NCBI RefSeq assembly: GCF_009914755.1
Contig: NC_060929.1
DNA: 64,000 bases
Reading direction: 5' to 3' (one strand)
From: the human T2T-CHM13v2.0 reference genome, Homo sapiens
Shown here: positions 1-64,000 of the stretch, piece after piece
Numbering within the stretch: position 1 is the stretch's first letter
Layout of the letters: the number at the start of each line of letters is the position of its first letter
Made by a program: the position numbers and the translations under genes
Notes under the pieces: generated by a model
What the model was told of the DNA's origin: nothing
What the model saw: only the letters and a program-made list of their open reading frames with translations
The model's database searches: none

Positions 1-117
1 TTCCTTCTAAGGTCTTTACACCCTATCCTATATTTTATAGGGACCCTTAGACAAGTAAGATATTATAAAATACAATCACTCTGGAGGAGCCACAGAGGAA
101 GAAAGGCAAGGCATTTG

Positions 118-680
118 TGTTACTTACTGCTGTATAACACATTAAATTAATGCAAAATGTAGTGGCTTGAAAAACCACTTCTTATCTCACAGTTTCTCCA
201 GGTCAAGAATTCAGGGATAGCATAACTAGGTGGTTTTGGTTCAGGGTCTCCTAAGAGGTTGGAGTCCGGATATTTGCCAGGGCTATTATCACCTGAAGGC
301 CTGTTGGGAGCTGGGGGATCTACTTCCTAGCTCACTTAATTGGTTTTTGGGAGTTAGTGTCAGTTTCTTGCTGTCTGTTGACTGGGGGCCTCAGTTCCTC
401 AGCTCATGGGCCTTTTCACTGTGATGCTAGAAAACATGCTTGAAACATGTGATGCTTGCAACATGGCAGCTGGCTTTCCCCAGGGTGAGTGCTCCAAGAA
501 AGTGCAAGGCAGAAACCATGATGTTTTGTATAGCCTAGACTCTGAAGTCACATGCCAGTTCTGCCATATTCTATGGATCTCACAGACCAGCCCTGTTATA
601 ATGCAAGAGGGGACTGCACAAGAAGAAAAACATCAAAGGGCAGGGGTCATTTGGAACCTCCTGAAGGCTGGATACCACAG
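118..680. mobile_element. MLT1-family (ERVL-MaLR) solo LTR, old
   Basis: tgctgtataaca...aaaatgtagtggcttgaaaaaccacttcttatctcacagtttct...ggtcaagaattcagg is a typical MLT1 LTR end. Confidence 0.65.
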
Positions 681-848
681 CATGTAAAAGTGAACATACA
701 ACACAAAGTAGCAAAGTTTTTTCTTAAATGTAAAAATTGAATATTGAAAACAATTCATTTATTGAAAATTACATACTTGTAGCTACTTATCTTGAATTTT
801 TATGAAAAGAATGTATAATGCCTAATGGCATAATGCCACTTATTACAG

Positions 849-1077
849 GACTGGAACCCAGAGTTGCCACCAGATGGGATATTCAAAAATACGCCAGAGA
901 GGCCTACAACCTGGGGGTCAGGTACATTGGCGGGTGCTGTGGATTTGAGCCCTACCACATCAGGGCAATTGCAGAGGAGCTGGCCCCAGAAAGGGGCTTT
1001 TTGCCACCAGCTTCAGAAAAACATGGCAGCTGGGGAAGTGGTTTGGACATGCACACCAAACCCTGGGTTAGAGCAAG
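849..1077 (+). CDS. BHMT: BHMT penultimate coding exon (exon 7), 229 bp
   Basis: Acceptor ttattacag|GA at 848/849 and donor GCAAG|gtaagc at 1077/1078. Translates (G)[75 protein letters not shown](R), including the Zn-binding GGCCG motif of homocysteine S-methyltransferases. Confidence 0.98.
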
Positions 1078-1332
1078 GTAAGCATCTTTTTACTAACCCA
1101 AACTAATTTAGATTATGAATATGTTCAAGTGAGGCCATTTAGAAGACTGCAGCAAATTTGTTGTGTGATGATGAAGAATCAGTCATCCCCAAATTCTCTC
1201 CCAGAGATGTTTACAAAGCATCCTTATTAGGTGATTTCTGGAGATTGTTTTAAGAATATAGAACGTATTTGACCTGATTTTGGATTTTGAAAAGAAAAAG
1301 AAAAATTTTTTTAAAAATTGTTTTTAAATATA

Positions 1333-1695
<363 letters not shown>

Positions 1696-2974
1696 CTAGT
1701 AAAGCACCATTAGTGTGGTGCACAATACTCTTAAATTGCATTGATTTTTAAGAGTTAAGGACCACTTAAGTATAGCTAATACTGATTGTTCTATATCAAG
1801 CATGATTTTCAGAGCTGGGAATACGGTGGCAAATAAGACAGGCAAGGTCTTTGCCCTCAGAGTTTACATTCCAATGGGGAAGATGAATAATACACTAGTA
1901 AAAAAAAATGTATGTCAGGCACTGGGAAGGGCAGTAGGAATATAGAAATGAGAAGCCGTGGATTAGAGACTCACAGTCTACTGGGTAAAAGAATACGAAA
2001 GCCAATGTATTATACTGTGGTAGCTGCTTTAGTAGATGTATGGATAGAAAAGTAACAAGAGAAGAGAATGACTATCTCTGCCTAACAGAAAGATATTTTA
2101 AAAGAAGGGTTTTGGGGCTGGATTTTGAAGGCTCAATAGGCTCCTACCATATAGAGAACTAGGAAGCGGGTGGAGGACAGGTGCTCCAAGGAGAGGTAGC
2201 AGTTCCACTCTGTTCAGCAGCTATTAACAGAGCACAGCTATCTGTCAGATGCTGTTGTGGATGCTGAGGTAGCAAGCTAAACAAGGAGCTAGCAATCTAG
2301 CAGGCAGAACGATAAGCAGGTAATGTCCAATGAGTATAGTAAGTCCAAGGATGAAGATGTGCATAGGTGTGCAGGGTCTGAGCTAATGTCCCAAGGGGCA
2401 AAAGGCAGAGAGAGGGTGAATGAAGGATTTCTAAGAAAGCTGATGCCTGAGTTGAATTCTGAGAGAGGAATTACATTGCTAGAGGAACAGCCCTCAGGAA
2501 AGCACTGAGAAGTGGAAAGAGAATGACACATTGAGAAACTGGAAGTTTGAGAATAGCAGAGACAGAATTTGGTGAAAGACACCTCCCAGGAGGAGGAGGC
2601 AGCCTCTTTATTCATGCTCAGGAGTTATGTAGGACCCCATCCCAAAGGCAAAGAGGAGCCTGGGTGGTCTCAGGTAGCCCAGGGCAAGGTTAGATTAGCA
2701 AGTTAGCAAGTTGTAATCGCCATGTGAGGAAGACTTGCTAGGAGGGACAGCAGACAGGTTGAGGCCTGAGCTAGAAGGAAGCAAAGGAAATAGAAGGGCA
2801 GAAGTGGAGCCTGCAGAGTGAGAGGTGCAGAAGTTATCCAGGGTTTGGGGAAGAATAACCAAGGTGAACTCAGCTGGCTCATGAGGATGTGAGGAAGGAC
2901 AGGTAGTGTAAGTGGAATAGACAGTACTCCTATCCCAAATTTTCCCTGTACATATATTAAAAGAAGAAATTCAA

Positions 2975-3277
2975 GGTGGGCATAGTGACTCACACCTGTA
3001 ATCCCAGCACTTTGGGAAGCCGAGGCAGGCGAATCACTTGAGCTCAGGAGTTTGAGACCAGCCTGGGCAACATGGCGAAACCCTGTCTCTACAAAAAGTA
3101 CAAAAATTAGCTGTACTAATTTTGTACCTATGTGGTGGCATAGGCCTATAATCCCAGCTACTCAAAAGGCTGAGGCAGAAGAATCACTTGAACCTGGGAG
3201 GCGGGGGTTGCAGTGAGCCAAGATCGTACCACTGCACTCCAGACAGGGTGACAGAGTAAGACCCTGTCTCAAAAAAG
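2975..3277 (+). mobile_element. Alu, intron 7
   Basis: Full dimer flanked by the direct repeat aagaaattcaa. Confidence 0.93.
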
Positions 3278-3384
3278 AAATTCAAAGTAACTTTAGACTT
3301 ACAGATTGAGGGGAGGGGGTGGAATTTTTAGTCCAGATTAATGTGTGTTTTAATGGATGCACTCTGAGAATCCAAAGATGGCTC

Positions 3385-3841
3385 CCTCAATGTGCACTCA
3401 TAACAGAACAAGAAATCACATCAGTTTTTACATCAAAGGGCACCTTCTATGACAAAAACCATTGTTAATGAGGCAGATGCCTCTGGAGGAAACACTGTAA
3501 AAAGCCTTCCAGCAGAATGGACCGCTTCCCAGTCCCTCAACTGCTTCTGATGTTTCTTCTCATCTACAAAAGTAAAATACAGTGTACAGTAACCTTTTAA
3601 TCAAAACACAGCATCATGGATGGAGACAAAGCCTGTTGCTGATGGTTGTTGCTGTTCAGCAGCTGACACGGGTATTCTAGTGATGCTACTGTGCTGCTTA
3701 GTTACCCTGAGCACATGATTTTTTCACTGTGTTAATGGTATGTCATACTTTTCCTGTTAAGTATTAATGTGTGGATAAGTGTAAGCAAATGATTGTTTAT
3801 CAGTAGCATATAAATTCGTAGTCAGGAATCATGGTGAAGCC
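3385..3841 (+). mobile_element. Tigger4/Zombi-like DNA transposon remnant, 5' part (split by the SVA)
   Basis: cagtgtacagtaaccttttaatcaaaacacagcatc...gctactgtgctgcttagttaccctga resembles the recalled Tigger4 consensus and continues after the SVA. Confidence 0.7.
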
Positions 3842-6309
3842 GCTCTCCCTCTCCCTCTCCCTCTCCCTCTCCCTCCTCCTCCCCCTCCCCCTCCCCCTCC
3901 CCCTCCCCCTCTCCCTCCACGGTCTCCCTCTGATGCCGAGCCAAGGCTGGACGGTACTGCTGCCATCTCGGCTCACTGCAACCTCCCTGCCTGATTCTCC
4001 TGCCTCAGCCTGCCGAGTGCCTGCGATTGCAGGCGCGCACCGCCACGCCTGACTGGTTTTCGTTTTTTTTTGGTGGAGACGGGGTTTCGCTGTGTTGGCC
4101 GGGCTGGTCTCCAGCTCCTAGCCGCGAGTGATCCGCCAGCCTCGGCCTCCCGAGGTGCCGGGATTGCAGATGGAGTCTCGTTCACTCAGTGCTCAATGGT
4201 GCCCAGGCTGGAGTGCAGTGGCGTGATCTCGGCTCGCTGCAACCACCTCCCAGCCGCCTGCCTTGGCCTCCCGGAGAGCCGAGATTGCAGCCTCTGCCCG
4301 GCAGCCACCCCGTCTGGGAAGTGAGGAGCGTCTCTGCTTGGCCACCCATCGTCTGGGATGTGAGGAGCCCCTCTGCCTGGCTGCCCAGTCTGGAAAGTGA
4401 GGAGCGTCTCTGCCCGGCCGCCATCCCATCTGGGAAGCGAGGAGCGCCTCTTCCCCGCCGCCATCCCATCTAGGAAGTGAGGAGCGTCTCTGCCCGGCCG
4501 CCCATCGTCTGAGATGTGGGGAGCAGCTCTGCCCCGCCGCCCTGTCTGGGATGTGAGGAGCGCCTCTGCTGGGCCGCAGCCCTGTCTGGGAGGTGGGGAG
4601 CGTCTCTGCCCGGCCGCTCCGTCTGAGAAGTGAGGAAACCCTCTGCCTGGCAACCGCCCCGTCTGAGAAGTGAGGAGCCCCTCCGTCCGGCAACCACCCC
4701 GTCTGGGAAATGAGGAGCGTCTCCGCCCAGCAGCCACCCCGTCCGGGAGGGAGGTGGGGGGGATCAGCCCCCCGCCCGGCCAGCCGCCCCGTCCGGGAGG
4801 TGAGGGGCTCCTCTGCCCGGCCGCCCCTACTGGGAAGTGAGGAGCCCCTCTGCCCGGCCAAACGCCCCATCCGGGAGGGAGGCGGGGGGGGGGGGGTCGG
4901 CCAGCCGCCCCGTCCGGGAGGGAGGTGGGGGGGTCAGCCCCCCGCCCGGCCAGCCGCCCCGTCCGGGAGGTGAGGGGCTCCTCTGCCCGGCCGCCCCTAC
5001 TGGGAAGTGAGGAGCCCCTCTGCCCAGCCAGACGCCCCGTCCAGGAGGGAGGTGGGGGGGGTCAGCCCCCCGCCCGGCCAGCCGCCCAGTCCGGGAGGGA
5101 GGTGGGGGGTCAGCCCCCCGCCCGGCCAGCCGCCCCGTCTGGGAGGGAGGTGGGGGGATCAGCCCCCCGCCTGGCCAGCCGCCCCATCCGGGAGGTGAGG
5201 GGCGCCTCTGCCCGGCCGCCCCTACTGGGAAGTGAGGAGCCCCTCTGCCCGGCCAGCCGCCCCGCCCGGGAGGGAGGTGGGGGGGTCATCCCCCCACCTG
5301 GCCAGCCGCCCCATCCGGGAGGGAGGTGGGGGGGTCAGCCCCCCGCCCGGCCAGCCGCCCCGTCCGGGAGGGGGGAGGGGGGGTCAGCCCCCTGCCCGGC
5401 CAGCCGCCCCGTCCGGGAGGGAGGTGGGGGGGGTCAGCCCCCCTTCCGGCCGGCCGCCCCGTCCGGGAGGTGAGGGGCGCCTCTGCCCGGCCGCCCCTAC
5501 TGGGAAGTGAGGACCCCTCTGCCCGGCCAGCTGCCCCGTCCGGGAGGGAGGTGGGGGGGACAGCCCCCCGCCCAGCCAGCCGCCCTATCCAGGAGGTGAG
5601 GGGCGCCTCTGCCCGGCCGCCCCTACTGGGAAGTGAGGAGCCCCTCTGCCTGGCCAGCCGCCCCGTCCGGGAGGGTGGTGGGGGGGTCAGCCCCCGCCCG
5701 GCCAGCCGCCCCATCCGGGAGGTGAGGGGCGCTTCTGCCCGGCCGCCCCTACTGGGAAGTGAGGAGCCCCTCTGCCCGGCCACGACCCCGTCTGGGAGGT
5801 GTGCCCAGCGGCTCATTGGGGATGGGCCATGATGACAATGGCGGTTTTGTGGAATAGAAAGGCGGGAAGGGTGGGGAAAAAATTGAGAAATCGGATGGTT
5901 GCCGGGTCTGTGTGGATAGAAGTAGACATGGGAGACTTTTCATTTTGTTCTGTACTAAGAAAAATTCTTCTGCCTTGGGATCCTGTTGTTCTGTGACCTT
6001 ATCCCCAACCCTGTGCTCTCTGAAACATGTGCTGTGTCCACTCAGGGTTAAATGGATTAAGGGCGGTGCAAGATGTGCTTTGTTAAACAGATGCTTGAAG
6101 GCAGCATGCTCGTTAAGAGTCATCACCACTCCCTAATCTTAAGTACCCAGGGACACAAACACTGCGGAAGGCCAAGGCCGCAGGGTCCTCTGCCTAGGAA
6201 AACCAGAGACCTTTGTTCACTTGTTTATCTGCTGACCTTCCCTCCACTATTGTCCTATGACCCTGCCAAATCCCCCTCTGCGAGAAACACCCAAGAATGA
6301 TCAATAAAA

Positions 6310-6340
<31 letters not shown>
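3842..6340 (+). mobile_element. Full-length SVA retrotransposon (SVA_E-like), sense to BHMT
   Basis: (CCCTCT)n hexamers ~3842-3918, antisense Alu-like domain ~3919-4290, GC-rich VNTR ~4290-5800, SINE-R ~5800-6302, AATAAA 6303-6308, poly(A) to 6340. Perfect TSD AGGAATCATGGTGAAGCC at 3824-3841 and 6341-6358. Confidence 0.98.
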
Positions 6341-6341
<1 letters not shown>

Positions 6342-6358
6342 GGAATCATGGTGAAGCC

Positions 6359-6470
6359 AAACAACCACAGACTGCCCACACAGGTGGCTGAGATTGACAC
6401 CTTTGCTTTTTAATGTCTGATAGGCAACTTTGTGTGCTGCATGAAATTATTTAAAATATTATATAATTTT
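6359..6470 (+). mobile_element. Tigger4/Zombi-like remnant, 3' part
   Basis: aaacaaccacagactgcccacacaggtggctgagattgacacctttgcttt...aaattatttaaaatatt continues the element interrupted at 3841. Confidence 0.7.
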
Positions 6471-6546
6471 TAAATGGTTCCATGATATAAAGACCAAAGC
6501 TAGGGGAGGAGTCTGTTGTCTGGTGTCATGTGTTTTGTTCACACAG

Positions 6547-6730
6547 GGCCAGGAAGGAATACTGGGAGAATCTTCGGATAGCCTCAGGCCGGCCATACAA
6601 CCCTTCAATGTCAAAGCCAGATGGCTGGGGAGTGACCAAAGGAACAGCCGAGCTGATGCAGCAGAAAGAAGCCACAACTGAGCAGCAGCTGAAAGAGCTC
6701 TTTGAAAAACAAAAATTCAAATCACAGTAG
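6547..6730 (+). CDS. BHMT: BHMT terminal coding exon (exon 8), coding part 184 bp
   Basis: Acceptor tgttttgttcacacag|G. Phase fits exon 7 (AG+G = Arg). Translates [60 protein letters not shown] with stop TAG at 6728-6730. The C-terminal extension after SKPD distinguishes BHMT from the shorter paralogue BHMT2. Confidence 0.98.
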
Positions 6731-7429
6731 CCTCGATAGAAGCTATTTTTGATGAATTTCTAGGTGTTTGGGTCACAGTTCCTACAAATACGGAAAAGGG
6801 GGTTAAAAAGCAGTGCTTTCATGAATGCCATCCTACACATATTATTGCTATTACCTGAACAAAATAGAATTACAAATAGCACTTGATAATTTTAAAGTAT
6901 GTTTTAGAAATTTTCTTAGGAGCAAAATAAGTACAAAGTAAATCTTGAACAGGTTCACTAAGCACCCACCCTGTGAAAAGTATTATGGAAATCACTGCAG
7001 CACAGGAAAAGTAATTCAGATGTTAATGCCACTTGAAGAAGTTGGTAGGCTAGCAAAGAGGATGAGACATGAACTGTCATAAAGGACTCAGCAACCAGCC
7101 AGGGACAGATAAAGCGCTATGGAAAGGGGCTTCCAAGTTCTTTTGAACATGACCCTTAGTAACAAACACAATTTATATAATGACCCAGCAAAACACATCA
7201 CATCTTACTGTCGAAATTAAATGTGTGATCCATCCTAGTATTTTCTGTTCCATTCCTTTTCATTCTATTTCATTTATAAAACATGCTAGTTGAGACTTTT
7301 CAAATGGATTTTTATGACCCACTACTGGGTTTGGATCCACAGTTTGAAAAATATTGCTACAAGACACTTAAGGAGACCATCCTGTTTAAGTTTATTCTTA
7401 TAAGTAGGTCAGTCATATGAGACCTGATC

Positions 7430-7435
7430 AATAAA
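7430..7435 (+). terminator. Candidate proximal polyadenylation signal (AATAAA)
   Basis: AATAAA inside the 3' UTR, followed about 30 nt later by ttcttctgtttcgtg. Usage cannot be seen from the sequence. Confidence 0.35.
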
Positions 7436-7877
7436 TATCCAATACCCAGAGTCCTGCTCTCAGAGTTCTTCTGTTTCGTGACCCACTTTTCTACCAGTAA
7501 AAGACATAGACCAATGGGGAGGAGGGGAGGAGAGATGGATATTTCAGCCCTCTCCATCCTAGTCAACACTGGATCCACCTAGTGCCTCTGGGCCATAAGG
7601 CTGAGCAGAGTGAGCTTGTATTAGTTGGTAGCTTTTAAAAAATATAATAAGAAAAAAGTAGAGATTCTCCAAACTCTAGCCTGGTTTCCTAGATTGAGAA
7701 CTATGATATTTTTCTCTGATAATTTAATATCTACTCTCCTACAAAAGCTCAAGCCTGAAGATACAAGACTATTAGAAGAAACATGACTACCCTCAGTGTA
7801 TTAGAAAAGAGGTCATGCAGCTTTCTAAACATTATTGAATTGTTTGAGCTGTTTTGAAATTGTAATTCTTTTCAGCT

Positions 7878-7883
7878 ATTAAA
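7878..7883 (+). terminator. Probable main BHMT polyadenylation signal (ATTAAA)
   Basis: ATTAAA at 7878-7883, with a downstream U/GU-rich element ttgcttgtattttattctt at about 7905-7923. Confidence 0.65.
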
Positions 7884-8101
7884 AAGAAGAGCAATGAGAC
7901 TATATTGCTTGTATTTTATTCTTATCCTGGTTCTACAATTTGCTAAGTCTTACATGAAACCTCTATACCTCAATTTCTTCACCTATTTAAAAGAAAAACC
8001 TACTTCACAAGTATGCTGGAATTTTAAAGGAGCAGGTGGCAGTATTTAAAAGGAAAAGAGGCCCTACTGGCTCTTTCTGGAGAGCCAGTCAGGGAATTCT
8101 A

Positions 8102-8433
<332 letters not shown>

Positions 8434-8830
8434 TTACTAAGAGTTAATAATCCACCCCTAATCCCTCAATGCACAGAAACAGAGCCAAAGCAGCACAACT
8501 TTCAGAGGCTGCATATGGCTAGTGGAAACAAGAGTGAACTCCACTTGTTTTTTGTTTTTTTTTTTTTTTTTTTGGCAAAGTTGTTATCTATCATTTCTCT
8601 TATATTCTCAAACCAAGCTCAGTATTTAAAGCTTTCACTCACAGATGACATTTTATTGGACTTGCTGTTCTATTACTGTGTAAAATGCATGTTCCTTTAA
8701 TATTCTTTTCAGAGTTTTGTTGCCACCAAAATATTATAACCTTTAATCATTTTTATATCCATCGTTTTTTAAAATATTTTTCTGAAAAGGAGCTATGGTA
8801 AAGACATTCTTGAATTAAATTATATGTCAA

Positions 8831-8850
8831 CACTGCCTCCTAGTGGTATA
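8831..8850 (-). promoter_or_regulatory. CTCF-like motif downstream of the BHMT 3' end
   Basis: Minus strand reads TATACCACTAGGAGGCAGTG, close to the CCASYAGRKGGCRS core. Motif match only. Confidence 0.4.
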
Positions 8851-9611
8851 GTTCATATTTTGAAATTGTTTTTAAAATTTCAGTCCCTCCTCCAAACATG
8901 TGCATTTTATTTCCAGAAATCTTGTTCATTAAGAGAGAAAGCTCATTTAATACCTAAGAGTTGATTTATGTTAAATAGACATTTCTCACTGGTAAATATT
9001 TTTTATGGACTCCGAACCAGAGGGACCTTAGAGATCAAAAGTCCAAACTATCCTTTTAAGGATAAGATTACCAAGGCAGGATGCAAAGTCAGGAAGCACT
9101 TCTCACTATTCCAAGGCTGTCAAGAAAGACGGCTTTAGCTTAGCCTTTTGTAGGAAGGGTTGGGGAAGCTGGGGGGCAGTACCAGAACAGATGGTCCACA
9201 AAACTAAGGAGTCATCCTCCAGCCAGGAATAAAATAAAGGTCTTTGGCGTTACTCAGAGTAAACATGAACTCACTAAATAAACTGTTTGCAGTTTGTACT
9301 CTGACACTTCTACACACTGTAGCAAACCACCTTTGGATAAGACAGCCAAGCCAACGCAGACCCCTAAAGGAAACAAGAACTGCGCAGGAATGAATCAAGA
9401 ACATCCGTTCCCAACTTCTCCAGATGGGGGCAGCAGGTCGCCAGCAGGAAATGCATGAGTAACCTTATTTTGTTTGAACTTAAGTTATTTCATCAGGCTA
9501 AGCTCTAACAGTTTTGGTCAGTTTTTTCTTAAGACATGTGGATCTTTGAATCACATCCAGGACAACGCACCCATCAAGAAAAGCCTTTAACAAGTTTGAG
9601 TCAGGAATTAA

Positions 9612-9760
9612 AAAAGAGGAAGGAAGGGAGAAAGGGAGGGAAAAAGGGAGGGAGAACGGGAGGGAAGGAAAGAAAGGAGAGAGGGAGGGAGGGAGGAGAG
9701 AGGCAGGGAGGGAGGAAGGAGGGCGGGGAGGGACTGCAGGAGAGCAGGCAGGCAGGCAGG
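9612..9760. repeat. Purine-rich low-complexity tract (GGAA/GGGA/GGCA)
   Basis: Visible directly in the sequence. Confidence 0.85.
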
Positions 9761-10477
9761 CTTTATGCATCTCCAACTAGATCCCCATTTTCCCCAGAAA
9801 CGTTTTTTTTTTTCCAGCCTTCAGCACACTGAAGGGCTTGAGGGCTTTATAGACTGTTCTCCCAAATAGCCTCCTTGATAGTCAATAACATCCACTCAGT
9901 CAGTCTGGAACCTCCCACGTGTTACCTGCCAGGTCAAGGACCCTGGCTCTTAGATAACAAAGGAGGAAGAAGTCAATTTCAAGAGAGAAAAATAGGACTT
10001 ATGAACGGCTTCAGAAATAGTATGCCTGGTGGGATGTTAAACGACAGAATTAGAGATAGCAAGGTATAATATTTCTAAACATCTTCAGGAAGGAATATTT
10101 AGTGTTTGAACAGAAAATGATGAAAGGCAGGCAAATGCAAAGAATTCTCAAAAATGGTAACAGGAAGGGTAGGATCCTTTGGTAAAATTGGTGGGAGTGT
10201 GGTGAGAGAAAGGAATGGCCAGAAAATGCTTCCGGTTTTCAAGCAGCTGGAGGCATTCTGTTGGCATTGGATAGATGAAAAATTAAGATGATGGAAAATG
10301 AGAGAGACAGATGTCATCATTTATGCTGCTGTGAGTTACAGGAATAATACCAAACAAGTCATGTACAGCAAAACAGTAAAAACAGGTTAATTTATATGCC
10401 ATGAAATCAAACGCATGATCATTTTAACTTGTGGTTAGATGGTTAGATGTTTACATTTAAATTTATTAAAGCTTCCA

Positions 10478-10795
<318 letters not shown>

Positions 10796-12590
10796 TTATG
10801 AAAGTTTCCTATGTAAATACTTACATGAAATGTATTAAGGGAAACATTTCACTTATTTTTAATAAAAAGATATTTCTCTAAATGCCTGAACTATCTTTAG
10901 CAGTCATCACTTGCATGCAAACTGTTAATGTACCCTTCAGAAATTATTCCAGTTTGTTCTTTTGGGCAGGTTCAGTAAGACCTCTGCTTGGCCCCATTCT
11001 GTGGTTATTTGTTCCAATTTACTACATGATCTTGAAAGGAAAAAGCTGAATATCTTTTTAAATAGTTCAGACTTTTTCTCAAGTCAGCCTGGTCATTCTT
11101 CCAATTATTCTGACTTAATGAGATTTTACTGTTCTTTGCAAAAGTTAACGTCCTAAACACCTGAGGTAGCTTAGTGGAATTCACCTATGGCTCAAAAACA
11201 CTAGTGGCACATAGCAGAAAAAGCAAGGAAGACATTTAGAATCAAGACTTTGGGGTGCAAGTCCTAGCTTTGCCCCAACTCCCTGCAGAACATTGGGTAA
11301 ATCACCCCACTTCTCTGTCCTTCAATTTTCTCAACTGTAGGATAACAAGTTTCTAATGCCTTGCTGGAAAACTCCACAGTTGTTTGCGATTTGATGATAT
11401 AAATAAATAATAGCCTCATCATTGTCAATAAATATTTACTGAATGCCACTTGGTGGTATGTTTCCAGCGGACTGAAATTGTTAATTAATTATTCCCCTGG
11501 CTAAACAGACAGCCGACTAAAACAAGTAACACTGTTCAGAGGGCAGGGAAAATGTTACTACCCTAGACTCAGCCTGGTGCTGAAAAATGAAAATGTCATT
11601 CCTCCCCACAGGTACTGTTTTCTAAGGAGACTTGGGTCTGTGGTTTTTCATATTATGAACTGTTTCTATTTTCAAGGTTCAGAATTCTTTGTAGATTTGC
11701 ATAAGCTAAATATTCTAAAAATCATCAAGTGAGTAATTTTTGGTTTAGAGTCCTTCATCTACCTAGGAAGGGAGAGAGCTGGCTTCTCACATTTTGAGAA
11801 TAGGAGAGTGGAATTTGGGAGCTAGACACCTCAGGATTTTTTTCCTTCCATCAGGCCATTCTCAGCAGCTTGATGACTCCCAGATTTCTCTCTCCAGCCT
11901 GGACTACTCCCCAGCATTCAGGCACATGATATCAGCCTGGCCTGTAGACCCAAGCCAGCGGTCCGTGGCCCGGACCCTGTACCTCAGGCCCCAAGCCACT
12001 TCCCATGGCCATTCAGGCAGATGCCCCAGGTCTGGAGCAGGTCCCACATGGATCCTGGTTGTCAGAGGCACCTTCCTCAAAATTGTTTACATCCTCCTCC
12101 AGTGGCTGAGAGCAGCCAGGGCCAGCTGTGCCATCTAGGAAGGGAACCCCAAGCCTGGACCAGTCAGCATGGGACCCAGTCCTCATTTGTCTCCTTCTGA
12201 GTGTTCAGTGACCCTGTACATCCCCGTACCATGTCCCTCACACCCACCCCACTCCTGGAGTGACCAAGTGCCCTAAGAAGCCTAAGGCTTTATGTTGGTC
12301 CTGGTTCCAGGAGGGAGCCCTGGTGATAGGATGGCTTCTGCTGGCAGGAACTGTATTTTATCCCAAGATCTGGTGAGATTGGGCTACCCAGTATGGTGCT
12401 GACACTCTGATTTTGGCTGACTCACATCAGACACAGGACAAGTTCAGGACCTTTGCCCCTTGCCTTGAGCAGTGAACGTAGGCCTTCATTGGCTCTCACC
12501 TGTGAGGGTTCTGACTGCAGCAATACCTATGGTCTGCAGCACTCAAGCGTAAACAAGAATCTAACATAAAATGAATTATTGACACTTCAT

Positions 12591-13702
12591 GTATATATAT
12601 ATATATATATATGAATATATATTCATATATATGAATATATATGAATATACATATGAATATATATATGAATATACATATATGAATATATATATTATATACG
12701 AATATATATATGAATATATACGAATATATATACGAATATATAAACGAATATATACGAATATATATACACGAATACATATACGAATATATATATACGAATA
12801 CATATACGAATATATATATACGAATACATATACGAATACATATACGAATATATATATACGAATACATATACGAATATATATATGAATATATACGAATATA
12901 TATATGAATATATACGAATATATATATGAATATATACGAATATATACGAATATATACGAATATATGTGAATATATACGAATATATGTGAATATATATGAA
13001 TATATGTGAATATATATGAATATATGTGAATATATGTGAATATATATGAATATATATGAATATATGAATATAAATGAATATATATGAATATATATGAATA
13101 TATATATGAATATATATAAGAATATATATACGAATATATATGAATATATGAATATATATGAATATACATATATGAATATACATATGAATATACATATATA
13201 CGAATATACATATGAATATACATACGAATATACATGAATATACATACGAATATACATGAATATACATACGAATATATATGAATATACATACGAATATATA
13301 TACGAATATACATATACGAATATATATACGAATATATATACGAATATATGTGAATATATATACGAATATATGTGAATATATATACGAATATATATATGAA
13401 TATATGTGTATATATATGTGAATATATATGAGAATATATATGTGAATATATATGTGAATATATATGTGAATCTATATGTGAATCTATATGTGAATATATA
13501 TGTGAATCTATATGTGAATATATATGTGAATCTATATGTGAATATATATATGAATATATATGTGAATATATATGAATATATATGTGAATATATATGAATA
13601 TATATGAATATATGTATATATACGAATATATATGAATATGTATATGAATATATATGAATATGTATATGAATATATATATTGGTATAGATATAGATATATA
13701 TG
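12591..13702. repeat. ~1.1-kb AT-rich compound VNTR, GAA(TA)n units with TACGAA/TGTGAA/TACATA variants
   Basis: Continuous imperfect 6-14-bp units abutting the tail end of a minus-strand Alu. Confidence 0.97.
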
Positions 13703-13704
13703 TT

Positions 13705-13955
13705 AGTTTGAGACAGTCGTTCTGTCACCCAGGCTGGAGTGCAGTAGTATGAGTTCAAGCAATCCTCCCATCTCAGCTTCCCAAGTAGCTGGGACTACAA
13801 GTGCACACAACCAAGCTGGGATGATTTTTGTATTTTTGTAGTGATGGGGATTCACCATGTTGCCCAAACTGTTCTCAAACTCTGGGCTCAAGTGATCAGC
13901 TCACCTCTGTCTCCCAAAGTCCTGGGATTACAGGCATGAGCCACTGTGCCCAGCC
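13705..13955 (-). mobile_element. AluJ-like, internally deleted
   Basis: tttgagacag...cccaggctggagtgcagt...gagccactgtgcccagcc. Confidence 0.9.
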
Positions 13956-16067
13956 TGTTCCCATATATTCTTGGTAAGACTTGCAGTTGTGGTCATCATC
14001 AACAAAGCACAGTAACCACCTCACAGAGAGTCATTTAATGGATGCCAGTTTTCAGAAGCATCCATTGATGCTTAATGTACCACCAGGAGTAATGATATAA
14101 CCAGTATTAAACAAATGGTGTTGGGGAGCTACAGAAACAAGATCCATATTGTCTCAATACAGTTTCCAAAGAAGCATGGCATTGTCAGTAATAATGGCAT
14201 TGCTATGTTTTTCTCACAATGGGAGATATGAAAGTATCACATGTGACAATAAAGAACAAGAGATTGTCCCTGTTCCTCAATAGGGACAGATGGTGTCTGG
14301 ATACTATGAAGAATCTTTATGTGCACTAATTGGACAACAAGCAGTTACCTCTTCTCAACCCATTATTCTAAATCCTCATGAACATGTCACTCACTATACC
14401 TCACACAGGCCCATGAATGTTTAGATATGTTTTTAAATCAAATACCTTTAAAAATATATTTTAAAATCTAATTTTATATATATATATATATATGTAGGTG
14501 CTCCATAAAAATATTTTCCCAGAGCTCTCCACACCCAAGGAGCAGCCCAGTTGGACTCTGAAAACAAGGTCCTGATCTTCCCTTGCCCACTTAAACTTGT
14601 CTCTCCCACAGGATCTTTCATATTTGAAAATGGAAGTTCTACTCTTCTAGTTGCTCAAGCCAAAATCTTGAAGTCATCCTAGACTTTTCTCTTCCTCTTA
14701 TACTCACATTCAATACATCAGCAAAGCCTGTCAGATCTACCTACAAAATGCATCCAAATTTGACTGCGTTCCACTTCCTCCTCCTTATTTCCTAGGGAGT
14801 AATGGACTAAGCTGCCATCATCTCTCACCTAGAATATTTCACAATAAATTTCTCTACAAGTTCCCTTAATTCCTCCCTAGTCTCCCTCAGATCTATTCTC
14901 CATAGAGTGTCCTGAATGATTCTTTTAAGAACTAAGTCATATCATGTCAGTCATCATTTCAAAACTTTGCAGTTGCCTTGTGTCACAGATCTTGAGTCAT
15001 GCACTCAGATGTCCCTTCAAGGAAGGACAGGCTGCCCATCTGTGGGTTATGTGACTGCAGCCCCCAGCTGCCATCCCCTTCAATGTCAAAGCTGCAGACC
15101 CTTTGTTCAAAGTCACATCCTTCCCAGGCCAGCCTGCATCTGATGCCTGAGCAAAGCAAGGGCATAAAACCCTGGCATTCTGGCCTGACTAGCGGCAACT
15201 CTGACAGGAGATATTCTCTCCAGAACTCACCACCAGATTGGCCTAGGCATTTTTTGACCTGCATTGCAGTTCAGCTTCTACTTCTGCCCAGTCCTATCTC
15301 CTCTTCCTCTCTTTTCAAAAGTGTCAGACTGCACTGCAGTCTGAAGGGTGTCTCTGCCTACTCCTGTGCCTTCTACCTTTAATTTTCACTAGTATTTCCA
15401 CTGCCCCTCCAGCAAAATCTTGCACTTCTATGTCCTTCTCAGCATGTGATTCCCAGAGGACAAAAAATGGCTCATTTTCCTTGACTGCCCTATGTGAAAT
15501 AGCAACACACCCCTCTTCTATATCCTCTATCTTCATTGGGGTGCTTATTCTTCTCCATAGTGATTGTTACCACCTGCTGTGCATTTTTGGTCATATTTTA
15601 TTCATTCACTCATTCATTCATTGTTTCCCCACAACATTAGAATATAAGCTCCTCAAAGGCAGGAACTTGACTTTGTTCACTTCCATACCTGAGTGCCTAG
15701 AATAATGCCTTGGGTATAGTAAGAGCTCAGTAAATATTTGATGAATGAAAAAACATGAATGCATATTTGGGAGACCCTTGCTAGAAAGAAGAAAACTTGA
15801 AAATTACAGAAACATTTCATTATTTTTTCTCAGACATCAGACTATTAGGAGCTGAAAATGTTTGTGGTTGGCTTACTTCCAAATTTGAACCTACACTCCC
15901 ATTCTCTTCATTCCTACATGCACATATTTATGCTTCACATATTTGAGCACCTTATATGAGGCCTGACACTGGACTTAAGGGCTGAGAGGTACAAAGATGC
16001 CACTTGTCAGTTCCTGGATCAGTGAGGGAGACAAGCCCTCACTAAAGGACTTAAGTGCTCTAATAGA

Positions 16068-16480
16068 CACTATGATTTGGATGTGGTTTGCTCCCACCAA
16101 AACCCATGTTGAAGTTTAATTGCCAGTGCAGCGGTCGTGGGAGGTAGGGTCTAGTGATGGTATATGGTCATGGAGGCAGATCTGTCATAAATAGATTAAT
16201 GCCTTCTGGTGGGAGTGAGTGAGTTCTCGGTTTCATGGGAATGGATTAGTTCCCAAGAAAGCAAGTTGTTATAAGTGAGCCCAGCTTCTCCTATGTGTCT
16301 CTTTGCACATCCTGCTTCTGCTTTCTGCCAGTAGTTGAAGCAGCAGGAGACTCTCACCAGATGAGCTGCCTGATCTTGGACTTCCCAGCCACCAGAATCA
16401 CGAGCCAAATAAACCTCTTTTATTTATAAATTACCCAGTCTCAGGTATTCCATTATAGCAACCCAAACAGACTAAGACCA
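16068..16480 (+). mobile_element. MST-family (ERVL-MaLR) solo LTR
   Basis: Starts tatgatttggatgtggtttgctccc; ends ataaattacccagtctcaggtattccattatagcaac...gactaagac. Confidence 0.85.
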
Positions 16481-16845
16481 TAAATGCCACAAATGATGCT
16501 GTGAAGGCACAGAGAAAAGCTGCTTACACCAGCATAGTGAGGGCTGCGGTGCCCTGAGGAAGCCCAGAGAAACACTTCCATTCTGCTCACCTCTTTCTGT
16601 TCTTCAGACCCCCTAAGCTCATTCCTACCTCAGAGCCTTGGCACTGGTTGTTCCCTCTGCCTCCTGATCTTCAAGTGGTGGTACCTTCCTGTTATTCATG
16701 TCTCAGATCAAGTGTCACCCTTTCAGGGAGGCCCTCTTGAATACCTAAAGTTCTCCATCCACCCCGATCCCCTCAACCCCTAAACCTTGATTGGTTACTC
16801 TGTCAAGTAGCCTTGCTTTAGTTTTGTTGTTATTGTTGTTGTTCC

Positions 16846-17132
16846 CTTTTTGAGACAGGGTCTCGCTCTGTCACTCAGGCTGGAGTGCAGTGGTACAATC
16901 TTGGCTCACTGCAACCTCTGGCTCCTGAATTCAAGTGATTATCATGCCTCAGCCACCCAAGTGGCTGGAATTACAGGCACGCACCACCATGCTCAGCTAA
17001 AATTTTTTTGTGTTTTTAGTAGAGACAGAGTTTTGCCATGTTAGCCAGGCTGGTTCAAACTCCTGGCCTTATGTGATCTGCCCACCCTGGCCTCCCAAAG
17101 TGACTGGATTACAGGCATGAGCCACCGCACCA
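16846..17132 (-). mobile_element. Alu
   Basis: Reverse-complement dimer. Confidence 0.93.
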
Positions 17133-17386
17133 GGTACTTTTGTTCTTCATAGCACTTCACATGATCTATTTGGTTATTTAATTATTGTATACATTCTATC
17201 TCTTCCTCCCTGTGCTATAAGTCCTAAGAGGACAGGAACCTTGTTTTTCTTACTTATTGTCCCAACTCCAGTGCCTACAAGAGAGGGCTTGACACACACA
17301 AGGGACTTAATAATATTTATTGAATGATTATGTGGAAAAATGAATAAAAAGATAATGCTCCTATAGAGACATAAAGAAAGACTAGT

Positions 17387-18213
<827 letters not shown>

Positions 18214-18579
18214 TGATTCATTATACCATTCTCTCAACTTTTGTATCTTGAAATTTTTCATAATAAAATATTAAGGAAACAAAAGTCTTGGAGGCAAGTA
18301 AGTAATATAGATGTATGAAACAGCTCAGTTTTCAACCCAAAGGTGGAGCTGCATAAACCGGAAACAGCAGGCTCTGCATAAAAAATACTCAAATTTATTT
18401 TTTCCCCAAACTCTGGTGTGAGCTAAACACACCAGAGCCTGAATTCAGCCAGTTTGTGACCCCTGAACACCATAGGCTAAGACATGGATCCCAAATAATC
18501 TATTCACTCTATTCTGAAAAATGTTTACACAGAAATCCTCAACCATCTGGAGACCAAACCTCAGTAATATTGAAGAAAC

Positions 18580-18765
18580 AATTTATTACATATTTTCACA
18601 TAGCTAAAAGGGCAGATTTTGAATATTCCCAACACAAAGAAATAATAAATGTTTGAGGTGATGGGTATATTAATTACCTGATTTGATCATTATGCATTGC
18701 ATATATGTATCAAAATATCACACTGTACACCATAAATATGTACAATTATGACTCAATTTAAAATA
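18580..18765 (+). mobile_element. L1M(A) 3'-end fragment
   Basis: caacacaaagaaataataaatgtttgaggtgatgggtatattaattacctgatttgatcatt...tatgtacaattat. Confidence 0.8.
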
Positions 18766-18768
18766 ATA

Positions 18769-19075
18769 GCCAGGCACAGCAGCTCATGCCTGTAATCCCA
18801 GCATTCTGGGAGGCCAAGATGGGTGGATCACTTGAGTCCAGCAGTTCAAGACCAGCCTGGGAAACATGGTGAAACACTGTCTTTACCAAAAAAAAATTTA
18901 AAAATTTGAAATTGTTGGGTGTGGTGGTATGTGCCTGTAGTCCCGGCTACTCAGGAGGCTGAGGTGGGAGGACTGCTTAAGCCTGGGAGGCAGAAGTCAC
19001 AGTGAGCCAAGATTGAGCCACTGTACTCCAGCTTGGGTGACTGAGCAAGACCTTGTCTCAAAATAATAATAAAAG
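18769..19075 (+). mobile_element. AluJ
   Basis: Diverged dimer. Confidence 0.9.
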
Positions 19076-19699
19076 AAAATAATAATATTAAAGAGTACCT
19101 CTATTTTCCAGAACCTCACTTCTGTTATGGCTCTGTTTTATGGCAGACTGCTCATTTTCTTACCTTCTCCAAAACTCCCCACAGGCAAAGGAGTTGGCTG
19201 CAGCTCTTCCATGCTCCCACTGCAACTTCCAACCATTCCTCTTCCACCCCCTGCACCACCCCATCAAAAGCCTCTTCTCTGAGGATCATCTCTTAACAAT
19301 AGCCCACCTTCTTCCTGTCCTTGTTCTTTCAACCTTCTGCCTCCATGTCTCTCCACCACAGTCAGCAAAAGCTTGAACACCTCCTTACGAATTCTATCAA
19401 CCCCAGCCATCAATCCCAGAGAACTCCAAACACCCACGAAGGTGACCCAGTCTGAAGCTGTCTTAGCAGCCACTTTGTCTCCCTCCCAGCTCACCTCAAC
19501 TGCCCCCACTCCCTGCTAAGCCACACCTGAAATTCATAATGACCTTCCACCCTGAAATCCCACTCTCAGAGGCAGCCTCCCTCCTGAATCCAGGCCTCAA
19601 TGAGTCCTACTACATCCGGGATCCCCAATCCCTTCGCCTTTCATTCTTTTTTCAATCTATCAGCCCCAATCTAACTTCACTTCTTTTCCTGATGTACTG

Positions 19700-19875
19700 C
19701 TTTGGTTTGCAACCTTAGCTAAATATTAGAATCACCTGGGGAGCTTTCATGACTCAGGATGACTAAGCTGGCTTAATCAATTACGTCAGATGCTCTGGGG
19801 GAAGGGCTCAATCAGCAGGGCTTTTAAGGCTCCCCCCAGTTGATTCCAACATGCAGTCACGGTGGAGAACCACTC
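19700..19875. mobile_element. MER5A-like hAT MITE
   Basis: attagaatcacctggggagcttt...tgattccaacatgcagtcacggtggagaaccact. Confidence 0.65.
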
Positions 19876-20809
19876 AGTGCCCTGCAACCTAGATTCCATG
19901 GTTCATCACTTTAACCAATTTCCAGTGCACCTTCACTTCCTCATTCTTTTCTTCTCTGCCACATACTCCCCAAAAGCCCCTCAGCCTTGGAGCAATCCTG
20001 CTGCATACTTTCTCTATTCCTATAAGGAAGCTGCTGAATTCTGATGGAGGAAAATCACCAAACCATTAGCTTTCTCATGAGAATGAGTCTTACATAAGGC
20101 ACTAACATAGTGGGATTTGAAGAATACCACCAATTCAAGATCATTCCTTTGCAACACACATTGACATCTAGCTCCTTATTGAGAGCTAGTCCTACCCCTA
20201 TTGTTACCAGAATAGTGCAGTTAGTTCTGCATTGAGAAAAAATTATGAAATTCTCAGAGCTAAAATAAAGAGGGCCCAGTTGCTAACTAGAGACTCCTGT
20301 ACTTCCAGGAGAGACTAGACTGGTTTGCCAGGTAATATTATGAAAATGTCTAAAGGAGAACTTTCCCCTTTGGGGGCAAAGATAAGGTTTGATAAGAGAC
20401 CCCAGTCCCTGGATTGGGCCTCTTCTTCAAAACTAAGGGAGAGGAACTCAACGGAACCAAACCAAGGTTACAGGTTTCAGGGAAGAGGGAAGCCTTTCCC
20501 CTGGTCCCTGCTTGCATGACCTGTGAACACTGTTCTTGCCTATCTACCTCGAGCTACCAGCAGGAGAAGGAACATTGAGGCCAAAAGTGGAATGGTATGA
20601 TCAGAAAAAGAGGGGCCAGATAACACCCCCTCAAATTCCCAGTTTCTTGAAAGTAGAGAACACGAGGCTGCTTCCTCCCCAGAAGCCCCATAGTTGGAAT
20701 CCTGGAAAGTATGTGAGATTGGAGGCCATGGCCTTGTCAAAGCCATCACGGCATGAGGCAAAGAGGCTCTGGCCTTAGAAGAAGGTGGTTCCACCAGCTG
20801 GAAGCCCTA

Positions 20810-20981
20810 AAGCCCTAAAGGGAATCAAACCCAAAGAGTACCAGAGGTAGTCTCTCAAAGGTCTACCTCTGGTTTGCAACCTATCTAAGTCTCTCAAAGG
20901 TCTACCTCTGGTTTGCAACCTATCTAAGTCTCTCAAAGGTCTACCTCTGGTACTCTTTGGGTTTGATTCCCTTTAGGGCTT
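20810..20981. repeat. 41-bp perfect inverted repeat enclosing a 39-bp tandem repeat (~2.6 copies)
   Basis: Arm 20810-20850 AAGCCCTAAAGGGAATCAAACCCAAAGAGTACCAGAGGTAG is the exact reverse complement of 20941-20981. Unit TCTCTCAAAGGTCTACCTCTGGTTTGCAACCTATCTAAG starts at 20851, 20890 and (partial) 20929. Confidence 0.95.
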
Positions 20982-22310
20982 CCATCCTTGTCTCTCAGAG
21001 ACAATGAGCCCCACAGCAATGCTGACTGCAATTCCACCTCAGGAGGTATCTTTTCCTTTTCCCTCCTCCCTCTCCCCATGCTAGAAGGGTACACGATGGA
21101 AAAGGGTGGGCTCTTGTGAGAGAACAGCACACACCCTACCCCTCTCTCACTCACACATACAAACACAAAATCACACACAGTCACCGAGGCTACAAACCTG
21201 GTATGTACTGAAGGAAAAGGGAGAACTTTAAATCAAACATGAACTTGAAGTTTAAAATGGAATCAGGATTTGTGGAGAAAGAATCTGATTGTCACTTTGG
21301 GTCAGATGTTCACTCCTAGTACAATCCACCATGGCCAGGGCTGGGTTATCTAGTGTCAAAATGGCTACCCGGTAGCCACCCCATGAAGGAGGGAGTCAGG
21401 CTTAAAAGACAGGCAGAGAGATGGTAAGTATGGCAGCCACCTCAGAGGTGGTTTTCCAGGAGTTTCTTTTCTTCCTGATCAGAAATTGGGACAAATTGGG
21501 AATGCTGAGCTTCTGAGAAGCTAAGTAATGCTGCAGGTAGAAAGGAATAAAGAAGCAAGACAAAGAAAGGGAAGCTGAAAGATACCCTTCACTTATGTAA
21601 ATTTAGCCAGCCCAAGCTTATTCCTTTTTGGTTAACAGATTTCCTCCTGTAACTTCCACATTTTTATCTGCAGGTTTCTCCATTTATTATATACTTTATA
21701 TGGCCCCACAGAAATCATCTTTGACTAATATATTACTAGAGCGACATATGACTATATTACAAGCTAAAAGAAAAAAACAACACAGGGTCAATAAACTATC
21801 TGGAGGAACATTGCAAAGCTTGGAAAAACTAAAAATGATTGCCAAGACACACATAAGAAGAAACAGGGAAAAAAAGCACAAATATCTTAAGGGTATAGGA
21901 CAAGAATTGGGAATTCTGTCACATCTATGCCTGGAAAATAAGGGTGGTACACAGCACAACATGAAACTTGTATGATTACAGAAAACCGTCTCCAGGTGAC
22001 TGCCCAGAGGTATTCACCTGTCGGAAACATATGACTGTCAAGATGAATCAGAGCTGTGTAAATTAACCAGTGGGTACAGTGTAGGCAGAAATATGTTTTA
22101 GAGAGAAAGGCTGTAGCCTTGGATTTGTGGGCAGGAGTAGGCATGCAGAGAATGAAAAACAGAACTAGGAAAGAGAACAAAACAAATTCCTAATTCTTTT
22201 CTTCAACTGCTTGTGCAATTCAGTAGCTGGGCTTAAGTTTCCAAACAGGATAAGAGATGGAAAGTAATGACATCACCTAAAGTATTAACATAACCTAAAG
22301 AATGGCTTAA

Positions 22311-22660
<350 letters not shown>

Positions 22661-23648
22661 TAATGACATTTATTTTGAGCAAAATTTTAAACTGTTTCCT
22701 TAAGCACACTCAGGACTGGATCCATAAAACCAGGTAGAGTGATTAACAAGCCTGCTCTCCAGTTCCTCAGCTTTATTTATGTTTCCAAATTGTAATAACC
22801 CTACTTAATGATTAAGAGCAAAAAATAGGATCCAAGTCAGTGTAAAGTGCATATTAAAATATTTTTCTTGCTAGATCATTATGTTTCTAGGAAACTTTTG
22901 GATTTCCTGGAACTATTTTGTATAATTTTTTAAAAATCTACAATAAATCTTACATGACAGATTCTGCTAATGAAAGAGATGGGAAAATGTTTGAATACAC
23001 AGAAAGCTTTCTGGAAGTAAGACCTATGACTCCATTGAATAGTAAAAGGAAGGAAGAAATATTTTTAAAGATATTTAGCATTAGAGTGGCCTAAATGTTG
23101 TAAATAAACCCGTACTTTTGAGAATAACCTGTTTTGGCAAAAACGTAATTTCTTTTTTCCTTTTTTTTTTTTTAGACAAGATATTGCTGAGATGTTGCCC
23201 AGATTGGTCTCAAGCTCCCAAGTTCAAGCAATCCTCTGAATCCTCTGGCCTCAGCCTTCCAAGTAACTGAGATTACAGGCATGTGTCATGGTGCCCAATT
23301 TATCAATGCGATGTGTCTACAAGTGGAGTGGCACATTCAAATATTTGTTGCTGTTGTCATTTGTCCATTCATTTGTTGACTCAGTAGCATTAACTGAGTG
23401 TCTATTCCAATGTGCAGACACTATGCCAGGTGCTCGGGTGGAAGGAGGAATAAAAATAATGGTCATAATAACTACCATTTCCTGAGTGCTTATTACATGA
23501 CTATCTCCTCAAACCTCACAACAAGAGAATGGCTACGTATTATTATTTACATTTTCCAGAAGAGGAAACTGAGACTTGCCTGAACCCACCTAAACCAGAA
23601 GGATAGAGCAAGAGTGAAGCCAGAGGTGGGCCCAGCATCTGCTGCTCC

Positions 23649-23939
<291 letters not shown>

Positions 23940-25444
23940 TCTGCTGCTCTTAATCACTATATGCACACCTTCCTGCAAGAAGCTAATTAGTGTAGAATTT
24001 ATTTCAAAATCTCTAGGAGCCAATATATTCTTGGCACATAGCAGATTCAATAAATATTTGCTAAATGAATGGAAACTGAGTTGCCAAATTTGTATTTTAA
24101 TTTTGGCTTGTGTAAAACAATGTGTTACCTACTTGCTCTGGTGGATGTGATTGTAAATAATTACAATCTTGCCAATTGCTTGCAAATATTGTGTTGGTCA
24201 CATGTAAAAGTCTTGCTACAGAAGCCAGGCCTGAAGCACCTGATTAAATAGGTCTGAATAGTATGTTGCAGAATTTAGAAGTGGGTGTATTATGATTCCA
24301 GAGCTTAGCACTCCTCTCCCTCAGCAGATTATTCATATTTTAGTTTGGTTGAAGTTACTGGAGCTATACAAGCTGATTGAAATTAAGCATTTCATTTATT
24401 TATATATTTTAAAGAAAAACACTAATTTCTATCAGAGTGAAGGGCTAGGAAAGGTTTGTGACCTAGGGACGCTTACGTCCCTTTCCAGGTCTGCGATGGG
24501 CTAGTGGTGCGTGCCCCTCTACACCTGATTCTGAAATAGGTTCGGAATGAACAGCCTTCCAGCTGCCTGTGTGACTCTAAGACTCTCCTCTGGGGTACAC
24601 AGACAGAGGTTATTGAAAGGGAATCTATTTCCATTTGGAAGGACTGTTTCCTACGATTAATCTGCCTGAAAACACACCTATGGTCCAGGTGTTGTGTGGG
24701 TTTTCTCACCCACCTTTTCTTTAAGGACCACTTCCCACCATTTAAAAAATAAAAACAAAACAAAACAAAAAACACCTTCCACTCACCCCAAATCTTTCTA
24801 TGGCACCTCAATGTAAAACCTGGGATTGCCTTGAGAGGTAAAAACCCTGAGGTAACACACACGGGCAGAATCCTAAATACTGGTGCTGAGAAAGTGAATG
24901 ACTTTAACGATTGATTAAATCTTCTTTTTTCTAGATGTGGTCTCGTTCTGTTGCAGTGGCACAATCATAGCTCACTATAACCTCGAACTCTTAGGCTCAA
25001 GCAATCCTCTCACCCAGCCTCCCTAGTTGCTAGGACTACAGGTATGTACAACCATGCCATGCTAATTTTTAAATTTTCTTTGTAGAGACAGGGTCTCACT
25101 AGGTTGCCCAGACTGGTTAAATAATCTTTTTGCAAGTCAGGTTTTTCCCAGTTATTTGCTCTCAATATAATTGAAGCAGGACATGTTAGCTGATGGAGCA
25201 TTAGTTATAATTCTTGGTGATATATCATTGAATTATTTCTGATGTAAACTTTGGCATGAGTTCAGAGAATTGAGCAATGTTATGATAACAAAATACTCCT
25301 TTCCCGTCTGCTTATTTTTGTGAACAAGGTTTCTCAGAACTTACATCTATAATAAGCAAGCACAGAATCAATGCTAAACCGTTTCATTCTAACAACAAAT
25401 AATATTCAAACATGGATACATAAGTTAATTGAAAAAATAGTTCC

Positions 25445-27270
<1,826 letters not shown>

Positions 27271-28017
27271 AATTCTGTCTTTGCAAATATTTAAACTTAT
27301 GACTTTAAAAAAATGAATAACTTGAAAATATGTGAGGGTGTCAATTGTTTTGTTTTAAAATTATGTGGAGGACTAAGGGAGCAAAAACATTTAAAAGTTG
27401 CTGTTATCAAAGATCTGAGGTTCATACAAACCTTAAAGAATCTGTGGCTTTACTATTTCAAACTTCTAGTCAAAGAAATGAACACATTGCGAGACCAGAT
27501 AAAACCTACCATTTCAGAAAATTATCCCATTAGTCCAATTAATGCTCATAGCACTTTATATGCAATCAAGTTTAATTAAAATGGCACTTAGAAAAAATCA
27601 ATATTCATAAATTTCAAGAACAAATTCTAGAGTTTGACATTAAATCCCTCTAAAATTCATTCACTCACTCACTCAACAAATTATTGAGCCCCTCTCCTAG
27701 GCAGAGCACAGTGGGAGGCCCCAGGAATGCAGCTTGAACCACAGAGACCAGGGCCCTACTCCTTGCCAGCAGTTCGGGGAAGGCAGTCTGTAAACAGGCG
27801 AGCACATCACTAAAATAAAGTCAGAATGTGTTAAGTGCAGAGGAAAATGAAAACCAGGCAGAGTGCTAACAAGTAATTGTGGAGTGGAGACAGAGACGGA
27901 CCTCCTGTGAAGCTAATGAAGCTGCAGTTTCACAGCTCTTTATCTGCACAGGCCCCTTCTGCGGCCCCGGGAGGGACATTTGCACCCCAGGATGAAGGCA
28001 CATGTGTACATGCCTCC

Positions 28018-28155
28018 ACACATACCCCATGCACACACACACACACACCGAATCACACACCACATATACCACACACACACCACACAGACACACCCACCAT
28101 ACAGACACACCTACACACACTACACACCACACCACACAACCAAAGCCAACACACT
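28018..28155. repeat. Degenerate CA-rich simple repeat
   Basis: cacacacacc/cacacagaca units. Confidence 0.85.
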
Positions 28156-28311
28156 TGAAACACTCTAAAGTCTTACAACTCATATATGAAAAAAGCATAA
28201 TAGATTTCTCAGATTTTTACAACAATCCTAAAAATTTACATGACATTACCAACAATGAGTAATGAAACCAAAGAAACTTTTCTAAACTATCAATCACAAA
28301 AACACTTTTTA

Positions 28312-30118
<1,807 letters not shown>

Positions 30119-30859
30119 AACAATGTAATTTTCAAGTAAATCTGAGAATACTAATCCACAAACTAATTACTAATGAAGAACAACACACACAGAGCTATCT
30201 CTTTACAATGGGCTTTAAGGTCTTGGTAGTTATTTCCTTCCCTCCCTTCTCCCTTACCAGCTAGATATCTTCCCTACTTCCTTCCTCCCACCATCATTCT
30301 TTCCACCCTTCCTTTCTTCTCTTCCTCTCTCCCTCCCACAATGTTTATTGAGTGCCTGCTTTGTGCTAGGTACAGGTACACAGGCAACCAAGACAGATAT
30401 CAGCTTGCAGCCTAGCAAGGGAAACAGACATCAAGCAAATAATTTATTGACTGCAACAGTGGTGTCTGCTACTGGAAAAGGAGTTTGGGATGCCATAGGA
30501 GCATCTATCAGGGAACTAGCCTACTCCGGGCAATTAGGAAAAGTCACTTTGAGGAAGTGTCCTCAAAGTTGCTGTCTCAAGGACCACTAATTCCAGGTAG
30601 AGGAACAGCATCTGCAAAGGCCATGAGATGGGAAAAGAATGGCCTTTGAGAAACTAAAGAAGATTAAGCCAAAAGAGAGAGGGACTAAAGATGAGGCAGG
30701 AGAGGTAGGCAAGGATTCTGTCACAAAGCACCTTGCAGGCCATAAGGATTTTGGACTTCATCCTAAGAGCAGTGGGAAAATGGTAAATAGTTAAACAAGT
30801 GGGTCAAATAGGACTTTTTGTTTTGTGAGTGACCAAAACCATAGCTCCCTGTCACCTAT

Positions 30860-31430
30860 CTGCCTAGTTGCAGAGGCAGCCAATATCACTAGGGTTTTAT
30901 AAATCTATTCAGAGATGCTGTGTATACACATGCAAGTATGTTATCTTTTCATCTTGTAATAATACATGGCAGCATATTGTATACACTATCTTGAATCTTG
31001 TTTTTTTAACTTAATGTATTCTAGCAATCATCCCACGTCTGTGCATACGGATCTGCCTCGTTCTTCTTCCTCTGGACTAGATTGTCTATTGTATGGAAAT
31101 ACTATTATGTATTTAACTAGTATTTAATAGACTTTAGGTCATTTCCAGGCTTTTGCTACCACAAAAAATACCACAGTGAATGTTCTTACACATATCATTG
31201 ACACATGTGGGAGAATATCTATCAAATTACTGGAAAAGGGATTGCTAGGTCAAATGGTATGGAAACTTGATAGATATTGTGAAAATGCCCTCCCTAGAAG
31301 TGGTATTAATTTACATAACCACCAGCAAGGATGCGACAGATAAAAAAATTGGTATCTCAGTAGAGTTTTAATTTGCACTTCTTTTAGTAAAAGTGATCCT
31401 GAGCAGATTTGATCTGATTAAGAGCTAGTG
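30860..31430 (-). mobile_element. Old L1M(E) fragment
   Basis: tttccaggcttttgctaccacaaa...gggattgctaggtcaaatggta...ttaatttgcacttcttt is a typical antisense L1M 3' region. Confidence 0.65.
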
Positions 31431-31651
31431 CTTCTTAGGAATTAAAAATAATTAGGCTGAAAGCAAAGCAACAGCTGGGAGCTGAAAATGACATTTCATT
31501 CGTTCAACAAATTTTGATAAACAACTCTGCACTAGGCACTGTCACAGGCACTGACGAATCCAGACAGGTAAGACCCAGAGGAGCTCACGTCTAATGCGAG
31601 AGATGGAGGTACAATTAAATGAAATATGCTATTTTTAAAAAACAAGAAGAT

Positions 31652-31967
31652 GGGCCAGGTGCAGTGGCTCATGCCTGTAATCCTAGCATTTTGGGAGGCT
31701 GAGGTGGGCAAATCACTTGTGGTCAGGAGTTCAAAACCAGCCTGGCCAACATAGTGAAACCCCGTCTCTGCTAAAAATACAAAAATTAGCTGGGTGTGGT
31801 GGCAGGCACTTGTAATCCCAGCATCCCCAGAGGTTGAGGCAGGAGAATCGCTTGAACCCCGGAGACTGAGGCTACAGTGAGCCGAGATTACTGCACTCCA
31901 GCCTGGGCGAAAGAGCGAGAATCCATCTCAAAATAAACAAACAAACAAACAAACAAACAAACAAACA
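31652..31967 (+). mobile_element. AluS with (AAAC)n tail
   Basis: Full dimer. Confidence 0.93.
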
Positions 31968-33449
31968 GAGGAAGAACAAGAAGGAACACAGAAATATGGG
32001 AGCACAGAGAAGAGCAACTAATGTGCCAAACGCTCACATAAATTTTCTTAGAATACCTAATTTTTAAAAGGCAGGGAGTTGGGGGAAGCAGATGATTAAT
32101 GCTTTTTAATTTTTTTAAGGCCTACTTGGGTTTCTTTCAAAACTTGGCTCTGTACATTAGCAAAAATATTCACAGTTGCTTTAATAGAGCTAAGATATTT
32201 TTAAGTGTTTTAACTAAAAATATGTCTGAAATTATGGCAAGATTTCCATCAAAAAAGACAGTAGAGGCTGGATGTGGTGGCTCACACCTGTAATCTCAGC
32301 ACTTTAGGAGGCTAAGGTGGGGAGATTGCTTGAGCCAAAGGAGTTGGAACTTCAGACCACAACAGCAGCTAAACATACAAAGGAGACTCAGCCACTGCTG
32401 GTAATAACACTGGAGCAGGGAGTCAGGAAGAGACACCTTGGCTTCTCCTTCTCCTACCTCCTTTTTGGCTGTTCCCAACCAGGAGCCAGTTGACAAGCGA
32501 GCTAGGAAACATAGTTTGCAGGGGTCTTTTCCCCAAGATGCAGAGCAGGGAAAGGGCAGGGAATGGGCCTGCAACGAATCTGAGAGCTAAATAATTGGCA
32601 TGCTAGCCAGCCAGTTGACCTTCCCAGAATTTTGGAAACCATCATTCAGTCACTATAACCTGTCGATTCATCCTCCCACTGTGTCTTTTCTCTATCCCAT
32701 AGCTACTAACTCAGTTCCAGCCCTTATCCTCTCTCACCCAGACAATGGAAACAGATTTATAACTTGTTTCCCCAACTCTACTCTGTCCCACTCCAAAATG
32801 CCCTCCATGTAGTGTGGACCTCCAGAATTAATTTTTAAACAGAGCTATGTCCCAATCTCTACCTACAGCGAAAATCCAGTTCCTCTGGGCCTTTTGCAGT
32901 CTGGCTCCAGCATCACTTTCCCCCAAATCTTTCTATAAATATGCTGTGTTTTAGCCACAAAAGGAGAACTCAAGACTTCCCAAACATGGCATGTTATTTC
33001 ATGCCCACATCCTTTGTTGCACGACTTGAAATTCTCCTTTTGAAATTATTTCTTCCTCCTGAAATTGTTTAAATACTAAAAGTTACCTTCTAAAGGAATA
33101 CTGATTCAGCTCCCTCAGGCAAAATGAATTATTCCTTATGCTGCATTCATTCATAGCAAGTAATTCATACTGCTAATATAGTTTACTTATCACATCACAT
33201 TTGTACTGCTAGTGTAGAGCACTCCTTTTCTGTGTGTTTTTTTGTTTGTTTTTTGAGACAGAATCTTGCTATATCACCCAGGCTGGAGTGCAGTGGCATG
33301 ATCGGCTCACTGCTGCCTTGACTTCTTGAGCTCAGATGCTTCTCCCACATCAGCCTCCTGAGTAGCTGGGACCCCAGGCATGCACCACCACACCCACACA
33401 GAGCACTCTTTATGTTACATTCTAGTTTGTTTTAAAAGTCTCAGTGATC

Positions 33450-33632
33450 TTCTCCATCAGGGACCCATGTCCTGCTTTTGTTAATAAAATTTTATTGGAA
33501 CACAGCCACACCTATTTGTTTTCATATTGTCTATGGGTGCTTTCACAGACAACAGCAGAGTGGGGTAGTTGGGACAGAAATAGCATAGTTCCCAAAGCTT
33601 AAAATACTTGGTCCACTAAGTTTGCCAACTCC
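33450..33632. mobile_element. MER58A-like hAT MITE
   Basis: aataaaattttattggaacacagccacacc...catattgtctatgg...acaacagcagagt...aagtttgccaactcc. Confidence 0.75.
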
Positions 33633-33794
33633 TCTCTTTGATGGTTCATTGAAGGGATTCCCAGATCTTAGCCCAACATCTGGCAGATAGGTGCTCTGTA
33701 AATGTTGATTGAATTATCTAGAAAGATTCAAGTATATAGGTTCAAGAATAAGAGAAAAGGCCAGAAACACAAAGGAACATTTAAAAATACTGGC

Positions 33795-37650
<3,856 letters not shown>

Positions 37651-37954
37651 TAAATTTTTTTAAAGCGAGGGGAAAAGGGGAACCTGTTTTCATTAATGTA
37701 AAGAATTATTTTTAGAGAAATGCCCATGGGTGTTTTTAAAACAGAGCACAGAAACAATTTTCTAACTCTCATAAAGAAGTTTGTTTTGGCCTAAAAAAGA
37801 ATATATTCATAAAGAAAAAGTTGGGAACTTTTCTGCTTCAGTAAGCCTAGAATATCTGGAATTCTAGAAGATATGGGCAAGCATCCTCTGCTGGACATGG
37901 CTTAAATGGGTCAAGCTGATCGTTGAACTAAAAGCATCTTAAGAGTCCCTCTAT

Positions 37955-41911
<3,957 letters not shown>

Positions 41912-42052
41912 CTAAATAGTAATAGTGATTATGTCTAAGTAGTGAGATTATAGGTGATTTTCTTCACTATTCTCAGCTGTATTTATTCAAGTATTCTGTA
42001 GAACTACTATATTACTTTTACATTAAAGAAAATTATTAGTACGTTTCTCCAC

Positions 42053-43110
<1,058 letters not shown>

Positions 43111-43202
43111 TCAGTTGAGTAAAAGAGTTCCAGGCACTAAATATGAGCTTTAGCATCAACATCATTAAGGAAGATACTCTACTGGCATAGTTTCAGCAGG
43201 CA

Positions 43203-43266
43203 GCTGGGCCCATCTCTTTCCTGGGCTTAACCAGGCTGGGTCCACCTCTTTCCTGGGCTTAACCAG
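43203..43266. repeat. 32-bp tandem duplication
   Basis: gctgggcccatctctttcctgggcttaaccag followed by gctgggtccacctctttcctgggcttaaccag (2 mismatches). Confidence 0.85.
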
Positions 43267-43852
43267 GCCCGGCCTCTGCTCATAGTATGCATCCACTTGG
43301 GATGTCCCCCATTCTGCCCCTCCAAACCCCCTCCTTCCTTCAAAGCCCAACCCAGCTCCTACCTCCTCCAGGCAGCCTATTGGGATTATTCTAGCCTATC
43401 TTATACTTAGGTGTATCCTCATTGCTTTCTGGTTTCTTGTCTCTTCATTCCAATCAGATTATAAGCATCCTGAGGGTAAAACTCTTGATTATACTTATTC
43501 ACATTCTTCACAATGCCTAGTACTGCAGTGAACATGCAGCAGACACCTAACAAATACTTGTTTGTTCTTAAAAGAGATAAAGGAGTATGACACAAGGAGC
43601 ATTTTAAAAACAAACAAAAAAGAGATAATAAAGGTGAAAATAATGTTTGCCACATTATAGGTAATCAATACATGCTTATTGTACCTGAATGGATAATTTC
43701 TCTACTCAAAATTAACAAATCATAAAAGAAATAATCAACCACTCACTGGCAGAGAAGGTAAGAGCAACAGCCCCAGGATATTGGGAACCAGATATGGAGT
43801 AAGGAAGAGCCACACCTCTCCTAGCTGTGCTGGCTGTTAAAGATTACATTTT

Positions 43853-45139
<1,287 letters not shown>

Positions 45140-45849
45140 AAAAACTTTCATGTCTTTTCAGTTAACTTTTAAACAAGCCCAGCAGGATTGAATTATGTGG
45201 TATAATTTTAGGGACATTTCTGCCCAGGTTCATGAGTTTATCCACCTGCTCTAAAACCTGAAAGACCTTGATCAGGAATCAAAGTGATATATGCTGTACT
45301 TGGAGACAAAGCTTAAAAGACACATCCTCAAAGGAAAGCAAAAACATTTATTTAAATTCATTATAAAATATTATCTTCCCAGGTGCTCTATTCAATTTCT
45401 TCATCACCATCCACACAGAGAGGACTCACAAATTTATATCTCCAGTGCAAGGCTCTGTGTCCTCAGGTTTCAAACTCGATTATACAACTCACAACTTGCC
45501 TTGTCCTCCTGGGATTCTCAAAGCCATCCAAACTTAACATGAGTTCATGCTCTCCCCACTCCCCACACTCACTGATACTCCTAACTTGGTTTCTATGGTC
45601 CCGTATCCCAGTGAGCTAGTCATCTGGTTGAACAAGCCTGAAAGGCAGAAGTCATCCATGACAGCTCTCTCTCTCCTCCATGCCCACACCATCCCTCAAT
45701 TCTGTCAGAACTCTCCAGTGTCTTCCATCTTCTCCATATCATTCAGCCAAACTTTGTCTAATTTAATAACCTCCTAACCAGTCTATCTAGAGCCCTTCTA
45801 ACCCCAGCCACACCTATATAACATATTAGAGCAAAAGCTCATGTTTTTC

Positions 45850-45950
45850 AAAGGTTAGTCAAGTGAAGCAGTGGGAGTGGAGAAGGAACAAAGAAATCTG
45901 TAACTGGTTGTGATCAATTAGTTGTAAACACCACTGCACTCAGACCAGCT
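45850..45950 (-). pseudogene. RNY3P1: Y3 RNA (RNY3) pseudogene, full length, probably RNY3P1
   Basis: Minus strand AGCTGGTCTGAGTGCAGTGGTGTTTACAACTAATTGATCACAACCAGTTACAGATTTCTTTGTTCCTTCTCCACTCCCACTGCTTCACTTGACTAACCTTT matches the recalled hY3 with about 3 substitutions. The symbol rests on recalled map position downstream of BHMT. Confidence 0.92.
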
Positions 45951-45959
45951 GCAAAATTT

Positions 45960-46473
<514 letters not shown>

Positions 46474-48269
46474 TAGTGCTCATCAAGTTGGAATCTGACA
46501 CATATATATGTGTTATTATATCATCTCCCTCACTAGTCTAAGCCATAAAGTCATGGATCATGTGCAGTTTTTTTTCTCCCCACTGCATCCAAACACCTAG
46601 CATAGTGTCTGGTACATAGAAGTGGTCAAAAAATATTTACTGAGTAAATAAATGCATAAGTTAAAATATAAATAACCAACATAAAATCCTTTTCCAAGAA
46701 TAAGTTTTTATGACAGATATCAACCAGCAGAAAAATAAAACATTTTCTAGAATGAAAGAACATATGAAAAATGCCTGGCAGATAATAGGTTCACAATTTT
46801 GTAAAAATTCATCTGCTTTATGATTTTCATAGAGCCAATATCTGCAACCTGCCTTTCTATGTATTTATGGAGAGCAGGACCAAAGCAACGTAATTTGCTG
46901 CTAGGATGCCAGTACTAAAGTGTTTCTTTTTGTCTGTTCCTGCTTCCTGAACATATTTTGCTTTGTGTAAATTTACTATGACCACACAAAACATATCAGA
47001 CAAAATGAAAGACAGAGTTGCAAGAATTTCCAACTTGTTAGTTGGGTAGGATGCCTTGGAAAACAAAGTACAGGGCTTCCCACTATATATAACCAACTGT
47101 CTAGTCTTAAGGTGAAGATAAATAATATGTTCTAGGAGCTGGGCATGATGGCTCATATTTGTGATCCTAGGACTTTGGGAGGCCAAGGCAGGAGGATCGC
47201 TTTAGCCCAGGAGTTTGAGACCAGCCTGGGCAACATAGAGAGACTCAGTCTCTTAAAAAAAAAAAAAAGAATATCTTCTAGAAAAGGAATTATCTTTAAA
47301 TACTGTACAGATAATTCAGGATTTCAAGTTTAGTTTCCACAGTGTGTGAGTGAGACACTCAAAGGGATAGAAGATGAAATGTTTAATCTGCGTGAGTTCG
47401 CTTAAGGACACATCCCAATAAGGAAAAGCTGTGGGGCGTATGATTGTTTTATAAAACAGTGCGAAGAGAATTGTTTGGCACTGTTTGCACATGACAGGCT
47501 CACAATTCATTTCTTTAAATATGAAGCCCCAAATCAACCCATCTAAAATTATGTTTCCTACCAAGATTGCTTAGTTACTACACATAGGAATGTGCATAGG
47601 CCTGGAGGCAGCACTCTCAGCTCTTCTGAGATAATCAGTTGCTCTTTTATTTACAAGAATCCTGGTCAAGACACTCCATTCCTGTCCCATTTCTCTGCCA
47701 CTAATTGACTCTGTGGCTGTAACAGGGTCTCAGTTCTTCATGTGTAAATCAAGGAGATTGGATTTTTTTAAGTCCTTAAAGTTCCCTCCAGCTCCCAGTC
47801 CTTTGATTCAGGCCTGAATTCTAGCCAGTAGAGTATCAAGCCACCTACACGGTTTGTCGAGTTGCACGAGCATTTAATGAAGAGTTTCCCTACTCTTTGG
47901 AAGAGTCTGTTCATAGGAGAAATTTATGCCACCTTAATAAAATGAGCAGAGGAGAAACCTGTTATTTCCTCATAGGTGCATAAGCAGCCCCGAAATGGGA
48001 GCTGACTAGAGGGGTGGGCTGGGAGACAGGAGTCTGCAGGGTCAGGCTGCCATGAGGTTGATAGGGAAGTTTTGCCCCACTGGCCAGATTTCTCTTCACT
48101 ATTGCTGCATGCAGGCTGCTGAGCTCACTGGTGTCACATTCCTCAGCCTTGATCCTCAGGACTCAACCAAAGAATATCAAGATTTCCACAGCACACTTGT
48201 CTTTTTTCTTTTAATGGAATGAATGATGCCATACATTTGTCATGTTTATAGAGCAGCCTTCCCTGCATT

Positions 48270-48272
<3 letters not shown>

Positions 48273-48323
<51 letters not shown>

Positions 48324-48396
48324 TAGATATAGATATATCCCACTGGAGGCTTTTTATAAAAAAAACAAAACAAAAAACCCACAGATATATCTATTT

Positions 48397-48434
<38 letters not shown>

Positions 48435-48450
48435 TAGATATATAGATATA
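48273..48450. repeat. Compound STR: (AC)22, (ATATAG)n, (TAGA)9
   Basis: AC run 48273-48316 and TAGA run 48397-48432. Confidence 0.95.
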
Positions 48451-49075
48451 TTCTTCCAAGTAACACTCTGGCAGGATTATCCCACAACAGAAAGTGTCAA
48501 AGGCAAAGAGAAATGCCTATACAAGAAGAACTTTTTAAAATAGAAAGCATAGATTCAAACTGCCTCAATCACTGTGGGCTTCCTTCCCTGGCAGAGGAGA
48601 GACACTTCCTTCATTCCTTTCCAAATAAAGCACCTTGGCTCTATTCAAGGCTTTACTATGGGCAGGAAGACCAATGGCAACTTCTTGATCTATAGGAAAG
48701 TTTTATTTGTTCGACTGACCTACCAGAAAAATATTCTAAATTGAATTACTTTGCCATGTTTTATAGATGATACATAAATTGCCTTGCCCAGGATACTTTT
48801 TAAAAAAAAGTTACACAAAACAGAGCATGTCAAAATAATTTTCAAATATAATACCTATAAGATGGCTAAAATGTAGCAAAGTATAATTTGCCTAAGATTG
48901 TAATATTATAAATTGAGACATGTACTTGGCTATAATCTACATTTGTCATTTCTTGGACAAACTTTTGGTTAACTCTCTTCTAAATTACGTTTGCCTATGT
49001 GTCTTGAATTAAAAAATGGCTTTAATCGTAAATAAACATGAGAAAAAAGTATTTTTCTATTTCGAAAGCCCACAA

Positions 49076-50951
<1,876 letters not shown>

Positions 50952-52039
50952 TTAGACCAAAGACAAAAACATAGCCAAGAAGAAACTGTTTTCTAGCACC
51001 TACTCTGAGTCAGTCTGGTACATTTGATCTAGATTCCATCATCAACATTTTTGTAACAGAATTAGCTGTGCCCTTTAAATCACCCCTCTTGGAGAAATGA
51101 CATAAAGTTGATGGTAAAATTGTGCATTATCCTGAAGGACTGCTCAAGATGTAATGGTAAAGACAAATAATTGCCTAGACTAAAATCCAAAGGGAAGACA
51201 AATTATGGGATCAAGAGGAGCTTCCCATGACTTGAGCAAAACTATTACTTCCATCAAGGGAGCAATTCCCCTTCCCAGCAGGAAACTCACCGAAATTTCC
51301 CTGAGTCACTTGCGAACAATGTTGTTATAAATGTGACATGAACTCTCATCCACAATCATAATCCCATAATTTTTAATGTTAATTTTAAGCCCCCCATGAT
51401 TATTTCATGGGCCTACAAGTTATCTGGATAAAGACGACAGACTCCAAATGATATTCAGCCAAGTGACAGTAATCCTGAAGAACCCTGCCTGGGACGGCTG
51501 ACCACCACTGCATAGTTACTTACATGTTTACATGTCAGTTTCCCCAGAACCTATCATTATAATGTTCAGGTGTTGTAACACATCAAATATTACAACAGGA
51601 GAGACTGCCAAAGACTTAACGCATGCTACAAAGACACAATCTCCTTGGCAAATGATTCAGACAATTAAAATGACAATAACATCAACAAAGTTGGTAAACC
51701 AAACCTAGTGTTAAAAAAAAAAAAATGAAGCTTTACTGTATGGAAAAAGAAAAGATTCTGGCCTAGAATCACAGAACTCTATACAAAGTTGGAAAGTGCC
51801 TTAGAGGTCATCCAGTTCAGCTACCCACTTGATGAAGAAATCTATTCTACAAAGTTCTTGACAAGTGGTTATTCAGCCTCTCCTTGTTTATATCCAGCAT
51901 CCCAATGCAAACTACCGCCACTGAGCCAAAATTTACTTTGCTGAAACTTGCACTCATTGACTCTGTTTTGTAGAGCTTTTAAATCAATTCTGCCACTCCC
52001 TTTACTAGTTTAGTTGGGTTTTTAAAAAATACATTATAA

Positions 52040-52800
<761 letters not shown>

Positions 52801-53587
52801 AAAGTGTTTGCTATTTATTGTGCATTTGCTATTTTATTTAGCTTTGCACATTAGTCTATTTTCTTTTTTTTTTCTTCTTTTTTTTCAGACAGGGTCTCAC
52901 TATATTGCCCAGGCCGGTCTTAAACTCCTGAGCTCAAGTGATCCTCCGGCTTCAAAGCCTCCCAGTAGCTGAGATTACAGGCACAGGCCACCAGGCCTGG
53001 CTTTAGTCTATTTTTAAACAGATTCAATTCCAGGAACTCTTTCCAGTGTTTGTCCTCCCGTGAAACAAAACAATCTCGCATTAATCTAGAGATGGTACAG
53101 GTATGTTTGGAAAACAATATTGCAAAATATATCAACAATCATAAAATTGTTCAAAGCATTTTTTTTGAGACTGAGTCTTGCTGTGTTGCCTAGGCTTGAC
53201 TGGACTGCAACAGCTGTTCACAGGCACAATCATTGCACACTACAGCCTCGAGCTCTTGGGCTCAAGCAATCGTCCTGCCTCAGTCGCCCAAGTAGCTGGG
53301 ACTGCAGTCACACACATCTCCATATCCCACTCTCAAAGTCTTAGATTCAACAATATTTCTTATGAAAAGCTATCCTCCAGAAATAATTTAACAAAATGAG
53401 TAAGCTACATATTCCCAAATTTTTCTTATAGCATTACCAGCTGAATTTCCCCAAACTATATTAGAGATAAATATTAGGGGTATAGTGACGTAAATTATAA
53501 TAAACATAAAAAGAAATTATATAGTTAATTAATCATTATGATACATAAAATCACGGAAAGAAATTTATGATATAATATTAAATAAAA

Positions 53588-54222
53588 GGCCAGGCACAAT
53601 GGCTCACATATGTAATCCCAGCATTTTGGGAGGCCAAGGCAGGAGGACTGCTTGAGGCCAGAAGTTCAAGACCTGGGCAACACAGCGAGACCCTATCTCT
53701 ACCAAAAAAAGCACAAAAATAAGCTGAGTGTGGTACCCCACACCTGTAGTCCTAGCTACTTGAGAGAATGAGGCAGGAGGATCACTTGAGCCCAAAAGTT
53801 TGAGGCAGCAGTGAGCTGTGGTGGCACTACTGTACTCCAGCCTGGGCAACAGAGCAAGACACTGTCTCTAAAAAAAAAAAAAAAAATTAAAATTAAAGTT
53901 AAAATTTAAAAATATATATATAAGGCCAGGCACGGTGGCTCAAGCCTATAATCCCAGCACTTTGGGAGGCTGAGGTGGGCGGATCATGAGGTCAGGAGTT
54001 TGAGACCAGCCTGGCCAACATGGTGAAACCCCATCTCTGCTAAAAATACTAAAAAATTAGCCAGGTGTGTTGGCGTGCACCTGTAATCCCAGCTACTTAG
54101 GAGGCTGAGGCAGGAGAATCGCTTGAAAGCCGGCAGGTGGAGGTTGCAGTGAGCCGAGATCATGCCACTGCACTCCAGCCTGGGCAACAGAGCAAGACTC
54201 TGTCTCAAAAAAAAAAAAAAAA
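53588..54222 (+). mobile_element. Two tandem Alus (AluJ 53588-53886, AluS 53924-54222)
   Basis: Dimers with poly(A). Confidence 0.92.
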
Positions 54223-54223
54223 T

Positions 54224-54224
54224 G

Positions 54225-54264
<40 letters not shown>

Positions 54265-54990
54265 ATATAATATATATTACATATATTATATATTATATAA
54301 TATATCACATATATTATATAATATATCACATATATATCACATATATTATATAATATATCACATATATATCACATATATTATATATCACATATATATCACA
54401 TATATTATATAATATATCACATATATTATATATTACATATATTATATATCACATATATATTATATATTACATATATTATATATTATATTACATATATTAT
54501 ATATTATATTAAATATATTGTATATTATATATAATATATTAAATATATTGTATATTATATATAATATATACACCATATATTATATATTATATATAATATA
54601 TGGTGTATATATACTATATACATTATATATACACTATATACACTATATATTATATATAATATACTATATATAATATAGTATTATAGTATATAATACTATA
54701 TATAATATGTATTATAGTATTATATAATATATATACTATATATAATATAGTATATTTATTATATAATACTATATATTATATATAGTATTATATTATATAA
54801 TACTATATATTATATATAGTATTATATTATATAATATATATTATATATAGTATATATATTAGTATATATACTAAGTATATATACTAGTATATATACTAAG
54901 TATATATACTAGTATATATACTAAGTATATATACTAGTATATATACTAAGTATATATACTATATATTATATATATAAAAACATACATATA
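54224..54990. repeat. (CA)n followed by a ~0.7-kb AT-rich compound array with palindromes
   Basis: TATATCACA, TATATTA and TATACTA blocks; perfect 23-bp-arm inverted repeat 54564-54612; 4 x 25-bp unit 54861-54960. Confidence 0.95.
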
Positions 54991-55241
54991 GGCTGGTGCA
55001 GTGGCTCACTTGGACAAGTTTTATATATATGTATGTTTATTGTATATATGTGTATATATGTGTATATTATTTTATATACATTTATATATTTATATTCATA
55101 TATAATAATTATATATATATATAATAGGAGGTTGAAACTGCAGGGAACCGTGATCATGCCACTGCACTCCTGTCTGGGCAACAGAGTGAGACACTGTCTC
55201 AAAAAAATAAATAAATAAATAAATATTTAAAAAGAACCCAG

Positions 55242-56012
<771 letters not shown>

Positions 56013-56036
56013 AAAAAGAAGAAAAGAAAAGAAAGG

Positions 56037-56862
56037 AAGGGAAGGGAAGGGAAGGGAAGGGAAGGGAAGGGAAGGGAAGGGAAGGGAAGGGAAGGGAAGG
56101 GAAGGGAAGGGAAGGGAAGGGAAGGGAAGGGAAGGGAAGGGAAGGGAAGGGAAGGGAAGGGAAGGGAAGGGAAGGGAAGGGAAGGGAAGGGAAGGGAAGG
56201 GAAGGGAAGGGAAGGGAAGGGAAGGGAAGGGAAGGGAAGGGAAGGGAAGGGAAGGGAAGGGAAGGGAAGGGAAGGGAAGGGAAGGGAAGGGAAGGGAAGG
56301 GAAGGGAAGGGAAGGGAAGGGAAGGGAAGGGAAGGGAAGGGAAGGGAAGGGAAGGGAAGGGAAGGGAAGGGAAGGGAAGGGAAGGGAAGGGAAGGGAAGG
56401 GAAGGGAAGGGAAGGGAAGGGAAGGGAAGGGAAGGGAAGGGAAGGGAAGGGAAGGGAAGGGAAGGGAAGGGAAGGGAAGGGAAGGGAAGGGAAGGGAAGG
56501 GAAGGGAAGGGAAGGGAAGGGAAGGGAAGGGAAGGGAAGGGAAGGGAAGGGAAGGGAAGGGAAGGGAAGGGAAGGGAAGGGAAGGGAAGGGAAGGGAAGG
56601 GAAGGGAAGGGAAGGGAAGGGAAGGGAAGGGAAGGGAAGGGAAGGGAAGGGAAGGGAAGGGAAAGGGAAGGGAAGGGAAGGGAAGGGAAGGGAAGGGAAG
56701 GGAAGGGAAGGGAAGGGAAGGGAAGGGAAGGGAAGGGAAGGGAAGGGAAGGGAAGGGAAGGGAAGGGAAGGGAAGGGAAGGGAAGGGAAGGGAAGGGAAG
56801 GGAAGGGAAGGGAAGGGAAGGGAAGGGAAGGGAAGGGAAGGGAAGGGAAGGGAAGGGAAGGG
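56037..56862 (+). repeat. (AAGGG)125-A-(AAGGG)40 pentanucleotide tract, 826 bp
   Basis: Counted from coordinates: pure 56037-56661, one extra A at 56662, pure 56663-56862. Preceded by AAAAG x2 and AAAGG x1. Confidence 0.98.
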
Positions 56863-57130
56863 AAAGCCGACTACCACATGTTCTCATTTATAAGTGGGAG
56901 CTAAATGATGACAAATCGTGAAAACAAAGAAGTCAGCAACAGACACTGGGGCTTCCTTAAGGATGGAGGGTGGGAGCCAGGAGGGGGGCAGAAAAAATAA
57001 CTATTGGTTAGTAAGTTTAATACCTGCGTGGTGAAATAATCTGTACAACAAACCCTCGTGACACAAGTTTACCTATATAACAAACCTACACATGTACCCC
57101 TAAACCTAAAATAAATTAAAAAAATAAAAC
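56863..57130 (+). mobile_element. L1P(A/B)-class 3'-end fragment
   Basis: accacatgttctcatttataagtgggagctaaatgatg...aataatctgtacaacaaaccc...acaaacctacacatgtacccctaaacctaaaataaa. Confidence 0.9.
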
Positions 57131-58971
57131 CACTTAAAAAAGTCACAATCCCCAGGAAAACAAAAAGCTACACATCTGGAGAATCTAGTACCCCAAGATT
57201 AATTATACAATGTGGTAGAAAGTGGTGCTAAGAACTATTAAGCTGATTTTAATAAAAAGGGCAAATATCTCTGATTCCATTTTTTCCAATAAATTCCTAT
57301 AAGCAGGTGAAAGAACACAGTACACTTAGTTTCCTTGTGTTAAGAAAGAGCTTCCTTTTTTTTCTTTTTAGAATCTTTGAGCCACTACTGTGATTAAAAT
57401 AGCACTGTATACTGTTTTGTTTTTGTCGTTCAAGAGAAATGTAAATAATGCATTATCAAAGTATCTAAATATCTGAAACAACTGTTGATATGCTGACAGA
57501 TTATGTGGATGAAAATAAGCCAGTCTAAATGTAAATAAATTAATAAAATATGTAAGAACAATTAAAACTGGCCTTTAATGTTGAGATATTGTTTGAGAAA
57601 TAAGAATATGAGATTACATATATATATAGTAGTCTCTGCTTGACTCATAAAATTAGAGAACCCTACAGCTCTCCAAGCCCAGATATCTGTGGGCTCTCTG
57701 CTGTCCACAGTACAAAGAATCTGGCATGTACATTATGCAAGAGTGGAAACCAAGCCCAAACAGATCAGGGAAATAGTACTGTTTAAATTGTCATGCCAGC
57801 AATAGGACAACTGAAAATGACACCCCCACAGCATTGTTTTCTCTGCACAGTGAATTTCACAAGTGCTCTCTCATAGAGGGAGACATATATGCCTGCAGCT
57901 TCCTCCTCCTCTGGGCCTCTCTCTGAGTGTAATAAAGGAAAGAAGAGAGAGAAGCAGATCTGTTAGGTCTCCATGAGGCAGGCTTGTCAGATATCCATGA
58001 TACCAGGCCAGCGGGTACTGTGGCAAAATCACACTGTGGGCCAACAAGGGAGATAACTAACCAATTGCCTTCTAAGGCAGTCTGCCTTGCAAATGGTCTT
58101 GAAGTTGTGAACAGAAGCCCTAGGGAGTTGCAATGGCCAAGTCCTGGCTTTAGATTAGCTAGCTGAGGAAGAAGGAGCCCTGAAGTGTTAATGACAATCT
58201 ACTCCACCCACTCACCAGCTACTGGCCCTCCTCAGCCTCTCTTTCCTCTCTGTTTCTTTCTCTCACAGTCTTGACCATGGATTTCTACCTTTGCACTTTC
58301 CTTTTCTAAGTTTTCTTTAGAAACCAAAATGGGGAGGGTGAAAAAGATGATCTTAGGCAGAGATGAAAAAGTTAGTTTAGTGGCAGAAAAGAACAATAAA
58401 CTAAAGGAAATGGAATAATTGAGAAAGAGCCAAATAAAGAGAATAGCCATTATGGACTGAATTGTGGTTCCTTAACAACTCAAAATCAGGTGCTCTTATA
58501 GAGAAAAGAAATGCCTCCTTTTGGCAGAAAAATCAGTAACTCACTATTGCACTGTTTATTGCACAATTTATCATCAGTGGAACTTATGAGTTAACACAGG
58601 ACATTTGGCACTTTAGGTCCTGTTAGTCCAGAATCCCAGCATGTTGGACTATGGAAATATTTTTACTAGAGTCACAAAGGGTTAAGCATGGAATTAAAAA
58701 GAAAAGGGAAGAGAGCCAAGTACAGTGGCTCACATCTGTAATTCCAGCTATTCAGAAGGGTCCCTTGAGCTCAGGAGTTCAAACCCAGCCTGGGCAACAC
58801 AGTGAGACCCTGTCTCTAAAAAATAAAGGGAAGGGAAGACATATGGAATGAAAACAGCATTGCTGAAATTCATTTTTATTAAATAACCCAACATTTTTAA
58901 ATGGGGATATGACAATAAAATATTCTGGCTGAGAGGGGCTAAGGAGTGCTGTGTTAAAAACAGTGACTTCT

Positions 58972-59285
58972 GGCCGGGCACGGTGGCTCACGCCTGTAAT
59001 CCCAGCACTTTGGGAGGCCGGGGCAGATGGATTACCTGAGGTCAGGAGTTCGAGACCAGCCTGGCCAACATGGTGAAATCCTGTCTCTACTAAAAATACA
59101 AAAATTAGTCAGGTGTGGTGGCACATGCCTGTAGTCCCAGCTACTCAGGAGGCTGAAGCAGGAGAACTGCTTGAACCCAGGAGGTGGAGGTTGCAGGGAA
59201 CTGAGACTGTGTCACTGCATTCCAGCCTGGGGCAACAGAGTAAGACTCTGTCTCAAAAACAACCAACCAACCAACAACAAAAAAA
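58972..59285 (+). mobile_element. AluS
   Basis: Dimer; TSD aaaaacagt(g/a)acttc. Confidence 0.93.
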
Positions 59286-59916
59286 ACAGTAACTTCCTTT
59301 TCTCAGAAAAGGGAATTTGTGTCAGTGAATGGTTCCTATGGTCCATTTATCAGAAGAGATTCAATTGTAAAGACTCAGAAAAGAGGCCTCTCAATTATCT
59401 TTAGACTAAAGGAACAGTGATTAATTCTGAGACATTACAGATGGATGTGTGAGTAAACAAACGTGGGCAGGAGGAAGGTTAAGAAATGCTACCGCTGCTA
59501 TTATGCCTGGCGTATAATTTTTTTCTTCTAGAGCTAATCATCCTAGCATCAAAAACAAAAGCTGAGGGATTAAGCTGTGTTCCAAGAACAGTTTTGATAA
59601 TATTAATTACGTTGGTAAATAAACGCAGAAACAACAAACAAAAATAAATCAAGCCATTTTTCAGCTCCATTGAAAAGGCAGCATTTGCCAGATGGAAAAG
59701 GTCTCAGCAACAGAGGAAAAATTGCTTTCAATCTTCTAAAGAAAGTCTAATCATGAAGACCAAAGAAGACAAACTAAAAGTCTAGAATAAAGTCTTGCTT
59801 TATTCTATTTAATAAATTTTAATAAATATGGTGGTCCTTTGTAATGAAAAAAAAAAAAACACTTTAATGACTGATGTCTGTTGATTCTCTGGAATTATAT
59901 GACAAAGTTATGTAAC

Positions 59917-59986
59917 AAGAATTTGCCTCATACATCTGTGCAGTGAACTAAAATAGTGAAAAAATAAAGAAAAAGAATTTGCCTCA
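59917..59986 (+). other. Tiny TSD-flanked, A-tailed insertion
   Basis: AAGAATTTGCCTCA at 59917-59930 and 59973-59986 flanks 42 bp ending in AAAAAATAAAGAAA. Confidence 0.6.
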
Positions 59987-60609
59987 AACTTAGTTAGTCA
60001 TTTGGGCAGTCATCAAGGAAGGAACGCCAAGACTTTTTAATAACCTGATGTCTTCAGAAGCAAAGACCAGTCAGACAAGTTTCCAGATGGAGATAAAAAT
60101 AAATCTAAAAAAAAAAAAAAAAAAAAGAGATCAGCATTAAATGGATAAGATGGAGTTTGCCAACAAAGAGAAGATGAGTAATTCTTGTTCCATGTGAATT
60201 AAAAACTCACTGTTCAATTAAAAACTCAAATTATATATCTGAAAGAACCATTGGGTTAAAAATAATAATAAAATAATAAATAATAATAAAAAAATAAAAA
60301 CTCAAATTAATTAAAAACTCAACAAATCAATCAAATGAATTAAAAACAACACAAACTCTCCATTATCATTTAGGTGTCTAAACATGCTACCTCATCAGAT
60401 CATTCTGGATTATAAACAGAACAATAATAGCTCATACATATGATTTTCTTTCACATCAAGATGTAAAATGGTTCATTAATCTCATACCACTTTGAAGAAC
60501 AGGTAGTAAAACAAGAATTTAAAGCCAGCACTACCAGTTCAAAAACTGCTAACCTAACCACCTCATTGGATTAAGGCTGAGCCACCATTTGGGTGCATTA
60601 CAGTCAGTG

Positions 60610-62375
<1,766 letters not shown>

Positions 62376-63247
62376 AAATTCCAGAGATACCATTGCATTT
62401 ACTTTTTACAAACATTTCTTTTTTAGGCACTGGGCTGAACACTGGTTGGATGGTGCCTGCTTGGGCTGAGGTGGAGACAGGCTGGAGTTAGGAAGATAAT
62501 TCTTATTTCTCCCAGTTGGGAAAGACCTAGAAAAGGATCCAGGATGTAGATGTTCCTAGGTATTCTCAATTTTGCAAAGCTGGAAGGTGTTACTTTATTA
62601 GATTCCCACAATGTGCCTTTCAGAAATGACAGTTAACAATTATTGGGTGCCAAAATACATACATGGTTTTTTATTTACATGCATCTAATACTGATTCTGT
62701 CCCTAATATAGAGCAGACACTCTACAAACACACTGAAACATTTGCAATCAGGTAAACTGTGACTTGCAAAGAGGTGGGAATAACTTTCCCAAGATTACAC
62801 ACTAGTACCCCTAACTCCCATTCTGCATGAGCTGTTGATGCTACTCTTCCACATATCCTCACATTCTGGAACCCTTCAAAATGACAGTAATTACTTTGGA
62901 GGACAGGTCCTCTATGATGTAATAAAAATAACTCTTGACTGAGAATTCTGTTCTTGTCTCAGCTCTACTAATTAGCCCTGTGAACGAGGACAAATGTCTT
63001 TACCTCACCACCTCTCAGTTTCCTCAACTAAAAAATGCTAACATGAAATGGAATGCTCTCAAAAGTACCTTTTGTTCCTAAAATTCAAAGGTGTAAGAAG
63101 TATATATTCCATGCTGGGTGTGCTGGCTCACGCCTGTAATCCCAGCACTTTGGGAGGCCAAGGCAGGTGGATCATCTCAGTTGAGGAGTTCAAGACCAGC
63201 CTGACCAACATGGTAAAACCTCGTCTCTACTAAAAATACAAAAATTG

Positions 63248-63742
<495 letters not shown>

Positions 63743-64000
63743 CTAAAAAAAAAAAAAAAAAAAAAGAAGTATATATTCTAAATTAAGGAATATATATTTG
63801 AAATTATGGGACATGTCATAATTTAAATTATGTCTTAGTCTATAATGATGTATTTGAACATGAGTATATCTTAAAGGAAAACGCCAAGAGTTTTTGTCTG
63901 ATAGAGGGCTTTAAAATACTGGCTTTAAAAAATAAATAAAAAATTAAACATTGGCTTTTAATAAAATGAATCAACTTAAAAATTATCTGGCTGGGTGTGG

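What the first reader, a model, noticed from the sequence alone, without database searches (positions are those of the whole stretch)
3824..6358. Full-length young SVA in the last BHMT intron, probably a non-reference polymorphic insertion
Seen: all SVA domains are present, the 18-bp TSD is perfect, CpGs are retained, and the element splits a Tigger4-like fossil. The SINE-R start (CCCAGCGGCTCATTGGGGATGGGCC) fits my recollection of the human-specific SVA_E subfamily. The intron here is 5469 bp, and removing the SVA plus one TSD leaves 2952 bp. I recall the reference intron being about 3 kb, which is unverified. Inference: this is a presence/absence variant that adds about 2.5 kb of CpG-dense, KRAB-ZNF-targeted sequence inside a one-carbon-metabolism gene. 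It is a candidate causal variant for BHMT-locus expression or metabolite associations.
Basis: partly seen in the sequence, partly recalled or inferred. Interest (0 to 1): 0.8.

Follow-up and report, generated by a model that had tools for sequence, protein, structure and literature searches.

The report
Common SVA insertion in BHMT intron
A full-length, very young SVA retrotransposon sits in the last intron of the BHMT gene in this genome; it appears to be a common human presence/absence variant that is missing from the older reference genome and was catalogued once under the wrong name ("Alu"), so it is real but ordinary.

Summary
Window 3842-6340 is a complete 2,499-bp SVA: hexamer, Alu-like region, about 1.5 kb of VNTR, SINE-R, AATAAA and poly(A). 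It lies in sense to BHMT, between perfect 18-bp target-site duplications, 188 nt upstream of exon 8. It interrupts an old interspersed repeat; 8 of 8 paralogous copies that match both flanks run straight through the site with one copy of the target.

It belongs to an SVA_E-type lineage and lacks the 11-bp deletion that marks SVA_F. Its nearest kin are a 13-copy sub-lineage sharing a 6-bp duplication. It shows one private substitution in 501 nt of SINE-R.

The GTEx mobile-element call set (Cao 2020) lists a non-reference insertion called against GRCh38, allele frequency 0.05-0.95. Anchored on rs3733890, that call lies within 3 bp of this site. It is typed "ALU", most likely a mistyping caused by the SVA's Alu-like 5' part. 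It is an eQTL for BHMT in three tissues but was not fine-mapped as causal for BHMT.

The non-reference polymorphism claim is therefore supported indirectly. The causal-variant claim stays open. I could not align to GRCh38 or ape genomes. Interest is low to moderate.

The parts
3824..3841 (+). 5' target-site duplication (18 nt)
   Evidence: Identical to 6341-6358 (D7). Present once in 8 of 8 paralogous host-repeat copies that match both flanks.
3842..3918 (+). Leading G, then a CCCTCT-type hexamer array: the 5' end of a full-length SVA
   Evidence: TRF period 6, 12.7 copies, 3843-3918. Homology to sibling SVAs starts at 3842-3845 in 6 of the 10 merged siblings and at 3837-3921 across all 10.
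3919..4290 (+). Alu-like domain (antisense Alu fragments)
   Evidence: Window 3919-4300, which spans this domain, is 382/382 identical to two other genomic copies. It matches 62 Alu-type repeats in the window at about 72-75% identity (top 12 rows seen), 46 of them in minus orientation. It has no 11-nt deletion relative to 5 sampled SVAs, and has a 3-nt deletion at 4242/4243 shared by 30/30 E-like copies.
4291..5805 (+). VNTR, about 1.5 kb, 76% GC, 114 CpGs
   Evidence: TRF arrays with periods 37, 40, 49 and 50 and their multiples. Composition. It differs in length and sequence from every sibling copy.
5806..6306 (+). SINE-R domain with polyadenylation signal AATAAA at 6303-6308
   Evidence: All 39 non-self scored genomic copies are 98-100% identical. 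The alignment of the 29 fetched copies shows one private substitution (T at 5989) and a 6-nt duplication at 6168-6173 shared with 12 other exact copies.
6307..6340 (+). Poly(A) tail, interrupted by T residues
   Evidence: Read directly. It abuts the 3' TSD with no transduced sequence between.
6341..6358 (+). 3' target-site duplication (18 nt)
   Evidence: D7.
3388..3841 (.). 5' part of the old interspersed repeat that the SVA split
   Evidence: Paralogs match at 74-82% identity up to the insertion point.
6359..6466 (.). 3' part of the same old repeat
   Evidence: Paralogs continue directly from the target site for about 108 nt more.
6547..7902 (+). BHMT exon 8 (last exon). Its acceptor lies 188 nt downstream of the 3' TSD.
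   Evidence: Hub annotation. The AG|GG junction was read.

Best explanation
This is a full-length SVA retrotransposon of the human-specific SVA_E type. It was copied into the last intron of BHMT by the LINE-1 machinery (target-primed reverse transcription), in the same orientation as the gene, and it still segregates in people as a common presence/absence allele. CHM13 carries it and GRCh38 does not.

Shown:
- The anatomy, the TSD, and the single-copy target in paralogs.
- Near-identity to a small, very young lineage.
- A catalogued common non-reference insertion at the same place.

Inferred:
- The GTEx 'ALU' call is this SVA.
- The subfamily name.
- Human specificity.

Likely effect: mostly neutral. 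It adds 2.5 kb and 151 CpGs of normally methylated, repressor-targeted DNA, plus a sense-strand AATAAA 240 nt ahead of the last exon. So a modest effect on BHMT transcript level or 3'-end choice is possible. The published fine-mapping attributes the BHMT eQTL signal to linked variants rather than to the insertion.
For: Anatomy and insertion:
- Complete domain structure.
- Perfect 18-nt TSD.
- 8 of 8 paralogs with both flanks carry the target once.
- Homology to siblings begins close to the 5' TSD (3837-3845 in 7 of 10 merged copies) and ends near the 3' TSD (6335-6348).

Youth:
- The SINE-R differs at one private position from 29 aligned copies.
- The Alu-like domain is 382/382 identical to two copies.
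- The 6-nt duplication marks 13 exact copies genome-wide, with 0 in the reversed control.

E type:
- The SINE-R start 25-mer occurs 117 times, against 1,466 copies of a conserved SINE-R 30-mer.
- Against 6 evenly picked chr1 SVAs, 13 columns separate the 30 E-like copies from at least 4 of the 6, and 10 of the 13 lie in the first 116 nt. This fits the passages of Damert 2018 (PMC6139936) stating that 12 residues separate E from D and that 11 of them are lost in 5'-truncated copies.
- No 11-bp Alu-like deletion, the stated SVA_F hallmark.

Polymorphism:
- Cao 2020 supplementary file 7 lists 5_78426549_INS_ME_ALU.
- Its methods state alignment to GRCh38, MELT-SPLIT for elements absent from the reference, AF 0.05-0.95, and lift-over to hg19.
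- rs3733890 is at hg19 chr5:78421959. Its published primers and codon 239 map to window -770.
- The distance from that anchor to the site is 4,593 in CHM13 and 4,590 in hg19.

ALU typing: explained by Alu homology of 3919-4290.
Against: - The catalogued call is typed ALU, not SVA, and there is a 3-bp offset.
- I never saw the empty allele in GRCh38 or any ape genome.
- No SVA-typed record for this site was found in the supplements searched. Several of those files were truncated or unread, and my hg38 search prefixes rest on a recalled coordinate offset.
- The subfamily name rests on comparison with unlabelled genomic copies plus a published description, not on a consensus library.
- All three BHMT eQTL rows have isCausal False.
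Confidence: 0.88

Rival explanations
1. The GTEx call is a genuine, separate Alu insertion at nearly the same nucleotide. On this reading the CHM13 SVA is a different, possibly rare or private allele, so nothing is known about its frequency.
For: The record is typed INS_ME_ALU. The anchor-based position differs by 3 bp. No SVA-typed record for the site was found.
Against: - Two independent insertions within 3 bp would be a coincidence.
- The SVA's 5' part matches Alus over about 240 nt, so read pairs from it would map to an Alu reference.
- In the same study only 69 common non-reference SVAs passed filters against 2,157 Alus (Table 1), which is compatible with poor SVA typing.
Confidence: 0.07
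2. The SVA is in the reference and fixed or nearly fixed. The reader's idea of a shorter reference intron is a false memory.
For: None from tools. I could not align to GRCh38.
Against: A non-reference insertion called against GRCh38 at AF 0.05-0.95 maps to the site. Near-zero divergence from siblings fits a very recent insertion.
Confidence: 0.03
3. The SVA itself drives BHMT-locus expression or metabolite associations. Possible routes are enhancer activity, spreading methylation, or use of its sense-strand poly(A) signal and splice sites.
For: - Positive eQTL for BHMT in testis (beta 0.54, FDR 3.4e-5), oesophagus muscularis (0.35, FDR 0.0038) and tibial nerve (0.27, FDR 0.020).
- Flagged causal and highest for SCAMP1-AS1 in skin.
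- Sense AATAAA at 6303 and 151 CpGs.
- The locus carries betaine and DMG GWAS signals. A cleft-lip paper states that the driving SNPs differ between studies.
Against: - isCausal is False for all three BHMT rows.
- No sQTL row in the held part of the sQTL table, and no liver or kidney row in the held part of the eQTL table.
- The effect is positive, not the loss expected from premature polyadenylation.
- No paper links BHMT with an SVA or a mobile element insertion.
Confidence: 0.08

Closest known systems
SVA_E subfamily (for example element H19_27, the retrotransposition-competent reporter of Raiz et al. 2012, PMC3287187; passages read)
   Same: Canonical hexamer / Alu-like / VNTR / SINE-R structure, full length, polymorphic in humans. 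The SINE-R 5' part differs from other SVAs at a cluster of positions.
   Different: This copy belongs to a 13-copy sub-lineage with a 6-nt duplication in SINE-R. I could not locate H19_27 in this genome: its primers were not found in the held supplements. So there is no direct comparison with a named SVA_E.
SVA_F / SVA_F1
   Same: Young, human-specific, full-length SVAs that are also polymorphic.
   Different: [quoted passage not shown] The intact hexamer and Alu-like 5' end rule out the MAST2-exon form F1.
Common intronic SVA polymorphisms with trait effects, for example the ASIP SVA (PMC11319198; search listing and abstract only)
   Same: A roughly 3-kb SVA presence/absence allele inside an intron of a metabolically or physiologically relevant gene.
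   Different: For BHMT there is no trait association traced to the SVA, only an eQTL not fine-mapped to it.
Disease-causing deep-intronic SVA_E, for example ASPA in Canavan disease (PMC12596875; search listing and abstract only)
   Same: An SVA_E inside an intron that can in principle disturb splicing or polyadenylation.
   Different: The BHMT allele is common (AF 0.05-0.95) and goes with higher, not lower, expression. That argues against strong disruption.

Membership tests
SVA retrotransposon | Composite order: hexamer repeat, antisense Alu-like, VNTR, SINE-R, AATAAA, poly(A) | tested here: met
   All domains are homologous to other genomic SVAs.
SVA retrotransposon | L1-type insertion hallmarks: target-site duplication and a 3' poly(A) directly at the TSD | tested here: met
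   18/18 TSD. Single-copy target in 8 of 8 paralogs.
SVA_E | SINE-R diagnostic substitutions relative to SVA_D (12 per Damert 2018, 11 of them lost in 5'-truncated copies) | tested here: inconclusive
13 columns separate the 30 E-like copies from at least 4 of 6 sampled SVAs, and 10 of the 13 lie in the first 116 nt. No labelled consensus was available, so the positions could not be matched one to one.
SVA_E | Human-specific (absent at orthologous sites in apes) | not testable with these tools
   No ape genome is held. Polymorphism in humans makes sharing with apes unlikely.
SVA_F | [quoted passage not shown] | tested here: not met
   Only a 3-nt gap relative to 5 of 5 sampled copies. The hallmark is as stated in PMC6139936.
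SVA_F1 | 5' hexamer and Alu-like region replaced by MAST2 exon 1 | tested here: not met
   Hexamer and full Alu-like domain are present.
Non-reference polymorphic mobile element insertion | Absent from GRCh38 and segregating in populations | tested here: met
   Indirect. A GTEx MELT non-reference call, AF 0.05-0.95, lies within 3 bp by the rs3733890 anchor. It is typed ALU. No direct alignment to GRCh38 was possible.
Tigger4 (host repeat) | Match to the Tigger4 consensus, terminal inverted repeats | not testable with these tools
   Shown only to be an old repeat with at least 359 candidate copies at about 80% identity.

The most novel reading that the evidence does not exclude
The SVA, mistyped as an Alu and therefore overlooked, is the functional variant behind part of the BHMT-locus associations (betaine/dimethylglycine levels, selenium, orofacial clefts). 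It could act through allele-specific intronic polyadenylation or exon trapping just ahead of the last exon, or through methylation of 151 new CpGs. In CHM13 it sits on the Gln239 haplotype, so some effects credited to R239Q may really tag the SVA.
Probability: 0.06. Interest if true: 0.6.

Novelty: already known. Interest (0 to 1): 0.3.

Why it matters
BHMT remethylates homocysteine using betaine. The BHMT/BHMT2/DMGDH cluster shows repeated association signals whose causal variants are unsettled; passages in PMC6557678 and PMC12389381 say so.

A common 2.5-kb CpG-rich insertion in sense orientation, 188 nt from the last exon, is absent from GRCh38-based SNP analyses and was labelled an Alu in the one call set I found. 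It deserves correct genotyping in liver and kidney eQTL and metabolite studies.

In itself it is one of thousands of polymorphic SVAs, and nothing here shows that it acts.

Tried and rejected
- **Literature, main text:** no paper joins BHMT with SVA, retrotransposon or mobile element insertion in a relevant way. No paper holds the site coordinates.
- **Supplements with no record of the site:**
  - Spirito 2019, 4 files.
  - van Bree 2022, 7 files held as text, file 1 unread.
  - BMC Biol 2020 insertion catalogue, 2 files.
  - Gardner 2017 MELT, 15 files held, files 1 and 13-15 unread.
  - HGSVC3 2025, 2 files held, file 1 unread and file 2 cut, one irrelevant numeric hit.
  - The hg38 prefixes used in these searches rest on a recalled hg19-to-hg38 offset, so these negatives are weak.
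- **Papers not held:** two ids, intended as Kojima 2023 and Ebert 2021.
- **Named SVA_E exemplar:** the primers for H19_27 were not in the held supplements, so no named exemplar could be located.
- **Source element:** no sibling matches through the VNTR. The best are 95.3% over 2,522 columns and 97.6-98.2% over the first 1.6 kb, so no source can be named.
- **Rfam:** no family at gathering score in 3300-6700.
- **Larger SVA sample:** A 6-copy sample fitted and contained no copy with the 11-bp deletion. The SVA_F test is therefore relative to non-F copies only.

Full report
**What is there.** Window 3842-6340 (+) reads as a complete SVA.

- It starts with a G followed by CCCTCT-type hexamers (3842-3918; TRF period 6, 12.7 copies).
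- The Alu-like domain follows (3919-4290), then about 1.5 kb of GC-rich VNTR (about 4291-5805; TRF periods 37-50 and multiples).
- The SINE-R domain is 5806-6306 with AATAAA at 6303, followed by an interrupted A-tail (6307-6340).
- The 18-mer AGGAATCATGGTGAAGCC flanks it on both sides (3824-3841 and 6341-6358), 18/18 identical with spacing 2,517.
- The element lies in sense to BHMT. The 3' TSD ends 188 nt before the exon 8 acceptor at 6547 (hub annotation; junction read).

**It is an insertion, not a chance repeat.**

- The 5' flank belongs to an old interspersed repeat: 359 candidate copies, 40 scored, and the 39 non-self hits are 79-83% identical.
- I fetched 11 paralogs. All 11 match the 5' flank and 8 also match the 3' flank. 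In all 8, the two matches overlap by exactly the 18-nt target, so the uninterrupted repeat carries the target once.
- The host fragment spans about 3388-3841 and 6359-6466. I could not test the name 'Tigger4'.
- Homology to sibling SVAs starts close to the 5' TSD (window 3837-3845 in 7 of the 10 merged siblings, 3863-3921 in the other 3) and ends at 6335-6348, close to the 3' TSD. There is therefore no 5' or 3' transduction.
- The bottom-strand nick site reads TTCCT|GA, a degenerate L1 endonuclease site. This is my reading, and an inference.

**How young, and which kind.**

- The SINE-R query found 1,930 candidates in the genome, of which 40 were scored, all at 98-100% identity.
- In an alignment with the 29 fetched copies, this copy has a single private state: T at 5989, where 29 of 29 others have A.
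- It shares a 6-nt duplication (6168-6173) with a small lineage. The 25-mer across the duplication occurs 13 times in the genome and 0 times in the reversed control.
- Its Alu-like domain is 382/382 identical to two of those copies.
- Ten lineage members whose Alu-like and SINE-R hits could be paired are all full length, about 2.25-2.6 kb (coordinates). None matches through the VNTR, so no source element can be named.

*Subfamily.*

- The 25-mer at the SINE-R start occurs 117 times, against 1,466 occurrences of a conserved SINE-R 30-mer.
- I picked six SVAs at even steps from the first 100 chr1 hits. Their SINE-R is 93.1-95.6% identical to this copy.
- 13 columns separate all 30 E-like copies from at least 4 of the 6, and 10 of the 13 fall in the first 116 nt.
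- This fits the passages of Damert 2018 (PMC6139936) that I read: 12 residues distinguish SVA_E from SVA_D, and 11 of them are lost in 5'-truncated copies.
[quoted passage not shown] Here only a 3-nt gap, shared by 30/30 E-like copies, separates the element from 5 of 5 sampled copies.
- I conclude E type, not F or F1. The name still needs a repeat library. My recollection of the E consensus agrees but is not evidence.

**Is it non-reference and polymorphic?** I had no GRCh38 or ape sequence, so I used print.

- Supplementary file 7 of Cao et al. 2020 (PMC7385971; the eQTL table, 26,955 rows held, file truncated) contains the variant 5_78426549_INS_ME_ALU.
- The methods passages state that GTEx reads were aligned to GRCh38, that MELT-SPLIT called elements absent from the reference, that only loci with allele frequency 0.05-0.95 were kept, and that coordinates were lifted to hg19.
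- To place that coordinate I needed an anchor. Table 1 of PMC3271217 gives rs3733890 (R239Q) at chr5:78421959. Its published primers map 190 bp apart onto the exon 6 stretch I fetched and enclose codon 239 at window -771 to -769.
- From the SNP to the base before the 5' TSD is 4,593 bp in CHM13. From the SNP to the MELT position is 4,590 bp in hg19.
- A 3-bp difference over 4.6 kb is within small-indel and breakpoint tolerance. I take the two as the same site.
- The label ALU is the main discrepancy. The SVA's Alu-like domain matches 62 Alu-type repeats in this window at about 72-75% (top 12 rows seen) over about 240 nt. The same study passed only 69 common non-reference SVAs against 2,157 Alus. 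Mistyping is therefore the simplest reading, but it is an inference.
- Other supplements gave no record of the site. Several files were truncated or unread.

**What it does.**

- ENSG00000145692 is BHMT. The variant is a positive eQTL for it in three tissues: testis (beta 0.54, FDR 3.4e-5), oesophagus muscularis (0.35, FDR 0.0038) and tibial nerve (0.27, FDR 0.020). All three rows carry isCausal False.
- It is flagged causal and highest only for ENSG00000245556 (SCAMP1-AS1) in skin.
- It has a weak negative row for ENSG00000164309 in fibroblasts. I recall that gene as CMYA5; this is unverified.
- No row appears in the held part of the sQTL table.
- The element adds 151 CpGs (o/e 0.53, against 0.27 for the window; 19% of the window's 780 CpGs) and a sense-strand AATAAA. 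Methylation effects or intronic polyadenylation are therefore conceivable.
- Its high frequency and the positive effect argue against strong disruption.
- My best reading is a largely neutral young insertion that tags a regulatory haplotype.

**Novelty.** The insertion is in a public assembly and in at least one public call set, and it is one of thousands of polymorphic SVAs, so I file it as already known. No paper in the searched library discusses it in its main text. The useful residue is practical:

- It seems to be mislabelled as an Alu.
- It lies 188 nt from the last exon of a gene with unsettled association signals (passages).
- In CHM13 it shares a haplotype with Gln239.

Noticed in passing
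L043 3229-3231 (window -771 to -769; BHMT exon 6): CHM13 carries CAA (Gln) at codon 239, the minor A allele of rs3733890 (R239Q). The SVA and Gln239 are therefore on one haplotype in this genome. Their LD in populations is unknown.
   Followed up: partly
window 6168-6173, and 12 other places in G000: A 6-nt duplication in SINE-R marks a 13-copy sub-lineage of E-type SVAs. Ten members that could be measured are full length (2.25-2.6 kb) with long VNTRs. Three Alu-like substitutions (4121, 4239, 4274) are shared by 15 of the 30 E-like copies, including this one.
   Followed up: partly
G000 C2:27581488-27581989 and C2:27599585-27600085, both minus strand: Two members or near-members of that sub-lineage lie only 18 kb apart on chromosome 2. 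This could be a local duplication or two independent insertions.
   Followed up: no
L025 1501-1995 and 2837-3326 (G000 C14, about 16.84 Mb): Two SINE-R copies about 840 nt apart, both in the + orientation of the locus. One is 98.4% and the other 93.8% identical to the query. This looks like an SVA pair or a duplicated structure.
   Followed up: no
Cao 2020 supplementary file 7, row 8284: The same insertion is flagged as the causal and highest-probability variant for SCAMP1-AS1 expression in non-sun-exposed skin. From memory that gene lies several hundred kb away. This is unexplained.
   Followed up: no
BHMT gene span (hub: -15421 to 7902, 23,324 bp): From memory, the GRCh38 gene is about 20.5 kb. 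If so, CHM13 is longer by about 2.8 kb, roughly 0.3 kb more than the SVA explains. That would suggest a second, Alu-sized difference elsewhere in the gene. This is recollection only and was not checked.
   Followed up: no

What the first reader, a model, noticed from the sequence alone, without database searches (positions are those of the whole stretch)
56013..56862. RFC1/CANVAS-type (AAGGG)165 expansion arising from an Alu poly(A) tail
Seen: an Alu right arm ends at 56012. Its tail reads AAAAAG AAG AAAAG AAAAG AAAGG and then 165 AAGGG units with a single 1-nt interruption. Known: the CANVAS mutation in RFC1 intron 2 is an AAGGG expansion in an Alu tail, where the benign alleles include AAAAG and AAAGG, and such homopurine repeats can form G-quadruplex or triplex DNA and impede replication. 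Inference: this is an independent locus showing the same AAAAG>AAAGG>AAGGG progression within one allele. Its purity implies a recent, unstable, probably highly polymorphic expansion. It is intergenic here (downstream of BHMT, towards JMY by recalled gene order), so any effect would be on chromatin, replication or regulation rather than a known disease.
Basis: partly seen in the sequence, partly recalled or inferred. Interest (0 to 1): 0.85.

Follow-up and report, generated by a model that had tools for sequence, protein, structure and literature searches.

The report
Long AAGGG repeat from Alu tail
An 826-base run of the five-letter unit AAGGG has grown out of the tail of an Alu element between the genes BHMT and JMY; it is real and unusually long and pure, but it is a known kind of unstable repeat with no known effect here.

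Summary
A right-arm-only Alu ends at about 56012. Its tail reads AAAAAG AAG AAAAG AAAAG AAAGG, then (AAGGG)125, one extra A at 56662, then (AAGGG)40 up to 56862. The tract fills the Alu poly(A) position exactly and abuts an old dispersed repeat, an L1 3' end by recall.

From match counts in this assembly (T2T-CHM13), this is the longest uninterrupted AAGGG run. The runner-up has 86 units, also in an Alu tail. Thirty-two sampled loci with at least 10 units have only 10-18 units inside impure purine tracts. RFC1 itself carries the short AAAAG-type allele in this genome.

The kind is known. AnGm pentamers born in Alu tails, and non-RFC1 (AAGGG)n loci, have been catalogued and profiled as triplex-forming, replication-stalling DNA. 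I could not test polymorphism, recency or the ape state. The assembled length carries a caveat, because CHM13 HiFi coverage drops out in GA-rich DNA.

No paper naming this locus was found in main texts; supplements were closed.

Verdict: a real, extreme member of a known class. It is probably neutral and unstable. Interest is moderate to low.

The parts
55542..55866 (+). Full-length Alu (left and right arms) with a run of about 27 A, directly upstream. This is context, and it served as the Alu probe.
   Evidence: sequence. One search gives Metazoa_SRP sub-threshold matches at 55553-55667 and 55686-55833.
55867..56012 (+). Right-arm-only (5'-truncated) Alu whose tail carries the repeat
   Evidence: single SRP-like monomer at 55867-56014, E 1.7e-9. 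BLAST aligns Alu positions 129-289 at 85.7% identity; 181-nt period, 1.9 copies, 88% match with the upstream Alu right arm.
56013..56036 (+). A-rich remnant of the Alu tail: AAAAAG AAG AAAAG AAAAG AAAGG
56037..56661 (+). (AAGGG)125, uninterrupted. It is a perfect homopurine mirror repeat over 623 nt.
56662..56662 (+). Single extra A, the only interruption. It may be a real variant or a homopolymer consensus error; this is undecided.
56663..56862 (+). (AAGGG)40, uninterrupted
56863..57129 (+). 3' boundary: an old dispersed repeat (L1 3' end by recall) that starts right after the tract. The wider flank 56863-58400 is single-copy as a whole.
   Evidence: the only full-length match is the locus itself at 100%. 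The first ~267 nt match dispersed copies at 81-84% (4126 first-look candidates, 40 scored).

Best explanation
This is a microsatellite born from the poly(A) tail of a 5'-truncated Alu. A-to-G changes in the tail created AnGm units, and replication slippage amplified them. The G-rich unit AAGGG took over the distal part and grew to 165 units, leaving A-rich 'fossil' units next to the Alu body. The product is a long homopurine/homopyrimidine mirror repeat with a GGG run every 5 nt. It should behave like the RFC1 (AAGGG)n tract physically: it should form a triplex (H-DNA) and possibly G-quadruplexes, stall replication forks in one orientation, and change length easily. It lies 48 kb beyond the BHMT 3' end and 55 kb before JMY, in no annotated transcript. 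The most likely biological consequence is therefore a neutral, length-variable site. Shown here: the anatomy, the Alu-tail position, its rank in this genome, and the structural motifs. Inferred: the order of motif change, recency, instability, and structure formation in cells.
For: Anatomy. The Alu monomer ends at about 56012-56014. The tail remnant and 125+40 units follow. A dispersed repeat starts right at 56863.

Class behaviour in this genome. 14 of 32 sampled loci with at least 10 AAGGG units have a same-strand Alu 3' end within 250 nt upstream with at least 85% purine between. 14 of 16 Alu-tail loci are A-richer next to the Alu than at the distal end. The second-longest locus is an Alu followed by AAG (AAAAG)6 (AAGGG)86. 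Its five paralogues, at 99-100% flank identity, carry tails of 49-218 nt built from A-runs, AAAAG, AAAGG or AGGGG. The motif and length of such a tail therefore change within the lifetime of recent duplications.

Structural motifs. The tract holds 41 non-overlapping G3N1-7 quadruplex motifs, against 11 and 2 on the two strands of the other 63 kb. It has 623 nt of perfect mirror symmetry.

Literature. (A2G3)n, but not (A4G)n, forms H-DNA in vitro and stalls replication in yeast and human cells (abstract). Genome-wide (A2G3)n repeats overlap S1-END-seq peaks, up to about 90% for very long tracts, and the signal is nearly lost in G1 arrest (section read). 68% of pentanucleotide repeat loci map to Alu elements, and 96% of those to the poly(A) tail (passages).
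Against: No target-site duplication for the truncated Alu could be recognised, so the tail assignment rests on position only.

Only 14 of 32 comparator loci are clearly Alu-linked, so AAGGG runs also arise elsewhere.

The temporal order of motifs cannot be read from one allele.

[quoted passage not shown] That argues against assuming high polymorphism.

None of 21,278 BG4-ChIP peaks overlapped (A2G3)n repeats, so quadruplex formation in cells is doubtful.

No read-level, population or ape data were available.
Confidence: 0.8

Rival explanations
1. Assembly artefact. The true CHM13 tract is much shorter, longer or less pure, because GA-rich DNA is where HiFi coverage fails and ONT-based patches were used. 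The extra A at 56662 may be a consensus error.
For: Nurk 2022 passages: HiFi coverage was lacking across GA-rich sequence, and gaps were filled from the ONT-based CHM13v0.7 assembly. Polishing preprint passages: 218 low-HiFi-coverage loci, about 78-81% of them GA-rich, with a warning that microsatellites are prone to repeat shortening.
Against: An 826-nt tract is far shorter than HiFi or ONT reads, so spanning reads should exist. Near-perfect periodicity (99% match, 0% indels) is not what an unpolished noisy patch looks like.
Confidence: 0.07
2. The tract is real but old, fixed and fairly stable. It would be a long AG-rich tract shared by humans and perhaps apes, not a recent or polymorphic expansion.
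For: [quoted passage not shown] At a recalled rate of about 1.2e-8 per base per generation, 826 nt would stay free of substitutions for 100,000 generations with probability of about 0.37 (my arithmetic). Purity alone therefore does not force a very recent origin.
Against: The 32 sampled comparators are all short (10-18 units) and embedded in decayed mixed tracts, which is what old AAGGG tracts look like. The paralogue series shows fast turnover of such tails. Pure long hPu/hPy repeats are the ones that form H-DNA and are unstable (review passages).
Confidence: 0.12
3. The tract is a functional cis-element, for instance a GGAA-core binding array, chromatin boundary or replication-timing element, that affects BHMT, JMY or the neighbouring lncRNA.
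For: Each unit contains a GGAA core (sequence). The hub table lists no RefSeq functional element here. No tool result speaks for function.
Against: It lies inside a nest of Alus, an (AT)n tract and an L1 fragment. It is 48 kb and 55 kb from the nearest coding genes. No paper linked AAGGG with BHMT, JMY, DMGDH or 5q14 in a meaningful way (222 papers held at least 2 of the 5 terms, 15 were listed, and the only listed paper holding AAGGG was an unrelated polymerase paper).
Confidence: 0.04

Closest known systems
RFC1 intron 2 (AAGGG)n expansion in the AluSx3 tail (CANVAS)
   Same: Same unit, same strand relation to an Alu (it replaces or extends the poly(A) tail), and A-rich units at the Alu-proximal edge. 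It has the same homopurine mirror and GGG-every-5-nt architecture, which gives triplex and quadruplex in vitro and replication stalling.
   Different: Different chromosome and no host gene. It has 165 units, against >400 in affected alleles. The Alu here is only a right arm. In this very genome RFC1 carries AAAAAAG (AAAAG)10 AAAAAG, 63 nt, after a full Alu at C4:39,318,076-39,318,138. There is no disease link.
Alu-tail AAGGG tract at G000:C5:70,560,511-70,560,940 (SMN duplication region)
   Same: An Alu body followed by A-rich units, then pure AAGGG, with 86 units. It is the only other run above 60 units allowed by the counts.
   Different: It has a full-length Alu with a recognisable target-site duplication, and it lies in a segmental duplication with five paralogues that lack the expansion. 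The window locus is single-copy.
Genome-wide non-RFC1 (A2G3)n and other AnGm Alu-tail pentanucleotide repeats
   Same: Same origin and composition class. Catalogued in hg19 (Hisey 2024, Table S8, not seen), in 28,446 pentanucleotide loci, and as 5 (AAGGG)n + 3 (CCCTT)n high-density 1-kb peaks in CHM13.
   Different: Typical members are short and impure: 10-18 pure units in 58-376-nt mixed tracts in all 32 sampled. This one is 125+40 units and 97% one motif.
FXN intron 1 (GAA)n, another Alu-derived H-DNA-forming purine repeat
   Same: An Alu-derived homopurine mirror repeat that forms triplexes and stalls replication (review passages; Alu link cited).
   Different: It is a trinucleotide, arises from the central A-rich linker by recall, is intragenic, and silences its gene.

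Membership tests
Alu poly(A)-tail-derived AnGm pentanucleotide repeat | The repeat starts directly at the 3' end of an Alu body on the same strand | tested here: met
   The Alu monomer ends at 56012-56014. The purine tract starts at 56013.
Alu poly(A)-tail-derived AnGm pentanucleotide repeat | A-rich remnant of the tail at the Alu-proximal end | tested here: met
   AAAAAG AAG AAAAG AAAAG AAAGG. The G fraction is 0.24 in the first 25 nt and 0.56 in the last 25 nt. The same polarity holds in 14 of 16 Alu-tail loci.
Alu poly(A)-tail-derived AnGm pentanucleotide repeat | Target-site duplication bracketing the Alu plus tail | tested here: inconclusive
   No convincing duplication was seen by eye. 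The 5' junction lies in the A-run of the upstream Alu.
RFC1/CANVAS expansion | AAGGG unit | tested here: met
RFC1/CANVAS expansion | Located in the AluSx3 tail of RFC1 intron 2 | tested here: not met
   The window is C5:79,608,001-79,672,000. The RFC1 exons and the (AAAAG)-type Alu tail are at C4:39.26-39.32 Mb.
RFC1/CANVAS expansion | Size in the pathogenic range (>400 units per the review passage) | tested here: not met
   165 units, against the threshold quoted
RFC1/CANVAS expansion | Population alleles differ in motif and length; the biallelic state causes disease | not testable with these tools
   No other human genomes or phenotypes were available.
H-DNA / G-quadruplex-forming homopurine mirror repeat | Uninterrupted homopurine strand with mirror symmetry | tested here: met
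   623-nt perfect mirror, and an 854-nt purine-only tract
H-DNA / G-quadruplex-forming homopurine mirror repeat | Four or more G3 runs with loops of 1-7 nt | tested here: met
   41 non-overlapping motifs
H-DNA / G-quadruplex-forming homopurine mirror repeat | The structure actually forms in cells at this site | not testable with these tools
   There is class-level S1-END-seq evidence only.

The most novel reading that the evidence does not exclude
The longest pure AAGGG tract of the reference human genome is a human-lineage, hypervariable expansion. Some haplotypes would reach RFC1-like sizes. It would act as a replication barrier and S1-sensitive triplex site in cycling cells. It would also be the main sink or source of fully repetitive AAGGG read pairs, and so would bias motif-level short-read screens for CANVAS. 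It would then be a natural, disease-free model of AAGGG instability.
Probability: 0.2. Interest if true: 0.55.

Novelty: new member of a known kind. Interest (0 to 1): 0.35.

Why it matters
It shows that an AAGGG tract of CANVAS composition, 165 units long, exists outside RFC1 in an apparently ordinary haploid genome, in a gene-free setting. That makes it a possible natural control for asking what AAGGG DNA does by itself (replication stalling, triplex formation, somatic and germline instability) apart from any RFC1 effect. There is also a practical side. In CHM13-based alignments, only a handful of places can accept 125-150-nt reads made purely of AAGGG, and this is the largest. It may therefore attract or contribute such reads in short-read repeat screens; this is an inference and was not tested. 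The chr5 paralogue series found in passing gives a within-genome view of how fast Alu tails switch between AAAAG, AAAGG, AGGGG and AAGGG.

Tried and rejected
1. Listing every long AAGGG locus with an end-anchored pattern. I bounded the other loci from the counts instead. A reference-based DNA search with the pure tract returned nothing, because that search skips simple repeats. The loci behind the remaining 36 forward and 18 reverse matches therefore stay unplaced.

These were Hisey 2024 Table S8 of (A2G3)n loci, the CHM13 microsatellite-peak tables, and the list of low-HiFi-coverage loci. I cannot say whether this locus is listed in them.

4. The published polishing paper was not held under its DOI or a recalled PMC id.

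5. Text searches for the locus found nothing relevant. These used gene names, approximate coordinates and RFC1 off-target terms.

6. No target-site duplication of the truncated Alu was found by eye.

7. Bacterial-type promoter, terminator and ORF tools were not run. The tract is stop-free in all frames simply because of its composition, and it lies in human intergenic repeat DNA.

8. Rfam sub-threshold hits to mir-1268 and mir-3135 were rejected as Alu look-alikes. All are below the gathering scores.

Full report
**What is there.**
- After ...GAGACTCCGTCTC, the sequence from 56013 reads AAAAAG AAG AAAAG AAAAG AAAGG.
- Then come (AAGGG)125 at 56037-56661, one extra A at 56662, and (AAGGG)40 at 56663-56862. 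AAAG follows, then non-purine sequence.
- The 826-nt tract is 495 G and 331 A with no pyrimidine. The purine-only stretch is 854 nt, 56013-56866.
- Tandem Repeats Finder scores it 1652, with 166.6 copies, 99% matches and no indels.
- No other AAGGG or CCCTT run of 3 or more units occurs in the 64 kb.

**The element that carries it.**
- Rfam gives five sub-threshold 7SL/SRP-like monomers in a row: 55243-55364 and 55393-55541, then 55553-55667 and 55686-55833, then a lone one at 55867-56014. That means two full Alus followed by a right-arm-only Alu.
- BLAST with the middle Alu as probe aligns its positions 129-289 to 55851-56011 at 85.7% identity. TRF sees the same relation as a 181-nt period with 1.9 copies.
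- On the 3' side, the 1,538 nt after the tract match only themselves at full length. Their first ~267 nt match thousands of dispersed copies at 81-84% (4126 first-look candidates, 40 scored). From the sequence I recall this as an L1 3' end, but no repeat library was available to name it.
- The tract therefore fills exactly the slot of the Alu poly(A) tail, and the locus is not part of a segmental duplication. I could not identify a target-site duplication.

**How unusual it is inside the window.** The Alu probe finds 52 Alu 3' ends, and 49 have a recognisable tail. The other 48 tails are 4-63 nt with a G fraction of at most 0.30. This one is 854 nt with a G fraction of 0.59.

**How unusual it is in the genome.** The window's assembly (3.12 Gb, 24 contigs; the hub names it T2T-CHM13v2.0) could be searched by pattern.
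- Ten units: 445 forward and 247 reverse overlapping matches. This locus accounts for 116+31 = 147 of them by arithmetic.
- Twenty-five units: 215 forward and 18 reverse matches. This locus gives 101+16 = 117. A second locus at C5:70,560,511-70,560,940 gives the 62 listed matches, which means 86 units. None lies on contigs 1-4.
- That leaves 36 forward and 18 reverse matches that were not listed. No other uninterrupted run can therefore exceed 60 units on the forward strand or 42 on the reverse.
- The 125-unit run is thus the longest uninterrupted AAGGG run in this assembly. The claim concerns pure runs only; interrupted tracts were not ranked.
- I fetched all 32 loci listed for contigs 1-4. 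Each has 10-18 pure units inside a mixed purine tract of 58-376 nt.
- It also matches a CHM13 microsatellite survey that counts only 5 (AAGGG)n and 3 (CCCTT)n 1-kb bins holding at least 300 bp of perfect microsatellite (table and methods passages).

**Is the Alu-tail origin general?** Of the 32 comparators, 14 have a same-strand Alu 3' end within 250 nt upstream with at least 85% purine in between. Two more are borderline: L014 at 441 nt with 97% purine, and L027 at 47 nt with 74% purine. The remaining 16 show none. Roughly half of such loci are therefore Alu-tail-derived. Among the 16 clearly Alu-linked loci (14 comparators, the 86-unit locus and the window), 14 are A-richer in the 25 nt next to the Alu than in the last 25 nt. 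For the 14 comparators alone it is 12 of 14.

**A natural experiment found on the way.**
- The 86-unit locus is a full Alu followed by AAG (AAAAG)6 (AAGGG)86 AAG.
- Its 1,056-nt 3' flank occurs six times on contig 5 at 99-100% identity, at 70.56, 70.60, 71.09, 71.13, 71.82 and 21.30 Mb.
- SMN Tudor-domain exons lie at 70.82 and 71.40 Mb, so five of the copies sit in the SMN duplication region.
- The six paralogous Alu tails differ widely:

| Copy (Mb) | Tail length | Composition |
|---|---|---|
| 21.30 | 49 nt | A19G, A5G, (AAAAG)3 |
| 71.13 | 106 nt | AAAAG-dominated; longest run (AAAAG)9 |
| 70.60 | 111 nt | AAAAG-dominated; longest run (AAAAG)10 |
| 71.82 | 218 nt | AAAAG-rich, with runs (AAAAG)21, then (AAAGG)6, then (AAAAG)5 |
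| 71.09 | 211 nt | AAAAG units, then (AAGGG)2, (AGGGG)23, (AAGGG)2 |
| 70.56 | 469 nt | (AAAAG)6 (AAGGG)86 |

- Tails of one and the same Alu have therefore moved through the whole AAAAG/AAAGG/AAGGG/AGGGG series while the surrounding DNA stayed 99-100% identical.
- This supports motif succession and rapid expansion as properties of the class. It does not prove them for the window locus.

**Comparison with the archetype in the same genome.** Pfam RFC1 C-terminal exons lie at C4:39,261,259-39,265,403 on the minus strand. In the 60 kb upstream that I fetched, the only run found by my scan (4 or more AAAAG, or 3 or more AAAGG or AAGGG units, both strands) is at 39,318,078-39,318,132. It reads AAAAAAG (AAAAG)10 AAAAAG, 63 nt, after a full Alu. 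This matches the reference-type (AAAAG)11 allele at the end of AluSx3 described by Rafehi et al. 2019 (passages). That this is 'intron 2' rests on that description, not on an exon map of mine. In this genome RFC1 is therefore unexpanded, while the chr5 site carries 165 AAGGG units.

**How it most likely works.**
- Origin is inferred: A-to-G changes in the Alu tail, slippage, takeover by AAGGG, and fossil A-rich units left at the proximal edge.
- Physical behaviour is inferred from the class. The tract is a 623-nt perfect homopurine mirror repeat. It holds 41 non-overlapping G3N1-7 motifs, against 11 and 2 on the two strands of the rest of the window.
- Hisey et al. 2024 report that (A2G3)n, unlike (A4G)n, blocks polymerases, forms H-DNA in supercoiled DNA, and stalls forks in yeast and human cells in one orientation (abstract).
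- They also report that (A2G3)n repeats annotated genome-wide overlap S1-END-seq peaks increasingly with length, up to about 90% (the paper gives that figure for both (A2G3)n and (A4G)n). The signal at (A2G3)n is almost abolished in G1. None of 21,278 BG4-ChIP peaks overlapped them (section 21 read).
- Triplex formation during replication is therefore the better-supported structure, and quadruplex formation in cells is doubtful.
- By the hub's table the site is 48,111 nt beyond the last BHMT exon and 55,503 nt before JMY, with no RefSeq functional element. A gene-level effect is unlikely.

**What stays open.**
- Recency and polymorphism were not testable. At a recalled mutation rate of about 1.2e-8 per base per generation, an 826-nt tract would stay substitution-free for 100,000 generations with probability of about 0.37 (my arithmetic). 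Purity suggests youth or ongoing homogenisation but does not prove a very recent event.
- The assembled length carries a specific caveat. CHM13 HiFi coverage fails across GA-rich sequence, and gaps were filled from an ONT-based assembly (passages). There were 218 low-HiFi-coverage loci, about 78-81% of them GA-rich, and microsatellites were said to be prone to shortening (preprint passages). The lone extra A could be such an error.

**Novelty.** Main-text searches found no paper discussing this locus:
- AAGGG with BHMT, JMY, 5q14 or DMGDH;
- AAGGG with approximate coordinates;
- AAGGG with CHM13 (33 papers held both terms and 25 were listed; I opened six of the listed papers: PMC11305138, PMC11477012, PMC12855859, PMC11610458, PMC12214015 and PMC12433003);
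- RFC1 off-target terms.

Supplements, where such loci would be listed, were closed. The kind is well known, and the locus is masked as a repeat in NCBI's file.

**Verdict.** It is a new, extreme member of a known kind. Its interest lies mainly in being a natural AAGGG tract outside RFC1 and a possible mapping sink for AAGGG-only reads.

Noticed in passing
L001 and L034-L038 (G000:C5 at 70.56, 71.82, 71.09, 71.13, 70.60 and 21.30 Mb): Six 99-100% identical paralogous copies of one Alu flank, five of them around the two SMN copies, carry very different tails: A-run/AAAAG (49 nt), AAAAG-dominated (106 and 111 nt), AAAAG-rich with (AAAGG)6 (218 nt), (AGGGG)23-dominated (211 nt), and (AAAAG)6(AAGGG)86 (469 nt). 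This is a within-genome series of Alu-tail motif switching.
   Followed up: yes
L041, G000:C4:39,318,076-39,318,138: In this assembly the RFC1 Alu tail is the short reference-type allele, AAAAAAG (AAAAG)10 AAAAAG. No AAGGG or AAAGG run of 3 or more units occurs in the 60 kb fetched.
   Followed up: yes
window 54228-55123: There is an (AC)17.5 run, then about 860 nt of imperfect AT/TA-rich microsatellite (TRF: 54263-54976 and 55022-55123, 68-69% matches). It lies less than 1 kb upstream of the AAGGG tract. (AT)n is the other repeat class that gives S1-END-seq signal, so two structure-prone tracts sit side by side.
   Followed up: no
window 55127-56012: This is a nest of four Alu pieces on the same strand: a 3' fragment, two full Alus and a right arm. 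The sub-threshold Rfam hits to mir-1268 and mir-3135 here fall inside the Alus and are look-alikes, not genes.
   Followed up: partly
window 41755-41818: The second-longest Alu tail in the window (63 nt) holds (AAAG)7. It is an early-stage purine microsatellite of the same birth process.
   Followed up: no
listing, contigs 1-4 (L002-L033): 16 of the 32 loci with at least 10 AAGGG units show no Alu 3' end upstream by my probe. Their origin (other retroposon tails or non-repeat purine tracts) was not worked out.
   Followed up: partly
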